A stretch of DNA of 64,000 nt from Candidatus Latescibacterota bacterium (GTDB lineage Bacteria > Latescibacterota > UBA2968 > GCA-2709665), in contig OZ252100.1 in NCBI GenBank assembly GCA_965248435.1, positions 3,168,001-3,232,000 of the forward strand, in the 5' to 3' direction. The position numbers and the translations under genes are program-made. The notes under the pieces are model-generated. The model was not told the DNA's origin. It saw nothing but the letters and a program-made list of their open reading frames with translations, and did not search any database. Within the stretch, counting starts at the first letter, position 1, and each line of letters begins with the position of its first letter. Positions 1 through 64,000 of this stretch are shown one piece after another.

Positions 1-1170
1 GCATAGCGTTCCCAGATAGGTGCCGTAGGCGTAGCTGATCCAGACGTGTTCGACGACGGCCTGGTAGATCCCTGTCTCGAGTACCAGAATAGTATCACGG
101 GGGCTAAGGTTTCGCGTGATCTCAACGACCTGCTGGGGCCAAAAGCCGGGTCCCTTGGGTTCGGCGCGCTCCTTTAGCTTTTGCAACGCAGCAGCGACGT
201 CTTCTGTCGCCCACTTTTCTGAGCCGGAAGCCGCAAGGCTGTCCAGGATGTCCGGAAGGTGACCAATGACTCGCGCCTCCGGCGCGTGTGGGATGTCACT
301 CCCCTGATCGATACAATCCAGCAATAGCACCGGCTGCTCGTAGGCCCACTCCTTCATCAATTCGTGGCGATCCCATCCGATTGTAAGGAAGAGGTCTGCC
401 TGGTCTGTGATGTGCTCCTCCGCCCTTCCGTGGGCTAGAAAGAGTCCACCAAAGAGCGGATGGTCTTCTGGAAACAGTCCTCGGGCTTTAACACTGGTCA
501 TTACCGGGATGGACCAGGCCTCTGCAAAACGAATGAGAGCATCGTCGGCGCCGGCGCGGGCGCAGGCAGCGCCTACCAGAGCCACAGGCTTTTCAGCCGC
601 GCGGAGTCTTTTGACGATGACATCTACGTCTGGAGTATCGGGTTTCAGACTCTCTCGGAGCGAGACCTCCGACGGTCCGAATTCCACCAGGTCCGCATGG
701 CCGTCGGGAACGTCTAGATGGACCGGCCCGGGACGTTCCTGGGACGCCGTTCGCCAGAGGGTCGAAAGGCAGGTGTCCGGGGTAAGAAGCTCTCGCCGTT
801 TGGTCGTCGGTGAAAAGACGCTCTCGTGATCCAGGTTCTGAAGTGCCGGAGGCCGGGAGAGCTTGCGCGAAAAAGTTTCGGTGATGGCCAGCATGGGCGC
901 GTGTTCCAACCATGCGTAGGCGACGCCGCTGTTCAAGTTCGCCGCCCCGGGACCTCTTATGGAGAGGCAGACGCCCGGGATTCCGGTGAGCTCGCCGTGG
1001 ACTGCGGCCATCATGGCAGCAGAACCCTCGTGCGCGGTGGCTACGAAATCTATGCCCCGACGGGAGGCCGCATCGATGAGATCCAGCGAGAAGCCGCTGC
1101 CGGGAATTCCGAAGATATAACGGATGCCCTGTGAAGAAAGGTGATCGGCAATGAGCTCGGCTCCGGTCAC
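1..1170 (-). CDS. Thiamine-pyrophosphate-binding enzyme (acetolactate synthase-like family), runs off the window edge
   Basis: Not in ORF track. Manual translation from GTG at 1170, which overlaps the upstream TGA, gives MTGAELIADHLSSQGIRYIFGIPGS...HEGSAAMMA...GPGAANL, the TPP-enzyme N-terminal signature. Confidence 0.85.
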   Translation of the reverse strand, partial: MTGAELIADHLSSQGIRYIFGIPGSGFSLDLIDAASRRGIDFVATAHEGSAAMMAAVHGELTGIPGVCLSIRGPGAANLNSGVAYAWLEHAPMLAITETFSRKLSRPPALQNLDHESVFSPTTKRRELLTPDTCLSTLWRTASQERPGPVHLDVPDGHADLVEFGPSEVSLRESLKPDTPDVDVIVKRLRAAEKPVALVGAACARAGADDALIRFAEAWSIPVMTSVKARGLFPEDHPLFGGLFLAHGRAEEHITDQADLFLTIGWDRHELMKEWAYEQPVLLLDCIDQGSDIPHAPEARVIGHLPDILDSLAASGSEKWATEDVAAALQKLKERAEPKGPGFWPQQVVEITRNLSPRDTILVLETGIYQAVVEHVWISYAYGTYLGTLC

Positions 1171-2219
1171 TGACCTGCTCCTTCCCACGTGAAGATGATC
1201 TTACCGGTCTTGCCCGAGTCAAAACATTCGTACGCTTCCGGGGCCTGTTCGATGGAGAACCGGTGGGTAATCAGGGACTCCATCGGCAGGTCTTTCTTCA
1301 GGACGAAGTCTACGATCTCGTCGTGTTGTCCACGGTTGAAGATCCACGATCCCATCAGGGTCAGCTGCTTAGAGATGATCTGCATCGTGTCCACGCTGAA
1401 AGAATCCCCGATGCCGACAATTGCGAGACGGGCGCCCTTGGCTGCGGCAGCCATCATGGCTTCCTGACCGTTCGAGTTTCCAGAGTAGTCGGCGCCTGCG
1501 TCCACGCCCCTGCCTCCTGTCAGATCTTGTATCGTCTTTACAGGATCGTTTCGAGACGCATCGATACCTTCAAAGGCACCGACCTTTCTGGCCAGTTCTA
1601 CGCGATCCGGCACAACGTCGACGCCGATAACGCTGGCTCCGCGCGCCGCAGCCATAATCACGGCGCAGAGGCCGACAGGACCCAGGCCGAAGATGGCTAC
1701 TGTATCCGCGCCCGAAACGTTCAGCCGATTGATCGACTGATAGGCGGTGCCGCCCGCACAGGAGATAATGACCGCTCGTTTGAAATCGAGCGCGTCCGGG
1801 ATCGACATGCAGTCTCGCTCTGGCGCGAGGATGAAGTCAGCAGATGAGCCGTCGCGAACAACGCCGTAGGCGCCTCGCTCCGGGCAGAGCGTCACGTCTC
1901 CTCTTCTACAGGCGCCGCAGTGTCCGCACCCGCAATGAAGGAACACAGTTACTCGATCACCGGGCTTCAAGCGCGACACCTTACTTCCGACTGCATCTAC
2001 GATACCGGTTGCTTCGTGCCCTGAGATCGTGTCGGGCGAACCTCCTGAGACTTTCCTATAGGCAAGCAGGTCCTCCCGGCCCTTCCTGTAGGTATGCATG
2101 TCGGACCCGCAGATCGACGCGACTTTCAGCTGAACGCGAACTTCGTCTGGACCCGGATCAGGCGTGGGGAAGTCTCTGACTTCCGCCCTGCGGTCTCCCG
2201 AAAACACAACGCCTCTCAT
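1167..2219 (-). CDS. Zinc-dependent alcohol dehydrogenase (MDR family)
   Basis: CGSD and GHE catalytic-Zn motifs, CGHCGACRRGDVTLC structural Zn, GLGPVG NAD-binding motif. Confidence 0.92.
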   Translation of the reverse strand: MRGVVFSGDRRAEVRDFPTPDPGPDEVRVQLKVASICGSDMHTYRKGREDLLAYRKVSGGSPDTISGHEATGIVDAVGSKVSRLKPGDRVTVFLHCGCGHCGACRRGDVTLCPERGAYGVVRDGSSADFILAPERDCMSIPDALDFKRAVIISCAGGTAYQSINRLNVSGADTVAIFGLGPVGLCAVIMAAARGASVIGVDVVPDRVELARKVGAFEGIDASRNDPVKTIQDLTGGRGVDAGADYSGNSNGQEAMMAAAAKGARLAIVGIGDSFSVDTMQIISKQLTLMGSWIFNRGQHDEIVDFVLKKDLPMESLITHRFSIEQAPEAYECFDSGKTGKIIFTWEGAGQ

Positions 2220-2370
2220 GACCCGCTCTCCATCCGGCCTCGAGGTGTCCGGATCTTCGGAATTGAATGTGTTATTCTTTTGCCGGTTAGATCTAAATTA
2301 GACGGTGATTCAAATTGCTTGATTTGAGTGAGGTCCGCATGCAACCGGTCCGCGTGTTCGTATACAAGGT

Positions 2371-3543
2371 TCACGCTTTGTTGCGCACAAAAGCCAGCGT
2401 TGGATCCGCCGCACGGATCTCTGCCTCCGGCAGGCCGAGTTCCTTCCTGACGATGTTGGTTCCTTCCACGAGCGCAATACATTTGTAGAACGCGATCCGC
2501 CTCGAGATCCCCTCACGACCGAACCCGCAGTCCGTGGTGATAATCAGCCGTTCCGGAGGGATGTGGTTCAAGGCCTTTCGGATGAGGTCCGCCACGACTT
2601 CCGGCGGCTCGACGACGGTGTTCGTGTGGCTCACGGCACCGATCGCGACCTTCTTATCGCTCGGAAGAGATTCAAGAAGGGCCAGATCCTTGCCTCCTGT
2701 GCTTGCGCATTCGAAGGTGATCGCGTCGGCGTTCAGCATGGAAAGGTATGGCAGCGCCCGTTCGTAACTGGGTCGCTCCCAGAATAGCGCCTGTTGACTC
2801 GGGTTTCCCCAGCAGGTGTGGACCCATATTTCCGCGTTTACTCCTTCCACCTCTTTGTTGAATGCCTCTGTCAAGAAGAGGAGATCCTCTTCGGTCGTTT
2901 CCGGGTTCAGCGCCCGAAAGTGATGCTGGGGCTCTTCCACCTGGATGAGCTGACATCCTGCCTCGGCCAATTCCTTCAGTTCGGCGTTGAAGATCGCGAC
3001 GAGATCAAGGATCATCTCCCGCTCGTTTCCGTAGGCCTCGTCCCAGAGCATGCTTGGAAGCGTCTGAGCGCTCACAGAGCCGAACTTCACCGGACGCTCT
3101 GTGAGTCGCTGCGCCGTCTGCCAAACGGCCGGGTATTCCATGGGCCCACGTCCCAGTTTCTCAACTGCCGTCGGTGCTTGATACGCTTCCTGGACTTCCC
3201 AAAGTATCTTCCCCGGCCGCAGGTCCAGGCGTTTTGACCATCCGGGTGAGTTATCTCGACGCCCGGCAACGCCTTCCATCCTCTCCAATGGGTAGAAGAA
3301 CCAGGACCGCCCCCCCACGTCCTGGTCGAACCGGGCGTCCCCGTCGGTCAGGATATCCAGGCCGGCCCTCGCCTGGTCGTTCAGGATACAGGCGACCGCA
3401 TCAAGATACTGCTCCCGAAATCGTTCATCCGCCAACGCGAGCTTGAACGGCCTTCCGCGCAGATTTTCCACGTACCAGTGCGGACGCGGATAAGAGCCGA
3501 CCATCGTCGTCGGTAGAATCTTGTCCTTTGTAACCGTGAGCAT
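2371..3543 (-). CDS. Cobalamin-independent methionine synthase II family protein (single-barrel MetE-like)
   Basis: TTMVGSYPRP start, GLDILTDG, HTCWGN and DCGF Zn ligands; 390 aa, about half of full MetE. Confidence 0.88.
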   Translation of the reverse strand: MLTVTKDKILPTTMVGSYPRPHWYVENLRGRPFKLALADERFREQYLDAVACILNDQARAGLDILTDGDARFDQDVGGRSWFFYPLERMEGVAGRRDNSPGWSKRLDLRPGKILWEVQEAYQAPTAVEKLGRGPMEYPAVWQTAQRLTERPVKFGSVSAQTLPSMLWDEAYGNEREMILDLVAIFNAELKELAEAGCQLIQVEEPQHHFRALNPETTEEDLLFLTEAFNKEVEGVNAEIWVHTCWGNPSQQALFWERPSYERALPYLSMLNADAITFECASTGGKDLALLESLPSDKKVAIGAVSHTNTVVEPPEVVADLIRKALNHIPPERLIITTDCGFGREGISRRIAFYKCIALVEGTNIVRKELGLPEAEIRAADPTLAFVRNKA

Positions 3544-3561
3544 ATGGCTGACCTGGCCTCC

Positions 3562-4926
3562 TCAGTTGTTAAGCACATCGGAACGAAGGTTCACTGTGAG
3601 TGTAAACGTCTCGCCTGAATCTGTGCTTTTGTAGAGAAAGAAGCCCTCGGTAATCGCGAAGGCTATTGTGGGGTCGGAGGGCGCGACCACAATATCCGTA
3701 ATTGTGCCGGTTGCATCCAGTACCGATTGACTCGACTGAAGACCATCAGTCGACCGGTAGAGCGTGGAGGAGCCTGCAAAAAGAACGAGCAGCGGATCTG
3801 AAGGAGAGACTGCGACGGGGCCGTTGGCCTGATTTATCTGAGTTGTGGACCAGGTTGTCCCGCCATCGATCGACTTTTGTAAAACAAACGAATTTCGCTC
3901 GTTCGCATAGATGGTTTGTCCGTCTGAAGAGACATCAAATCCTGTGATTAGAAGGGGCTGTAGTTCGGAGGCAAAGGCTTCCCAGGTGAGACCGGAATCT
4001 CGGCTTCTGAAGAAACCGAGATTTTCAGATGTCTCGCTGAAATTGAAGCCGAAGGTGATTAACTGGGTTTGTGGACTTGCCACCGCGAGCAATCGCCAGT
4101 ATCCGTTCTTAGTTTCATTTTCTGCGATTTCTACTCGAGACCAGGTATCACCGCGGTCGGAAGATCGATAGATACCGCCGTCAAAAAACTGACCCTGGAG
4201 GGCAGAGAATGAGGCCTCGCCGCCTTCCACGCCAATGATGACGACGTTGGGACTGTCCGGATCGACCTGAACGGAGGTGATGCGGGAATTGAAGAGCCCG
4301 CAGTTCGCACGGCTCCAGGTTTCTCCACCGTCCGTACTTTTGTAGACGCCGGCGGGGGCACTCGGGTGGTCCCCGATGATCGGTCCGGGCGAGTCCAGGG
4401 TCGCTGCGTAGACGTTGGATGGATCGACCGGGTCGAAGGCGATGTCCCAGACTTCCGGGTAACCATTGTTCGTGTGACGCAATCCGCTGCGGAACCTCGT
4501 CCAGCTTTCGCCACCATCGGTGCTCTTCACGAACCCGTTGCGCTCGGTGCCGATAAGGAGGATCTCCGGGTCCGATGGATGGACCGTCAGCGACCGGAAT
4601 GCATTGTCGTGGTCGGCCCCCTCCGGTCCGTCTGGTCCCTGGATGATCTCTAGCCCGTTTCCGACCTCGTTCCCACAGTCCTCCGGCTTTACCTCCTGAT
4701 CAAACAGCAAGACGAATGCGATAAAATCGAGGAGGTCGACCTTGCCACTGTGGTCGAGGTCGTACTTGCTCTGGGTGCTTTCGAAGGCTAATGCGAATTC
4801 TATGAAGTCGAGTAGATCGATCTTCCCACTGCCGTCAAAGTCGGCGTCGAAGGCTGTCTGTCCCAGGGCCGTGTGTGGAATGAGCAGCAGCAGCGAAACG
4901 ATGAGGATTGTCGTAGGTTTACTCAA
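3562..4926 (-). CDS. Secreted BNR/Asp-box (VPS10-like) beta-propeller protein with N-terminal EF-hand/dockerin-like pair
   Basis: Signal peptide; DFDGSGKIDLLDF and DLDHSGKVDLLDF repeats; many SxDxGxTW boxes. Confidence 0.8.
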   Translation of the reverse strand: MSKPTTILIVSLLLLIPHTALGQTAFDADFDGSGKIDLLDFIEFALAFESTQSKYDLDHSGKVDLLDFIAFVLLFDQEVKPEDCGNEVGNGLEIIQGPDGPEGADHDNAFRSLTVHPSDPEILLIGTERNGFVKSTDGGESWTRFRSGLRHTNNGYPEVWDIAFDPVDPSNVYAATLDSPGPIIGDHPSAPAGVYKSTDGGETWSRANCGLFNSRITSVQVDPDSPNVVIIGVEGGEASFSALQGQFFDGGIYRSSDRGDTWSRVEIAENETKNGYWRLLAVASPQTQLITFGFNFSETSENLGFFRSRDSGLTWEAFASELQPLLITGFDVSSDGQTIYANERNSFVLQKSIDGGTTWSTTQINQANGPVAVSPSDPLLVLFAGSSTLYRSTDGLQSSQSVLDATGTITDIVVAPSDPTIAFAITEGFFLYKSTDSGETFTLTVNLRSDVLNN

Positions 4927-4935
4927 TTGTCCTCG

Positions 4936-6114
4936 TCAGCCCTTGTGCTTGACCGTGAAGAAGGTGCCCAGCATCTCGCCCTCCCTGATGTCGTCCGGGT
5001 CGGCGTTGCCGTAGACGGCCAGCAGGGTGTCTGGCGCAACCTCTTCGACAGCACAGTAGTTCCACGCGTCCCAGGCCTTTGGGCCGTGATAGAACTGGAA
5101 GTGTCCGACCCAGGTGTCTCCGTCATCTGCGCTGAACATCAACCAGTTGTAAGGGCGACCGTATATGACGACAACGACCCCACTCTCCATCACGGTGGCA
5201 ACCGGCATCACGCCGCGGTCCGCGACGGGGAGGGGCATGCTCCATGTGTTGCCGGCATCGTTAGACCTGCTCATTCGGAGCGGCCTGACGCCGCCCCCGC
5301 CTACAGATCGCATGAAGGCGAGGACCTCCCCATTGGGCAGGATGACCGCATCCGGCTCGGTGAAGCCACCCAGGGTTGTTCTGTTGTTTCTGCTGAGGTC
5401 GAAGGCAACCGTTGAAAGATAGGTCCAATCTTTCCCGCGATCGGTGGAGCGGAAGGCAAAGATCCGGTTTTTAGGGAGGTCCCGGTTGTAGACGGTGCCG
5501 TTCTTCGAGACAGAGGTTCCGAAAACCACGACCGGGTCGTCCTCCCATCTGGCATAGTCGATGCCAAGCAGACTGCCGTCCCGGAGCTCCAGTATCCGCG
5601 CGTGACTCATCGCACTCAACTTCATCTTCTCGGGCACGTGGATGGCGATCTGTTCCAATTCCTCCGTCAGTCCGTTGTCTCGGGAGCGGACCAGCCATCC
5701 AAAGGACTTGGTGAAGCCCTTCAGATCACTTTTCTCGTCAGGTGGCGCAGCGTCGCAGGACAGACCGTCGCGCCTGACGAACTGGACGGTTTCGCCGTCG
5801 GACAGGTTGCAGGAATAGTTCGAGAACAGGGTGTTGACCTTGCTCCAGGATTTGGCCCCGTCGGTAGAACGCACTTGCGCATTTCTGGTGCCGGCTACAA
5901 GGTCGCCGTTGGGAAATTTGACGATGCTCCCGACACAAATCCCTCCGGCGTCTTCTTGAGGTATGATGACCTGAGTTTCACCTCGTTCAACTTCCAGACC
6001 GGCTCCGGTAAGCTCGCCCTGGACGTCCTCCAGGGTGTTGCACTGCAGGTCCTCAGGAATGTTGTAGCCGAAGGATTTTCTGTCCTTGGACCAGTGTGTC
6101 GATGGTATTGTCAT
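4936..6114 (-). CDS. Sialidase-like BNR-repeat protein (paralog 1)
   Basis: Asp-boxes STDRGKDW, SNDAGNTW, SADDGDTW; ATG at 6114 after a GGAGGAGG SD; no signal peptide. Confidence 0.8.
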   Translation of the reverse strand: MTIPSTHWSKDRKSFGYNIPEDLQCNTLEDVQGELTGAGLEVERGETQVIIPQEDAGGICVGSIVKFPNGDLVAGTRNAQVRSTDGAKSWSKVNTLFSNYSCNLSDGETVQFVRRDGLSCDAAPPDEKSDLKGFTKSFGWLVRSRDNGLTEELEQIAIHVPEKMKLSAMSHARILELRDGSLLGIDYARWEDDPVVVFGTSVSKNGTVYNRDLPKNRIFAFRSTDRGKDWTYLSTVAFDLSRNNRTTLGGFTEPDAVILPNGEVLAFMRSVGGGGVRPLRMSRSNDAGNTWSMPLPVADRGVMPVATVMESGVVVVIYGRPYNWLMFSADDGDTWVGHFQFYHGPKAWDAWNYCAVEEVAPDTLLAVYGNADPDDIREGEMLGTFFTVKHKG

Positions 6115-6162
6115 GATTGCCTCCTCCACTCAGGGTTCTGGCTGCTTTTCGATCGCCCGGGT

Positions 6163-7344
6163 TCAGCTTTTTCGTTTGACCGTGAAGAATGTAGCCATCT
6201 GTTCACCTTCTTCAACATCGTCTGGGTCGGCGTTGCCGTAGACTGCGAGCAGGGTGTCGGGCCCGACTTCCTCGACGGCACAGTAGTTCCACGCGTCCCA
6301 GGCCTTTGCGCCGTGATAGAATTGAAAGTGGCCGACCCAGGTGTGACCTTCATCCGTGCTGAACATGAGCCAGTTGTAGGGGCGGCCGTAGATGACGGCG
6401 ATCACCCCGTTCTCCATTACGGTCGCAACGGCCATCACGCCCCGGTCCGCGACGGGCATGGGCATACTCCATGTCTCGCCGCCGTCGTTGGATCTGCTCA
6501 TTCGGAGCGGGCGGATGGTACCGCCGGCCACGCACCGCATAAAGCAGAGGATCTCTCCGTTTGGAAGGATCACCGCATCCGGCTCGGTAAAGCCACCAAC
6601 GGTCAGTGTGTTGGTCCTGCTGAGGTCAAAGGCCACGGTGGAAAGATAGTGCCAGGTCTTTCCTCGGTCGGTGGAACGGATGACAAAGGTCCGGGATTTG
6701 CCGACTTCCCGTGACCATACGACCCCCTCCTTCGTACACCACGTTTCAAGCGTCGCCGCACCGTCACCCTCAAAACTGCCGTAGTCAGCTGCAATCAAGC
6801 TGCCGTCGTCCAGCTCGATGATTCTTGTATGATGCATCGCGGTCAGCTTGAGCTTTTTGGGTACATGGATGGGTACAAGCTCAACTTCCTCTGTCACGCC
6901 GCTGTCCCGGGATCGGACCAGCCACCCGAAGGCCTTGGTGTAGCCTTCCACGTCGCTCGCCTCATCCGGGGGAGCGACCTCCCAGCCGTGCCCGGTACGG
7001 CTTGCGAACTGGACGGTTTCACCGTCGGACAGGTTACAGGCATAGTTTCCGAACAGAGACTTGCCTACTTTGCTCCAGGTTTTGCCGCCGTCGCTGGAAC
7101 GCACCTGCGTCTTTCGCGTGGATGACTGGAGATCCCCGTTGGGGAACCTGACGATGCTCCCGACGCAAATCCCTCCCGCGTCTTCCTGAGAGACGATGAC
7201 CTGAGTCTCCCCACGTTCCACTTCCAGGCCGGCCTCTGCAAGCTCTTCCTGGACATCATCCAGGGTTTTAACCGGCAGATCTTCCGGAATGTTTATGCCA
7301 TAGGTCTTTCTGTCCTTGGACCAGTGTGTCGAGGGTATCGTCAT
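6163..7344 (-). CDS. Sialidase-like BNR-repeat protein (paralog 2)
   Basis: Same MTIPSTHWSKDRK start and near-identical C-terminus as paralog 1; Asp-boxes SSDGGKTW, STDRGKTW, SNDGGETW. Confidence 0.8.
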   Translation of the reverse strand: MTIPSTHWSKDRKTYGINIPEDLPVKTLDDVQEELAEAGLEVERGETQVIVSQEDAGGICVGSIVRFPNGDLQSSTRKTQVRSSDGGKTWSKVGKSLFGNYACNLSDGETVQFASRTGHGWEVAPPDEASDVEGYTKAFGWLVRSRDSGVTEEVELVPIHVPKKLKLTAMHHTRIIELDDGSLIAADYGSFEGDGAATLETWCTKEGVVWSREVGKSRTFVIRSTDRGKTWHYLSTVAFDLSRTNTLTVGGFTEPDAVILPNGEILCFMRCVAGGTIRPLRMSRSNDGGETWSMPMPVADRGVMAVATVMENGVIAVIYGRPYNWLMFSTDEGHTWVGHFQFYHGAKAWDAWNYCAVEEVGPDTLLAVYGNADPDDVEEGEQMATFFTVKRKS

Positions 7345-7387
7345 GATGGGATCCTTTGTGAGAGACACCCTGCGGGGGGGTGTCCAT

Positions 7388-7603
7388 GAGACGCCCCGGT
7401 GGGGCGTCTCTACGGGTTAATGGATCGCTGGAATCGAGACGCCCCACCGGGGCGTTCCCAGGTTAATGGATCGCCAGGATCGAGACGCCCCACCGGGGCG
7501 TTCCCACGGGTTAATGGATCGCCAGGATCGAGACGCCCCACCTGGGCGTTCCCACGGGTTAATGGATCGCCAGGATCGAGACGCCCCACCGGGGCGTCTC
7601 TAC
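7388..7603. repeat. Tandem array of five REP-like palindromes with ~48-bp period
   Basis: GAGACGCCCC-N3-GGGGCGT units start at 7388, 7436, 7482, 7530 and 7578, joined by a near-constant GGTTAATGGATCGCCAGGATC linker; the outer copies end in CTCTAC (GTAG on the minus strand). Confidence 0.9.
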
Positions 7604-7614
7604 AGGTTTTTGAG

Positions 7615-8100
7615 TTACTTCGGTACTTCGCTCATGAGTGCCAGGACGTTTTCGTCGAGGTCCTTGAAAAAGGCCATCCAGAGCTCGTGGTTCCCCATGT
7701 CTGCAATCATGTGGGGATCGTCCTCGAAGGAGACCCCCCTTTCCTTGAGCGCGTCGAACGAAGAGTTGATGTCTTCGACCTTGTAGTAGATGACCGAGCC
7801 CGGGTGATCCGATTCCGGGGTTTCGGGTTTGGAGAGCATGAGTCTGACTCCGCTGCAGTCGAAGAAGGCCATTCTGTCCATTTTGAAGAGCAGATTCATT
7901 CCGAGGGTCTTGTCGTAGAATTCGACCGCTCTGTCGATATCGTGCACTATCAGGGAAATTTGACCGATTTTGCCGAGGGAGAGTTCCTTTTCGCTGGACA
8001 TGCGTTGCTCCTTGTTGTCCGCCAAGTCAGACCCAGATACGTGGAGTGCTGTGACCATAAGCGCGATGAGAACTGCGAAGGTTCGTATACTTCCTTGCAT
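7615..8100 (-). CDS. VOC/glyoxalase family protein; start uncertain (8100 with a signal-like segment, or 8002)
   Basis: IGQISLIVHDIDRAVEFYDKTLG...FFKDLDENVLALM VOC pattern. Confidence 0.85.
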   Translation of the reverse strand: MQGSIRTFAVLIALMVTALHVSGSDLADNKEQRMSSEKELSLGKIGQISLIVHDIDRAVEFYDKTLGMNLLFKMDRMAFFDCSGVRLMLSKPETPESDHPGSVIYYKVEDINSSFDALKERGVSFEDDPHMIADMGNHELWMAFFKDLDENVLALMSEVPK

Positions 8101-8169
8101 CCCAATCCTCTTTTTTATTGGATTGGCCCCTCTTTTGCTATAACTATAATGCAGGAGAGGAATAAAAAG

Positions 8170-8198
8170 TTGACGCCTCAAAAAGAATTGCGTATACT
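8170..8198 (+). promoter_or_regulatory. Sigma70 promoter for the cold-shock gene
   Basis: TTGACG-N17-TATACT. Confidence 0.7.
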
Positions 8199-8334
8199 GA
8201 CCCCGAAATCGAAGCATGCCGGTCTCTGTATCCTATGCAGTCGAACAAAAAAGAAGACAACATGGCAAGGATCAGAAGTTCCGATTCTTGCCTTTTTGTT
8301 TGGGCAACAGGTAATAAATTCCCAGTAGAGAAAG

Positions 8335-8547
8335 GTGGTGAATCAGTTGGCAGAAGGCAAAGTGAAGTGGTTTAACGATGCCAAGGGCTTCGGGTTTATC
8401 GAGCAGGACGGCGGCGAAGATGTGTTTGTCCATTTTTCCGCGATCCAGGGCGATGGGTTCAGGTCATTGGCCGAGGGAGACAGTGTCCAATTCGACATTG
8501 CTCAGGGTCCTAAGGGGCTACAGGCCGAGAATGTGGTCAGACAATAA
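8335..8547 (+). CDS. cspA: Cold-shock protein (CspA family)
   Basis: [15 protein letters not shown] (RNP1) and DVFVHFSAI (RNP2). Confidence 0.96.
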
Positions 8548-8581
8548 TCAGCGATAATTAAGAAGAGTTTTCGTTGGTTCC

Positions 8582-8621
8582 AATGGGTGTCATCTCGATG
8601 AGGTGGCACCCATTCTCTTTT
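8582..8621 (+). terminator. Intrinsic terminator after csp
   Basis: AATGGGTGTCATCTC-GAT-GAGGTGGCACCCATT hairpin followed by CTCTTTT. Confidence 0.65.
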
Positions 8622-8651
8622 CGGAACCGAGGATATCGTCCTCCCACCCGA

Positions 8652-9269
8652 CTATTTCTGCGTCTTAAGTCCAGCCTTTGCCGCTGCCAGGAGCAGATCC
8701 GGATCAAGCCGCACCTTATATTCAGGATTTACGTACTGGAAGAGAATCAGACCGTCTGTTCCGACCAGATAAACGGCGGGGACTGGCAGTGGACGCCTTC
8801 CCTGAGGACTGAATACGATTCCAAAGGCCCTGGCAACGGACAAATCTTCGTCAGAAAGGACACGATACGTAAGGCCGTGCTTTTCAATCGTGTTAAGGAT
8901 CTCCTCCGGAGGATCGGGGCTGAGGGCAAGGATTTGGTATCCCAGCTCGGCAAGCTCTGGTTGGATTCGCTGCAGTTGAACCAACTGCCGGTTGCAATGG
9001 GGTCACCAGAAGCCGCGATAGAAAACCAGAACCGTCGGTTTTTTGGAAAGCGCATCCTTCAAATCGAAACGGCGACCTTTCGTGATTTTCAGGTCCACAT
9101 CCGGGATGTGCGTTCCCACCAGGAGGGGCCGAACGTCAGACGGGGCGTTGGGCAGGGTGCTTTCATCCCCGGGCTCCTTTGCATCCGAGAACGTGAAATG
9201 AAACAAGATGGCGGACAGGGGAAAAAGGAGCAGGACCCTGCTTCGATCTAAACACCTACCAAATGCCAT
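8652..9269 (-). CDS. Peroxiredoxin-like (AhpC/TSA, Prx-like2) selenoprotein, Sec at TGA 9003-9005
   Basis: ORFs 9003-9269 and 8652-8984 are in the same frame; read-through gives VLVFYRGFW-U-PHCNRQL (UxxC in place of WCPxC); hairpin follows the UGA; N-terminal hydrophobic signal. Confidence 0.85.
8972..8988 (-). promoter_or_regulatory. Candidate bacterial SECIS hairpin
   Basis: mRNA GCAGUUG-GUU-CAACUGC; the apical loop begins 21 nt after the UGA and starts with GU. Confidence 0.7.
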
Positions 9270-9428
9270 ATGTGACTCCTTCTGAAAGCACCCGTGCGCG
9301 TGAATCAGGGAGCGATTCTACATCTCGGATGATTTAAGGATAACACTCGAACGGGCGGAAAGCTAAACGAAAAAGTGTAGAAGCAGGCGGCCTCCAGGAG
9401 CATCCAAAACTGCGGTTTAACCGCTCGC

Positions 9429-12194
9429 TCAACCTCCAAGCTTCAAGATTTCCCTGGCGAAAGAGAGTTGAACAACACGATTTCGAAACGTGCCCGGTCC
9501 CTCGCTGAAGTCACTCAGCCCCAGGTTGTAACGAAGGTCTATCTGAAACCCGATCGGGAGGTCCAGGCCGGCGCCCAGAACTAAACTGGCCTCTGACCGC
9601 TTGATGTTGTCGTCGATGTCAAAACTTTGCTTTCTGCCCGCGTCCGTTATGACGGTGGTTCCACCTACCGGAAAACCGATCTGAGGTCCCAGATAGATTC
9701 GGGCTGATCTCGATAATTGACGACCGATGAGAACTGGAATGAGGATGTAGCGGACTCTGTTCGTCTCTTCCAATGCCCCAACTGTCCTGTTGTAGCCCTG
9801 GTTCGAGTAAGTCAATTCCGGCTGCAGGAACCAGCCGTGCTTGAGAAAGATTTTTTCATAGAGCCCGGCGTGCCATGCCCATCGGGACGATGTCTCGGCC
9901 GCATCTCCGGAGACCGTGGCAGCGTTGACACCGGCCCTGAAGCCCAGTCTTGGTCCCCCCGCCTGCTGCTTCTTTCCGTTGGGACGGCGATAGATCCCTA
10001 TCCGCTCTTCCAACTCCTGGTCACGCTTCGCCGCTTTTTGGAGCGCTTTCGCCTCATCGCAGGAGATAACCCGGTTCCCTTTGGCCCTGAATCCAAAAAG
10101 CGATTTGATACAGTGCCCGATTACGCGTTTCCGAAAAACCAAGCGGTAGGCCTCCGGGGCTGCGTACCGTGGATAATGCGCATCGGGATCGACCTGATCG
10201 AGTCGACGGTTGAGTTCCAAAAGCTGCGTCTCGAGGAGGACGCGGCCGCGGGTGAAGGAGAGAAGGTCTCGCGTGTATGCCCCTCCCTCAGCGTAGGCGA
10301 CGGTTGCGATCCGGTCGGCTTTCAGACGGCTTGTCGTGCTCTCCCGGGATAGGATATTTCGTACCGTGTCACGGAGGGCAGCCCGATCAGAATCGAGGAT
10401 CGTTCCGATCTTGGCCAGGGCGTCGAGTACCTCCTCCGACTCCTCCCTGGCGACGCCCGCCATGAACTCGACCACCCCCTGCTGCTGGGAGCGCGTGAAG
10501 CGTCCAGTGTTTCCGAAGTCGATGATCGTCAGGTGAGAGTTTCCCACAAAGCGGTCCTCGAACTGTCCCTCGCCCTCCTGAAGCGAGAAGAAGACGTTTC
10601 CCGAATGAAGGTCTCCGTGGAAGAAACCGCTTCCTAACAGTGCCTCTTGCATCCAGAGTTTTGCCAGCTCAAAAAGGGCTTCACCTTCGGACGACAACAG
10701 GTTTGCCAGGTAGTGGTCGGCAACCGCGCGATTGGCCTTGTGTGTTTCAGCTCTGACGGTGGCGTCTACCTCGGTGAGTTTCTCGTTGATCTTGTCGAGC
10801 GTGGGCGCGTCGACGAATTCGATCGCCACGAGAGAGTCAGAGGGGGAAACGAACTCAACCACGCGAGCGACCCCGATTCTGGGATGTCGGTAAACCCGAG
10901 TGGCTTCTCGAATTTCGTCGGCCTCGCGACCCAGGTTCATCTCCCGTTCCAGCGTTGCACGCACGTCTTTGATCAGCTTTTTCGCGAAAGGCGTTTCTGC
11001 GGCGCCCTCGAAGAGCGCCATCTCCCGTTCTACAGATTCTATCAACCCGGGACGCTTGACTTTGATGATGAATCGCCTCGAGCGAGCCGAACCCTTATCC
11101 ACGGTCACTTTGTGCGCCTGTGCAATCGTACCCGCGCCGACGGCTCGATAATCTACCGTGAGGCGGGGATAGATCGAATCAGGGACGGACCGGCGAAGAA
11201 CGGAATCGATCGTTTCTCGGATGTCTTGTTCTCCATACACTTTGATCCCGCTCTTCAACTCGTTCAGCTGCGCGCGAACCTTCGGATTGTTCGTGTAGTC
11301 GGCGATCATCTGGAAGAGTTTCTGGAGAACCGGGCCGCTCGCGTGAAACATCGCCGCCATCCGGCGGTGAGGCTCTGCCATAAGGTAGTGGATGGCCATC
11401 CGGTGTTTATCCCTGAAGGTCCGATAGTAGATCGGGAGGTGAAGATTCAGGAGCTCGGCGTATTTTTCGGGCATTCCCGCAGTCAGGGCACCGATATCCA
11501 TCATCTGGCTGAAGTCGATAGAGTTCGAAGATACCTGGCCGTTGCCCAGCAGGCGATCGTTGACAGTATTGACGATGTCCACGTAGAAGCTGTCACTGAA
11601 GGCGTGGTCGATGAGTTGTCGCCGTTGCGAAAGGTCCAGATCTCTATAGACACGCTCGAGCACCCCGAGGGCAGCGGTGCGTGCCGCAGGCACTGCGCAA
11701 GGATCGGCGCTAGAGTCCACGAGCTGTGCAAACTCACTCCAGGCGCTCTCGACCCAGCCCGTCGTCTGTATGACGAGCCTTCTACAGACCAGGGAGTCGA
11801 CCCGTGACTGGAGGGCGTTGACATCTCCGACGAGGTCTTTGACCTGCGCCGCTTCGGTAATATGGGGAAGGCCGCCATTCAGCCATTGGAGGAGATCCGG
11901 ATACTTCGCAGCGACCGTCTTGAGGCGCTCAGCGCTTTCCTGCGTCCGTTGGAGATCCGTTCGTGATAGGGCACAGGCGTGAACGATTTCTGCGAGGAAG
12001 ATTCGGAACAGGGGCCCGTCTGCTCGATCCTGACTCTGCAAGATGGTTTGGAGCTGGTCTGCGGGGTATTCAGGAAGGAGGAGCGGCTGGGCGGCTGCTC
12101 TGGAGTAGAACAGCGCGGGCCATATCAGAAGGGTGAGCCAGCGAGGAAAAATCCGGACGAAGTGGCCACGGGTCCGTGTTTGGGGAGAGGCCAT
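9429..12194 (-). CDS. Signal peptide + AarF/ABC1/UbiB atypical kinase + C-terminal PorT-like outer-membrane beta-barrel fusion
   Basis: GPVLQKLFQ, GAGTIAQAH, IKVKRPG, FFHGDLHSGN and IIDFG kinase motifs; last ~175 aa read LGFRAGVN...LQPELTYSNQG...YILIPV...IYLGPQIG...IDLRYNLGLSD...NRVVQLS. Confidence 0.85.
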   Translation of the reverse strand: MASPQTRTRGHFVRIFPRWLTLLIWPALFYSRAAAQPLLLPEYPADQLQTILQSQDRADGPLFRIFLAEIVHACALSRTDLQRTQESAERLKTVAAKYPDLLQWLNGGLPHITEAAQVKDLVGDVNALQSRVDSLVCRRLVIQTTGWVESAWSEFAQLVDSSADPCAVPAARTAALGVLERVYRDLDLSQRRQLIDHAFSDSFYVDIVNTVNDRLLGNGQVSSNSIDFSQMMDIGALTAGMPEKYAELLNLHLPIYYRTFRDKHRMAIHYLMAEPHRRMAAMFHASGPVLQKLFQMIADYTNNPKVRAQLNELKSGIKVYGEQDIRETIDSVLRRSVPDSIYPRLTVDYRAVGAGTIAQAHKVTVDKGSARSRRFIIKVKRPGLIESVEREMALFEGAAETPFAKKLIKDVRATLEREMNLGREADEIREATRVYRHPRIGVARVVEFVSPSDSLVAIEFVDAPTLDKINEKLTEVDATVRAETHKANRAVADHYLANLLSSEGEALFELAKLWMQEALLGSGFFHGDLHSGNVFFSLQEGEGQFEDRFVGNSHLTIIDFGNTGRFTRSQQQGVVEFMAGVAREESEEVLDALAKIGTILDSDRAALRDTVRNILSRESTTSRLKADRIATVAYAEGGAYTRDLLSFTRGRVLLETQLLELNRRLDQVDPDAHYPRYAAPEAYRLVFRKRVIGHCIKSLFGFRAKGNRVISCDEAKALQKAAKRDQELEERIGIYRRPNGKKQQAGGPRLGFRAGVNAATVSGDAAETSSRWAWHAGLYEKIFLKHGWFLQPELTYSNQGYNRTVGALEETNRVRYILIPVLIGRQLSRSARIYLGPQIGFPVGGTTVITDAGRKQSFDIDDNIKRSEASLVLGAGLDLPIGFQIDLRYNLGLSDFSEGPGTFRNRVVQLSFAREILKLGG

Positions 12195-12228
12195 GGGTAA
12201 GATCTAATTCGGGTTAAGGAAATTGGCC

Positions 12229-13662
12229 TCAGGCATGAACCGGTGGTCGTTTGTGGACCCAGGGTTTGGCCTCTTCCAGCTGTGCGCCGAGTCTGAACAG
12301 CAGGGCCTCATCTGCGTACCGACTAACGAATTGTACGCCGACCGGGAGGTTGTCTGACGTCCAGTGCAGGGGGACAGACATGGCCGGACCTCCGCTCACG
12401 TTGAACAAGGGGGTCAGCGAAGCGTAGCTCCACAGTTGATTTATGTATGCCTCGGCGTCTTCCACCATCATGTCGAGGGTCCCGAGCGGCAGCGGGGGTT
12501 TGGGGAGCGTTGGGGTAACCAGCACATCGTATTTCTCGAAGAAATGGCCGACCTGACGGCCGACGCGATGAAGCGTCTGTGTGGCCGTCACGTAAGCAGA
12601 CGCCCGGGCTGTGTCGCCTATTTTGGCGATCTGCCAGGTTACGTTTTCGAATTCGGACGGGCTCGCTTTCCGACCCCTGGCTGCGGAATATTGTTCCACG
12701 GTAGAGGACACGCTGGCGGACATGATGATCTTGATGGCGTTGAAGATCTCATCTGCCGACACCTGAGGCGACGCTTCCTCTACTTTGTGACCCAGGTCCG
12801 CGACGAGCTTTACGGCGTCTTCCATGGCCTGAACACACTCGGGATGCACCGGGACCCCTGAGGGCGGCACGGACGAAAAGGCTATGCGCAGGTTTTCGAC
12901 GTCTGCGCCCACCTCTTCGATGAAGGGTCGCTCCGGGGGCGGTGTGTAGTATGGTGCCCCGATATCGGGACCCGAGGTCAAGTCCATCATCGCGGCGCTA
13001 TCCCGGACCGTACGACTGAGTACGTGCTCGACGCTCATCCCACTCCATCCCTCACCGCGGTCGGGTCCGGCGGGATTGCGTCCTCTTGTCGGCTTCAGAC
13101 CAAACAGCCCGCAGCAGGAGGCCGGAATGCGTATCGATCCGCCCCCGTCACTCCCGCTGGCGATGGGGACGATGCCGGCGGCGATCGCTGCTGCCGAACC
13201 CCCGCTGGAGCCCCCCGGTATACGTTCTGTGTTCCAAGGGTTGCGCGTCGGGCCGAACAGCTGAGGCTCCGTCGCCGCATTGAGGCCGAATTCAGGTGTG
13301 TTGGTCTTTCCGAAGATGACCAACCCACCCTGCCTATAGCGGCGGACCATCTCGGTGTCGTGATCCGGTAGATTATCGATCAGGAAGCGACTGCCGCTGG
13401 TTGATGCGAAACCGGTGCAGTGGGCATGGATGTCCTTAAGGAGAAACGGCACACCCGTGAAGGGTCCATCCGTCAACCCGGCTGCGATGGCCGCCCGGGC
13501 ATGGTCATACATTTCTGCCACGACGGCATTGATCTCGGGGTTCACACGTTCTGTACGGGCGATCGCCTCGTCGAGCAGGTCATCAGCCGAGACCTGCCTG
13601 GACCGTACGAGGTTTGCTAGGCCGAGCCCATCGAAATCACCGTAATCACTGAATCCGCTCAT
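12229..13662 (-). CDS. Amidase-signature family amidase
   Basis: [39 protein letters not shown]. Confidence 0.95.
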
Positions 13663-13717
13663 CGATTCTTCCTTTGCCTACGTCGCTTCGGCGGAACATC
13701 CACGCTTGGATCTTCCT

Positions 13718-13746
13718 TTGACATTTTCCTGTACGAGATTTATCAT
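13718..13746 (+). promoter_or_regulatory. Sigma70 promoter upstream of the PhyH gene
   Basis: TTGACA-N17-TATCAT. Confidence 0.65.
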
Positions 13747-13812
13747 TCGCTGATGTTACGAAGTTCCTGAAGCCATTGTGCAACACCATGATACTAAAGA
13801 AAAGGGCGGGGA

Positions 13813-14670
13813 ATGGAGATAAATCTTGGCGCGCAGCTTCTCCCTGAGGAGACGATCCGGCAGTTTGATGAGGAAGGGTATCTGATCATTCGCGAGGCGC
13901 TGGACGTGGGGACGATAGACTTGCTCACAGAGGCTGGCGACCGTCTCGTGTCCAGCGATCGTTCTGAGAACCGCCAAAGGAGTGAGGATGGTCAGTACGA
14001 CAGCTTTCGCAACTGCATTGCTCTGGACGATGCCTTTGTTCCACTCCTGGTCCACGGGAAGGTCTTTCCGATCGTCGTTCAGCTGCTGGGAGCCTACCTC
14101 CATTTAACGACTTCACATCTGATCTATAAATTCCCTGATCCCCACGACACATCCGCCTCGGTCCGTTCCCCTGAGTGGCATCGCGATTATGGGCGCCTGA
14201 CTCAGGATCTGGGTCACGCGGCGGTCCCGCGCGCTATGTTGAAGTGCGCTTATTACTTGACCGATTTGATCGAGCCGAACTCGGGAGCGACGCTGGTTGT
14301 GCCTGGAAGCAACCTGCTTCGCAAGCCGCTGGAGATTGCAGAGGGAGAGGCTGATCCTGATGGCGTTTTTGAGCCGCGTTTGAGGCGTGGAGACTGTCTT
14401 CTATTCGAGAACCGAACCTGGCACGCAGGCGCTGCGAACCTTTCTGATCACACGCGCAAGGCTGTTATGTTCGGGTATGGCTATCGCTGGGCTGCGCCGA
14501 TCGACTATCGAACTCAACCTGCTTCATTGTTAGAAAAGGTAGATCCATTGGGGCGCTATCTTCTGGGTGAACCCATGAAGGCGTCCAGCGAGTACCAGAT
14601 TAGCGGGGGGGAGAGCCCCCTGAGAGCCTGGTGTGAGAAACATGGGCTGCCTCTAGTGAGACCGCAGTAG
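13813..14670 (+). CDS. Phytanoyl-CoA dioxygenase (PhyH) family Fe(II)/2OG oxygenase
   Basis: FDEEGYLII, WHRD, VVPGSN, WHAG...R triad pattern. Confidence 0.9.
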   Translation: MEINLGAQLLPEETIRQFDEEGYLIIREALDVGTIDLLTEAGDRLVSSDRSENRQRSEDGQYDSFRNCIALDDAFVPLLVHGKVFPIVVQLLGAYLHLTTSHLIYKFPDPHDTSASVRSPEWHRDYGRLTQDLGHAAVPRAMLKCAYYLTDLIEPNSGATLVVPGSNLLRKPLEIAEGEADPDGVFEPRLRRGDCLLFENRTWHAGAANLSDHTRKAVMFGYGYRWAAPIDYRTQPASLLEKVDPLGRYLLGEPMKASSEYQISGGESPLRAWCEKHGLPLVRPQ

Positions 14671-14674
14671 AAGC

Positions 14675-14761
14675 AGTTTCGAGTTGCGAGTTTAAAGTTT
14701 CTAGTCAAAACCGAAGCTCATCTGATATGAACTAGAAACCCGAGACTAGAAACCAGAAACT
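14675..14761. repeat. Inverted clusters of 7-bp repeats between convergent genes
   Basis: AGTTTCG AGTTGCG AGTTTAA AGTTTCT AGT ... ACTAGAA ACCCGAG ACTAGAA ACCAGAA ACT. Confidence 0.55.
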
Positions 14762-15399
14762 TTTTTCTGCCAGTTAAGCGCCAGGGCTTTCACGGCCAGG
14801 TAGAGGACGGCTCCGTTCAAGATGTGCCAGAGGAAGTGGGTACCGAAGGGCACAAGATCACAAACGACGGAATCTATCGTGCGGAAGGTGAGTGAGACCA
14901 GGAAGATTGCGGATGCAACGAGCAGGGCCAGGCGTGCCCGCTTTTTGGTGATGTAGTGGTATGATCCAAAACAGATCAAGACCAGGAGGCCGGGGGCGTA
15001 TGAAAGCGACCTGTTCAAGACATCAGGGAGCTGCCTTCCGAGAACGGCCAAGATGAAGAAGCAGCAAAGGGTCGCTCCGGATGCTGCCCGGCTCAGCTGG
15101 ATGATCCGCCTCGAGTAGAGCCAAACGAAACATATTTGAAAGAGGAGGATCGGGGTCACGTCGAGAAGCTGTGCCCAGGTCGTCGCGAGGGTGTGAAATA
15201 AGGTGCTGCCGATCCCGATCGCGAGGATGAGCGCGATCAGAAGCGTGGCCGCGCTCGATTCCCTGTCGGAGTTACGGACCAACCTCCAGGCGGCCCAGGC
15301 TGCGGCGAAGAACGCGAGGTTCGTCAGCGCATTCATCGGTTCCGCCCATAGCCCGGGCTCGGTTCGCTCGCAGTATAGATCGACGCACCCAGAGGTCAC
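14746..15399 (-). CDS. Ceramidase-like (CREST superfamily) membrane protein
   Basis: YCER...WAEPMNALTN, GSTLFH, GTHFLWH motifs; about 7 hydrophobic segments. Confidence 0.82.
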   Translation of the reverse strand: MTSGCVDLYCERTEPGLWAEPMNALTNLAFFAAAWAAWRLVRNSDRESSAATLLIALILAIGIGSTLFHTLATTWAQLLDVTPILLFQICFVWLYSRRIIQLSRAASGATLCCFFILAVLGRQLPDVLNRSLSYAPGLLVLICFGSYHYITKKRARLALLVASAIFLVSLTFRTIDSVVCDLVPFGTHFLWHILNGAVLYLAVKALALNWQKKVSGF

Positions 15400-15504
15400 G
15401 GGTTGCCCCTATTCGCTACGATTTCTGAATCTCGGAGCGCGCAGACTCGTTAAAGGGAGTGAATCAAGAGGACTACACGACACTCTAAGATGGGGGTCTA
15501 AAGG

Positions 15505-15783
15505 ATGGAACGGAAACGATTTTGGCTCTTGACTGCTGTGGTGATCGCATCCGGCCTGCTCGGGGGATCGGTATCGACCCTGTTTCTGAATGGTGGTTCA
15601 GTCTTCGCCAAGTCAACGGAGGTTGTCGAGGCAAGGGAATTTCACCTGACGGACAAAGAAGGGAATGTCGTGGCCAAGCTGTTCGCCGTGAATCCTGGAC
15701 ATCCGGTCCTGCATCTGACTGATGGCGCGGGAAACTCCGTATGGACGATGCCACCCGAGACCAAGATGATGTTTGTGAAGTAG
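15505..15783 (+). CDS. Small exported or membrane-anchored hypothetical protein
   Basis: Hydrophobic N-terminus followed by VVEAREFHLTDKEG. Confidence 0.6.
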   Translation: MERKRFWLLTAVVIASGLLGGSVSTLFLNGGSVFAKSTEVVEAREFHLTDKEGNVVAKLFAVNPGHPVLHLTDGAGNSVWTMPPETKMMFVK

Positions 15784-15807
15784 CTCGGCTCTCAGAAACA
15801 GAATCGG

Positions 15808-16563
15808 CTACTTTCTTGTGGCCACAAAGAGCATGGCAGATTCGATCTTGGTGATCCTGCCGCCGTGCTGCTCGATCACTTGCCTTATGCCCTCGAAGAG
15901 TCCTTCTCGCGTCTCAGGATCGAGCTTCTGGTGGCTCGAGTTGGTGTTGAGCAATCCGACGAAATTATCCGCGTTGAAGTCCTGTTCCCACTGATAGGTC
16001 CTCACCTCGACCTGTGAAAACAGGCCTGTGTCCAGTATCTCCAGCTCGGAATTCCGGATCGACTTGTAGAAGTTCCTCTGTGAATCCTCCAGCCCGGGCG
16101 CAAATTTCCGATATACCTGACGGATGTCTTCAAATACCGGTGAGAAGGATGGCACGTGGTTCATCCAGAACGGTGCGAACACACCCCTTTCTTTCAAACA
16201 GCCAGCGACCTTCTGATACTTCGTCTGAGGATCCAGGAAGTGGAATGCGGTCGCAGAGGTGCAGAGATCGTATCGATCTTCCGGTTCCCATTCCTCGAAG
16301 ACCATGTTTCGAAATGAGACATTTGAGAAGTCCTGGAGCTTCTGTTTCGCGATTCTGATCAAGTCCGGTCCGGGTTCAATGCAGAGGATCGAGAAGCCCA
16401 TCTGCGCGAGCGCTTCGGTTGCCTTTCCCGTGCCGCTCCCGACCTCGAGGACCTTCGCGTCCGATGAGACTCCCGACAGCTCGCGCAGGTCGTCGAACAG
16501 CTTTGCGGGATAGGTTTGACGATACCTCTCGTACTCGGAGGCAAGGTTGTCAAATACCTGCAC
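15808..16563 (-). CDS. Class I SAM-dependent methyltransferase
   Basis: VLEVGSGTGKAT, SATAFH. Confidence 0.9.
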   Translation of the reverse strand: MQVFDNLASEYERYRQTYPAKLFDDLRELSGVSSDAKVLEVGSGTGKATEALAQMGFSILCIEPGPDLIRIAKQKLQDFSNVSFRNMVFEEWEPEDRYDLCTSATAFHFLDPQTKYQKVAGCLKERGVFAPFWMNHVPSFSPVFEDIRQVYRKFAPGLEDSQRNFYKSIRNSELEILDTGLFSQVEVRTYQWEQDFNADNFVGLLNTNSSHQKLDPETREGLFEGIRQVIEQHGGRITKIESAMLFVATRK

Positions 16564-16621
16564 GATATCAGGATACTTTTCGAAATGAGAGATTTCGGGC
16601 CTCCTCGGTCGCCGGCTCCGA

Positions 16622-17944
16622 TCAAAAATGCGGTAGAACCCAAAGCACCCACGATGCCCACACGACAGCCGGTATCATCGCTAGAGCCATCGATTCTCGA
16701 AAGATGTTTACCCATTCATCAGATTTCGCCTGCCAGAGTCTCGCGACGACGATTGCGAGGATCAGCAATGTGACGATGTTCCAACCGAGAACGGCGTGGC
16801 GATTCGGCGTTAGTCCAAGTGTTGTAGTACGAGTGATGATCGCCGCCAACGCATAGATGTTGAGGAGAATCGTCAGGAGGCCTACGGAGAGGATTGCGTG
16901 GCGCAGCATCCGGTCGAGCGCCTCGGTCCGCTGCTCATCCGATTCTGTAGCCGCGGCGGCTAGCAAGGCAATGATCGCCATAATCGTGGCGTTGTAGACG
17001 ATGAGGACCTCACGCTCCTCGAAGGGTCGCCAGAAGTATAGAGGAATGAACCAGCAGACGTAGACCGCCAGCACACCAAGGGCAAGTGGCAGCAACAGTC
17101 GGGTCAATATCCTGAGGATGCGTGCCAGGCCTGTAGCCCAGTTTTGATCGGTCGGGCTCAGCGCGGGATCATAGACACTCGCCAGGGCCAGTATCGGGAT
17201 GACACCCATCCCCCAGGCCGCCACGGTTCGAAGGCTATCCTGGGAAAGCTCCATTCCCAGAACGTTGAATATCCCGAAGGTCAGTCCTCCAAATATTACC
17301 CCGGCAACAAAATAGACACCGGCGGTCAGCATCGTCTCTACCGACTTCACGAGGAAGGCATAAAACTGGCGAGCCCTATCTGGGTCACCGAAGGCCAAAG
17401 CTCCCCCTACGACTGACCAAACGACGAACGGGAGATGCAGCGAGACAAGGATCGCCTTTTGACCTGTTTCGCCCCAAGCCATAAGCGCAGTTATCAGACC
17501 GGCAAGGGATATGATCAAGGCTACTGTTCCGAACCGCCTGAGACGGTCCCCGATTGGATTCGTCATCGCAAGAAAGAAGAGAAGGCCCAACGCGGTCAGG
17601 GGCCCCCACCCGATCCAAAACAGTGGATTTGCCTGATTAGGATCCGGCACGGGAGGTTTGTCACCTGCGAAAAGCGCGTAGAGTGCGCCCAAAACAACGC
17701 TGCCGGCAATGGCCACCCACCAATGGCGGTCCTTGTCTGGAATTGGAGCTCCCGACGCCGCTTCCGGGGGTTGGTGAATGTCCAGTCGGTAGGACCATGC
17801 TGAAAAAAGCGTATCGTCCGGATACGCCTTTACGGATTCAGCGATGGCTTCTTTAAAGGCCCGCTCCTCATCCGCCTGTCGATACAGCCTCTCCAGCGCG
17901 GCTGCATCTCCTTTTGCTTGTTGGACCTGATCCTTAAGTGTCAT
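16622..17944 (-). CDS. Multi-pass membrane protein (DUF4153-like)
   Basis: LERLYR N-terminus, about 10 TM segments, GLTPNRHAVLGWN C-terminal motif. Confidence 0.7.
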   Translation of the reverse strand: MTLKDQVQQAKGDAAALERLYRQADEERAFKEAIAESVKAYPDDTLFSAWSYRLDIHQPPEAASGAPIPDKDRHWWVAIAGSVVLGALYALFAGDKPPVPDPNQANPLFWIGWGPLTALGLLFFLAMTNPIGDRLRRFGTVALIISLAGLITALMAWGETGQKAILVSLHLPFVVWSVVGGALAFGDPDRARQFYAFLVKSVETMLTAGVYFVAGVIFGGLTFGIFNVLGMELSQDSLRTVAAWGMGVIPILALASVYDPALSPTDQNWATGLARILRILTRLLLPLALGVLAVYVCWFIPLYFWRPFEEREVLIVYNATIMAIIALLAAAATESDEQRTEALDRMLRHAILSVGLLTILLNIYALAAIITRTTTLGLTPNRHAVLGWNIVTLLILAIVVARLWQAKSDEWVNIFRESMALAMIPAVVWASWVLWVLPHF

Positions 17945-18007
17945 TTCTCATCCAAGACGCTATCGGGGACCCTCTCTTGTGGAGTGCCGGCATCAGCGAA
18001 GGCCGCC

Positions 18008-18568
18008 TCACTGCATAAGGTGTGCGAGTGCGGGTTCGATCGTGGAGACAGGATAACAGAGTCTGACCAGGCCGGAGGTGGACGGCGATTCCACTTCGAA
18101 GACCAGGAGGACGGTTTCCTCTTCAGGATCGACGAGTTCGAGAAGGGATGGACTCGTTTCCAACATCGCATCTGCAACCTCTATTTCCAGCTTTGATTTC
18201 CAGGTTTCCTGCAAGTCGTCCATCGTCTTTGTATACCGAAGATTGAGAATGTCACGATGTTCCGGTCCCAGGACGTCGGCTCGGATTTCGTCGAGCCCCA
18301 TCTTCACTTCACTGGAGATGAGCAAGTGGACCGCCTCCAGGGAATAGTCTATAAGTGCAGGGCCGTCGAGTCCTTTGACCGTGAAGGTGTATGTATAGAC
18401 CAGCTCTGGTAGAGAGGCGACGAACTCGCCAAATGTCGTTTGGTCCGAAAACATAAAAACCACCGTGACCTCTTCGCCTACGATTTCGGTGTATGATGAC
18501 GCCATCCTGCTGGCCAGGTTGGCGTGGTGGTGCTCGATCGCTTTCACTTGCACATTGCTCAAGCCCAC
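18008..18568 (-). CDS. FliM/CheC-like middle-domain protein (orphan)
   Basis: DQTTFGEFVASLP...EETVLLVFEV...GLVRLCYPVSTIEP resembles the FliM middle domain. Confidence 0.65.
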   Translation of the reverse strand: MGLSNVQVKAIEHHHANLASRMASSYTEIVGEEVTVVFMFSDQTTFGEFVASLPELVYTYTFTVKGLDGPALIDYSLEAVHLLISSEVKMGLDEIRADVLGPEHRDILNLRYTKTMDDLQETWKSKLEIEVADAMLETSPSLLELVDPEEETVLLVFEVESPSTSGLVRLCYPVSTIEPALAHLMQ

Positions 18569-18581
18569 GGGAGACCTCCAC

Positions 18582-19016
18582 TCAGATTGGGTAGGCCGGC
18601 TCCTCCGACCATCGACAGATTTCTTCGAGGATTCCTGGAATTGTCAACAGGCCCGCGGTCCACAAGTAGACCCGATCCCGCTCCGCCAGTTCGTTCAGTC
18701 CGATCCAGGCCATATCCACGATGATCTGTTTGTCCCCGAGTTCCGGATCGAACCCCCTGGCCGGTTCCTGTGTCCCTACATCTACCCAGTATGTGTAGTG
18801 CTGATCATCGGGAGCGTATGTAGTGACCGCAGTCGGCCGGATCACGACGCCCTCCACACAACATTCTTCTGAGAGTTCCCGGAGTGCGGCCTGTTCCGGG
18901 GTCTCTTCTGCTTCAATCCCTCCCCCAGGCAGACACCACCACTCCTCCTCCTGATGGGCGTGTCTAACCATCAGGAGCTTATTCCGCCTGTAAACGATCG
19001 ACTGTGCGCGTGACAT
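18582..19016 (-). CDS. NUDIX hydrolase
   Basis: Nudix box PGGGIEAEETPEQAALRELSEE. Confidence 0.9.
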   Translation of the reverse strand: MSRAQSIVYRRNKLLMVRHAHQEEEWWCLPGGGIEAEETPEQAALRELSEECCVEGVVIRPTAVTTYAPDDQHYTYWVDVGTQEPARGFDPELGDKQIIVDMAWIGLNELAERDRVYLWTAGLLTIPGILEEICRWSEEPAYPI

Positions 19017-19060
19017 TGGATCTCTGTCAAACAGACCTGGATGCTGGTAGAACAGGATGT

Positions 19061-19420
19061 TCAGATCTTAGCATCGATCTGACCCGCAAAGGTCTGAACC
19101 AGGATCTTCCCGTCTCTAATGACGAACGTGTCGGTGCCCAATGGGACATCGTGTGAGTCGGAGGCGGCGGACCATAAGATGTAGGCGACTTCTCCATGAA
19201 TCACCTGCTGCTGCATATCAAAGGACGTGGAATCGGGTGGAAGCACATTGTCGAAGAAGTGCTCAAACAGAGGCCGAATCTCATCGGAGCCATTCAGTGG
19301 ACCGTCAGGCGTGATGATGACCGACTCATCCGTATAGTCTTCCATAATGGCTTCTACATCTCCCTCGCCAAAGGCCTGAAGGTGGTGCATCAGTACACGC
19401 TCAGTCTGCTCGCTCGACAT
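19061..19420 (-). CDS. SnoaL/NTF2-like protein
   Basis: HHLQAFGEGDVEAIMEDY...GTDTFVIRDGKI. Confidence 0.85.
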   Translation of the reverse strand: MSSEQTERVLMHHLQAFGEGDVEAIMEDYTDESVIITPDGPLNGSDEIRPLFEHFFDNVLPPDSTSFDMQQQVIHGEVAYILWSAASDSHDVPLGTDTFVIRDGKILVQTFAGQIDAKI

Positions 19421-19468
19421 GGTGAATTCCTCCTGCTTACGGTGTGTTCGTGCGCAATTTCCGCCTGA

Positions 19469-20746
19469 TCATCCAAACTTTGTCAGATGCTCGTAGAACC
19501 AGGAGACGGGAAGCCCCAAACATACGTCGGCCCTGTAGGGTTCCGTCTCCTCCTGGGTCAATTCATATCCCGGTCTGCCCTGCTCGTCGATGATGTAAAG
19601 TTCTCTTTTCGCCGTTCGGTAACGAACGATCGCCGTCTCATTCCAGAAATCCAGGAAGGGATAGGTCGCCTCCATATCGTTGGCCGGAAGTCTGGAGGCT
19701 TTAAGCATGGCCCGGTAGGTTCCCGGCAGGGGTGGTTCCACGTAGGTCCGGTCACCTTCCTGCTGGAAGGTGGAGAAGACGTTCCGGCTGTGGCTCCAGG
19801 TGGCCCCGCCATTCATGCTGACGGCGGTGGAGATGCGGTGGCGCTGAAAACCCCGCTGCGTCTCGTCTGGGGAGGACTGATTCCAGATAATGAGCAGGTG
19901 ATCCGATCCCGGCATCCGGCCGATGGCGGCCGGCGCGAGCGACGAGGCCAGGCTTGTCGGCTCGGGGAGGCTCCAGGTGTCGCCGTTATCGTTCGACCAG
20001 GACTGGTAGAGCCTTCCCAGGGGGGTGCGGAGGATCATCAGGAGATGCTCAGGACTCACTTCAACGACCACCGGCTCGTTGGCCCGGTAGTGGCCTCCTG
20101 CGGATTCGTCCAGCGTGACAAAGAGCTCTCCTCCGCCGGCCCAAACCCCCTTCTCGCGATTCGGCTGCCAGGTGGCCCCCTCGTCGTCGGAGTGATAGAT
20201 CCAGCAGTATGTGAAGAAGTTCTCGTAGCCGTGGTGTCCGATCAGGGCCAGGTCATCACCGAACAGGGCGCGGCCTTTCTCGCGCATCGTGCTGCCGACG
20301 AGCGCGTAGACGGGAGCGATGATGCGCCCCGTTGACGTGACGGTGACCCCGCTGTGCAACACCGAGTTGTTGTTGGGTTCACCGACATACGTCGGGGTGG
20401 ACCAGGTGGCGCCCTCGTCTTCAGATCGGGCAAACCAGTCCCGCTTCAAGTATCGCTCTCTTCCGGTCACCCGAAAGAACCCACCGAGGCTTCCGGACTT
20501 CAACCTGACGAAGTGTCGAAAAATGAGCTCGGCATCTTTACCGTCCTCCCATTTCATGGGCTCGGGATCGGCCCAGGTTTTTCCTCCATCCTCGGAAAGG
20601 CGCCTGCCGGAATCGGTCGACCACATCAACGAGCCTTCTTTGAGCTCGACAGTTGCACCGTAGTCGCTGCCGACGTGCAGAAAAAGGGCGTCCTCGGGCG
20701 TGAAGGACTTGACTTGATCGATGTATGCTTGATCGGCCATGGGCAT
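19469..20746 (-). CDS. Sialidase-like BNR-repeat protein
   Basis: Asp-boxes SEDGGKTW, SEDEGATW, SDDEGATW, SNDNGDTW, SMNGGATW. Confidence 0.85.
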   Translation of the reverse strand: MPMADQAYIDQVKSFTPEDALFLHVGSDYGATVELKEGSLMWSTDSGRRLSEDGGKTWADPEPMKWEDGKDAELIFRHFVRLKSGSLGGFFRVTGRERYLKRDWFARSEDEGATWSTPTYVGEPNNNSVLHSGVTVTSTGRIIAPVYALVGSTMREKGRALFGDDLALIGHHGYENFFTYCWIYHSDDEGATWQPNREKGVWAGGGELFVTLDESAGGHYRANEPVVVEVSPEHLLMILRTPLGRLYQSWSNDNGDTWSLPEPTSLASSLAPAAIGRMPGSDHLLIIWNQSSPDETQRGFQRHRISTAVSMNGGATWSHSRNVFSTFQQEGDRTYVEPPLPGTYRAMLKASRLPANDMEATYPFLDFWNETAIVRYRTAKRELYIIDEQGRPGYELTQEETEPYRADVCLGLPVSWFYEHLTKFG

Positions 20747-20758
20747 GACTCCCTGTAC

Positions 20759-22714
20759 TTACTCCTTTAAGAGGAATTCTTCCAGAAAAAGCGCGACAGC
20801 GTTCTCGTGATAGTCGCGATTCTGCTTTTTTCTGAAGCCGTGTCCTTCGTCGTTGAATAAGAGGTACCAGACCTGGCTGCCATTCTTCTTGATCGCATCT
20901 ACGATTTGCTCGGATTCGCCCGCGGGAACTCGCGGATCGTTAAGTCCCTGGGCGACGAACATAGGCCTGGTGATCCTGTGAGCGTTGGATGTAGGCGATA
21001 TGCGCGTCAGAAACTTCCGCATTTCAGGATCGCGCTCGTCGCCGTATTCCACCCGCCTCAAGTCGCGGCGGTAGCCTTTTGTGTTCTCCAGGAAGGTAAC
21101 GAAATTGCTGATGCCGACCGCTTCTGTGCCACACCGGATCCGATTGCCGAAACGGATCATGGAAGAGAGCACCATGTAACCACCGTAGGAGCCGCCCATC
21201 AGGGCGATACGATCGGCATCAAGTTCGGGCCGAGTTTGAATCCAATCGAGGAGGGCCCCGATATCCCTGACGGAGTCCTCGCGCTTGTAGCCGTTGTCCA
21301 GCTTCAAGTAACTCTTCCCGTAACCTGCCGAGCCGCGGACGTTGGGGGCCAGCACCGCCACGCCCAGTTCGGTGACATAGTACTGCGTGGTGGCCCTGAA
21401 GAATGGGCGGTACTGTATTTCAGGGCCACCGTGGATGTGAATCAGCACAGGATGTGGACCTTTGCCACGAGGCCTGTAGTAAAAGCAAGGAATTTTGCGG
21501 TCAAAGGTCGGGTAGTTCACCAACTCGGGCACGAGGAAGTTTCCCGTATCGAGTCCCCCTACTTCGCTGTAGGTCCAGCGCTCCAAAGCACCGTCACGCA
21601 GGTCCAGGACGTAGATGTCGCCCGGGGTGCGCGGTGTAACGATGCCCAGAGCAAGCCGGTTGTTGTCGGGATGGAATCTCAGCCCGCTTATCTGTCCGGC
21701 AGGAAGCCCCTTCACTGGCTCGTAGCGCAGGGAGGCTGTGTCCAGAAGGTAGACCCTGGAGATCCCACCTTCGTTCGTCGTAAACGCGAGTCGGTCACCT
21801 CGAGGAGACAGATGGAGTTCTCTGACATCCCAGGGGATATCCGGGGTGAGGTCGGTGAATTTCCTGATTTCGAGATCGTAATACTTTAGACGGTGGAACT
21901 CGCTGTCTTCATCGTGTACGATAAACAGACCCCGCCCGTGCTTCGCCCATCGGGCAGATCCATAGGCGACCCGCTCTTCTTTGGGATTGATTTGTTCCAG
22001 TTGGCGGGTTTCCACATCGAGGATGTAGTAGTACGACTCAGTGACCGACACGTACTTCTCGACGAGAATCGACCGGTCGTCGGGTGACCAGTCGACGGGC
22101 CCCCACGCCCCGCCTGCCTCCAGTAAACTCTTTGATTCGAGCGGATTTTCCATATCGACCAGCAGCAAATCCCAATCGCGCTCATTTCGTCGGGTGCTGT
22201 GGTAAACGAAACGATCTCCCTTGTTGGACCACTTCCCGCTCCCATTGCGGGAAGTGCTGTCCGACAGCATAGTATGGCGACCTGTGTGCATGTCGAACAG
22301 GAAGAGCTGGTAGGCCTCACTGCCAGCACTGTCCTTGCGGTAGAGGAATTCCCTTCTGGTCGGGCCTGGGCGTACGGTCACACCCCCAACGGGCTCCGGG
22401 AAGAAGGTGAGCTGCCGCCGAGCGCCGCCCGGTTCGTCCACAATGTGAATCTGCGAGGTCTCACCGAAGCGCGTCCCGATAAGGAGTGATTTGCCGTCAG
22501 GTGTCCAATCGTAGATCCAGGCGGAACGGGTATTCTGGTACTGTTGCATGCGATCGATAATACGCGCTGGGATTTCGGGAATGCCGTCGGTGACCCGATT
22601 CCCCTTCTCCAGGCGATCCGCCCGTAAGCCGAAAGGCTGGAAGAAGAGCGGGGCGAACGCGAGCAAGACGACGGTTGTCGATATCACGGGTTTTGCCATC
22701 AGATTCTCTGCCAC
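20759..22714 (-). CDS. S9 family (prolyl oligopeptidase/acylaminoacyl) peptidase, secreted
   Basis: HGGPE, GGSYGG, NDPRVP, DEGHG catalytic motifs. Confidence 0.95.
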   Translation of the reverse strand: MAENLMAKPVISTTVVLLAFAPLFFQPFGLRADRLEKGNRVTDGIPEIPARIIDRMQQYQNTRSAWIYDWTPDGKSLLIGTRFGETSQIHIVDEPGGARRQLTFFPEPVGGVTVRPGPTRREFLYRKDSAGSEAYQLFLFDMHTGRHTMLSDSTSRNGSGKWSNKGDRFVYHSTRRNERDWDLLLVDMENPLESKSLLEAGGAWGPVDWSPDDRSILVEKYVSVTESYYYILDVETRQLEQINPKEERVAYGSARWAKHGRGLFIVHDEDSEFHRLKYYDLEIRKFTDLTPDIPWDVRELHLSPRGDRLAFTTNEGGISRVYLLDTASLRYEPVKGLPAGQISGLRFHPDNNRLALGIVTPRTPGDIYVLDLRDGALERWTYSEVGGLDTGNFLVPELVNYPTFDRKIPCFYYRPRGKGPHPVLIHIHGGPEIQYRPFFRATTQYYVTELGVAVLAPNVRGSAGYGKSYLKLDNGYKREDSVRDIGALLDWIQTRPELDADRIALMGGSYGGYMVLSSMIRFGNRIRCGTEAVGISNFVTFLENTKGYRRDLRRVEYGDERDPEMRKFLTRISPTSNAHRITRPMFVAQGLNDPRVPAGESEQIVDAIKKNGSQVWYLLFNDEGHGFRKKQNRDYHENAVALFLEEFLLKE

Positions 22715-22725
22715 CCTCCGATGCG

Positions 22726-23160
22726 TTACTTGACTTCGATCAGCTGCACCTCGAAGATCAGGGTCGCGTTCTTCGGGATCGCCGGTGGATGACCTCCAGG
22801 TCCGTAGCCCAATGCGGGAGGGACCTTCAGGTGCCGAATACCTCCGACCTTCATGGTCATCACACCCTCGTCCCAGCCCCTGATGACCCTCCTGCGCCCG
22901 ATCTCGAAGCTGAAGGGCTTCTTCTTCACGACCGAGCTGTCGAATCGCTTGCCGCTCGTCAGCCAGCCCGTGTAGTGAACCACGACTTGCTTACCCTTGA
23001 CGGGTGATGCGCCTCCGCCAGCCTTGAAGTCGAAATACTGCAGTCCGCTTTCCGTTTTCAGGTATTTCGACGGGTCGACAGGGGTTGGCGCTGCTGTCGA
23101 TACCTCCTCCTTGCTCTTCTCCTTCTCCGACCCTGAGAATAGACGGCTCAGCAGACCCAT
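22726..23160 (-). CDS. FKBP-type peptidyl-prolyl cis-trans isomerase
   Basis: VHYTGWL...FDSS...VIRGWDEG...LGYG...IPKNATLIFEV. Confidence 0.95.
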   Translation of the reverse strand: MGLLSRLFSGSEKEKSKEEVSTAAPTPVDPSKYLKTESGLQYFDFKAGGGASPVKGKQVVVHYTGWLTSGKRFDSSVVKKKPFSFEIGRRRVIRGWDEGVMTMKVGGIRHLKVPPALGYGPGGHPPAIPKNATLIFEVQLIEVK

Positions 23161-23170
23161 GACTGTCCTT

Positions 23171-23968
23171 TCATTGAGGTTTCTCGATCTTCCAGGATGA
23201 ATAGACTTCCTTTTCGTAAACGATCTCAAATCCTTTCCGACGCAGGTTACCCAGTGAGGTCTTCAACATGTAGAGCGTCTCGGTGAATATACGCTCGCAT
23301 CCGAGGTCCAACGCCTTGTTTACCCTCTCGACGATCAGGGCGCTCTGCCCGCCTCGGGAACGGTGACCTTCTGCCGTCCCTGCCAGCATCAGCAGGGCAG
23401 CGGCCTCCTTAACATAGAGTACGGCGGCTGACACGGGTCGCTGTCCGTCAAGCGCGACGTAGTGATGGAAGCCCGGCTTCCCACAGGTGTCGAGATAGAG
23501 CTTACTGAACTCTCCGTAAAAGGCGAGAAGATCATCGCGATAGCCAGAGAGCGTCCCTTTCTCGACCTGTCTGACGAGCAAGGTTGTGTCGTGTTTAGGA
23601 AGCTTATCGCCCGTGTAGATCAGCGTCGGATATCCTGTGCCCTGGAACCGGGAGAGTCCGGTTCGGGTGATCCAGGACCTGATTCTTTCCTCGTATGGAC
23701 AGGGGCTGAGCCACAGGAACCACTTCGAGACATCGGCTGCTCCAAACCGGACGGCGATTTCGTCCAGCTCGTCGTTCCGAGGCTCCTGCTCGCTGCCGAG
23801 AAACTTGGCTTGATTGTGATTCGTGGACGGGTAGTCTGATTGCCTCCCTGGATCCAGTGTGAGGTATCCACCGGCAAGGTCGATCAGCTCGGCACCCAGC
23901 ATGTGTCGATCGATTTCCCTGTAGATGCCTGTAAGCAGGTGTGCACAATAAGCGGGATCTTGCTGCAT
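23171..23968 (-). CDS. GNAT-fold protein
   Basis: AGTAEGHRSRGGQSALI acetyl-CoA motif; NLRRKGF. Confidence 0.75.
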   Translation of the reverse strand: MQQDPAYCAHLLTGIYREIDRHMLGAELIDLAGGYLTLDPGRQSDYPSTNHNQAKFLGSEQEPRNDELDEIAVRFGAADVSKWFLWLSPCPYEERIRSWITRTGLSRFQGTGYPTLIYTGDKLPKHDTTLLVRQVEKGTLSGYRDDLLAFYGEFSKLYLDTCGKPGFHHYVALDGQRPVSAAVLYVKEAAALLMLAGTAEGHRSRGGQSALIVERVNKALDLGCERIFTETLYMLKTSLGNLRRKGFEIVYEKEVYSSWKIEKPQ

Positions 23969-23983
23969 TTCCTTACCGGCAGT

Positions 23984-26044
23984 TTACCAGGTGACTCGAA
24001 ACTGTGTGAGCGCCGCTGCGCTTTCGCCTTTTAATAGGTCTTCGACGACGACGCGGAAGTTCCTGGGTCCCGGAGAGGTATCCTCCATATCCAGGGTCAA
24101 TCGATGTGTCTCCCAATCCCTGGACCCGCGATAAGTGGCCGAAACGGCTGTCAACCATTCTGGATCCGTCTGCGCCTGGACCTCGGGAAGGACCTGAACT
24201 TCGTATGTGAGTCGATAGTGCGTGCCGCCGAAGGCATCACGCGGCAGGTTGTATACCTCGAAGTAGAACGAAGCGCTGCTCTTCCGGGAGCACCGCTTCA
24301 GCGGGTTAGACAGGATTGCGAACTGGTCCCGACCATAGTTCCCTTCATCCCGTTCTTTGATTCTCAGGGCCATCAGCAGGCTGCTCACCTGCAGTGAATC
24401 GTATCCGAATTCATTCACCCTCAAGGTGTCTCTGAAGGTCCCCACGTTCCGAGTTTTCTGATCCTCCAGCTCACCCGCGAGGTAGTAGCTTCCGGGATCG
24501 AGCTCGAGCCGCTGGCTTGCCAACAGGAAATCCTGCTTCGTGGATTCATAGGTCACCAAGGGCAATCGACCGACACGATGGGTGTCATACACCAGGGAAT
24601 CCCATTCCGCGTCGAAGAGGAACAGGCCGTGCCGCAGGTCTACCTCACTGATCCCCGGAGCGAGTTGGCTGTTGGCGACTCGCTCGCTTTCGAGGGCGGA
24701 GTAGATCTCTACTGACGTCTTTCCCTCTTCTCCTCGGAATTGACCGATCTGATATGCGACGTCGTATTGAAACGGGTATTGATAGTGATCCGGAATGCGC
24801 TCTGTCAGCTCGGAAAAGCTTACCCTTCGTGGACCGATCTGCGCGTCGAATGAACTCCAGGAGTCATAGGAATTCATGTTTGTAAAATTGATGTGGAACG
24901 GTCCGTAATGCCAGATTTCCTTTCTCGGCTCAGAGTAGGACAGCGTCATGCTTCGGGTTATCGGATCACCGTAACGGATGTAGGCCTGTCCCCGATCGGT
25001 CTGCCAGCCCTCACGACCGTTAACCGGATCGGTGAACCGAAGGTTCGCGTAGGCAACCCGGCGGCACTGTTCCAGCATCCTCTCGTTCACCCGGGTCAGG
25101 AAGAGCGGGTCTCTCCCCAACCAGAATCTGCCGATGGCGACTTCGTCGGGCAGCGGGTCACCCCGCTCTTCAGCCTTCTTTCCCCTGAGCAAGAAGATCG
25201 ACTGCATGAACTGCCGATCTTCGTCGGACATCTGGCTTAATCCCTGCACATAGGCCCCATAGGCCGGGGCCAACTGTCCCTTCATCTGGTGGCCGAGTCC
25301 CACGAAGAAGTGGGCATCTCTGTTCCCTGGATGCCTCTGGCGATATGTCTCAAACAGGTTGATCAAAGGGTCTGGACGGTCTGAAACGAAGTAGGCCAGA
25401 CCGAGCTGTACGTGTGAAGGCCAGTGATCGGGATCTGCTCGGATGGCTCGGGACAGGAAGTCGATTCCGTCGTCCAGGTCCAGATCCTGGTACTCGGTGT
25501 GGAAACCTGTCCTCCCGGTCACGTAAGCGTCGTCCTCCTCTTCTCGCAGTTGATCTTCTTTGATGACGTCCGTGAAATAAGTCATCTCCCAGGACCAAAC
25601 CACGAAACGGGCCGTCCAGTAAAGACCCCAGACGTGATCCGGATCGATCTGGAGAACGCGGCGTGCCTCGGCGTAAGCCCTTGGACGCCGCAAACTGTAC
25701 CAATTGAGTTCCGCGAACGTGGCGATGTAGTCAGGATTCTCTCGCTCCCGGCCCATCGCCTTCTTCAGCCATTCGATTGCCTGCTGCCTGGACTGGGGTG
25801 TGCGCCTGTCTATGAGCAGCCGCGCTAGGGCGTGCATCGCCTTCCCTGAGCGGTCGTTTGAGATCGCCTTCTTTATCAGGTTCTCGCGGACGCGATCGTC
25901 AAGGGTGCCATCGGCCGCGGAGAGAAGGGAATCGACAGCCGCGGGACCTTTCCTGGCCGTTGCGGGCGTGGTCAGAAGGAGGGTCAAGAGGCCATAGGCC
26001 GCCCATCGGCCAGACGTGATGTGATGCGCGATTTCCGAAGCCAT
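23984..26044 (-). CDS. GWxTD domain protein with TPR repeats
   Basis: RVAYANLRF...EGWQTDRGQAYIRYGDP; N-terminal TPR-like helices; signal-like segment. Confidence 0.9.
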   Translation of the reverse strand: MASEIAHHITSGRWAAYGLLTLLLTTPATARKGPAAVDSLLSAADGTLDDRVRENLIKKAISNDRSGKAMHALARLLIDRRTPQSRQQAIEWLKKAMGRERENPDYIATFAELNWYSLRRPRAYAEARRVLQIDPDHVWGLYWTARFVVWSWEMTYFTDVIKEDQLREEEDDAYVTGRTGFHTEYQDLDLDDGIDFLSRAIRADPDHWPSHVQLGLAYFVSDRPDPLINLFETYRQRHPGNRDAHFFVGLGHQMKGQLAPAYGAYVQGLSQMSDEDRQFMQSIFLLRGKKAEERGDPLPDEVAIGRFWLGRDPLFLTRVNERMLEQCRRVAYANLRFTDPVNGREGWQTDRGQAYIRYGDPITRSMTLSYSEPRKEIWHYGPFHINFTNMNSYDSWSSFDAQIGPRRVSFSELTERIPDHYQYPFQYDVAYQIGQFRGEEGKTSVEIYSALESERVANSQLAPGISEVDLRHGLFLFDAEWDSLVYDTHRVGRLPLVTYESTKQDFLLASQRLELDPGSYYLAGELEDQKTRNVGTFRDTLRVNEFGYDSLQVSSLLMALRIKERDEGNYGRDQFAILSNPLKRCSRKSSASFYFEVYNLPRDAFGGTHYRLTYEVQVLPEVQAQTDPEWLTAVSATYRGSRDWETHRLTLDMEDTSPGPRNFRVVVEDLLKGESAAALTQFRVTW

Positions 26045-26157
26045 GGTTCGCTCCAGGTTCTTGCACAAGATTGTAATCCGGTTGAAGGTCCTGTAGCCTG
26101 GAGACGTTTGGCGGCGGGTTTTCGTTGCTCAAGAATCGCCCGGCAGGCAAAGCGGCA

Positions 26158-26799
26158 TCAGAACTCTGCCCAGTCGTCGGGCAGGGTCGGAATAAGCCAA
26201 TCTGCATCGGGACGCCAGTCAGGCCATGGTTCACAGAAGGGAGGGTCCCGCCGTTCGATTCGTTCGATGACGCGCTCGCCTTCAGCGCGGAGTGCAGCGC
26301 CCTCTTCCGAGGTGATCCAGCCGAGTTCCTGGATGGACTCGAAGTGATCCTCGTCTTTCCATCGCCACTGGAGGTCGGGTGTCACGACGATGTCGAGGGA
26401 GCGGTCCCAAGTAACGATCCCGTCTGAGGTTCGGCGGAAGCTGTCCTGTAAATCGATATACCAGCACTTTAACGGCCCGCCTCCCGCTTCCCACATGAGC
26501 GAAACGCCGTGGTTTGAGCCAGGCTCAAGAAGCTTCAGGACGTCGGTCGAGTGCCAGGTATGATCGTAGGGTCCGTCGAAGGTTCCGGAAGCAAAGTCGA
26601 TGTCGGAAAACTTTACCACGGTTCCGGCCCGCAGAAAGAGGATGAGGCGTTCAGGCGCATCCTGCACGACCGTGACGGGGTGCGCGTACCTGACTCGACC
26701 GCGAAACAGGTGGCGAATCAGGATTGGCGATCCGGGCTGCCAGTAATGGTCAGGTGTCTGTCGTGATCCTATACCATCGTCTTTATTCGGGGCTTTCAA
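26158..26799 (-). CDS. DUF402 family protein
   Basis: WYIDLQ...D.SLDIVV...WRWKDEDHF. Confidence 0.8.
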   Translation of the reverse strand: MKAPNKDDGIGSRQTPDHYWQPGSPILIRHLFRGRVRYAHPVTVVQDAPERLILFLRAGTVVKFSDIDFASGTFDGPYDHTWHSTDVLKLLEPGSNHGVSLMWEAGGGPLKCWYIDLQDSFRRTSDGIVTWDRSLDIVVTPDLQWRWKDEDHFESIQELGWITSEEGAALRAEGERVIERIERRDPPFCEPWPDWRPDADWLIPTLPDDWAEF

Positions 26800-27181
26800 A
26801 GCAGAGTTCGTAGCCGTCTGGATCGATGATGAATGTCTGGTTCATGTCGTAGAACGCAACGTGCGGTGGAGTTGCCTGGATGCCGCGTGCGGTAATCTCG
26901 CCGTGAACGGCGTTCGCGTTCTCGCACACGAAGTAGAAGGTGACCCCCTCAGCCTGTCCTACCCTGGCTATGTCTTCCTCCTCATCTGCGGCCTGCAGCA
27001 TGAGCGATGCTCCGCCGTGCTGGAGCCGACACCATTTAATCTGTCCGTTCGGGTTCCATTTGCTCGTCATTTCGAATCCGAGACCTTCACAGTAAAACTC
27101 TATGGACTGCGTAATATCGGAGACGAAGAGTAGAGGTACAGTCTCCTGGACTTTCGCTTTTGCTTCCCCTGGGACCGTCAT
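26783..27181 (-). CDS. VOC/glyoxalase family protein
   Basis: PLLFVSDITQSIEFYCEGLGF...DPDGYELCF. Confidence 0.88.
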   Translation of the reverse strand: MTVPGEAKAKVQETVPLLFVSDITQSIEFYCEGLGFEMTSKWNPNGQIKWCRLQHGGASLMLQAADEEEDIARVGQAEGVTFYFVCENANAVHGEITARGIQATPPHVAFYDMNQTFIIDPDGYELCFESPE

Positions 27182-27223
27182 TCGCTGTCCTCCGGATGAA
27201 TGTGAGGGACGTCGTTAGGGCAC

Positions 27224-27252
27224 TTGCAAATGTCCCTCTGTGGATATACAAT
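27224..27252 (+). promoter_or_regulatory. Sigma70 promoter upstream of the cupin gene
   Basis: TTGCAA-N17-TACAAT. Confidence 0.55.
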
Positions 27253-27347
27253 ATATCTCGCAAACCACAAGAATTGAATTGCAAATTGGCGGACCCACCC
27301 GTAACGCCGGCGGGCACCTAACAGACAGGATTGAAGGAGGTGGCGCT

Positions 27348-28181
27348 TTGGCTATCGTCCACGCCCGCGTGAGCTCGATGTCCCGCGAAGAGATGCGTAA
27401 GGAGGAGCATATACACGGGGGTGCAGGTTCGATCTTCCTGGCGGAGCTCTTCTCGGAGGAGGAATTTCAGACGCCCTGGTTTTTCCTTCATACGGCGATC
27501 CTTCCGCCCGGCGGGGGGATCGGCCACCACCGCCACGACGATTCCGAGGAGATCTTTATCACGATCGACAACGCTTCGCAGTTTACTCACAACGGACGAA
27601 CCGCAGAGGTGGTGGGAGGGGCAGCCGTGCCATTACGCGTCGGGGAGACACACGGGATCTACAACCACACGAATCAGGAGACGCGCTGGTACAACCTGAA
27701 GGTGATCGATCCCGAAGGGCAGCCGCTGTCAACTGATCTTGGAGATGACCGCGTTGGCGCGCCGCTCGAGTCGACGGACCGCCTGCCAGTGGGTCGGTTC
27801 GATCGCAGCCTGCTCGAATACGGTCGCTCGCACGAGGGAAAGGGAGAGATCGGGAGTCGAGGCATCTGGGGCCCCCAGGATTTCCGCACGAATATCTACG
27901 CAGTGAACCACGGTGTGTTGCCGCCGGACAGCTCGATCGGATACCACTGGCACGAAACGATCGAGGAGTGTTACGTGATCATGAACGGCAGCGGACGTAT
28001 GACCGTAGATGACGAGACGTTCGAAGTTTTTTCTAGCGATGTGGTTCTGAATCACCTGGGTAAGCGTCACGGGATCTACAACCACACCGATGAGGACCTG
28101 GAGGTCTTTACGGTTTCGGTCTCTATGAAGAAGGGGGAATACGACTGTACGGAAGTAGGAGAGGATCTGTCTAATCGATAA
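27348..28181 (+). CDS. Bicupin protein
   Basis: Two cupin repeats (IGHHRH..SEEIF...HGIYN and IGYHWH..IEECY...HGIYN); TTG start after AAGGAGG. Confidence 0.85.
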   Translation: MAIVHARVSSMSREEMRKEEHIHGGAGSIFLAELFSEEEFQTPWFFLHTAILPPGGGIGHHRHDDSEEIFITIDNASQFTHNGRTAEVVGGAAVPLRVGETHGIYNHTNQETRWYNLKVIDPEGQPLSTDLGDDRVGAPLESTDRLPVGRFDRSLLEYGRSHEGKGEIGSRGIWGPQDFRTNIYAVNHGVLPPDSSIGYHWHETIEECYVIMNGSGRMTVDDETFEVFSSDVVLNHLGKRHGIYNHTDEDLEVFTVSVSMKKGEYDCTEVGEDLSNR

Positions 28182-28390
28182 AGGGCTATAGGAAAAATTG
28201 CGGATTGCGGATTTGGGGTTGCGGAAGAAAAGGCTGGATCACGAAAGAACGCAAAATTCCGCGAAAACGACGAAATCATCAGAGTACGCGCGGCGGGCGC
28301 CGCACCTTTGAAGATTGTCCACGCGCGTGGAATCTTACTCTAACAACATTATTAACAATAACATGGTGAAAGTCTCTCCGCCGGGGCGTT

Positions 28391-28819
28391 CTAAGAGGGT
28401 ATGGCGGCGACGGCGGTGACTTCGGCGAGAGCCGCATCCGAGTAGAGCCCGTCGATGAGCAGCAGGGTACTCGGGGGAAAATCCTCGTCCGGGAACAACG
28501 CGTTTATGATCTTCGACCTCTCCTCAAGGAATGGCGGGACGTTTTCTCTTCCGACGATGTATGTCGTTAGCTGTACGACGTTGCCCCAGGATGCACCGGC
28601 GCTATCGAGGAGCCGCCCGATGTTGTCGTAGATTTGCCTGACCTGCGCCTTCATGTCACCCACGCCAACAAAGTTGCCCTCCGGATCGACCGCCACCTGA
28701 CCCGCCAGGAAGATCAGCTCAGCGCATTCCACGCGCGCGAGGTGTGAGTATTCCCCCACAGGCGTATGTACCGAGTCGGGATTCCGCCTTTCTATCTGTG
28801 CCATCGCTTGGTCCTCCAT
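28391..28819 (-). CDS. RidA/YjgF family protein
   Basis: YSH...LIFLAGQV...PPSTLL...EVTAVA. Confidence 0.88.
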   Translation of the reverse strand: MEDQAMAQIERRNPDSVHTPVGEYSHLARVECAELIFLAGQVAVDPEGNFVGVGDMKAQVRQIYDNIGRLLDSAGASWGNVVQLTTYIVGRENVPPFLEERSKIINALFPDEDFPPSTLLLIDGLYSDAALAEVTAVAAIPS

Positions 28820-28837
28820 TCAGAAAAGGTTCAGGCG

Positions 28838-29905
28838 CTAATCGAATACGAGCACTGAACGCGCAACCTTCCCCTGATTCATGTCGTCGAAGGCTTCGTT
28901 GATCTCGTCCAGCGGGCGGTAGCGCGAGATCAGTTCGTCCAGCTTGATCTTACCCTGTTTATACAGGTCCAGTATCCAGAGGAAGTCGATTCGAGGTCGG
29001 GCGCTGCCGTGATAGACTCCCATCAGCGTCCGATCGATCAACAGGTGAACGCCCGGGAATGAGACGTCTTCATCCGAAGGCTGTACTCCGATCATCACCG
29101 TGGTACCGGTCGTTCGAACGGAGTAGAGGGCCTGCCGCAGCAGCGCCGGCCAACCGACGACCTCGAAGGCGTAGTCCGCGCCCCCGCCGGTGATCTGCTT
29201 GATCCGCTCTACGGGGTCCTCTTTGGACGCGTCGACAAAATGCGTGGCGCCCATCTGCTCGGCCAACTCCAGCTTGTACGCCACGTTGTCGACCGCGATG
29301 ATCTTTCCGGCGGAGGCGAGGACGCCACCCTGGATGACGTTCAGCCCGACCCCGCCGCACCCGAAGACGGCCATCGTCGCACCCTGTTCGACCTTCGCGC
29401 GATTGACCACCGCGCCGATCCCGGTGATGACCCCGCAGCTGATCAGACAGGCCTTCTCCAGTTCCGTGTCGTCCGGCACCTTGACGCAGGCGTCTGCCGG
29501 AACGAGGGACTGCTCGGCGTAGGTGGGTCTGGCGTGGTAGACCGGCTCCCCGTCCTTCGTCATGCGTGACTGAGGATCCTTTGGATAGGTCTCGCAGAGG
29601 GCAGGCTTCCCGTTGCTGCAGTTCCGACAGTATCCGCACATGGGGTCGAGCGATAGGATAATCTTGTCGCCGGGGGTGACGCTGGTGACTCCGGGTCCGA
29701 CCTCTCTGATCACGCCGGCTCCTTCGTGACCCATGACCCAGGGCGTCTTCGCCACGGGCTCGTGTCCGTCGATGAGGTGGTAGTCGCTGTGACACACTCC
29801 CGCGCCAACCATGTCCAAAAGCACTTCGCCTTCCTGTAGCGCGTCGAGCTCGAGCTCGTCGATGGACAAGGGCGCGTTGGTTTCGTACATCACTGCTGCT
29901 TTCAT
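28838..29905 (-). CDS. Zinc-dependent alcohol dehydrogenase (class III-like MDR)
   Basis: GVCHSD, GHEGAG, CGYCRNC, GCGGVG. Confidence 0.93.
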   Translation of the reverse strand: MKAAVMYETNAPLSIDELELDALQEGEVLLDMVGAGVCHSDYHLIDGHEPVAKTPWVMGHEGAGVIREVGPGVTSVTPGDKIILSLDPMCGYCRNCSNGKPALCETYPKDPQSRMTKDGEPVYHARPTYAEQSLVPADACVKVPDDTELEKACLISCGVITGIGAVVNRAKVEQGATMAVFGCGGVGLNVIQGGVLASAGKIIAVDNVAYKLELAEQMGATHFVDASKEDPVERIKQITGGGADYAFEVVGWPALLRQALYSVRTTGTTVMIGVQPSDEDVSFPGVHLLIDRTLMGVYHGSARPRIDFLWILDLYKQGKIKLDELISRYRPLDEINEAFDDMNQGKVARSVLVFD

Positions 29906-29935
29906 TTGGACCCTCTCTTTCCTGGACCTGCCTCC

Positions 29936-30715
29936 CTACTTTCGAACATCGAATATGACGAAATACGGAACGATACACGCGTCTTCAAGTTCCGGAGCCC
30001 GCGATATCGCTTCGGGGGTAGGCACGGGCTCTTCCATCCGTTCGATCTTGAAGCCTGCGTCTACGATCCAACTGATCCAGTCCGACAAGGGCGCGTGAAT
30101 TCCGGTCGTAGTCCAATCGTATTTGTAACGCGAACTTTTCCATTCGAACTCGATCGGACCGCGATCGAAGTAGCCTGCGATCTCCAAAGCCGTTTTCCTT
30201 CCCGCCTCATCCATCACCCATCTGCGATACGGGGTGTCCGTGCAAGGATGTGTATTGCAGAAAACGAATCGAGCTCCAGGTTTCAATACGCGATGGACTG
30301 CTGCTATTAATGCAGATGGATCGTAGGTGTCCTGAAGGGTGACACAGGCGGTAGCCAGATCGAACGACTCGGGGGGGAAGGACTCGCCGATATTGGCTGC
30401 ATCGAGCACTCGGTAGCTGATGTTTTCGTTCCCGGACAGTGTCTTCGCGATCCTGATCATTTGCGGCGACAGATCGAGGGCCGTCACCTGTGCGCCTCTC
30501 CTGGACATCTCACGTGAGAAATATCCGGCACCACAACCCACGTCGATCACCGCCAACCCGGATACGTTGCCGCAGAGCTCGACCTGCGCTGGGCCGAAGT
30601 ACTCGGTTCGGTAGTAGTCGCTTCCGGAGGTCTGTAATTCAGCGAACGCCTCTGCGGCGTGGTCCCACTGCTTTCTTGCCACGTCGGCGCTGAAATCGGT
30701 CGGCCTCTTTCGCAT
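29936..30715 (-). CDS. Class I SAM-dependent methyltransferase
   Basis: VIDVGCGAG, VLKPGARF. Confidence 0.9.
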   Translation of the reverse strand: MRKRPTDFSADVARKQWDHAAEAFAELQTSGSDYYRTEYFGPAQVELCGNVSGLAVIDVGCGAGYFSREMSRRGAQVTALDLSPQMIRIAKTLSGNENISYRVLDAANIGESFPPESFDLATACVTLQDTYDPSALIAAVHRVLKPGARFVFCNTHPCTDTPYRRWVMDEAGRKTALEIAGYFDRGPIEFEWKSSRYKYDWTTTGIHAPLSDWISWIVDAGFKIERMEEPVPTPEAISRAPELEDACIVPYFVIFDVRK

Positions 30716-30731
30716 CAGATGGTCTCTGTTC

Positions 30732-31253
30732 TCAACTCTGTGTCAGACTTTTGGTCATGTAAATTACGAGATCGTCATCCACTCTCACGTGCGTTCTCTC
30801 CTCCACGGGCTCCTCTTTATAGGTTAAGCCGCGTCCATCCGGAATGTAGCCCCTTTTTGCGTACATTCGCTGAGCGGACCCATAGGCTGACGACAATCCT
30901 ACTCCGATTCCACAAGTGGAGTAGCGTTCCGAGATGAGCTCTTCCGCGCGGTCCATCATCTGCGATCCGAAGCCGCGGCGTCGAAAGTCGGGCTTCACGT
31001 TGAAATCCTGAACTTCAGGGATCCCGCGGTCCACGAACGTCGAGTAGGCAGGGCGCCAGTTTATCGTGAGGTAACCTACGATCCGCCCGTCGAATCGTGC
31101 CACCAGAACCGTCCGCTTTCCGCTCGCATGTTCCGATCTGTATCGGAGGTAGACCTCCACGGTCTTCGCCATATCAGTCGACTCAAACGCCACCGATAGG
31201 TCATCGAAGTCGCGGTCGGTGGCGATTCCGATGTGAAGTGCCGTGGACATCAT
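30732..31253 (-). CDS. GNAT acetyltransferase
   Basis: VKPDFRRRGFGS; YGSAQRMYAKRGY. Confidence 0.9.
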   Translation of the reverse strand: MMSTALHIGIATDRDFDDLSVAFESTDMAKTVEVYLRYRSEHASGKRTVLVARFDGRIVGYLTINWRPAYSTFVDRGIPEVQDFNVKPDFRRRGFGSQMMDRAEELISERYSTCGIGVGLSSAYGSAQRMYAKRGYIPDGRGLTYKEEPVEERTHVRVDDDLVIYMTKSLTQS

Positions 31254-32230
31254 TCCAGGACCTCAGCGATCGCGATCCCGGACTCTCCGGCCACGGTGTA
31301 AAGGAGGTAGGTCCTGCCTTCCTCCTTGAAGATCGCCGGGTCGCGAAGCTCTCTGACCCTTCCGTGCGGGGCGTCTCGCTCCGAGGGCTCCAGCGGAAGA
31401 TCTGCACCCTCATAAGGCGTTTCCGGCACCATCACCGTAACCGGGTCGGTCGCCGTCCACGTCAACCAGTCATCCGTGAGTTCTACAGTCGACAGAAGAA
31501 TCGTCTCCGGGCAGTCGTGCGCATTCGAGAAGTAGGTGCGCAGCGTGTCTTCCTGGAGATCGACCGCTAGGTGCCTGAGGTCTTCTGTGAAGAGGGTCGG
31601 ACCCTGCTCGAAGTTCGTCAGTCCGTCCCGGGATCGGAAGAACATACCATACATTGCCGCGACATAGTAGTAGCCGTTCCAACGGAAGACACGGAAGTAC
31701 GTGCCGCCGTGGTCATCGGTGTCCGTGCCGAATACCTCTTCCGTAGGCTGAAACAGAAGCCCGTCACGCGACAGCGAAACCTTGGATTTCTGACGCCAGA
31801 CATTCAAGAGCAGTGGGTCGCATCCAGGGCCGGGGATGACGCCGTGGTAGTACATTCGAAATTCGTGCTTCTCGTCATCTATGTGGACATCCGGGGACGC
31901 GATGTGGTGTTTGCACCCAGATTGGTCCAGGGCGAGCACACCGGGTTCGTAGAGGGTCCAGGGTCCGCAAAGATCATCCGCATAGGCCAAACGGATGCTG
32001 CTTCCTGCGTGACTCGCGAAGTAGAGATAATAAGCTCCAAGCCTGTTATCGAGCCAGCCGGGCACGCGAATCAGAGAGGGTCCGGTAATGTTTGCGCCTA
32101 CCCTGGGATGCGTCTCAGGCGTGATGATCGGTTCGTCACAGAGTCTTTTTATTTGCATCGCACCGTTTGCTGTTTGTTGTAGATCGCTAATGTCGTCTTC
32201 CGACATTTCAGTGCACCCAGACACTACCAC
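31250..32230 (-). CDS. Five-bladed beta-propeller (GH32/43-like) hypothetical protein
   Basis: YYLYFASH, HIASPDVH, LRDPAIF...YLLY; start uncertain. Confidence 0.65.
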   Translation of the reverse strand: MVVSGCTEMSEDDISDLQQTANGAMQIKRLCDEPIITPETHPRVGANITGPSLIRVPGWLDNRLGAYYLYFASHAGSSIRLAYADDLCGPWTLYEPGVLALDQSGCKHHIASPDVHIDDEKHEFRMYYHGVIPGPGCDPLLLNVWRQKSKVSLSRDGLLFQPTEEVFGTDTDDHGGTYFRVFRWNGYYYVAAMYGMFFRSRDGLTNFEQGPTLFTEDLRHLAVDLQEDTLRTYFSNAHDCPETILLSTVELTDDWLTWTATDPVTVMVPETPYEGADLPLEPSERDAPHGRVRELRDPAIFKEEGRTYLLYTVAGESGIAIAEVLE

Positions 32231-32760
32231 GCCTTCACCTGACGCAGGAACGCATCGGCCTCTCTGGGATTCCGAAACTCAATGACCGCAGCTTTCCCTT
32301 GTTCGCCCGATTCAAACCGAGATCGATGACGACGTCGTCGGCCTGTGTGCGTCGTGAGGACCCACCATAGTATGGAGTCCTTGCTGAGAAATGTCATAGA
32401 GAAGGACTCCCTGTTTCCGGAAAATATCTCCTCGCGTGTTATGAGCCGTTTTACGCAGCGCCTCAGTACCCGAAAGAATGACGTGGGAAGCGAGTAGTTG
32501 AGCCATATGATGGTCGATGCCCGCGGCCAGACGATATCACGAACCTTGCCGTAATTCCCGTCGATGACCCAGCGGTCTTCTGCTGCCCGAGCTTCGACTG
32601 CAGCACGGAACACATCGAGTTCTCTAGGTGTCCAGTTCGGCCCCCAATGCAGGGCGTCCAGCTCCACGAAGGGCGAGTTGAGGAGCGACGCAAGATTCCT
32701 GGCAAAGGTGGTTTTTCCTGTTCCGCTCGTCCCGACGACAGAGGTTCGGTCAAGCGTCAG
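32224..32760 (-). CDS. Adenylate-kinase-like P-loop protein (FlaR/topology-modulation type)
   Basis: GTSGTGKTT, ELDALHW, WVIDGNY; probable CTG start after GGAGGG. Confidence 0.82.
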   Translation of the reverse strand: MTLDRTSVVGTSGTGKTTFARNLASLLNSPFVELDALHWGPNWTPRELDVFRAAVEARAAEDRWVIDGNYGKVRDIVWPRASTIIWLNYSLPTSFFRVLRRCVKRLITREEIFSGNRESFSMTFLSKDSILWWVLTTHTGRRRRHRSRFESGEQGKAAVIEFRNPREADAFLRQVKAW

Positions 32761-32819
32761 CCTGACACCCTCCGACGGAACAGTGCTGTTGTTCGATGTT
32801 CCACGTATGGGTCTCTTTG

Positions 32820-33749
32820 CTAGATCAGACCTTCCAAAGTCTCGGCGCGCTCGATGCTTTCTTGCCAGTCGCCGCCGACCTCTGCGCTCCAGCTGGCGTG
32901 GAGCACGGCGGAGGCCCATCCCCAGGTCAGGATGCGGTGACGAGACATGCCGGTCTCTTCGACGAGGATTTCGATGCGTCGCGCGAGCAGCTCGCGCCAG
33001 TCTTTTCCTTTGCAGGAATTTTCTGGATAGTTTCCGAAAAGGGCGTGGAATTCGTAGCAGGGATCGCCGACGATTCCCTTGGGGTCGATCGCCAGCCAGG
33101 GTGCGCGCTCTGCGCTCAGGACATTCCAGTGGTGCAGGTCGCCGTGCAGGACAACAGGCTTTGGAGAAGTCGCGATCAGCTCGGTGAATTCGGCCTCAGC
33201 CTTCTCTACCCACGTTTCAGGGAGCGGACCTGTTCCTCCGTTGAATCGCGCACGCAGGCGTTCGAGTCCTGAGAATTCGACCTCCATAGGGCGCAGGGAA
33301 TGCTCTGGAGGCGGTTCGCGCCAGAGCTGGCGCATGATTCGCGCAAGGATCCTGGTGTTTTCATCGTCGTTCGGCTCGACGCCCACCGGCACCCCGGGTC
33401 TCAATCGTTCGAGCAACATGGCGTTCAGCGCCCCGTCGTGATCCAGCAGTTCTACGCACGCTTCTCCCCCAAAGGTCTGGAGGATTTCACGCTCCCGCTC
33501 CACATCCGGTTTGTGGGAGCCGACCTTGACGATGACTTCGGTCCCGTCCCGGCGCGTCGCGGGAGCGATGTAGTTGAATGACATCTCCGTGTAATCTTCC
33601 GTCATGGGATCATCGATGCGCAGGTCCCATCGCCGGGCGCACGCCTCAAGCAGCTCCGGCAGACGCTCCAGCCAGGCGATGCCGTCTTCCTTGTACTGAT
33701 CTGTCACGCTGCTGGACAGGTGCTTGGAGACGAATATGGGTACCGACAT
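32820..33749 (-). CDS. Aminoglycoside/hydroxyurea resistance kinase family (APH(6)-like)
   Basis: WLERLPEL, MLLERL, LHGDLHHWNVL, IDPKG. Confidence 0.88.
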   Translation of the reverse strand: MSVPIFVSKHLSSSVTDQYKEDGIAWLERLPELLEACARRWDLRIDDPMTEDYTEMSFNYIAPATRRDGTEVIVKVGSHKPDVEREREILQTFGGEACVELLDHDGALNAMLLERLRPGVPVGVEPNDDENTRILARIMRQLWREPPPEHSLRPMEVEFSGLERLRARFNGGTGPLPETWVEKAEAEFTELIATSPKPVVLHGDLHHWNVLSAERAPWLAIDPKGIVGDPCYEFHALFGNYPENSCKGKDWRELLARRIEILVEETGMSRHRILTWGWASAVLHASWSAEVGGDWQESIERAETLEGLI

Positions 33750-33770
33750 ACGGTTCCTGATTCGTAAACG

Positions 33771-34598
33771 TTACGGTTTACGTTTCATGACCGCCTGCAC
33801 CACTCGCAAGCGGTTCTCCTCCAGGTTCCGGAATAGATTCTTGAATTTGGTCAGCGCTTCGTCACCCATTAAAAGATGCAATCCAAGCGGCGGCCGGCCT
33901 TCGGCCTGCATTCGCTCCAGCGCCGTCTGAAAGAAGGCGACCGACGCTTTGGTCTTGTCTTCCCATCGCGACACTTCAAAACCCAAATCGGCCAGCAACC
34001 TCTGCAGGTCTTCCTCGGTAATCAAGTGACTTATCGAATCATCCGATGCCCAGGGTACGGGATAGAGCAGTTCATCGTTCGCTTTAGAGAGGATGTCGTG
34101 AAAGGCGAACTGCCCGTCTGCCTTTAACACTCTGGCAATCTCGCCATAGAAACCGGCTTTCTCCTCGATGTTCATCTGAACGTGTTCTGTCCAAACCACG
34201 TCGAACTGACCCTCTGAGAACGGCATCTCCAACGCACTTCCCTGCCGAAAGTGGGTCTGGCCGTCCAGACCTACTCGAGTCGACAAGAGCTCGGCAACTC
34301 TACAGTACTCGTCAGTCAGGTCGATCCCGATGACCTCGCACCCTGTCGTGGACGCCAGGTAGCGGGCTGTGCCTCCCAGTCCACATCCGACGTCGAGCAG
34401 CTGATGGTTCGGCGCGATCTGAGCCCACTCTGCCAGTTCTTCCGTCGCGGACCGGCCCCGAATGTGGAACGCATCGACAGGCGCGAGGTCGTCGACTGTC
34501 AGGGCATTAAGATCTTTCCCCGAGCTTTCGAGAGCCTGGAAAACTCTGTCCCCGATGTCGCCTACACCGTAGTGCCCAGCAATTTTGCGGTCATACAT
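33771..34598 (-). CDS. SAM-dependent methyltransferase
   Basis: DAFHIRG...LLDVGCGLGG; HVQMNI. Confidence 0.9.
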   Translation of the reverse strand: MYDRKIAGHYGVGDIGDRVFQALESSGKDLNALTVDDLAPVDAFHIRGRSATEELAEWAQIAPNHQLLDVGCGLGGTARYLASTTGCEVIGIDLTDEYCRVAELLSTRVGLDGQTHFRQGSALEMPFSEGQFDVVWTEHVQMNIEEKAGFYGEIARVLKADGQFAFHDILSKANDELLYPVPWASDDSISHLITEEDLQRLLADLGFEVSRWEDKTKASVAFFQTALERMQAEGRPPLGLHLLMGDEALTKFKNLFRNLEENRLRVVQAVMKRKP

Positions 34599-34620
34599 AA
34601 CTTGCCTTCACTGGAAAGTG

Positions 34621-35460
34621 TCAGCTCGGATCAGGTCGCGGGAGGTTCAGATAGACCGGCTTGCGGTCCATGAAGACGACCTGAGACTGGATGCCACTCT
34701 GTGCGGCCAATTCGGAGACCTCGGCGAAATGACTGCCGACGTGCTTGCTTTGATGGGCGTCGCTTCCAAAACTGATCTTTTTGCCTCCCAACTCGGCATA
34801 TCGCTTGACCGCCCAGTCTGCCGGCATCGGCTCTCCGACAGAGTCCCGCATCGTGCTGGTGTTCACCTCGGGGACGAGCTCGGCCGCGATGGCGGTTCGC
34901 CAGATCTCATCCAGGATGTCGCGGGATGAGACGACGTCGAAGGCATTGCAGTATCTCTGGGTGTAGCGTTTTACCAGGTCGACGTGTGAGAGGATGTCGA
35001 AGTAGTGCGTGCCTGTCTCCTTGAGCTCCAGGCACATCCTTACCGCCTCCAGGACTTTGGTAAAGTAGAGCTCCGTTTCGCGCCGCCAGTCGACATTCGC
35101 CCAGTGCTCAGGCTTGTACTTGGGCTTACCGTCCCACCAGTGGATGCTTAACAGGACGACGTCGAAGCTGTGCTCATCGATGTAGCTGAGGATGTCTTCC
35201 ATCTGCTCGGGCTGGTAATCGACTTCGATGCCCATTCCCACACGCAGCCGATCACCGAACTGCCCCCTGAGCTGAGAGACCGTCTCCAAAATCCCATCGT
35301 AGTCCCAACGGGAAATCTCCCACTCGCTTGGATGGGTGTCGAAATGCTCCGTGAAAGTGAGCCCGCTCAGGCCGTTCGCTATGGCCTGTCGGCAGTTCTC
35401 GGCAGGGTCTGCCTCCGAGTCGATGGAGTGTCTTGAATGCAGATGCTGGTCGTGGAGCAT
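34621..35460 (-). CDS. PHP-family phosphatase (HisJ/HisK-like)
   Basis: DQHLHS..S.D, FTEH, LSIH, SHVD, EVNTS, GSDAH. Confidence 0.88.
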   Translation of the reverse strand: MLHDQHLHSRHSIDSEADPAENCRQAIANGLSGLTFTEHFDTHPSEWEISRWDYDGILETVSQLRGQFGDRLRVGMGIEVDYQPEQMEDILSYIDEHSFDVVLLSIHWWDGKPKYKPEHWANVDWRRETELYFTKVLEAVRMCLELKETGTHYFDILSHVDLVKRYTQRYCNAFDVVSSRDILDEIWRTAIAAELVPEVNTSTMRDSVGEPMPADWAVKRYAELGGKKISFGSDAHQSKHVGSHFAEVSELAAQSGIQSQVVFMDRKPVYLNLPRPDPS

Positions 35461-35485
35461 CCTAGGTTCCAAAGGAGTCCTGGCT

Positions 35486-35839
35486 TCAGGGATCGATAAC
35501 CTCGTCAGGTTCCGGCATCTCTGGAAACTGGACTGCCATAACCGTGCTCTGCCCCTCGATGAGTGCTCTGCAGAGGCGGTGGCCCCCGTCCATGAGAGAG
35601 CCGTCTGAGTTGAGGATGATAGGCCGATCGAGAGATGCCGCGTTGATGCGCTGGCAGTGTTGGGCAACTTCCCTCAGCGTCGGGTTTTTCTCCGGACCAA
35701 ACCAGCAGTCTTCGTCCAGCTCTCGAATAGACGACACCTCAACTTTGAATGGTGGAAGTGAGGCTGATTTCGCCCAGAGATTGTCAGTGTACCAGACGAA
35801 CCGCTTCCCATCTCGAATGTTGGTGTGCTTCTGGGGCAT
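35486..35839 (-). CDS. Small ParB/Srx-like domain hypothetical protein
   Basis: PIILNSDGSLMDGGHRLCRA matches the ParBc DGxHR motif. Confidence 0.65.
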   Translation of the reverse strand: MPQKHTNIRDGKRFVWYTDNLWAKSASLPPFKVEVSSIRELDEDCWFGPEKNPTLREVAQHCQRINAASLDRPIILNSDGSLMDGGHRLCRALIEGQSTVMAVQFPEMPEPDEVIDP

Positions 35840-35874
35840 CTCTTCTCCTTAGGACCTCGACTGGATTCCCCGGA

Positions 35875-36381
35875 CTAAAGCGTCAATTGGGTGTACTCGA
35901 CATCCAACCAGCGCCCGAATTTGTAGCCGACTTCCTTCAGGCAGCCTACGCGCTCGAATCCCAGGGTCTCTTGAAACGCCAGGCTCGCTGGGTGTTCCGT
36001 ACACGCGCCGCCGAGGATCGTGTGATGGCCGATCTCTCTTGCGCGGTCAATGAGGTCGACGAGAAGCGCCCGCCCGATCCCCTTTCGGTGAGACTCGTGA
36101 TCTACGTAGACCGAGGCCTCGACCGAATGCAGGTAAGCACATCGCGACTTCCACGGCGACAGCGCACCCCATCCGGCGACATTTCCATCCAGCTCGGCAA
36201 CTAACACCGGGTGGGTACTCGATCTTTCGCTGAACCATTGGCCGAGTTCTTGTTCCGTCTTTTGCTCGAGGTCAAATGTGCAGGTCGAGTTGACAATGTA
36301 ATAGTTATAGATGTCACCTATCGCAGGAAGATCATCGATTGTCGCGTGTCTAACGCTCACTTCAGGTTTGGTGCTTTTCAT
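35875..36381 (-). CDS. GNAT acetyltransferase (YncA/Pat-like)
   Basis: IYNYYI, RKGIGRALL, VGYKFGRWLD. Confidence 0.92.
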   Translation of the reverse strand: MKSTKPEVSVRHATIDDLPAIGDIYNYYIVNSTCTFDLEQKTEQELGQWFSERSSTHPVLVAELDGNVAGWGALSPWKSRCAYLHSVEASVYVDHESHRKGIGRALLVDLIDRAREIGHHTILGGACTEHPASLAFQETLGFERVGCLKEVGYKFGRWLDVEYTQLTL

Positions 36382-36441
36382 TGTTAAGTCACTGATTTCC
36401 AGGTAAGGGTGGTACGAAGGATTGGGACCTCAGGAATATAC

Positions 36442-36468
36442 AAAAAAAGCCTCCCTGAGAGGGAGGCT
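36442..36468 (-). terminator. Intrinsic terminator
   Basis: Minus strand AGCCTCCCT-CTC-AGGGAGGCT followed by a T run. Confidence 0.75.
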
Positions 36469-36502
36469 GTGAGCTCAGGCCGCTCAGGACAGTTTGGACA
36501 AC

Positions 36503-37318
36503 TCAGCCTCCCTTTTCTGCGATGAGCATCAGGCCGTTCGGCAGCTTAGAAACAATCTCTGGCAGGTCACAATTTTCCTCGTGTGAGCCCCACGATTCGA
36601 ACTCATCCATCTCCTTGATGCAGAATCCGGCCTGTGCGATCGCATTCACGACATCGGCAAGCGGATGGAAGAACTCGACGATCTCCGGACCCTGCCAGCC
36701 ACCGTACCTGTTGGCCATCGGGGTTCCGTCGAACGGGTAGTACTCGGGCGAGCGATCGAAGTAGCTTCGCTGAATGGTGATCACGCCGCTCCGCTCTTCG
36801 AGGCATTCCGAGACCGGATTGCCGTGTGTCACGACAAGCCTCCCGCCCGGCTTCAGGACCCGGTGCCAGGATCTGCAACACAGAAAGAGGTCCTCGAACC
36901 AGCAGATATATGTGGCGACGACCAGGTCGAACTGTTCGTCTGGAATCGGAGTGAGCGTCTGTGCGTCTGCGACCTGAAACTCGACCCGAGAGCCGATCTT
37001 TTCCGCGTTTTCTCTGGCGATCTGGATGGCGACTGGACTGAGGTCTGTCGCAACGACGTTGGCTCCCAGGTTCTCATAGGAGAACGCCTGTTTCGCGTCA
37101 CCAGCGCAACAGATGTCCAGGAGATTCAGGCCCTTGACGTCGCCGATCCGCTTGAGGAAGCCTTCGTCCAAGTCTACTCCGTCGTTGGCGAAGAAGGTGT
37201 GGAAGTCAGGTCGGTCATTGAGATTGAATTCCATGTAGGCGGGATGGTAGGCATCCCAGGCCTCCCTGAGCATCTTCAGGTGTCGGCTTTTCGCGTTCTT
37301 TTGGTTCTTCTCAGACAT
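36503..37318 (-). CDS. Class I SAM-dependent methyltransferase
   Basis: LLDICCAG, DLSPVAI, VLKPGGRL. Confidence 0.88.
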   Translation of the reverse strand: MSEKNQKNAKSRHLKMLREAWDAYHPAYMEFNLNDRPDFHTFFANDGVDLDEGFLKRIGDVKGLNLLDICCAGDAKQAFSYENLGANVVATDLSPVAIQIARENAEKIGSRVEFQVADAQTLTPIPDEQFDLVVATYICWFEDLFLCCRSWHRVLKPGGRLVVTHGNPVSECLEERSGVITIQRSYFDRSPEYYPFDGTPMANRYGGWQGPEIVEFFHPLADVVNAIAQAGFCIKEMDEFESWGSHEENCDLPEIVSKLPNGLMLIAEKGG

Positions 37319-37481
37319 TGTGTGCCTCGGGAAGGGTGAGTTGGTCGGGAGTTTTCGCCCGTCGTTTCGGAAAGAACTAATCGACATCCGTCAATTTCTT
37401 GGTTACCTTCTGCGGGAAAGTTTGACGGTTCCAGGCCGGAATCAAACACTTGCGCAGATTGTTTTCTCGGAGGAACCTGAG

Positions 37482-37853
37482 ATGCCAAAGTATCCAAAAA
37501 GCTATCCAGAAGTCGAGCAGGTGATTCAGTGCGGGCCCGTTGTCCATGTGAGAGATCCTCAGGAGACGGCTCGCTATTACCGAGACGTATTGGGATTCGA
37601 GTATGACTTTGGTGGCGAACGTTACGCCGTTGTGTGGAGAGACAACGCGGCCGTCCACTTTGCGAAGAGCGATCAGCCTGCCTCTGGTGTAAAACTCTTC
37701 CTCTGGGTCAAGGATGCGGATGAAGTCTACGAAGAGTTCAGGAACAAAGGCGCTGAGATAAAAGTGGAGATAGGCGACAGAGAATATGGAGTCAGAGACT
37801 TTGGCGTCGAAGACCTCAACGGTCTGGAGGTCGTGATCGGACAGGACATCTGA
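37482..37853 (+). CDS. VOC/bleomycin-resistance family protein
   Basis: ATG after GGAGG; YYRDVLGF...YGVRDFGVEDLNG. Confidence 0.88.
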   Translation: MPKYPKSYPEVEQVIQCGPVVHVRDPQETARYYRDVLGFEYDFGGERYAVVWRDNAAVHFAKSDQPASGVKLFLWVKDADEVYEEFRNKGAEIKVEIGDREYGVRDFGVEDLNGLEVVIGQDI

Positions 37854-37879
37854 GTCCTGGATTTCAGCGAGTCTGCACG

Positions 37880-37923
37880 AACGGAGAGGGTGGTTACGAA
37901 CCAGCCTCTCCGTTTTTGTTTTT
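37880..37923 (+). terminator. Intrinsic terminator
   Basis: AACGGAGAGG...CCTCTCCGTT followed by TTTGTTTT. Confidence 0.7.
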
Positions 37924-37994
37924 CGGGCTACGGTCGCTCAATCGCCATCACGCACAGAGACGTCGACTGCAAACACTGACTTGGATGTCGATTT

Positions 37995-39464
37995 TTATGA
38001 ACTCAGCCACTTATTCACGATTCCTTCATCGGACTCGTTGTAGCCGGTGAAGCAGTTGTCCATGATCTTCCAATAGTCTATGGAAGGATTATCCCTGAGC
38101 GCGTAACTTGCATCCACATACAGGCCACGTACGGCCTGACGTCTCCACTGACGGAACGCCTCTTTGTTGTAAGCGACCAGGTCCCGATGCGTCTGTTCGT
38201 AATCGACGATGGACCTCAAGTCCTCGTCCAACTGCTTGACGACGTCGGGTCGTTCTTCACTCAAATCATACAGCTCCTGCGGGTCGCTCTCGATGTCGAA
38301 CAACTGGGGAGAAAAGCCTACGAATGCGACATACTTCCACCTGTCTTTACGAAGCATATAGGCAGATGTGTTCAGCGTAATGCCCGTAAAACAGGCATAG
38401 GCCCAGTCACGGCTCTCAGTCGTGTTCCCGTTGGCGAGGGGCAGAAGAGACTCCCCATCCAAACCGCCGCGTGGTGAAAGGTTTCCCATCTGCATGAGGG
38501 TCGGACATATGTCGATCAACGATACCAGGTTCGACACTCGCAGACCCTGCTGGACACCGGGCCCTGTGAAAACCATGGGCACTCGGACAGATCCCTCGTA
38601 CATGGACATCTTGTACCACTCCTGGTGTTCCAGGGCCATCTCCCCGTGGTCTCCGGCGAACACGAAGTACGTATTCTCCGCGAGTCCCAGCTCGTGCATC
38701 GCATCGTAAACGGTGCCGACAAGGGCGTCCGCTTCCGCACACATCGCGAAGTAAATTCTGCGCAGTTGTCTCACCGTTTCGGGATCGAACCCAAAGCGCC
38801 ACCCTTTGGTCATCCGTTGATACAGCCTCACAGGATGATCGGTCTCGTCTAATTCGGGGATGTCCACGGCCTCCGATGCGATCTTTTGCAGCCAGTGTTG
38901 ATTCGTATTGAACGGGGCGTGCACGAGCGACGTGCTGACGTATAGGAAGAAGGGTTTCTCACTTCCCCGCTGATGCTTCAAAAAATCAACTGCGTGATCC
39001 ACGTGCTGCCAGTCCCCCTCGTGGCAACGTATGTCCTCGCTGTCTGCGACGCTGAAGCACTGAGAGGGGTCCTTGTCGTGGATCGGTCTGTTGATTCCGG
39101 ATGTTCCCAGCCAGGCTCCGAGTCGGGCCAATTGCGTATGCTTACCCGACGTGTAGTCAAGCTTCCCGAAGGTGCCGAGTGTATGCGTCCTGGGCAACTC
39201 ATCGGGTAAAGACCACATGCCCGGCTCCAGGCCTTTGTGGTTGTTCCAGCTCTCGCAATGGTGGGTATACTGCCCGGACCACATATTGGCTCGAGACGGA
39301 CAGCAGATGGGGTGAGAGCAGTAGGCATTCTCGAACAGCGCACCAGATCGAGCGATGCGATCGATGTTCGGCGTGGCGTCCTTGAGTGCGGGATGTCCCA
39401 TAGCGCCGAGCATGCGGCCATCCCAGCTATCGGCGTGAAAGAAGACGATGTTGCTTTTAGCCAT
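37995..39464 (-). CDS. Formylglycine-dependent sulfatase (choline-sulfatase/ARSK-like)
   Basis: CCPSRA (CxPxR), GKLD, GDHGE, MYEGSVRVP. Confidence 0.93.
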   Translation of the reverse strand: MAKSNIVFFHADSWDGRMLGAMGHPALKDATPNIDRIARSGALFENAYCSHPICCPSRANMWSGQYTHHCESWNNHKGLEPGMWSLPDELPRTHTLGTFGKLDYTSGKHTQLARLGAWLGTSGINRPIHDKDPSQCFSVADSEDIRCHEGDWQHVDHAVDFLKHQRGSEKPFFLYVSTSLVHAPFNTNQHWLQKIASEAVDIPELDETDHPVRLYQRMTKGWRFGFDPETVRQLRRIYFAMCAEADALVGTVYDAMHELGLAENTYFVFAGDHGEMALEHQEWYKMSMYEGSVRVPMVFTGPGVQQGLRVSNLVSLIDICPTLMQMGNLSPRGGLDGESLLPLANGNTTESRDWAYACFTGITLNTSAYMLRKDRWKYVAFVGFSPQLFDIESDPQELYDLSEERPDVVKQLDEDLRSIVDYEQTHRDLVAYNKEAFRQWRRQAVRGLYVDASYALRDNPSIDYWKIMDNCFTGYNESDEGIVNKWLSS

Positions 39465-39545
39465 TATTTCTCCTTCGGACGGGTCGTTGCGCACGCCAGA
39501 CCTTGATCTCGTTTCACGGGATGCGCGAGGATCGGGAAAAGAATG

Positions 39546-40696
39546 CTACGTCTGGAGATAGATGAGGTCTCCCTCTTCTACCAGGTGATGGAGACTGACG
39601 ACCTGACCGGGCTGCACTACAGAGCTTCCCCACACTCTGGCCGATTTTAGGGGTGTGTCTCTCAGCAAGGTCGATTCGGCCGCAATCTCTTCCACCGAAC
39701 TCGCTCGGGGCTCGAGGTGCGGTGTCCGCTCGGCATCGGTCGCTGGTTTCTCGGCAATGTAGACACGAATGAGCCCGAGCAGCTCCAGCAAGGCTTCGAG
39801 GACCTGCTCAGACTGGGCTTCGCCAAAAAATCCGTCTGCAGTATCCGATAGTCCGGGTAGGCAGCACGGAGGGATTCTGTCCGGGCTTCCGCATCGGCGA
39901 CATCGCGCTTGTTCGCGAGGATGATCGCTGGAATAAGCTTCTTGTGCTCGATGTGTGCACGGACTTCGTTCTCGCGAAATCCGGACCTTATGACGACCTC
40001 GGCGTGGTGGACGCCGGCTTCTGTAAGGATCGTGCTCGCCGTATTCTGTTCGGCGCGCGGGATCTCCTGCCCGGTGAACCGGACACCACCCCGTCCCTTC
40101 AGCCGGATCGTGGTCGCCAGAGGACCGGGTATGGGCTCGATGTGAGCGGCGGACAGTTCCTCGCGGACAGATTCCATCTGCACGCGCGGGTCTCCCGACA
40201 GGTCCGCCACGATCGCGACGGCATCTGCAGATCCGATCAGGTGAAGCAGCGCCCGACCAGCGCCCTCACCCTCGGAGAGCCCCGCTACGATCGGAGGGGT
40301 GTCCACGAGCTGGAGGGCGCCGCCCTCGCAGGCCAACATTCCGGGTACCGGCTGCTGCGTAGCGAAGGGGTAATCGGCGATAACTGTCGGCGCGCCCGTG
40401 AGCGCGTAGACCAGGGCAGACTTGCCGCTGTTGGGCATGCCGATCATTGCAACCTGGGCCGCGCCCTGACGTTTGACGTGTAGCGAGGCGGTGTGGTCGC
40501 GGGACCGCACGGATTGAGTGGTTTCGAGCTTCTGCGCCAGTTTGAGCAGTCGCTTCTTCAGATCGGCATAGGGGCCCCTCCACGAATCGTGCCAGCCGTC
40601 GAGGTAACGCTGCACGATGCGGAGTTGCTCGCGCTCTGTTTTGTCGCCGATCTCCTTCTGGATTTTCGTCCACAGATCTCTGGCCGGCATCGGCAT
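39546..40696 (-). CDS. DRG/OBG-family GTPase with C-terminal TGS domain, frameshifted near 39825-39830
   Basis: GMPNSGKS, DYPFAT, DTPP, NKRD; TGS-like tail (LIRVY...ARVWGSS..PGQVV..H.VEEGD) lies in the -1 frame after a T6 run. Confidence 0.78.
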
Positions 40697-40702
40697 GTCG
40701 AT

Positions 40703-41671
40703 TCACTCCCCAGACGTCGCGCTCAGGATACGTCGCCTCTTATCCTGGTCCTCCGCCTCGTAGTACAACCTGCATCGGCCGTCGTCGAGACCGATGACGC
40801 AGGGCTCCGATACCATACCGCAGTCGAGTGGGCGGTCGAGATCCAGGAGCGGGCCTGCATCCTTCATCCAGTTCAACCCATTCGTGGAAGAGCCGCTGAA
40901 GATCCCACCGCGTATTTTGTCACTCCAGCCCGAATAGTAGATACGATAGCTGCCGTCGGCCAGGCGGATCACCTCTGGCGCATAAACCGCGTAGGATTCC
41001 CGCTCCGCGTCCTCCTGCGGAACGCGAATACCGGGCTCGATCTCGAACTGCAGGCCATCGCCCGAGACAGCGCTGATGATGTGGTTCCGAGCTCCGAGAC
41101 CGGATTGCATCGGGTAGGAGTAGTGATGAAAGTAGAGCCGGTAACCCAGCCCTGTCGGTGATTCGGGATCTTCCACATAGATACACCTCGGGGAACCGAA
41201 GGACCACTCAGGATCTGCGACTCGAACGCCTGCTTCCCGTTCCCATTCCAGGCCGTCTGTGGATATGGCGCTGAGGACCACTGACGGCCCCTTGCTCGAT
41301 CTGGCCTCGAAGTACATTCGCCAGCGACAATCCGGAAGCGGGATCACGTCGGGGCAGAGGACCCTGCGCGATGCGTTGGGCTCGTGGGCGTCCAGCCTGA
41401 TTCCTGGCTCTTTCTGCCAGTTCAACCCGTCAGTCGAAAGAGCGCTGAGAATGTAGCCCTGCGAAGCTTCTACGGGTCGTTCGGGGCCGAGGCCGGTGTA
41501 GTAGATGCGAAATCCGCCCTGCGGGAGTCGCACGACATTGGGCGTGAGGATGCTGAGTGAATCGAGGGGTGAGTCGGGGCCGATAGAGACCTCCGGGTCC
41601 TTTACCCAGATCAGTCCCGGATCGTCCGCAATGTAGTGAACCGACTGGAGGCCTGAGAAATCGGTGTTCAT
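40703..41671 (-). CDS. Five-bladed beta-propeller (GH32/43-like) repeat protein
   Basis: Repeated P.V..L.DG.R.YY...S.DGL.W.KEPGIR blades. Confidence 0.72.
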   Translation of the reverse strand: MNTDFSGLQSVHYIADDPGLIWVKDPEVSIGPDSPLDSLSILTPNVVRLPQGGFRIYYTGLGPERPVEASQGYILSALSTDGLNWQKEPGIRLDAHEPNASRRVLCPDVIPLPDCRWRMYFEARSSKGPSVVLSAISTDGLEWEREAGVRVADPEWSFGSPRCIYVEDPESPTGLGYRLYFHHYSYPMQSGLGARNHIISAVSGDGLQFEIEPGIRVPQEDAERESYAVYAPEVIRLADGSYRIYYSGWSDKIRGGIFSGSSTNGLNWMKDAGPLLDLDRPLDCGMVSEPCVIGLDDGRCRLYYEAEDQDKRRRILSATSGE

Positions 41672-41675
41672 GATC

Positions 41676-43271
41676 TTACTGACCGCTCACCTGTAACGAA
41701 TAAAGCCTTGCGTCTCGCATCCTGAACCGGATCCGTAAGGGGAAGAGCCCGCCGATATCCTCTCGCCCTTTCCAGGAAAAGGTATGCCGGATGCTGTCGC
41801 CCGTAAATGCGTCGCAATCTGCCTGCCCGAATCCCTGGATGACCCGACCGTCAGAGTCGGTGAGTTCCGCAGTGATATACTCCTTCGTTTCCGCGTTGAC
41901 CACCAGACGATTCCCAGTGGACCAGAGCGGCCTGGTGAGCAGCGTAGATTGATATGGCACGCCCTTTGAGTCCTCTCCCTTCCGTTTGATTCCATCCAGG
42001 GACACAAACCCGTCCAACCTGAGCGTGGCCAGGCCGATCGATTGACAGGCGTAGTCGTTTCGCAGGGTGAAGCCGGTATAGTAGATGTGAATCCTGTCAT
42101 CCCGGACGACAAAACAGCTCGGCTGGTTGGTCAGTTCCTCCCATCCCGCGTCGGGATCCGGCACCATGAAACTCTTCCGCTCGCTCATCCGTTCCCAGTG
42201 CAGTCCATCCCGGCTGTATGCCAGCTGGTTGTTGGAGGCATTGCCGAAGCCATCCATCCGCCGGTTCACGCCGAGCACCGCGAGGTAGAGGCCCTCGTAG
42301 CAGAAACCGGTGATCGTCTCGAACTCGGCGTCCATCGAGTCGTCCCGGTCCGGAGCGAGGACCTGCCTGGGATGGGACCAATGGACCAGGTCTTTTGAGA
42401 AGGCTGTCGTATAGATCCGGTGCGTCCTCAATTGCAGAAAGGTGTGTCGTCCGTGGGCCGGTTTTTTGTAAAGGTTACGTGTAAACCCGACATAGAGGCT
42501 GTTTTGCCGATCGTAGAAAAACCCCACGTTCTCGTCGCCGATCCGCTGGAAGGTTCCGATGATCTCCCAGTGCAGGCCGTCTGGGGAGACCGCCACGCTC
42601 TGGTCGGGCTTTGTCTTCACAAAGCCTTTGTAACGCCATTTGCCCGGCTCAGCGTCGTGGGGATCTTTGACAAAATTGGGAACCAGGTAACAATATGTAA
42701 CACCATCCTTCTTGTAGACAATGTTGTTGGCTGCGCTGCCGTCAAACTCGACCAGGCCCAAATCGGGCTTCTCCCATTCAACCCCATCTTTTGACGTGGC
42801 ATAGAGGGTAAAACAGCCGACGTTTGCCAGATCTCCTTTCGCGTCACTGCCGCCTCCTTCGAGCCCGCCGAGGGTTCCGTACCACATCTTCCATATCTCT
42901 TCTTCCTCGTCGAACATCACGAAGGGATTCAAAATCTGCCATCGCTCCGCCGAAGGACCCTCCCAGGGACGGTCTCTCGTCACGATCGGATTTCCTGGAT
43001 GCTTCACGGGACGATGCTGGGTGCGGCGAATGTGATGCGTCCCCATCAGCACGTGTCCCGGAATTCCTGCCGACAGATCCGTACCTCTATCCGATTCAAC
43101 ACGGTGTAGGGCCTCCGTTTCCTTCGGGGTCTCCACAAGGAGCGCGGCAGACTTGCTTGGGTGCGGAGTAACCCAGCGGCGGGTCTCAATGATCTCGTCG
43201 TCGAAAAACAACTGTTTTCGACTACCGACATTTATGATGTGTTCAGACCCAGGTACCTCGGTCCAATTCAA
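41676..43271 (-). CDS. GH32-like beta-propeller hypothetical protein
   Basis: KQLFFDD, ATSKDGVEWEKPDLG, SPDGLHW, LATLRLDGFVSL. Confidence 0.75.
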   Translation of the reverse strand: MNWTEVPGSEHIINVGSRKQLFFDDEIIETRRWVTPHPSKSAALLVETPKETEALHRVESDRGTDLSAGIPGHVLMGTHHIRRTQHRPVKHPGNPIVTRDRPWEGPSAERWQILNPFVMFDEEEEIWKMWYGTLGGLEGGGSDAKGDLANVGCFTLYATSKDGVEWEKPDLGLVEFDGSAANNIVYKKDGVTYCYLVPNFVKDPHDAEPGKWRYKGFVKTKPDQSVAVSPDGLHWEIIGTFQRIGDENVGFFYDRQNSLYVGFTRNLYKKPAHGRHTFLQLRTHRIYTTAFSKDLVHWSHPRQVLAPDRDDSMDAEFETITGFCYEGLYLAVLGVNRRMDGFGNASNNQLAYSRDGLHWERMSERKSFMVPDPDAGWEELTNQPSCFVVRDDRIHIYYTGFTLRNDYACQSIGLATLRLDGFVSLDGIKRKGEDSKGVPYQSTLLTRPLWSTGNRLVVNAETKEYITAELTDSDGRVIQGFGQADCDAFTGDSIRHTFSWKGREDIGGLFPLRIRFRMRDARLYSLQVSGQ

Positions 43272-43379
43272 AATAGCCCCCTTCTTCTTGTAGATGGAGT
43301 ATAGCGAGAAATGCGGTGAGAATACCGCCCACGGGCAGTCCAGGTTGTCGCAGAACGGCCCTTATTTATCCCGAATGAA

Positions 43380-44960
43380 TCAATCTCCTAATTCCGTTTT
43401 AACTTTAGCCGCAAGAACGCCCGCCAGGCCCTTGCCCATGCGACTTTCGAATGCGGCGGCGAGTTCGGTTTCGGTCTTGTCTGCTGCGAAGTTCTGGAGG
43501 AAGCGGTCCTGGACGTCGAAAGCCCGACGGGTGACTTCTTCGGGGTCGACCTGGCTGTGGAGGATGGTTTCGAGATCATGAACGATGTTCTGGACGTCGG
43601 GATCATCGATGCGGTTGTCGAATTCGTCGGGGTCCTCTTTGAGGTTGAAAAGGAGGTCGTCGTACCAGGTGAAGTGGATGTTTTTCCAGTCGCCTTTGCG
43701 GATCATAAAGGAGCCGGTGCAATTGCCCTGGGAGTGGTTTTCGGTGTAGGCGAAGCCGGGATGATCGCCGGAATCGCCGTTGAGCATGGGGAGGAGGGAG
43801 TGGCCTCTGAGTTCTGTGGGTCTGTCCTGTCCGGCGAGGTCGAGCATTGTGGCGATGAGGTCGACGTGGGCGACGGGGGTGTCGATGGTTTGCCCGGATG
43901 GGACGCCTGGACCGGCGATGACGAGGGGGATGTGGGCTGAATTTTCGTAGAGGTTGTTCTTGTTCCACATACCGTGTTCGCCCAGGCTCTCGCCGTGGTC
44001 CGAGGTGTAGATGAAGAAGGTGTTGTCGAGTTGGCCGGTTTGTTCGAGGGCGGTGTAGACGTTGCCGATGTATTCGTCGAGTTCGGTGATCATACCGTAG
44101 TAGCCGGCCCGGGCGCGGCGGATGCGGTCTTCGGCGATGGGGGTAGCGACGAGCTTGAAGTGGCGGAGGGCCTGGTGGACGAGGTGGAGGGTTTCGAGGT
44201 CGTCCTGGCGGAGGTCGGGCATGTCGATCTGGTCGAGGGGGTAAAGGTCGTAGTATTCCTGGAGGGCGACAAAGCCGGGGTGGGGCTGGCTGAGGCCGAG
44301 GTGGAGGGCCCAGGGGCGATCCAGGGTGCCGGCTTCGCGGGTGATGAAGTCGACTGCAGTGGCGGTTTTTCTGGCGTCGTAGGGGTGGCGGGTGTCCCGG
44401 GGACGGCCATCAACCATCGGTCGGGTGTTGATGCGGTAGGCCACAGCGCGGCGGAAAAGGGCGGCGATGTCGGGGGAGTATTTGTGGCCGTGGCTGGTGT
44501 CCACTTCTTCAAAACCCAAGTCGAAGGCGTCGTCAAGGTCCAGTTTGCCAATGGCGCGGCAGTAGTAACCGGCTTCTGTGAGGTGGGTGCCCCAGGTAGG
44601 GTGGGAGCCGTCCCAGAGGGTGGAGTTGCAGAAGGAGTTGCAGTCGGAAGGATAGACGCCGGTCATCAGACAGGCTCTGCCGGGGACGCAGACGGGACTG
44701 CCGCAGTAGGCACTGGTGAAGACGGTGCCCTGCCGGGCGATGCGATCCAGGTTGGGCGATTGAACAAGGGGGTGCCCGGCATACCCGGTGTATTTGTGGG
44801 CGTGCTGATCGGAGCAGAAGTAGACGATGTTGGGACGTTTGCGAGGGCTCTCGGCGGCATCGACCCGTCCAGAGATGCCCGTCATAACCGCAACTCCGGA
44901 CAGGGCGCCCGTAAATTCGCGGCTAATTTTGGATAAGTGTTCAATGTGGTTTTTAGGCAT
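43380..44960 (-). CDS. Formylglycine-dependent sulfatase (choline-sulfatase-like)
   Basis: PNIVYFCSDQH, CVPGRA, SDHGE, LYENSAHIPL. Confidence 0.93.
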   Translation of the reverse strand: MPKNHIEHLSKISREFTGALSGVAVMTGISGRVDAAESPRKRPNIVYFCSDQHAHKYTGYAGHPLVQSPNLDRIARQGTVFTSAYCGSPVCVPGRACLMTGVYPSDCNSFCNSTLWDGSHPTWGTHLTEAGYYCRAIGKLDLDDAFDLGFEEVDTSHGHKYSPDIAALFRRAVAYRINTRPMVDGRPRDTRHPYDARKTATAVDFITREAGTLDRPWALHLGLSQPHPGFVALQEYYDLYPLDQIDMPDLRQDDLETLHLVHQALRHFKLVATPIAEDRIRRARAGYYGMITELDEYIGNVYTALEQTGQLDNTFFIYTSDHGESLGEHGMWNKNNLYENSAHIPLVIAGPGVPSGQTIDTPVAHVDLIATMLDLAGQDRPTELRGHSLLPMLNGDSGDHPGFAYTENHSQGNCTGSFMIRKGDWKNIHFTWYDDLLFNLKEDPDEFDNRIDDPDVQNIVHDLETILHSQVDPEEVTRRAFDVQDRFLQNFAADKTETELAAAFESRMGKGLAGVLAAKVKTELGD

Positions 44961-45060
44961 TTGCGGATGTAATCACGAACCAATGGAAAATCAGACGCAG
45001 CCGAAGCCCATGATCGGGCTCGGGTTTGGATTCCATGAGCCTCGGCAAATGCTTCTGTCC

Positions 45061-45558
45061 TTAAAGCTTTTGGTAAAGCCTAACAACCGGTAATTCTGTG
45101 ACGAACCCGACCTTCCGGTAGGCCCCATAGGCGGGTGCGTGTGCAGGATCGCCGCCTGTCTCGACCTTGACGTGGCGCATGCCGGCCTCTCTCAGATCCT
45201 GGATGGCGGCGTGATACAAGTCGGAGGCAATGCCGCGTTTCTGGTAATGAGGGTGAACCGCATTATTGCCAATCTCTCCAACTTGTGTTTTGTCATCCGG
45301 GTAATATGAAACGAACCCGACGACTTCTCCAGCGAGCTCAGCTACGAGGACGCGGGCGTTTTGTTTGCCCTCGCATGCCTGCTGGACCTGTTCCCTCTTC
45401 CTGTCTTCCCAATTGGTGTAGAGTGAGGCATAGAGGTCAGCATCCAGTGTATCCTTGCGAAACTGGTAAATCGGCTGCCAGGCCGTGACCGCAATCTCGA
45501 GAACTTTCTCGAGATCACTACCCTTGAACGCTCTTAGTGAGACAGTTATCGAATTCAC
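45061..45558 (-). CDS. GNAT acetyltransferase
   Basis: NAVHPHYQKRGIA, AYRKVGF; start uncertain. Confidence 0.88.
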   Translation of the reverse strand: MNSITVSLRAFKGSDLEKVLEIAVTAWQPIYQFRKDTLDADLYASLYTNWEDRKREQVQQACEGKQNARVLVAELAGEVVGFVSYYPDDKTQVGEIGNNAVHPHYQKRGIASDLYHAAIQDLREAGMRHVKVETGGDPAHAPAYGAYRKVGFVTELPVVRLYQKL

Positions 45559-45587
45559 TTTTGATACCTTTCATAAGGAAAAGCGTC

Positions 45588-45851
45588 CTAGACGTCTATT
45601 CCGTTCTCTTTCAGAAACAGGATGACTTGGTCAAGGTCCTGTACGTCATGATCGATGACTGCTTTGTAAATATGTATCCCGCTGAACATCGGCGTGCGAC
45701 CCTCGGAAGTAAGGAGACGCTGTTTAAAGTCGAGAATTCTGTGGCGGTGTTCGGCGGTCATGCGCTCTTTATAGTCGATTAGGACGGCCTGCTTCTTCTG
45801 TATGACGGACTCCGGCAGAGACCAGATGTCGAATCGAAGGGGGGTTGGCAT
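45588..45851 (-). pseudogene. C-terminal part of a split nucleotidyltransferase-like gene, with a new 7-aa N-terminus
   Basis: DIWSL...RTPMFSG..IYKA continues the WKI of ORF 47101-47430 (WKI|DIW). Confidence 0.6.
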
Positions 45852-45877
45852 AGGAGGTTCCGGCTGGTCGGCGTACG

Positions 45878-45906
45878 AGATTAGCCGCGACTCCCCCTCC
45901 TGTCAA
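45878..45906 (-). promoter_or_regulatory. Sigma70 promoter at the end of the inserted segment
   Basis: Minus strand TTGACA-N17-TAATCT. Confidence 0.6.
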
Positions 45907-45922
45907 GCGACAATTCCCTGAA

Positions 45923-46855
45923 CTAATCTGGGACGAGCTCGTGCAGGTCTTCGATCCACCGAAAGCCGGAGCCGTCCGTCCGCCGGTGGGCTCCTCCCAT
46001 TACAAAAATCCGATTGTCGACAAGCGCAGATGCCATCCAGCCCTTTGCCACGGGCATCGGCGTTTCGGACGACCAGGAGTCTTCATCGACGTCGTAGACC
46101 TCCACCTCATTGTAGTAGTGCGTCGGTCTTCGCCCTCCGAACACATAGATCTTCCTGCCCGCGGCCAGCACCCCTGGGCTGCCCCGCCCCGTGGGGATCG
46201 GAGCGAGCGACTCCCATTCCTCGGAAGGCGGTTCCAGGACGAATGTTTTGTCGCACGGCTCCCTGTTCGGACCGCCGAAGCCGGCGGTGACGTAGATCCG
46301 GTCGTCTATCGTTGCCACCGCAGGACCCTGTAGACCCAGCGGCAGGGAGGGACCGAGCTCCCAGCCTCCGGTTGCTGGATCGAACACCTCGACGCTGTCC
46401 AGATGCGTTCCGTCGTTGGACCTCTCGTTGTCCATCGAGTTGCCGCCGATCGCGTAGATCTTTCCCTTGCAGACCGTGGCGACGAGTCCAGCCCGCGGTC
46501 GGCTCAGCGGGGTCTCAGAAGACCACGTTCCCTTCTCGACGTCGAGCCGATCCACGGTGTTTCGGATCACGAACTCTCGGTCGTCGCCTGTTTCACGCCT
46601 TTCGGACTCCGGGCGGACCCGCTTGCCGGCGATCGCGTAGATGGATCCGCCGAGAAGGGCCGCTCCGAACCACCCGCGACGCGTGGGGATCGAGGGACCC
46701 GGTGTCCAACTGTCCGATTCCGCATCGTATACTTCGACGACGCTCAGGGTTTCGTCATCGGCTCCAGAGATCGCGTAGATCTTCGAGCCGACGGCGACCG
46801 CCTGCAGATCGTGGCGCGGCGTCGGCATCGATCGACGCTGTACCCAACTGCTCAT
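45923..46855 (-). CDS. Kelch-repeat protein
   Basis: Six repeats of IYAIGG...VEVYD....W. Confidence 0.92.
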   Translation of the reverse strand: MSSWVQRRSMPTPRHDLQAVAVGSKIYAISGADDETLSVVEVYDAESDSWTPGPSIPTRRGWFGAALLGGSIYAIAGKRVRPESERRETGDDREFVIRNTVDRLDVEKGTWSSETPLSRPRAGLVATVCKGKIYAIGGNSMDNERSNDGTHLDSVEVFDPATGGWELGPSLPLGLQGPAVATIDDRIYVTAGFGGPNREPCDKTFVLEPPSEEWESLAPIPTGRGSPGVLAAGRKIYVFGGRRPTHYYNEVEVYDVDEDSWSSETPMPVAKGWMASALVDNRIFVMGGAHRRTDGSGFRWIEDLHELVPD

Positions 46856-46883
46856 CGCGACTCCGCTGGTTCCAGGACATTCC

Positions 46884-47066
46884 TCATGCGATTCCGACCC
46901 TCAGTTGCTGGACCTCGGCCAGCATATGCTGGAGCTTCGCTGCATCGAACGGCTTTGCAACCACGACGTCGATGCTTGGGCTCTTCTCGGCATCCGTGCC
47001 ATGGTACTCCCAACCCGAACCTTCCAGCTCCTTGACATCGAGATCAGGCAGTTTGGTCGTCGCCAA
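46884..47066 (-). CDS. Small hypothetical protein (60 aa)
   Basis: TTG start after an AGGAG SD; fills the gap on the coding strand. Confidence 0.4.
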   Translation of the reverse strand: MATTKLPDLDVKELEGSGWEYHGTDAEKSPSIDVVVAKPFDAAKLQHMLAEVQQLRVGIA

Positions 47067-47100
47067 TACTCCTAAAGAAGAGAATTATGACAGTCCTTGC

Positions 47101-47430
47101 CTAGACAATCTTCCAGGGACGCTCCCAGCCCCCTCTTTCGATGACCGGCTTGAGATAGAGTCCATCCTTCAGATCGTCTCTACCGCGCTTTTGAAAGTTG
47201 ATTTTCTTGACGCAATCCAGACGCGAGAGCTGAGCCGCCACGGCCAGGAGGTTCTCGGAAGTCGTCATCGGGAGATAGAGATCTACATCGGGGTAGATCA
47301 TGAGGTCGAGAAAGTAGCTGCCAGTCGGCAGGATCTCCCCAATGCCGGCACAAAGATCACGCAGACGGATGAAATCGAGAAGTTCGTCTGCTTCTTTTAT
47401 AAGCGCTGCCGACCTTTCGGACGCCGTCAA
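47101..47430 (-). pseudogene. N-terminal part of a split nucleotidyltransferase-like gene
   Basis: GSYFLDLMIYPDVD (GS...DxD Pol-beta-like motif); stops abruptly at PWKIV*. Confidence 0.6.
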
Positions 47431-47432
47431 GG

Positions 47433-48371
47433 TCAGAGGGGCTCCCTGGCAATCGGTTTGGCGGGGTCACGCTCTTCGGCCCAGGCCCTGAGCGGGACGT
47501 CGTCCCAGTTCCCGGTGATCCAGTACTGTGACGCCGGATAAAACTCGGGAGTTTTGCCCAAAGGATCGGGACTCACGGCCATCGCGCCGAGCAGCTGGCG
47601 CCTAATGGGCGAGCTGCGCTCGATCAGCTCCGGGGCCTGCTGAATGTAGTCGGTGGGACGGAGCCATCGGTAGTGGTAGCCGATGTGCATGACCTTTCGA
47701 ATCTTGTCGGACAGGTTCGGCCCCACGGTGTGCCAGGTGGCGGTGCGCCAGAGGACAGCTGCGCCCGGCGACAGCTTCAGCTCGACCGCTTCCTCGGGAG
47801 CGATCTTCCGGTGGGTATCGCGCAGTTCCTGCGGCTTACGTTTGTGACTGCCGGGCACCATCCAGAGGTTTCCGGAGTTGGACTCGCTGAGATCGGACAG
47901 CACGTAGAACGCCTTCACTTCCATAAAGGGGAGCCGGCCGTCGAGCGAAGGCGCCTCGAAGAGGAAGTCGCCCGCCAGGTCGGGATGCCAATGGATATTG
48001 CGATAGCCGGCCTGATTGTCCTCGCCGTGTCCCCTGCCGACGTCGCCGGTCTGCATTTCCTTCGGGTAAGGCGGCCGGTAATCGAGGTGAGAGGTCCGGA
48101 TCTGGATATTCCACCCGATCGCGTCGACGACCAGAGGCAGCATTCGGGGATGGTCGATCAGGTCCAGAAAGGCGTCGTGGTGAGCAAGCAGGTTGCGAAT
48201 TGCGAAGGGGTCGTTCGTTCCCAGGCCCTCGGCTTTCTGAATCCGCTCGGTGACCTCGTCGACAGCAGAGAGGAGGCGCTCCAGTTCCTCCCGGGTAAAG
48301 AACCCTTCGAGGATGATGAATCCCTTCTCCTCGAAATCTCTTTCCTGCTGTTCGGTCATCGCGATCGACAT
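47433..48371 (-). CDS. PhyH family Fe(II)/2OG oxygenase
   Basis: FEEKGFII, WHPD, VPGSH, WHTV...R. Confidence 0.9.
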   Translation of the reverse strand: MSIAMTEQQERDFEEKGFIILEGFFTREELERLLSAVDEVTERIQKAEGLGTNDPFAIRNLLAHHDAFLDLIDHPRMLPLVVDAIGWNIQIRTSHLDYRPPYPKEMQTGDVGRGHGEDNQAGYRNIHWHPDLAGDFLFEAPSLDGRLPFMEVKAFYVLSDLSESNSGNLWMVPGSHKRKPQELRDTHRKIAPEEAVELKLSPGAAVLWRTATWHTVGPNLSDKIRKVMHIGYHYRWLRPTDYIQQAPELIERSSPIRRQLLGAMAVSPDPLGKTPEFYPASQYWITGNWDDVPLRAWAEERDPAKPIAREPL

Positions 48372-48613
48372 GTCACCCTCTCCAGAAGTGTTTTAGACTT
48401 AAACACCCTGACCTTATCCAATTCACTGTCCTTGTGAGTTCAAAATGAGCCTAATCACAACATTTCCTACTAAATTTGTCCTTTGGATAGTAGGCTGGAT
48501 AAATTGTGCCCCCGGGGGCACTCCGGCACCTTCTTCGGTGCGTTATGATTTTCAATATACTCAAAAGTCACTTTTTCGTGAACCCAATTCAGATCCTGGA
48601 TCATTATTGATAG

Positions 48614-49771
48614 ATGCGGCACGACTCCTCAAAACTAACGCAGTCTACCCGTCCTGAGCGGGCACCAGACGCTGAGCTTGTCCAGCTTACGCTTCAGGGC
48701 GCAGATGAGGCCTTCGCAGAGCTTGTGAACCGGTATAGTCGAATGGTTTTCGGGACAGCGTGGGCGGATTTGAGACAGGTAGAGGACGTCGAGGACGCGT
48801 TGCAGGAGACGTTTCTCCTCGCCTATCGGTGCCTCGGGGATCTACGCGATCCTGGAAGGTTCGGGTCGTGGCTATACGCGATAGCGAGGAACACCGTCCG
48901 TAAGGCACTGGGCAGGAGGCGACTTAAACTCGCTGAGCAAGAAGAGGTTACGCAACGGGAGAGAGAAAACGAGAACGCTGAAGAGGCCATCGCGCATCTC
49001 ATTCCGGCAATGGAAGTGATGACCCCGGAGGATCGGTCCGTAGTCGTGTTGTTCTATCTCGTCGGCATGAGTCAGAAGAGAATCGCACAGTTGATCTCGG
49101 TTCCGGAAGGGACAGTCAAGAGCAGGCTTTACCGTGCCCGAAAGATCCTTAAACGGAGGCTACTCGACATGGCAAAAGAGCGTTTGAATTCAATCGGACC
49201 GCACGATGACTATGGCCGGGACATCATCGGTGGTATGCGCGGAGAGATTCACTGGAGGAGGCTACTCGAAGGGAAGGGACTGGAGAATTGGAGGTGTTCT
49301 GAGGAAGAGATGGAGGCCTGGACGCGGTCGGACCAGGCGATCGTCGGCGAAGTTCCGGATGAACAGGGGTCCAGGCTCTTCACGGGGGATGAAACCTGGA
49401 GAAACTACGAGCTATCTGTTCTCGTCACGCCAATATCTGGCGGAAACGCCCAGATCCAGTTTCGGATCACCGAGGATCGAAACGGATATTACATGATGGA
49501 CTTTCTGCTCGGTTGGCGCGCTATTGCCATCAGCAGGGGGACGTCGGGTTTCCCCGGCGTGGAAAAGCTGAGCGTTGTCAACTTCCCCGCAGAACGCGGC
49601 CGTGAATACAACGTCCAGATTGCGGCCCGCGATTCATCTCTGACGACCTACGTGGACGGAAAGCTGGTGAACCAGTTGACCGACGCTTCGTTCGAGTCTG
49701 GCCCCATCGCCCTTTGCGCCTGGCACTCGAAGACCGCATTCCGGGATCCGCGAATTCGGCATCTTCACTAA
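48614..49771 (+). CDS. ECF sigma factor fused to a C-terminal DUF1080 (3-keto-disaccharide hydrolase/ConA-like) domain
   Basis: DVEDALQETFL, FGSWLYAIARN, VPEGTVKSRL; tail GDETWRNYEL...YVDGKLV...GPIAL...FRDPRIR. Confidence 0.85.
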   Translation: MRHDSSKLTQSTRPERAPDAELVQLTLQGADEAFAELVNRYSRMVFGTAWADLRQVEDVEDALQETFLLAYRCLGDLRDPGRFGSWLYAIARNTVRKALGRRRLKLAEQEEVTQRERENENAEEAIAHLIPAMEVMTPEDRSVVVLFYLVGMSQKRIAQLISVPEGTVKSRLYRARKILKRRLLDMAKERLNSIGPHDDYGRDIIGGMRGEIHWRRLLEGKGLENWRCSEEEMEAWTRSDQAIVGEVPDEQGSRLFTGDETWRNYELSVLVTPISGGNAQIQFRITEDRNGYYMMDFLLGWRAIAISRGTSGFPGVEKLSVVNFPAERGREYNVQIAARDSSLTTYVDGKLVNQLTDASFESGPIALCAWHSKTAFRDPRIRHLH

Positions 49772-49782
49772 CTCAAGGGATA

Positions 49783-51976
49783 CTATGCCACAGCGCCGTT
49801 CGCCTTCAGAAGGGCCTCGACTTTGGTGTGGCCTTTTCGCTCTGCCCAAAAGAGAGGCGTGGCCCACGGTTCGTCATCAGGAAGGTTCGGCTTCGCCCCG
49901 TGCTCCATGAGCCACCCGGCCATATCTGCGTGCCCGTTCATGGCGGCCCAGGCGAGCGGGGTCGCTTTGTAGACGTCGTCTCGCGCGTGGATATCCGCCC
50001 CGTATTCCAGCATCACATCGAGCCCATCGGCATTCCAGACGCTCCTGAATGGGTGTTCCCCGAAGCCCAGCCGCGCCATGACGTGAAGGATGAACTTCCC
50101 GCCCCGAGCCTGCACGTTTGGGTCCACACCGTTCTCGAACAGTTCACGAAGCACGTTCGGCCAGTTGCGGGCACGATACAGCGTCCATTGACTCACCTTC
50201 TTCGCGTCCGCACCCGCACGAAACGCCATCCGCACGATTGCGAGAGGTTTTTCTTCGGGGAGCTGCTCGTCGAACGTCGAGATGAACTCGTCGGCCAGTG
50301 ACGGATCAGCCTTGAGAACCGCCGCCGCCACGGGCAGGTCACCCTTTTGCGCGTAGTAATAGGAATACACGCTGCCACCATACGACGCGAGGAGATCGGC
50401 CATCTCTGAGAACCCCTTGTTAAGGGCCCAGCTCATCGCATTCCCGCTCGAATCAGACCACGCGTCCGGATCTGCTCCCGCTTCCAGCAGGAGACGCCCC
50501 GACTCCAGGTCGTTGTGAAACGATGCCATAAACAGCGGGTACGCGCTGCCCTCTAGCCTGCGTCTCCTCCTCTGCATTCGGATCGGCACCCGCCTCCAGC
50601 AGCAGTTTTACGATGTTGCTTCGTTGATAGATCGCTGCATAGCTCAGAGGTCGGATACTGCAGGTGTCCGGCGCGTTGGCCCGTGACCTGTCCTCTTCCA
50701 AGAGGAGCTCGACACGCTCGCGATCGCCAAGCGCAGCGGCGATATGAATCGTCAGCTCCGCACCCTTCTCTACGAAATAACGGGTCACATCCAGACGTCG
50801 AAATCCGGATCCCCGCCAGGGGCTGTTGCTCCAGATCGTCAGGTGAATCGGCTGATACCCCAGGAAGTTCTTCGCTTCCAGGTCGGCCCCGCTTTCAACA
50901 AGGTGATCGATCAGGGTCAGGGGGGCGTTCTCGATTTGCGCAGCTCGATGCAGGAGTGTATTGCCGTCATCATCGGCCGCACGAACCCGGGCGGGGTCTT
51001 CTTCGACCAATGCGGATATCTGATCGAAATGCACGTCGGTCAGCTCCCCGGGCGGCAGCGCCAGAAGTTCTCGAATCGGATCCTTTTCGGATACCTTGTC
51101 CTGATCGGATCTGCGAGCAGTTTCCAGCAAGGTCACGACTTCGTCGAATCCCCTCAGTCGGGCGATTTCGAGCGTCGTAATCCCTGCGTGATTACGAAGC
51201 ATGTGCTCATACGGGTCCGGGTTCGCGCCCCTTTCAAGCAATACCCTGACGACTTCGGTGTGGCCTTCACGGACGGCGTAGTGCAACGGTGAGAAACTGT
51301 CCCTACCATCCTCCTTGAGCAGATCGGGCTGATCATCAAGAAGCTTCGTTACCGCATCGACATCGCCGGCCTTGCACGCATTGATGAGGTAGACTTCAGA
51401 AGCGAAGGTGTCGTCAACAAACGATGTCTTCTCCGGTTTGACCTTCTTCGCCATCGCGGACATCCTCTCTTTGATCATCCGTCTGCCGGAACGCAGCCGG
51501 TTCTTTACCGTGGAAACTGGTATCTCCAGAAAAGTGACGATCTCTCTCTGGGAGTAGTCGCCGAAGTAGAACAGGCTGATGACTTCCCGCTCAGAGTCAG
51601 GAAGTGTTCGAAGCGCGTTGAGAACCGCCGTCCGATCCTCCTCGGCCTCCATCAACAAATCCTGACCCGGCTCGCTCGTTGGAATCTCAGAGGTCTCCTC
51701 CAGAGAGACCGCCTGCTGAGATGCCCCACGTGCCCTCTTGCACTGGGTGACCAGGATTCGGCGAAACCAGGAGGCAAAGGCTTCTGGCGCCTTCAGGCTC
51801 GGCAGGCTCCGATACGCGGCCAGAAAGGCCTCCTGGGCCGCGTCTTCCGCCAGATGATAGTCGCCCAACACAGAGAACGCGTAGCCCACGGCCATGTTCT
51901 GAAACCGGCGGACAATGGCGTCAAAGGCTACAAGATCCCCGCTGCGGGCGCGACTAATGAGCTCGGTCAGTTGCAT
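49783..51976 (-). CDS. ECF sigma factor fused to ankyrin repeats, frameshifted near 50540-50556
   Basis: LAEDAAQEAFL, IPVSTVKNRL, then ankyrin repeats (SPLHYAVREGH); the repeats continue in the ORF 49783-50589 frame. Confidence 0.8.
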
Positions 51977-52112
51977 GGGTTGGGCTGGAGATGACTTTGG
52001 CCAATCATCTAAAAAGAGTCCAGAATCGTGTAGAGGTGTACGAAAAGATTCCGAGTGACGTGGGCTAAGCCCAAAGGTCCCATTTTTAGCCTTCTCAAGA
52101 AGATTTTCCAGG

Positions 52113-52148
52113 CAAAAGAAAGGGCGACGGCCCTTAAACCCATCGCCC
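52113..52148 (-). terminator. Intrinsic terminator after the ankyrin gene
   Basis: Minus strand GGGCGATGG-N9-CCGTCGCCC-TTTCTTTT. Confidence 0.65.
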
Positions 52149-52167
52149 CCTCTGGACTCTGAAATCG

Positions 52168-53742
52168 TCAGTCAGAAATCGCTTTCCTCTCTCCCAATAC
52201 GCGATCCACAACCTCGTGCCCCGTCGGAAGCTGGATCCTCCCGTAATCCGCTCCGGCCTCGATCAGCGCATCGATGATCCCTTCCGCCTCCCGATCGTTC
52301 CCCTTCCCGGTCACCCATCCGTAGATCGATGAGCTCAACGGCGTGCCGTTGAAGTCGTGGGTTGCGGTCAGATCCGCACCGCGGTCGATGAGCAGCTTCA
52401 CGATGTCCAGATGCCCGTACCATCCCGCCTGATGGAGCGCCGTGAATCTATACTGCCCTCTAGCCTCGATGTCGAATCCCAGGTCCAGCATCAGGTGGAC
52501 TGCGTCGGCGTGTCCCTGAACGGCGGCGTAGGTCAGGCAGGCCTGGTCGGATTCGGTCAGTTCGCCCAGGACATTGGGTGCCGTCTCCAGAATCTTCCGG
52601 GCGCCTGGTTCATCGGCCATCGCGCACGCTGAGACGAACTGTTCCTTCGTCGTGGGGGTTCCGGCAAACCCGCGCGTCTGGATCGAATCCATCACGTCTT
52701 TCCGTCCTCTGACGGCCGCGAGCACGAAGGCAGACTGTTCGTCTACCTCCAGGTTGGGATCGGCGTTAGCGTCCAGGAGCGTGTCGATGATTTCGATAGA
52801 ACGGTAGCGGATGATCGCGTGCTGCAGCGCGGTCTTGCCGAATCGTCGCGCATCGTTTGGATCGGCGCCCATCTCCAGCAGTGCACGGACGGCATCCTGT
52901 TCCTCGAAGTCCAATTTTCGAAACAGGGTCGTCGTCAGATGCTCGCGATCGAGCCCGTGGTCTGCCAGAGCCCGGGCGCACGCGATCGGTGCTTCACCTG
53001 CGTGGTAGTAGGCCTCGTCGTCGTCCAGGTTCGCGCCGCGCTCGAGGAGCAGGCGGGCAAGGTCCGGGTTGAGCGACACTCCGATTGCGCCGAAGAGCGC
53101 GGTCCCCGCACCTTCGTCCAGAGGAAACCAGGCATTCGGGTCAGCTCCATTGTCGAGCAGCAGCCTTGCGATCTCAGTAAGCCGCCGGGGATAACCCCTA
53201 TCTGTGTGGCGATGGAGGCGCGAGTAGCTCGCGTAGAGGATCGGCGACCATCTCCGCACACCGCAGGGTGTCGTCGCGACGGATGCATCGTTGCCGATCG
53301 CCCGCGCCACGGCCTGGACATTCCCCGTGACGATCGATGTCTCGAACGTCTCCGACGACAACTTGGGATGAGTGGCCAGCATGTCACAGGCTTCCCTGAA
53401 CTCTGTCGCATGAAGATGGTCCTCCGCGTTGCAGTTCGTCGCAACAGCGCGGTCGATGAACCTCTCGACCGTCACGGCGTCTGCGTCACCCTTCATCTCA
53501 CCACGCGCGGCCAGATGATCCATCAGGGCCCGCCAGCTGTCGAACCCGAACTCTCTCGCGATGACCGACTGGGCATCTGCGAGGGAGGTGTCGGCGTCTT
53601 GCGAATCCGCGTACTTGGGCAGGACGGCGCCAAACCGCTCGAGCGCCTCACTGTCGCGCGCACGAAAGGCCTTCAACAGGCGTTTGGCCTGATTCCGAAG
53701 GTGCTCCGCGTTGGGTCTGGGAGGTAGATGCTTGGAAGACAT
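52168..53742 (-). CDS. Ankyrin-repeat protein with N-terminal LPxRPNxEHLRNQAKRLL helical module
   Basis: N-terminal module ending LADAQSVIAREFGFDSW; multiple ankyrin repeats (TALHQAGWYGH). Confidence 0.9.
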   Translation of the reverse strand: MSSKHLPPRPNAEHLRNQAKRLLKAFRARDSEALERFGAVLPKYADSQDADTSLADAQSVIAREFGFDSWRALMDHLAARGEMKGDADAVTVERFIDRAVATNCNAEDHLHATEFREACDMLATHPKLSSETFETSIVTGNVQAVARAIGNDASVATTPCGVRRWSPILYASYSRLHRHTDRGYPRRLTEIARLLLDNGADPNAWFPLDEGAGTALFGAIGVSLNPDLARLLLERGANLDDDEAYYHAGEAPIACARALADHGLDREHLTTTLFRKLDFEEQDAVRALLEMGADPNDARRFGKTALQHAIIRYRSIEIIDTLLDANADPNLEVDEQSAFVLAAVRGRKDVMDSIQTRGFAGTPTTKEQFVSACAMADEPGARKILETAPNVLGELTESDQACLTYAAVQGHADAVHLMLDLGFDIEARGQYRFTALHQAGWYGHLDIVKLLIDRGADLTATHDFNGTPLSSSIYGWVTGKGNDREAEGIIDALIEAGADYGRIQLPTGHEVVDRVLGERKAISD

Positions 53743-53875
53743 GTCAACCCTCTCTCGGAAAGTCGCCCGGGGCCCGCACGCTCAGGCAGAGAAGAAGGTT
53801 GATAATAAGATGTATTGCAGAGGAGGGTGGGCTTTGCCCTTTACGCGGACCTGGAGGCGCCCCTTGCGCGCCGAT
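53743..53875 (-). ncRNA. Candidate cis-regulatory structured 5' leader
   Basis: Two hairpins, a 9-bp long-range pairing and a 10-bp anti-SD pairing, located between a promoter and the ATG. Confidence 0.5.
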
Positions 53876-53880
53876 GGTGC

Positions 53881-53909
53881 AATATAGCGCCATCCAGGAT
53901 TCGCGTCAA
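53881..53909 (-). promoter_or_regulatory. Sigma70 promoter for the ankyrin gene
   Basis: Minus strand TTGACG-N17-TATATT. Confidence 0.7.
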
Positions 53910-53918
53910 GCAGGGTCG

Positions 53919-54293
53919 TTATCTGATGCCAAGCCAGATCAGGACTGCGATTACCAGGAGGACACCCCACGAGAAGTGCCTGCCTCTGGATACGGCGAAC
54001 GACACGATTGCTGAGGCGAGGAAGGTAAGCGCGATTGCGCAGACCAGCTTTTGAATATCTTCACCCGCTGGCATCGACGCCAGAAGAACCAGCAGCGCGC
54101 TGAAGCCCCACCAGGAGACACTCACGATATGCCAGAACAGGCGCAGCACCCTGAGCGTGAACACCGAGGATCCGAGGGTTTCGGGCAGTCCCTCGGTCGC
54201 CAGTTTCGAAAGAATCAGGCGCTCTCCAAGGACCGAGTGCAGCAGGCCCCCTACCGCGCTCAGGCCTGCGGCCACCAGAAGGGGCGTGTTCAT
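53919..54293 (-). CDS. Small 4-TM membrane protein
   Basis: ATGA overlap with the upstream gene; LHSVLGERLI...WH...RGRHFSW. Confidence 0.75.
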   Translation of the reverse strand: MNTPLLVAAGLSAVGGLLHSVLGERLILSKLATEGLPETLGSSVFTLRVLRLFWHIVSVSWWGFSALLVLLASMPAGEDIQKLVCAIALTFLASAIVSFAVSRGRHFSWGVLLVIAVLIWLGIR

Positions 54294-55120
54294 CCTGTTC
54301 CCTCCACAGAGGTCAGCCGACCGGCCGGGTTGGGTTTTCCCCAAACGATGTCCGAAGTGCACCTGCCCTGAATCCGGCCATCGATCAGGTTGACCGTTCC
54401 CTCTGCTGCCTGTTTTTCGATCCGATCGCGAACCAGGTCGTCGAAGGCGTTTGCGCGCTCCTCTCCCATCCTGTCTCTCGACAGGCCGTTTTGAGAGTGC
54501 CGACACTCCAGGTATACTTCGACGGTCGGACACCAGGCGGTAGATCCCAGATCGACCTCACCGACCCGTTCGAAAAGGTCTGCTTCCTGAACCGCCTGGA
54601 CGTGATTCCACGGAAAATATTTCTGGTTGGTAGAGTATTCGGCGATGAACTCATTGTCCTTGATTCCGGTGACCCAGTCGCGTTCGACGATGGCCAGGTA
54701 ACCCTCAGGAGAGAGAAGATCGGCGAACCGCGGCATCACCAGATTCAGGTCGAACCAGTGCAGACAGGCGCCCGCTGTGATCAGGCCGTAGGGACCCGTG
54801 ACCGGCGCGGTCTCGATGTGCGAGGCCACCCACGTGATCCCCGGATGGTCTCCTCCCGCGAGTGTTCGAGCTCGCGCGATCATCCGCTCCGAGAAATCCA
54901 CCGCGTCAACGCGTGCGACGCGCTCGGCCATCGGCCGCGCGATGTCGCCAAGTCCGGTGCCGACATCGAGCAGGGCATCGACCTCCGGATCGATCAACTC
55001 CGCCAGCTTGTCGTAAACCTCATCGGGATAGGGCGGCCGGGCGTGATAGACCTGAACCACGCTGGCGTCTTGAAAGGTCCTGGCGTATTCCTCGCCCCGA
55101 AACTCTGGTTTGTTGAGCAT
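54290..55120 (-). CDS. Class I SAM-dependent methyltransferase
   Basis: YHARPPYP, LLDVGTGLG, ACLHWF. Confidence 0.9.
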   Translation of the reverse strand: MLNKPEFRGEEYARTFQDASVVQVYHARPPYPDEVYDKLAELIDPEVDALLDVGTGLGDIARPMAERVARVDAVDFSERMIARARTLAGGDHPGITWVASHIETAPVTGPYGLITAGACLHWFDLNLVMPRFADLLSPEGYLAIVERDWVTGIKDNEFIAEYSTNQKYFPWNHVQAVQEADLFERVGEVDLGSTAWCPTVEVYLECRHSQNGLSRDRMGEERANAFDDLVRDRIEKQAAEGTVNLIDGRIQGRCTSDIVWGKPNPAGRLTSVEGTG

Positions 55121-57127
55121 TCAAACTGTCCGATAGAACCAGATGGCCGCGCTACGTTTCGGTAGGGTAAATGTGAAACCCTCCTGGTTCAAATCCTCTC
55201 CCGAGATCTCCCTTGTTTCACCCGATTCGGGATTCTCGAACGCATAGGTCACGCCGGGATCGACCTCCTGAGGGTGGATCGTGAGCGTCTCCTCGGGGGA
55301 TTCCGGCAGCCGAAATCCCTGAACAAACCCGCTGCCTCTTTCGGGACGGTCGAACTGCCTGGCGACCCATTTTTCCGGACTGCGATGGAACGGGGTGAGC
55401 GGGTAGTAGTCCCCATACAGGATGAATTCCGACGCCCTGCGCCAGATGTCGATCATTCTGTTGGCGAGATCGTAGTCGTAATCGTCCCGACGGATGTCCA
55501 GACTCGCGAAGAGCATGGCGGCCATGCCGCTGTGGAAGGCGTAGCTGTCTACGCGGGGGTCGTATCTCGCCCCGCCGTCGATATCCCACGAGCTGCTGTG
55601 GGACTTGAAGTAGGGGATCCACTCGAAGAGCGTACGGTGGTATGCCAGCTTGACGGGATGATCCCCGTAGGCGTGGTCGGAATAGTGAAGCGGAACAGAG
55701 CGACGCATGGTTTCGAAATCATTCCGGCGTCCCCCGCCCGCGCAGGAATCGATCCAGAGTCCCGGGTTTCGTTCCAGCAGGTCATCATAGTACTGAAGGT
55801 AGCCCTGGGCGTGCAGGTTCTCGTTCATCCCCTGGCGGTCCGGACCCTCGTTCTCACGCCAGTATTGAAGCGGCTCGGTGCCTGCATCGTCCACGAAGTT
55901 GAGATCCTGTCTGTAGATCTTGATGCCGTTCTCCCTGATCAACCGGCAGACGTGGTCGGTGAGCCACTGGCGGCATTCCGGGAGGGCCAGGTTCAACAGC
56001 CTGGCGTCGACGCCCTCTCTCCTGAGCAGCCAGTCCGGGTGTTCTGTATCGATCCTGGTGCCCTCCCAGACCCTTTCCGGCTCGAACCATAGCAGCAGGT
56101 CGGCGCCGCTTTGAGCCGCAGCGTCGGATATCGCCTTGAAGCCGTTCGGGAACCTCTTTGGATCGGGCTCCCACGTGCCGATGCCTCTGCTCCATGCGCT
56201 TCTTCCAAGTTCTTCGATGTAGCACGGGAACCAGCCGGCATCGATCCACCAGACGTTAAACGGAAGGCCGTGCCGCCTGGTCTTTTCGATATACTTCAGC
56301 TGGTTCTCTTCCGTGGCCTCCGTCCATTCCTTGCCTTCATCCGTGCCGCCGAAGGCCAGCAGCGGTTTCAAGGGCTGACCGTCGGGCCTGGGGAGGATGT
56401 GGGTTAAATACCACCGGCGCCACAGGTTCACCGCCCTTGTGACATCCCCTGTCCAGGAGAGGAGGGTGATTCGCGGCGTGCGGATCGTTTCGCCGGGCTG
56501 GAGGCGCAGATGCGTCACCTCCTGACCCGCGCGGATGCGCACGCCTTCTTTGAGCCGTTCAAAACGGACCGACCACTGTCCGGGCCAGCCGATGGCCATC
56601 GTTAGACCACAGCCCTCGAACATCACGCGGTAGTAGGGAAAGGCGTGGTCGCAGGGGCGGCCTCCCACAGGGGCAAACTCGAGCGTGTCTCCTGCGTTCA
56701 AGGGAGTCTCGACAGGTTCGTAACATTCGTCGCTATGGTAGTCGCCGTTGCAGTGATACACGGCGGGAGAAGCACCTGTGAACGCATCATCCATCGCAAG
56801 GATGTCGCGGATGATCGGGGTGGGCTCGTCGCCCTTGTTCGTAAACCACGCCACCCATTCCACGACCGGGAAATCTCGGTAGACCGTGCACTCGACTCTG
56901 ACGTTCAAACCGGTCCGGGTGTCATTGCCTTCGAACACCGTTTCGGAAATGTTGGCGTCGATGCGGCGCCATTTTGAAGACGGATTCCAGTCCTCCGGAA
57001 TACCGGAGATGGCGCGCTCATCATACGTGAGCGAGATGGGAAGCGCGGCGGGGTTGGAGATGAATCTGCTCGTCCACTCCCGACTCTGCTGCATGTCTTC
57101 AGGGCGTGTCGCCTGTGTGACATTCAT
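55121..57127 (-). CDS. GH36 alpha-galactosidase-like protein (copy C)
   Basis: WWIDAGW, LLWFEPE, IYRQD, IDSCAGGGRR. Confidence 0.88.
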   Translation of the reverse strand: MNVTQATRPEDMQQSREWTSRFISNPAALPISLTYDERAISGIPEDWNPSSKWRRIDANISETVFEGNDTRTGLNVRVECTVYRDFPVVEWVAWFTNKGDEPTPIIRDILAMDDAFTGASPAVYHCNGDYHSDECYEPVETPLNAGDTLEFAPVGGRPCDHAFPYYRVMFEGCGLTMAIGWPGQWSVRFERLKEGVRIRAGQEVTHLRLQPGETIRTPRITLLSWTGDVTRAVNLWRRWYLTHILPRPDGQPLKPLLAFGGTDEGKEWTEATEENQLKYIEKTRRHGLPFNVWWIDAGWFPCYIEELGRSAWSRGIGTWEPDPKRFPNGFKAISDAAAQSGADLLLWFEPERVWEGTRIDTEHPDWLLRREGVDARLLNLALPECRQWLTDHVCRLIRENGIKIYRQDLNFVDDAGTEPLQYWRENEGPDRQGMNENLHAQGYLQYYDDLLERNPGLWIDSCAGGGRRNDFETMRRSVPLHYSDHAYGDHPVKLAYHRTLFEWIPYFKSHSSSWDIDGGARYDPRVDSYAFHSGMAAMLFASLDIRRDDYDYDLANRMIDIWRRASEFILYGDYYPLTPFHRSPEKWVARQFDRPERGSGFVQGFRLPESPEETLTIHPQEVDPGVTYAFENPESGETREISGEDLNQEGFTFTLPKRSAAIWFYRTV

Positions 57128-57138
57128 TGCGGTCCCCT

Positions 57139-59193
57139 TTATTCGGACTTCCTTCGATAGAACCAGATGGCCGCGCTGCGCTTCGGAAGCGTAAATGTGA
57201 AACCCTCCTGGCTCAAATTCTTTCCTGAGATCTTTGTGGTTTCACCCGATTCAGGGTTCTCGAATGCGTAGGTTGCATCTGAACTGATTTCCTTTGGATG
57301 GATCGTGAATTTCTCGTCCGGGGACTCTGGAAACCTGAACCCCTGAATGAATCCGCTGCCTCTCTCCGGGCGGTCGAACTGCCTGGCGACCCATTTTTCC
57401 GGACTGCGATGGAACGGGGTGAGCGGGTAGTAGTCCCCATACAGAATGAATTCCGATGCCCTGCGCCAGATGTCGATCATTCTGTTGGCGAGTTCGTAGT
57501 CGTAATCGTCGCGGCGGATGTCCAGAGACGGGTGCAACATGGCTGCCATGCCGCAGTGGAATGAGTAGCTGTCTATGCGGTCGTTGTATCTACCCTTCTG
57601 AGGGAGTCCATCGCGAACCGGATTTCTTCGTTTCCCCTGCGCATCGAGATCCCAGGAGCTCGTGCTCGACTTGAAGTAGGGGATCCACTCGTAGAGCGTA
57701 CGGTGGAATGCCAGCTTCACCGGATGGTTTCCGTAGCCGTGGTCAGTGATGTGCAGCGGCACGGAGCGCCGAAGGGTTTCGAAATCATTGCGGCGTCCGC
57801 CTCCTGCGCAGGAATCGATCCAGAGGCCTGGGTTTCGTTCCAGCAGGTCATCATAGTACTGAAGGTAGCCCTGGGCGTGCAGGTTCTCGTTCATCCCCTG
57901 GCGGTCCCGGTCATCATTCTCACGCCAGAACTGCAGCGGCTCGGTGCCTGCATCGTCCACGAAGTTGAGATCCTGTCTGTAGATCTTGATGCCGTTCTCC
58001 CTGATCAGCCGGCAGACGTGGTCGGTCAGCCACTGGCGACATTCCGGGATGCCCAGGTTCAGCAGCCTGTTCTCGCTAGTGTCATCTCTCCTGAGCAGCC
58101 ATTCGGGATGTTCCTTATCGATCCCGGTGCCCGGGTGTACCCTTTCCGGTTCGAACCAGAGCAGCAGGTCGGCACCGCTTCGAGCAGCAGCGTCGGAGAC
58201 CGGTTTGAGGCCATCAGGGAATCTTTCAGGATCCGGCTCCCACCTGCCAGTCACACCCCACTTCCTCGTCACACCGTCCTCCGTGTAGCAGGGGTACCAG
58301 CCGGCATCTATCCACCAGATGTCAAATGGAATGCCGAGTCTCTTGGTCTTCTCTATGTACCGGAGCTGGTTTTCTTCGGTGGCTTCTGTGAATTCCGAAC
58401 CCTCATCCGTGCCGTTGCAGGCGAGAAGCGGCTTCAACGGCTGGCCTTTGGGCCTGGGAAGGATGTGGGCGAGGTACCACCGCCGCCACAAGTTGATTGC
58501 CCTCGAGGTATCCCCCGTCCAGGACAGCAGGGTGATCCGCGGCGTACGGATCGTTTCGCCCGGCTGGAGACGCAGGTTGATCACCTCCTGCCCCGCCCTA
58601 ATGTGTACACCGTCTGCAACCGACTGGAAACTGACCGACCACTGTCCGGGCCAGCCGATGGCCATCGTGAGACCGCAGCCCTCGAACATCACGCGGTAGT
58701 AGGGAAAGGCGTGGTCGCAGGGGCGGCCTCCCACAGGGGCAAACTCGAGCGTGTCTCCTGCGTTCAGGGGGGTCTCGACGGGTTCGTAGCACTCGTCGCT
58801 GCGGTAGTCCCCATTGCAGTGGTAGACGATGGGAGCGGCGCCGCTGATCGGTCCATCGATCGCGAGGATGTCTCGGATGATGGGAGTGGCCCCGCTGCTC
58901 TTATTCGTAAACCAGGCGACCCATTCCACGACCGGGAAGTCGTGGTAAACTGTGCACTCGACTCTGACGTTCAAGCCGGTCGCAGCGTCATTGCCTTCAA
59001 AGACTGTCTGGGAGATGTTGGCGTCGATCCGACGCCTTGTGGAAGACGGATTCCAGTCTTCCGGAAGCCCTGTAACGGCTTTCTCGTCGTAGGTGAAAGA
59101 GATGGGAAGCGCAGCGGGTCCGGAGATGAATCCGCCCGTCCAATCCCTGCTCTTCTGCATGTCTTCAGGGGTTGTGGCCTGTGTAGCATTCAT
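57139..59193 (-). CDS. GH36 alpha-galactosidase-like protein (copy B)
   Basis: Same motifs as copy C; extra loop insertion near DAQGKRRNPVRDGLPQKG. Confidence 0.88.
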   Translation of the reverse strand: MNATQATTPEDMQKSRDWTGGFISGPAALPISFTYDEKAVTGLPEDWNPSSTRRRIDANISQTVFEGNDAATGLNVRVECTVYHDFPVVEWVAWFTNKSSGATPIIRDILAIDGPISGAAPIVYHCNGDYRSDECYEPVETPLNAGDTLEFAPVGGRPCDHAFPYYRVMFEGCGLTMAIGWPGQWSVSFQSVADGVHIRAGQEVINLRLQPGETIRTPRITLLSWTGDTSRAINLWRRWYLAHILPRPKGQPLKPLLACNGTDEGSEFTEATEENQLRYIEKTKRLGIPFDIWWIDAGWYPCYTEDGVTRKWGVTGRWEPDPERFPDGLKPVSDAAARSGADLLLWFEPERVHPGTGIDKEHPEWLLRRDDTSENRLLNLGIPECRQWLTDHVCRLIRENGIKIYRQDLNFVDDAGTEPLQFWRENDDRDRQGMNENLHAQGYLQYYDDLLERNPGLWIDSCAGGGRRNDFETLRRSVPLHITDHGYGNHPVKLAFHRTLYEWIPYFKSSTSSWDLDAQGKRRNPVRDGLPQKGRYNDRIDSYSFHCGMAAMLHPSLDIRRDDYDYELANRMIDIWRRASEFILYGDYYPLTPFHRSPEKWVARQFDRPERGSGFIQGFRFPESPDEKFTIHPKEISSDATYAFENPESGETTKISGKNLSQEGFTFTLPKRSAAIWFYRRKSE

Positions 59194-59204
59194 TGCGGTC
59201 CCCT

Positions 59205-61220
59205 TTACTCGGACTTCCTTCGATAGAACCAGATGGCCGCGCCGCGTTTTGGAAGGGCAAATGTGAAACCTTCTTGGCTCAAATCCTCTCCTGAAATTTC
59301 CGTGGTTTCACCCGACTCGGGGTTCTCGAATGCGTAGGTCGCATCTGAACTAATTTCCTTCGGATGGATCGTGAATCTCTCGTCCGGGGATTCTGGAAAC
59401 CTGAATCCCTGAATGAATCCGCTGCCTCTCTCCGGGCGATCAAACTGCCTGGCAACCCACTCATTGGGACTGCGATGGAACGGGGTGAGCGGATAGTAAT
59501 CCCCATACAAGATGAATTCCGACGCCCTGCGCCAGATGTCGATCATTCTGTTTGCGAGCTCATAGTTGTAGTCGTCGCGGCGGATGTCCAGAGACGGCTG
59601 CAGCATGGCGGCCATGCCGCAGTGGAAGGCATAGCTATCTACGTCGTGGTCATATCGATTCTCTCCATGAACATCAAAAGCGCGTGAGGAAGACTTGAAG
59701 TAAGGCATCCACTCGAAGAGCGTACGGTGGTAGGCCAACTTCACGGGATGATCACCGTAGGCGTGGTCGGTGATGTGCAGCGGCACGGAGCGCCGCAGGG
59801 TTTCGAAATCGTTGCGGCGTCCTCCGCCCGCACAGGAATCGATCCAGAGTCCGGGGTTTCGTTCGAGCAGGTCATCATAGTACTGGAGGTAGCCCTGGGC
59901 GTGCAGGTTCTCGTTCATCCCCTGGCGGTCCGAGTCCTCATTCTCACGCCAGAACTGCAGCGGTTCGGTACCCGCATCGTCTACGAAGTTGAAATCCTGT
60001 CTGTAGATCTTGATGCCGTTCTCCCTGATCAGCCGGCAGACGTGGTCGGTCAGCCACTGGCGGCATTCCGGGAGGGCCAGGTTCAACAGCCTGTCGTGGT
60101 TTCCCTCTCTCCTGAGCAACCATTCGGGATGTTCTGTATCGATCCTGGTGCCCTTGTATACCCTTTCCGGTTCAAACCAGAGTAACAGGTCGGCGCCGCT
60201 TCGGGCCGCAGCTTCGGATATCGCCTTGAAGCCGTTGGGGAATCTCTCAGGATCCGGCACCCACGTGCCGACGGTCCTGCTCCACGTCCTTTTTCCTAGC
60301 TCCTCGACGTAGCAGGGATACCAGCCGGCGTCTATCCACCAGACGTCGAGCGGAAGGCCGTGCCGCCTGGTCTTCTCCATATACTTCAGCTGGTTCTCTT
60401 CCGTCGCATCGGTGAACTCCTTCCCTTCATCGGTGCCGGTGCAGGCGAGCAGCGGTCTTAAAGGTTGACCCTTTGGCCTGGGAAGGATGTGGGTGAGGTA
60501 CCACCGCCGCCAGAGGTTCACCGCCCTCGCGGCATCCCCTGTCCAGGAGAGGAGGGTGATCCGCGGCGTGCGGATCGTTTCGCCCGGCTGGAGGCGCAGA
60601 TGCGTCACCTCCTGACCCGCGCGGATGTGTACTCCCTCTGCAAGTCTCTTGAAACTGACCGACCATTGTCCCGGCCAGCCGACCGCCATCGTCAGTCCGC
60701 AGCCCTCGAACATCACACGGTAATAGGGAAACGCGCCATCGCAGGGGCGGCCACCTCTGGGGGCGAATCCGAGCGTTTCCCCCGCGTTCAGGGGTGTCTC
60801 GACAGGTTCGTAACACTCGTCGTTCCGGTAGTCGCCGTTGCAGTGGTACACGACGGGAGCGGCGCCGCTGATCGGTCCATCGATCGCGAGGATGTCTCGG
60901 ATGATGGGAGTGGCCTCGCTGCTCTTATTCGTAAACCAGGCGACCCATTCCACGACCGGGAAGTCACGATATTCCGTGCACTCGACTCTGACGTTCAAGC
61001 CGGTCCCGGCGTCATTGCCTTCAAAGACTGTTTGGGAGATGTTGGCGTCGATCCGGCGCCTTGTAGAAGACGGATTCCAGTCTTCCGGAAGCCCTGTAAC
61101 GGCTTTCTCGTCGTAGGTGAAAGAGATGGGAAGTGCCGCAGGTCCGGAGATGAACCTGCTCGTCCAATCCCTGCTCTTCTGCATGTCTTCAGGGCGTGTC
61201 GCGGATGTGGGTATTGTCAT
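59205..61220 (-). CDS. GH36 alpha-galactosidase-like protein (copy A)
   Basis: Same motifs; start placed at MTIPTSATRPEDM by alignment with the paralogs. Confidence 0.88.
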   Translation of the reverse strand: MTIPTSATRPEDMQKSRDWTSRFISGPAALPISFTYDEKAVTGLPEDWNPSSTRRRIDANISQTVFEGNDAGTGLNVRVECTEYRDFPVVEWVAWFTNKSSEATPIIRDILAIDGPISGAAPVVYHCNGDYRNDECYEPVETPLNAGETLGFAPRGGRPCDGAFPYYRVMFEGCGLTMAVGWPGQWSVSFKRLAEGVHIRAGQEVTHLRLQPGETIRTPRITLLSWTGDAARAVNLWRRWYLTHILPRPKGQPLRPLLACTGTDEGKEFTDATEENQLKYMEKTRRHGLPLDVWWIDAGWYPCYVEELGKRTWSRTVGTWVPDPERFPNGFKAISEAAARSGADLLLWFEPERVYKGTRIDTEHPEWLLRREGNHDRLLNLALPECRQWLTDHVCRLIRENGIKIYRQDFNFVDDAGTEPLQFWRENEDSDRQGMNENLHAQGYLQYYDDLLERNPGLWIDSCAGGGRRNDFETLRRSVPLHITDHAYGDHPVKLAYHRTLFEWMPYFKSSSRAFDVHGENRYDHDVDSYAFHCGMAAMLQPSLDIRRDDYNYELANRMIDIWRRASEFILYGDYYPLTPFHRSPNEWVARQFDRPERGSGFIQGFRFPESPDERFTIHPKEISSDATYAFENPESGETTEISGEDLSQEGFTFALPKRGAAIWFYRRKSE

Positions 61221-61231
61221 TTCGATTCTCT

Positions 61232-62050
61232 CTAGCGAAGAATGCGCTGGTCTCTCAGGTCCTTGTTTCCAACGCTCCTGACCAGGGATGCGCCGACGTA
61301 TTCCTTGACCTCGAGGTCGGCGAAGGCGTTGACGATCGGATAAAATGTGGGGAGGTCCTCCCATCTCGCTCGATGCCATTCGACCGTTCCCTCACCCTCC
61401 CAATATTCCAGGACTCTCTCGTTGCTTGCAGCCGGGGTGATCACGGCATAGCAGGCATCCGGAGTCCCCCAGTCGCCGGTCTTGGGCATGTATTTGTAAT
61501 GGAGCGTGCCATCCACCGCCTTATCGGAGATTTCGTTGGCGGGTTTCTGAGTCAGGCCTTTGACGCTCAGGTCCATAAACTTGAACCCCAGCCAGCCGGC
61601 GGTGGCGTGGGCTTCGCCGTGACAGATGCGGGGCTCCGGGAGCTCGCAGTAGATCTTGGAATAGCCCAACTCTTCCCGACCGGTAATGATGGGATCAGCC
61701 AGGTTTTCCCAGAGCACCGTAAGGAACGGTCCGCGTGCGATGTCTTCCTTGCCTTTGAAGATGGCGGGAAAGGTAAGGCCGAGGATGTTGTAGCCGCGTC
61801 CGGCCAGCCACTCGATTTCTGTCATGTAACCCGCGGTGACTGTAACCACGGGCTCGCCGACTTCGAAACCCTCGGGTAGGAGGGTGTCGAGCTGGTCGGG
61901 ATTGGACCGAAAAGAGACGGAAATCGAGGTTCGCTTCGGATCGTCTTCGCAAGCGAACCTCCTCCCTTCGGGACCCTGACGGGGACCCAGCGCAGGACCA
62001 AAGTGTGTGGGCATACGGTACATCATACCAGACTGGAAAGTGTATGGCAT
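61232..62050 (-). CDS. Acetoacetate decarboxylase family protein
   Basis: WLAGRGY, LWEN..DPIITGREELGYSK (Schiff-base Lys motif). Confidence 0.85.
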   Translation of the reverse strand: MPYTFQSGMMYRMPTHFGPALGPRQGPEGRRFACEDDPKRTSISVSFRSNPDQLDTLLPEGFEVGEPVVTVTAGYMTEIEWLAGRGYNILGLTFPAIFKGKEDIARGPFLTVLWENLADPIITGREELGYSKIYCELPEPRICHGEAHATAGWLGFKFMDLSVKGLTQKPANEISDKAVDGTLHYKYMPKTGDWGTPDACYAVITPAASNERVLEYWEGEGTVEWHRARWEDLPTFYPIVNAFADLEVKEYVGASLVRSVGNKDLRDQRILR

Positions 62051-62079
62051 GGGGTCTCCTTGTAACTGCGGGTCGTTCT

Positions 62080-62913
62080 TCAGGCACGGTAGAAGGGCGC
62101 ATCCCCCTTGATGGTCACACGCAGGCCGCGCCGTCGATTGGGAAAATAGTCCCACATGGCGTGGTGCTGGGCACAGCGATTGTCCCAGAATGCCACCGAG
62201 CCCGGCTGCCACTGGAAGCGGCAGTGGAACTCCGGCTGCTCGATATGCTTGAAAAGCAGCTCGAGCACCGAGTCGCTTTCGTTCTGGTTGAGTTGAACGA
62301 TCCGCGTGGTGAAGGTGCGGTTTACGTAAAGCGCCTTCCGCCCGCTAACCGGGTGCGTGCGCACGACGGGATGCTCCGATCTCGGATAGGATTCGTCTCT
62401 CGGCCTCGCATCATCCCCATAGCGACGATATACGTGCTCGCCGTCGTGCTCCGCGGTCATTCCCTCAAGAAAGTGCTGCATCGATTCTGACAGGGACTCG
62501 AAAGCGGCATACATGCTCGCGAAGAGGGTATCGCCTCCCACGGGCGGTGTCTCCAGCATGTAGAGGATCGAACCGAGCGGCGGTTCGGCGTCGCAGGAGA
62601 CATCCGAGTGCCAATCCTCACCGGCGATCCTTCGGGTGTTCTCGTCAGCGTAGATCTCCATGACTTCCGGGTGTCCTTCGAGCAGTCTAGGAAAGGCGGG
62701 ATGGATGTGCAGTTCACCGAAACGACGGCCCAATGCCTTTTGTTGATCAGGCGTCATACTTTGATCGCGAAAGAAGAGTACGCAGTGCTCGGCGAGCGCT
62801 GAAGTGAGTGTCTCGATCGTTCCCTCATCGAGCGATTCAGAAAGGTCGATGCCATCTACGTCGACACCGCAGTGCGGCGTCACTTTTCTAAATTCGAGTG
62901 TTTGTGGTTCCAT
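62080..62913 (-). CDS. TauD/TfdA family 2OG dioxygenase
   Basis: WHSD, GGDTLFAS, HPVVRTHP, WDNRCAQH. Confidence 0.95.
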   Translation of the reverse strand: MEPQTLEFRKVTPHCGVDVDGIDLSESLDEGTIETLTSALAEHCVLFFRDQSMTPDQQKALGRRFGELHIHPAFPRLLEGHPEVMEIYADENTRRIAGEDWHSDVSCDAEPPLGSILYMLETPPVGGDTLFASMYAAFESLSESMQHFLEGMTAEHDGEHVYRRYGDDARPRDESYPRSEHPVVRTHPVSGRKALYVNRTFTTRIVQLNQNESDSVLELLFKHIEQPEFHCRFQWQPGSVAFWDNRCAQHHAMWDYFPNRRRGLRVTIKGDAPFYRA

Positions 62914-62928
62914 AGGACTCGTGTCTCC

Positions 62929-63828
62929 TCAACTTTTGGCATCCGAATCTTCCTGCTGCTGCAGCGCGTAAAGGGACGTGTAGCCACCCGACCAGTCCGG
63001 TGGGATCAGGCAGGCCCGGGGATCGTGGTAGGCCCAGCGGGCCTGTTTGCCGCGAAGGATCGTGCCGGTGTAGCGGCTCTTGAGTGGGTTCGCCGTATAC
63101 GGAAAGGCGTCGGCCGCGGAATAAGCGAACAGCAGCAGCGGACGGCCCGCGTCGGATAAATTCTTCTTGGAACCGTGAATGACACGACAGTTATGAATCG
63201 TGATCGATCCGGCCGGACCGGTGAGATACTCGACCTTGTCGAGGTCGACGTGCGCCAGATCCTCGTTGGCGATACAGCCCACCCATTCGTCCGCTTCGTT
63301 ATACTGGTCGAAAAGATCACCTTTGTGACTGCCGGGAACCGCGCCGAGGGGCCCCTGTTCATCGCCGACATCGTAAAGATAGGTCCCGATCGTGAGGGGG
63401 CTGTAGTTCGTGTGCGGCCAGTAGGTAATGTCCTGGTGCCACTTCACCTCCTCGCCGCCTTCCGCCCACTTGAAGTTGAGTTTGGAGTGATGGTACTTGA
63501 CGTCCGGCCCCACTAGATCCGCCACCACATCGGGAAGAACGGACTCGGATGCATACTCCCAGTAGACCGGATGGTGGTCCACCGCGTTTGACAGTCTGCG
63601 GAGCCTTGGGTTGTCTGCGGTATGGCCGGGCTCCAGATCGAACACCTCGTCCGATTGCGTTAATGAACGGCTCTTGTCAACCATCTCATTCGTCGTGTGA
63701 AGCAGACGATCAATCCAATCGCGAGAGATGATGCTCTCCACCAGCAGGTACCCCTTCTCGAAGTAGAACCGTCGCTGTTCGTCCGTCAGGACTTTGGGCT
63801 CGTGAGACAGGACCTCTTCCGGTGTCAT
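62929..63828 (-). CDS. PhyH family Fe(II)/2OG oxygenase
   Basis: KLNFK, WHQD, VPGSH, IHGS...R. Confidence 0.92.
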   Translation of the reverse strand: MTPEEVLSHEPKVLTDEQRRFYFEKGYLLVESIISRDWIDRLLHTTNEMVDKSRSLTQSDEVFDLEPGHTADNPRLRRLSNAVDHHPVYWEYASESVLPDVVADLVGPDVKYHHSKLNFKWAEGGEEVKWHQDITYWPHTNYSPLTIGTYLYDVGDEQGPLGAVPGSHKGDLFDQYNEADEWVGCIANEDLAHVDLDKVEYLTGPAGSITIHNCRVIHGSKKNLSDAGRPLLLFAYSAADAFPYTANPLKSRYTGTILRGKQARWAYHDPRACLIPPDWSGGYTSLYALQQQEDSDAKS

Positions 63829-63866
63829 GGATTGACCCCTTTCGGTTAGAAATTGAATCCGCTCGC

Positions 63867-64000
63867 CTACTTGACCCTTTGGCCTGCTTGAAAGACGGCG
63901 GCGACCCTGCTGAATGCTTCGACATCCTTAGTCGGGTCCCCGTCGAAGGCGACAAGGTCCGCGATTTTTCCAGGCTCGATTGTGCCGATCTGATCGCTTA
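63867..64000 (-). CDS. Amidohydrolase family protein, C-terminal fragment (partial)
   Basis: Manual translation SDQIGTIEPGKIADLVAFDGDPTKDVEAFSRVAAVFQAGQRVK* contains the G.I..GK.ADL signature. Confidence 0.8.
   Translation of the reverse strand, partial: SDQIGTIEPGKIADLVAFDGDPTKDVEAFSRVAAVFQAGQRVK

Follow-up and report, generated by a model that had tools for sequence, protein, structure and literature searches.

A predicted exported UbiB-like protein fused to an outer-membrane beta-barrel in Candidatus Latescibacterota

The gene and its parts

The host is a marine bacterium of Candidatus Latescibacterota. In the window, that is, the whole stretch of 64,000 nucleotides that was analysed, the reverse strand carries a 921-aa open reading frame with an ATG start and no internal stops (Table 1). 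Translation, Pfam searches and an AF2 model of the full-length protein (mean pLDDT 89.9, pTM 0.79) bore out the layout proposed in the first-pass annotation, in which one frame holds an export signal, an unknown region, a UbiB core and a small barrel, and both Pfam domains that it expected, ABC1 and OMP_b-brl_2, scored above their cut-offs. It had not recognised the architecture as described; likewise, no description of a signal-UbiB-barrel protein was found in the literature searched.

Table 1. Parts of the gene and the adjoining hairpin, with positions on the window
Feature	Positions	Strand	Basis
Whole gene: exported UbiB-like protein with outer-membrane protein barrel	9429..12194	-	ORF list, translation; stop codon 9429-9431
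Predicted Sec-type signal peptide, residues 1-35	12090..12194	-	sequence, heuristic, signals of relatives, modelled helix 12-28
N-terminal all-helical domain, residues 36-242, fold unrecognised	11469..12089	-	helices in models; no Pfam match
UbiB/ABC1 kinase-like module with C-lobe helices, residues 243-700	10095..11468	-	Pfam, NCBIfam, Foldseek, COQ8A profile alignment, motif conservation
Linker, residues 701-748	9951..10094	-	model secondary structure, pLDDT, alignments
C-terminal 8-stranded outer-membrane beta-barrel, residues 749-921	9432..9950	-	Pfam, AF2 strands, Foldseek
Terminator-like hairpin, 5 nt past the stop codon	9412..9424	-	pattern scan; consensus match only

The N-terminus consists of an n-region with R8, R14 and R18, an h-region (WLTLLIWPALFY) and a c-region SRAAA followed by Q at a cleavage-type site. 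In the close relatives P0002-P0005 the signal sequences differed, and all of them ended just ahead of a conserved mature start, Q-x-L-V-L-P-x-Y-P, in the alignment. Our signal peptide call rests on a heuristic, on this conservation among relatives and on a helix modelled by AF2 at residues 12-28. The Sec-type signal suggested earlier, with its positive stretch, hydrophobic core, AAA-Q site and conserved position, is thus a probable one, and the 921-aa protein would presumably be cleaved there. Tat export was rejected, as the twin-arginine motif is absent from P0001 and relatives, and a lipoprotein was rejected because the cleavage site has no cysteine.

Residues 36-242 were all-helical both in the full-length model and when the domain was folded by itself (pLDDT 77.8). 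This domain had no Pfam match, its ESM Atlas scores were at most 0.87 with unnamed and uninformative clusters, and the best hit of a fold search against 48,161 chains (Z 5.2) lay within the chance range for helical proteins. The unknown region of ~240 aa pointed out earlier is therefore real; its fold is unrecognised, by which a new fold is not proven. The domain is homologous throughout a wider family of exported relatives, with a family motif LFRIFLAEIVHA around R64, a residue nearly invariant across that family.

UbiB proteins are marked by an N-terminal extension with a KxGQ motif and by a loop that is Ala-rich instead of Gly-rich. Pfam ABC1 (PF03109) matched residues 323-591 (window 10422-11228) with 63.9 bits against a cut-off of 22.9, compared with 71-78 bits in P0002-P0004 and up to 150 bits in distant exported relatives. 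The NCBIfam UbiB model TIGR01982 matched residues 272-617 (E 4e-26) with 91.6 bits, far under its equivalog cut-off of 487.55, and the PRK04750 equivalog gave 44.1 bits against 667. All nucleotide-binding and catalytic residues were present: the KxGQ-type helix (K292, Q295), the A/G-rich loop GAGTIAQAH, K378, E418, HGDLHSGN (H526, D528, N533) and D559-F-G. In the profile alignment, GPVLQKLFQMI fell on the KLGQM region of COQ8A, with the Gly of KxGQ changed to Phe, GAGTIAQAH fell on AAASIGQVH, and K378, E418, HGD...N and DFG fell on their COQ8A counterparts. Conservation, counted in a 75-row alignment of exported relatives, was complete for K292, Q295 and E418 (56/56 each) and nearly so for K378 (56/57), D528 (56/58), N533 (57/58) and D559 (57/58). 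Foldseek placed COQ8A chains at ranks 1-5 (E 2.8e-10 to 3.3e-9, TM 0.65-0.70 on target), confirming the complete UbiB kinase-like core of the first-pass annotation. Because these residues are near-invariant, the predicted active site argues for genuine nucleotide chemistry outside the cytoplasm. E. coli UbiB faces the cytoplasm, has C-terminal membrane helices and lacks a signal peptide. The present protein does not have this UbiB-proper topology, having a signal-like N-terminus, no later hydrophobic 19-mer and a beta-barrel as C-terminus.

The linker comprises a loop, a helix (712-732) and a Lys/Gln/Gly/Pro-rich, low-confidence tether (733-748) in the AF2 model. C695, in the kinase module just upstream of it, and C712 were conserved in alignments of close relatives; the pair was not used as a disulphide marker, being restricted to the close clade. 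For the barrel, Pfam OMP_b-brl_2 (PF13568) matched residues 749-897 with 64.6 bits (cut-off 27) and OMP_b-brl (PF13505) reached 42.4 bits (cut-off 28.7). The barrel had been labelled PorT-like; the best NCBIfam barrel family was TDE1717 (residues 749-898, 48.3 bits, under the cut-off of 135), and at E<=1 the search listed nothing named after PorT, from a library that may lack a PorT model. As had been proposed, the C-terminus modelled as a barrel, with ~8 strands over residues 749-918 (counted from DSSP only) and pLDDT >90, and Foldseek matched it to Ail, OmpX, NspA and OmpA (TM 0.55-0.66 on target). It aligned end to end with stand-alone outer-membrane proteins of ~200 aa (residues 744-920 on 22-202 of the 203-aa P0076) at 31-38% identity; one of these was named 'porin family protein [Cyclobacteriaceae]'. 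When the barrel region (residues 735-921) was used by itself in a word-indexed search of proteins of 506-1612 aa, only the query came back, a result with no bearing on other enzyme-barrel fusions. Outer-membrane barrels usually end in a beta-signal with a C-terminal aromatic residue. The canonical aromatic residue is absent here, where ...VVQLSFAREIL is followed by KLGG, and P0002 and P0003 likewise have short C-terminal extensions. Tethering to the outer membrane, as suggested earlier, would follow from the Pfam-matched and modelled barrel. A barrel in the outer membrane implies that the whole polypeptide must cross the inner membrane, and, as a heuristic scan found no hydrophobic segment (19-mer) between signal and barrel, that the kinase module would be exported with it. 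An enzyme type that uses ATP would thus lie beyond the cytoplasm, in a place where none is expected.

The fusion, its relatives and its genomic setting

The fusion is not an assembly chimera. The assembly comprises 2 contigs (5.67 Mb), and in run X1, which may be the source sample, a contig of 27,503 nt spans 9300-12300 with zero differences. In X8, from an unrelated seawater study, a 151-nt contig covers 9919-10069 with 2 differences, so that the junction near 9950-10050, singled out earlier as a possible weak point, is crossed by contigs from two studies. In runs X5, X7 and X8 the coverage of the gene is incomplete, and no RNA run was listed for the stretch. Full-length homologues with the same architecture, which the first-pass annotation proposed to look for, were found in other samples: the fusion is present in four lineages (P0001, P0002, P0003 and a P0012/P0158 cluster of 6 members), with identities of 43-53%, and the barrel-bearing proteins formed one group in a 12-row tree (support 94/92). 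An artefact, be it a chimeric assembly or a cytoplasmic UbiB with a misread start codon or signal, is barely credible: the unusual architecture is all that favours it, and against it stand the two-contig assembly, the identical 27.5-kb short-read contig and the other-study contig across the junction, the colinear fusion common to four lineages and the unrelated signal sequences of relatives at the same position.

The protein is one of a large family, apparently not described before, of UbiB-like proteins that have a signal peptide but no membrane helices, and within this family the barrel fusion is a rare sub-branch; P0004, for example, is a sister protein without a barrel. The family comprises hundreds of sequence clusters with Sec-type signals and nearly invariant catalytic residues. 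Among listed matches of 560-900 aa, 58 of 88 had a signal-peptide-like N-terminus by the heuristic, and only 5 of the 117 listed matches of at least 560 aa showed a hydrophobic segment further on, whereas canonical UbiB has membrane helices. Relatives were common in MAGs of Bdellovibrionota/Bacteriovoracia and Myxococcota, and predatory lineages are over-represented in the wider family. Outside Latescibacterota, the nearest relatives came from the animal symbiont Endozoicomonas and from MAGs titled Oligoflexia, Bacteriovorax, Bdellovibrionia and Myxococcota, and most of them carry signal peptides; further relatives, 1,000-2,400 aa long, lack one. In the phylum itself the gene was found in 2 of 168 genomes, and a genome of the same genus lacked it.

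A whole-genome search returned the protein as the only UbiB-family member of its genome, with no UbiB equivalog match above cut-off; as there is no second UbiB-family gene, the protein is unlikely to serve cytoplasmic quinone biosynthesis. Omp85-family models gave 9 matches, 8 of them above cut-off (best E 4.3e-51), indicating that BAM is present. The neighbours in the window encode unrelated enzymes (an amidase, PhyH, a ceramidase-family protein, BNR proteins and a peroxiredoxin-like gene), and no lipid-related partner was found among them. Nor was a lipid-transport or barrel gene seen at 11 distant loci, where the nearest 36 of 100 extracted ORFs were scanned; synteny there occurred only among close kin (FAA hydrolase, GST, copper ATPase), and none was found with the Latescibacterota relative L002. 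A hairpin 3' of the TGA of a neighbour gene folded no better than shuffles (z 0.22).

Likeness to characterised proteins

The ABC1 domain is shared with the UbiB/ABC1/ADCK proteins (E. coli UbiB, yeast Coq8 and human COQ8A/ADCK3; PDB 4PED, 5I35, 7UDQ). COQ8A was the best structural match (E 2.8e-10, TM 0.69-0.70 on target) and has in common with the present protein the Lys and Gln of the KxGQ extension, the Ala/Gly-rich loop, the Lys/Glu pair, HxDxHxGN and DFG. However, UbiB and COQ8 reside in the cytoplasm or matrix, whereas this protein carries a cleavable-type signal peptide, an additional helical N-domain of ~205 aa, K-L-F-Q in place of KxGQ and a fused barrel, and lacks the C-terminal membrane helices. 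The second-best structural matches were the mycobacterial Rv3197 (MABP-1) and MSMEG_1954 (PDB 5YJZ-5YK2, 7CYR; E 1e-8 to 1e-6), with a TM of 0.43-0.50 on target, lower than for COQ8A. According to the entry titles, these bacterial UbiB-like proteins were solved with ADP or AMPPNP, and their function is tied to macrolide binding and an ABC transporter; they have neither export signal nor barrel.

A closer likeness in setting is found in yeast. PMC8346625 and PMC10214851 report that Cqd1 (ADCK2-like) and Cqd2/Mcp2 face the intermembrane space, with the UbiB domain thus lying between two membranes in a space topologically equivalent to the periplasm, that they require their kinase-like residues (PMC8346625), and that a role in coenzyme Q and phospholipid distribution is proposed for them. 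The earlier statement that characterised UbiB proteins face ATP-containing compartments was, if taken to rule out a periplasm-like space, too strong on these reports. The companion view of an ATP-free periplasm had to be softened: a review (PMC7432876) relates micromolar ATP in the periplasm and ATP in outer-membrane vesicles. Cqd1 contacts the outer-membrane barrel Por1 (PMC10214851), so that both in the Cqd1-Por1/Om14 contact site and here a UbiB domain would be physically linked to an outer-membrane beta-barrel. However, Cqd1 is anchored by an inner-membrane helix and binds a 19-stranded porin non-covalently, while here the barrel is 8-stranded, covalent and in the outer membrane. We take the likeness to Cqd1 and Cqd2 to suggest a possible mode of action, not orthology, kinship being known at the family level only.

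As for the barrel, OmpX, Ail, NspA, the OmpA N-domain and the Bacteroidota OMP_b-brl_2 'porin family' proteins have the same fold, with Pfam matches above cut-offs. Compared with stand-alone small barrels, that of the present protein no longer has a signal peptide of its own and is preceded by an enzyme of 700 residues. The order of parts is opposite to that of OmpA, in which the barrel precedes the periplasmic domain.

Possible roles of the exported module

Our main reading, to which we give a probability of roughly 0.45, is that the protein, as an ATPase or small-molecule kinase of the UbiB family, is anchored in the outer membrane, faces the periplasm and handles envelope lipids. The Sec signal peptide would take the unfolded chain over the inner membrane, and the BAM machinery would insert the C-terminal 8-stranded barrel in the outer membrane. 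Barrels of 8 strands, such as those of OmpX, Ail and OmpA, have both termini in the periplasm and no pore for a passenger. By this general rule for small barrels the orientation is probably periplasmic: since both barrel ends would point inwards, a flexible tether of ~15-35 residues would suspend the UbiB module and the helical N-domain on the periplasmic side of the outer membrane. If the UbiB module works as COQ8, Cqd1 and Cqd2 do, it may bind and hydrolyse nucleotide, and this may lead to the extraction, deposition or phosphorylation of a hydrophobic small molecule in the envelope. The COQ8 fold is reported to confer ATPase activity and to occlude protein substrates (PMC8346625). We infer both the nucleotide source and the lipid or small-molecule substrate; candidates for the latter are isoprenoid lipids, quinones, phospholipids and lipid-linked intermediates, and proteins would not be phosphorylated. 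The barrel would set only the place of action, and P0004 and the wider family would do the same job without it. The missing terminal aromatic residue of the barrel, the gene neighbourhoods with no lipid-related partner and the prominence of predatory lineages in the wider family weigh against this reading.

A somewhat unlikely alternative is an offensive or inter-organism kinase, either travelling as vesicle cargo that the barrel keeps at the inner outer-membrane face or, where relatives have no barrel, set free, which would modify lipids or small molecules of prey or host with the ATP of the target or ATP leaking from prey. We keep such a role as a rival, since it is in predatory lineages that the wider family is concentrated. 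The nearest non-Latescibacterota relatives named above, most of them with signal peptides, agree with it, and the 1,000-2,400-aa relatives without signal peptides resemble multi-domain secreted effectors. The patchy distribution, with 2 of 168 genomes of the phylum, is likewise more in keeping with an accessory or offensive function than with housekeeping lipid traffic, and the ATP related for vesicles (PMC7432876) would offer a nucleotide. However, this analysis gave no sign of a predatory or host-associated lifestyle, the adjoining genes in the window include no secretion system or toxin-immunity pair, and the covalent outer-membrane anchor argues against release. Moreover, the UbiB fold occludes protein substrates, as reported in PMC8346625.

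The low level of periplasmic ATP would also suit a module that binds a nucleotide or other ligand (extracellular ATP or ADP, or an amphipathic compound) without turnover and works in the envelope as a sensor, scaffold or binding protein; we consider this quite improbable. COQ8A-type proteins bind adenine nucleotides tightly, which speaks for such a function, as does Rv3197, solved with ADP and with erythromycin bound according to entry titles. A periplasmic sensor domain for extracellular ATP is reported from another bacterium (PMC12625894). Against it, D528, N533 and D559, needed for phosphoryl transfer only, are near-invariant at the frequencies given above, and neither a signalling output domain nor a partner gene was evident from Pfam or the window neighbours.

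An autotransporter-like display, with the kinase module brought to the cell surface by the barrel, is very improbable. The part order of signal peptide, passenger and C-terminal barrel resembles type Va, and Pfam Autotransporter matched weakly (E 0.0088). However, this match reached 16.3 bits, below the cut-off of 26. Type Va autotransporters have a 12-stranded translocator barrel of ~250-300 aa with a linker helix filling the pore, whereas here ~8 strands in ~170 residues match OmpX, Ail, NspA and OmpA, the barrel aligns from end to end with ordinary stand-alone outer-membrane proteins of ~200 aa, the model has no helix within the pore, and no autotransporter was among the fold matches listed at E<=0.001. 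Since 8-stranded barrels hold both ends in the periplasm, the surface display put forward earlier is not favoured.

Returning to the periplasmic ATPase or kinase, to our knowledge all characterised UbiB/COQ8 members act beside an ATP pool. These proteins are ancient and disease-relevant, and their mechanism is poorly understood. The Sec signals and conserved catalytic residues of the exported family suggest kinase- or ATPase-type chemistry in the bacterial envelope, or exported towards other cells. It is a speculative and on balance unlikely extension that exported UbiB-like enzymes form a widespread, unrecognised periplasmic system for nucleotide-dependent handling of lipids or quinones, with the barrel-fused form as the covalent bacterial counterpart of the Cqd1-porin contact site. 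If true, it would mean usable nucleotide chemistry in the periplasm and would hint at an older periplasmic role, carried on by the mitochondrial UbiB proteins that face the intermembrane space. Whether there is usable periplasmic nucleotide, and whether a UbiB protein lying between two membranes acts on membrane lipids, are testable questions, and the barrel fusion is the cleanest test case because the barrel fixes the location. Purification of Cqd1 failed in the hands of the authors of PMC8346625; the bacterial UbiB module described here is soluble and cysteine-poor and may be easier to study.

Layout, fold and active site of P0001

P0001, the product of the ORF under study, combines a signal-type N-terminus, a UbiB core and a small outer-membrane barrel in a single ORF, as the first-pass annotation had proposed, and Pfam, NCBIfam and the structural model agreed on this layout (see table). 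The other top NCBIfam match was a TDE1717-family barrel, and GC content was uniform over the gene and its flanks.

Features of P0001 and of the surrounding window
Feature	Location	Strand	Details
P0001 ORF	window 9429-12194	minus	921 codons, ATG start, uninterrupted
Putative signal peptide	P0001 N-terminus		arginines, hydrophobic core WLTLLIWPALFY, site SRAAA|Q
Predicted mature start Q-P-L-V/L-L-P-E-Y-P-A	residues 36-45 (window 12060-12089)
ABC1 domain (Pfam)	residues 323-591		63.9 bits, cut-off 22.9
UbiB TIGR01982 (NCBIfam)	residues 272-617		E 4e-26, 91.6 bits, equivalog cut-off 487.55
OMP_b-brl_2 (Pfam barrel family)	within residues 743-913		64.6 bits, cut-off 27; overlaps OMP_b-brl
OMP_b-brl (Pfam barrel family)	within residues 743-913		42.4 bits, cut-off 28.7; overlaps OMP_b-brl_2
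Signal helix	residues 12-28		AlphaFold2 model
All-helical region	up to ~242		AlphaFold2 model
Kinase-like module	up to ~700		AlphaFold2 model
Helix	residues 712-732		AlphaFold2 model
Tether	residues 733-748		AlphaFold2 model, low confidence
Strands with very short turns between	residues 749-918		AlphaFold2 model; read as 8-stranded barrel
Terminator-like hairpin	directly 3' of P0001 stop codon		pattern only
Amidase, PhyH-family dioxygenase, ceramidase-family membrane protein	window 12229-15399		upstream of kinase gene
AhpC/TSA ORF	window 8652-9269	minus	peroxiredoxin/redoxin-like, directly downstream of kinase gene
In-frame TGA of AhpC/TSA ORF	window 9003-9005		first position of redox motif (FYRGFW-U-PHC)
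Tandem repeat	window 7388-7597		intergenic; 48-nt unit, 4.4 copies, 90% match
Four BNR/Asp-box genes	window 3562-7368 and 19469-20746	minus	paralogous; sialidase-like or sortilin-like beta-propellers

AlphaFold2 was run with a 75-row alignment drawn from 154 collected proteins (close relatives, signal-bearing members of 560-900 aa and 13 barrel-only proteins) and gave a mean pLDDT of 89.9 and a pTM of 0.79. In Foldseek, the top match of the model was COQ8A/ADCK3 (E 2.8e-10, TM 0.69-0.70 on target), followed by the mycobacterial UbiB-like ATPases MSMEG_1954 and Rv3197, while the C-terminus matched Ail, OmpX, OmpA and NspA (TM 0.55-0.66 on target). The C-terminus was modelled as a barrel, a point the first-pass annotation had set down for checking; its "PorT-like" label found no support among the NCBIfam matches at E<=1. 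The barrel is a generic anchor of the OmpX/OmpA type. An autotransporter label was not supported either. The helical N-domain (residues 36-242), modelled alone, reached a pLDDT of 77.8; structure comparison of this model returned no convincing match (best Z 5.2) and an Atlas search of the domain nothing informative. The predicted mature start was almost invariant in all five close proteins (P0001 and its relatives P0002-P0005), unlike their signal peptides, which differ; this pattern suggests a functional mature N-terminus, which might serve in sorting or docking or carry a pyroglutamate.

A profile alignment with COQ8A, read together with the sequence itself, located the extension specific to UbiB proteins, in which KxGQ keeps its Lys and Gln (here K292-L-F-Q295), the Ala/Gly-rich loop GAGTIAQAH, K378 within IIKVKRPG, E418, the catalytic loop HGDLHSGN (D528, N533) and then D559-F-G; these we take to be the elements so named in the UbiB literature. 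In the 75-row alignment, conservation was 56/56 for K292, Q295 and E418, 56/57 for K378, 56/58 for D528 and 57/58 for both N533 and D559, and at the level of sequence the active site is intact. The kinase module shares with COQ8A its fold, the Lys/Gln of KxGQ, the catalytic loop and the DFG. By domain, motifs and fold P0001 belongs to the UbiB/ABC1 family. Orthology with UbiB proper was rejected, since the score fell far below the equivalog cut-off and the predicted topology was unlike that of UbiB.

Relatives and distribution

P0001 was searched exhaustively against 1.84 billion cluster representatives; 3,998 matched at E<=1e-3, of which 575 reached E<=1e-10 and 37 reached E<=1e-30. Among the 150 matches listed, the full architecture was found in P0003 only. 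The P0012 fragment crosses the junction, the barrel fragments P0010 and P0084 are near-identical, and 13 matches are stand-alone barrels of ~200 aa with 33-38% identity to residues 743-920. The others listed were mostly proteins of 600-850 aa with 24-32% identity, aligned from residue ~50-280 to ~710, which have both the N-domain and the kinase module in common with P0001. Using a simple heuristic, a signal-peptide-like N-terminus was seen in 58 of the 88 collected matches of 560-900 aa and in 6 of the 29 longer than 900 aa, three of these six being barrel fusions; several signal-less relatives begin within the N-domain and look truncated. A later hydrophobic 19-mer occurred in only 5 of 117 matches of 560 aa and up. 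Family members scanned with Pfam gave strong ABC1 scores (up to 150 bits).

The same colinear architecture as in P0001 was present in P0002 (921 aa, 53% identity) and P0003 (903 aa, 50% identity). Furthermore, a six-member cluster shows it in its longest protein, P0158 (333 aa), which is 43% identical to P0001 over residues 587-920, a stretch that begins in the C-lobe of the kinase and includes the linker and the entire barrel. Compared across these sequences, the architecture is conserved over at least 50% divergence. The best genomic relative (56% identity) lies at L002, in an 8.08-Mb MAG titled Candidatus Latescibacterota (the same record as phylum genome G041); this MAG and the window's genome are members of one family. 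The complete 732-aa protein at L002, P0004, has a signal peptide, N-domain and kinase module and lacks the barrel, as it stops in the linker and the next gene begins 14 nt downstream. In a maximum-likelihood tree of 12 selected rows with barrel regions removed, the five close proteins grouped on a long stem with 100/100 support; within this clade, barrel-bearing P0001+(P0002,P0003) received 94/92 and P0004+P0005 86/85. One gain of the barrel would fit this pattern, and so would one loss. At E<=1e-20, the gene was found in 2 of 168 phylum genomes, and a same-genus genome in that set was without it. P0001 is the only strong ABC1/UbiB match in its own genome, where the one further match is weak and comes from an ordinary Hanks-type kinase; P0001 also carries the only OMP_b-brl_2 domain there, alongside nine Omp85/BamA-family matches, eight of them above cut-off.

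Beyond the close clade, the nearest relatives in named genomes came from MAGs titled Oligoflexia, Bacteriovorax, Bdellovibrionia, Bacteriovoracia and Myxococcota, and also from Endozoicomonas and Opitutae; signal peptides open most of the Bdellovibrionota ORFs. The UbiB-like module also occurs in relatives of 1,000-2,400 aa without signals (for example P0064, P0073, P0087, P0094, P0113, P0116 and P0124, of 1,200-2,400 aa) and at named-genome loci L009 (7113-9476) and L013/L014. The Endozoicomonas protein carries it behind a long disordered N-terminus, and Opitutae proteins likewise have the module. All of these look like multi-domain secreted or injected proteins. In an Oligoflexia MAG, an M48 peptidase gene (L003, 9229-10191, minus strand) lies two genes away from the exported UbiB-like gene.

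Probable location and possible activity

The architecture of P0001 is of the exported type; its UbiB active site is intact and its small outer-membrane barrel is complete. Sec transit is a precondition for the barrel to arrive in the outer membrane, and since no membrane segment lies between signal peptide and barrel, the kinase module too must leave the cytoplasm. Eight-stranded barrels have both termini in the periplasm and no lumen, so the enzyme is most likely suspended from the outer membrane on its inner face, with the kinase module on the periplasmic side. In passages of two papers (PMC8346625, PMC10214851), the COQ8 fold is described as permitting ATPase activity while occluding protein substrates, and Cqd1 and Cqd2 as facing the intermembrane space and requiring their kinase-like residues for control of coenzyme Q distribution; through its contact with Por1, an outer-membrane barrel, Cqd1 resembles the arrangement proposed for P0001, a UbiB protein between two membranes linked to such a barrel. 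By these analogies we favour, at a probability of roughly 45%, that P0001 may be an ATPase or small-molecule kinase that is anchored in the outer membrane, faces the periplasm and acts on envelope lipids. The first-pass annotation had noted that the periplasm is generally considered ATP-free; this objection is real, but it is not absolute, as micromolar ATP in the periplasm of E. coli and the presence of ATP in outer-membrane vesicles are reported in a review (PMC7432876). In full-text literature, mostly from outside subscription journals and searched in its main texts, neither an exported bacterial UbiB protein nor a UbiB-barrel fusion was found described.

The taxonomic bias of the family to predators and the accessory distribution of the gene would also suit a vesicle-borne or released kinase that targets other cells, which we consider somewhat unlikely. 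Still less probable is a non-catalytic sensor or binder, against which the conserved catalytic Asp, Asn and DFG argue. Surface display of the kinase, raised in the first-pass annotation and here considered in autotransporter-like form, is disfavoured by the size and fold of the barrel and appears very improbable. An artefact has a negligible chance: the source genome (5.67 Mb) is in 2 contigs, a 27,503-nt short-read contig from run X1, possibly the source sample, spans window 9300-12300 with 0 differences, a 151-nt contig from X8, an unrelated seawater study, crosses the linker at 9919-10069 with 2 differences, and X7 holds five fragments of the gene, three of them at least 99% identical. Because the X1 and X8 contigs both cross the junction and independent homologues carry the same fusion, the chimeric assembly against which the earlier annotation had cautioned is excluded.

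Neighbouring genes

Upstream of the kinase gene, the amidase gene, on the same strand, ends 34 nt ahead of the kinase start, and the dioxygenase and membrane protein beyond it belong to lipid-related families; in the relatives' loci no conserved linkage of such neighbours with the kinase gene was seen. The AhpC/TSA ORF has a signal-peptide-like N-terminus and a single in-frame TGA, and when this is read through, a full-length AhpC-TSA domain results (E 3e-28). As the genome encodes SelA (E 2.3e-146), the ORF is probably an exported selenocysteine protein, not a pseudogene; a hairpin ~15 nt 3' of the TGA folded no better than shuffled sequence. Each unit of the tandem repeat contains a GC-rich palindrome (GACGCCCCACCGGGGCGT), and the repeat yields a spurious repetitive ORF on the plus strand. 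Three of the BNR/Asp-box genes form a tandem array a short way downstream from the kinase gene, and one of the four has an EF-hand-like match.
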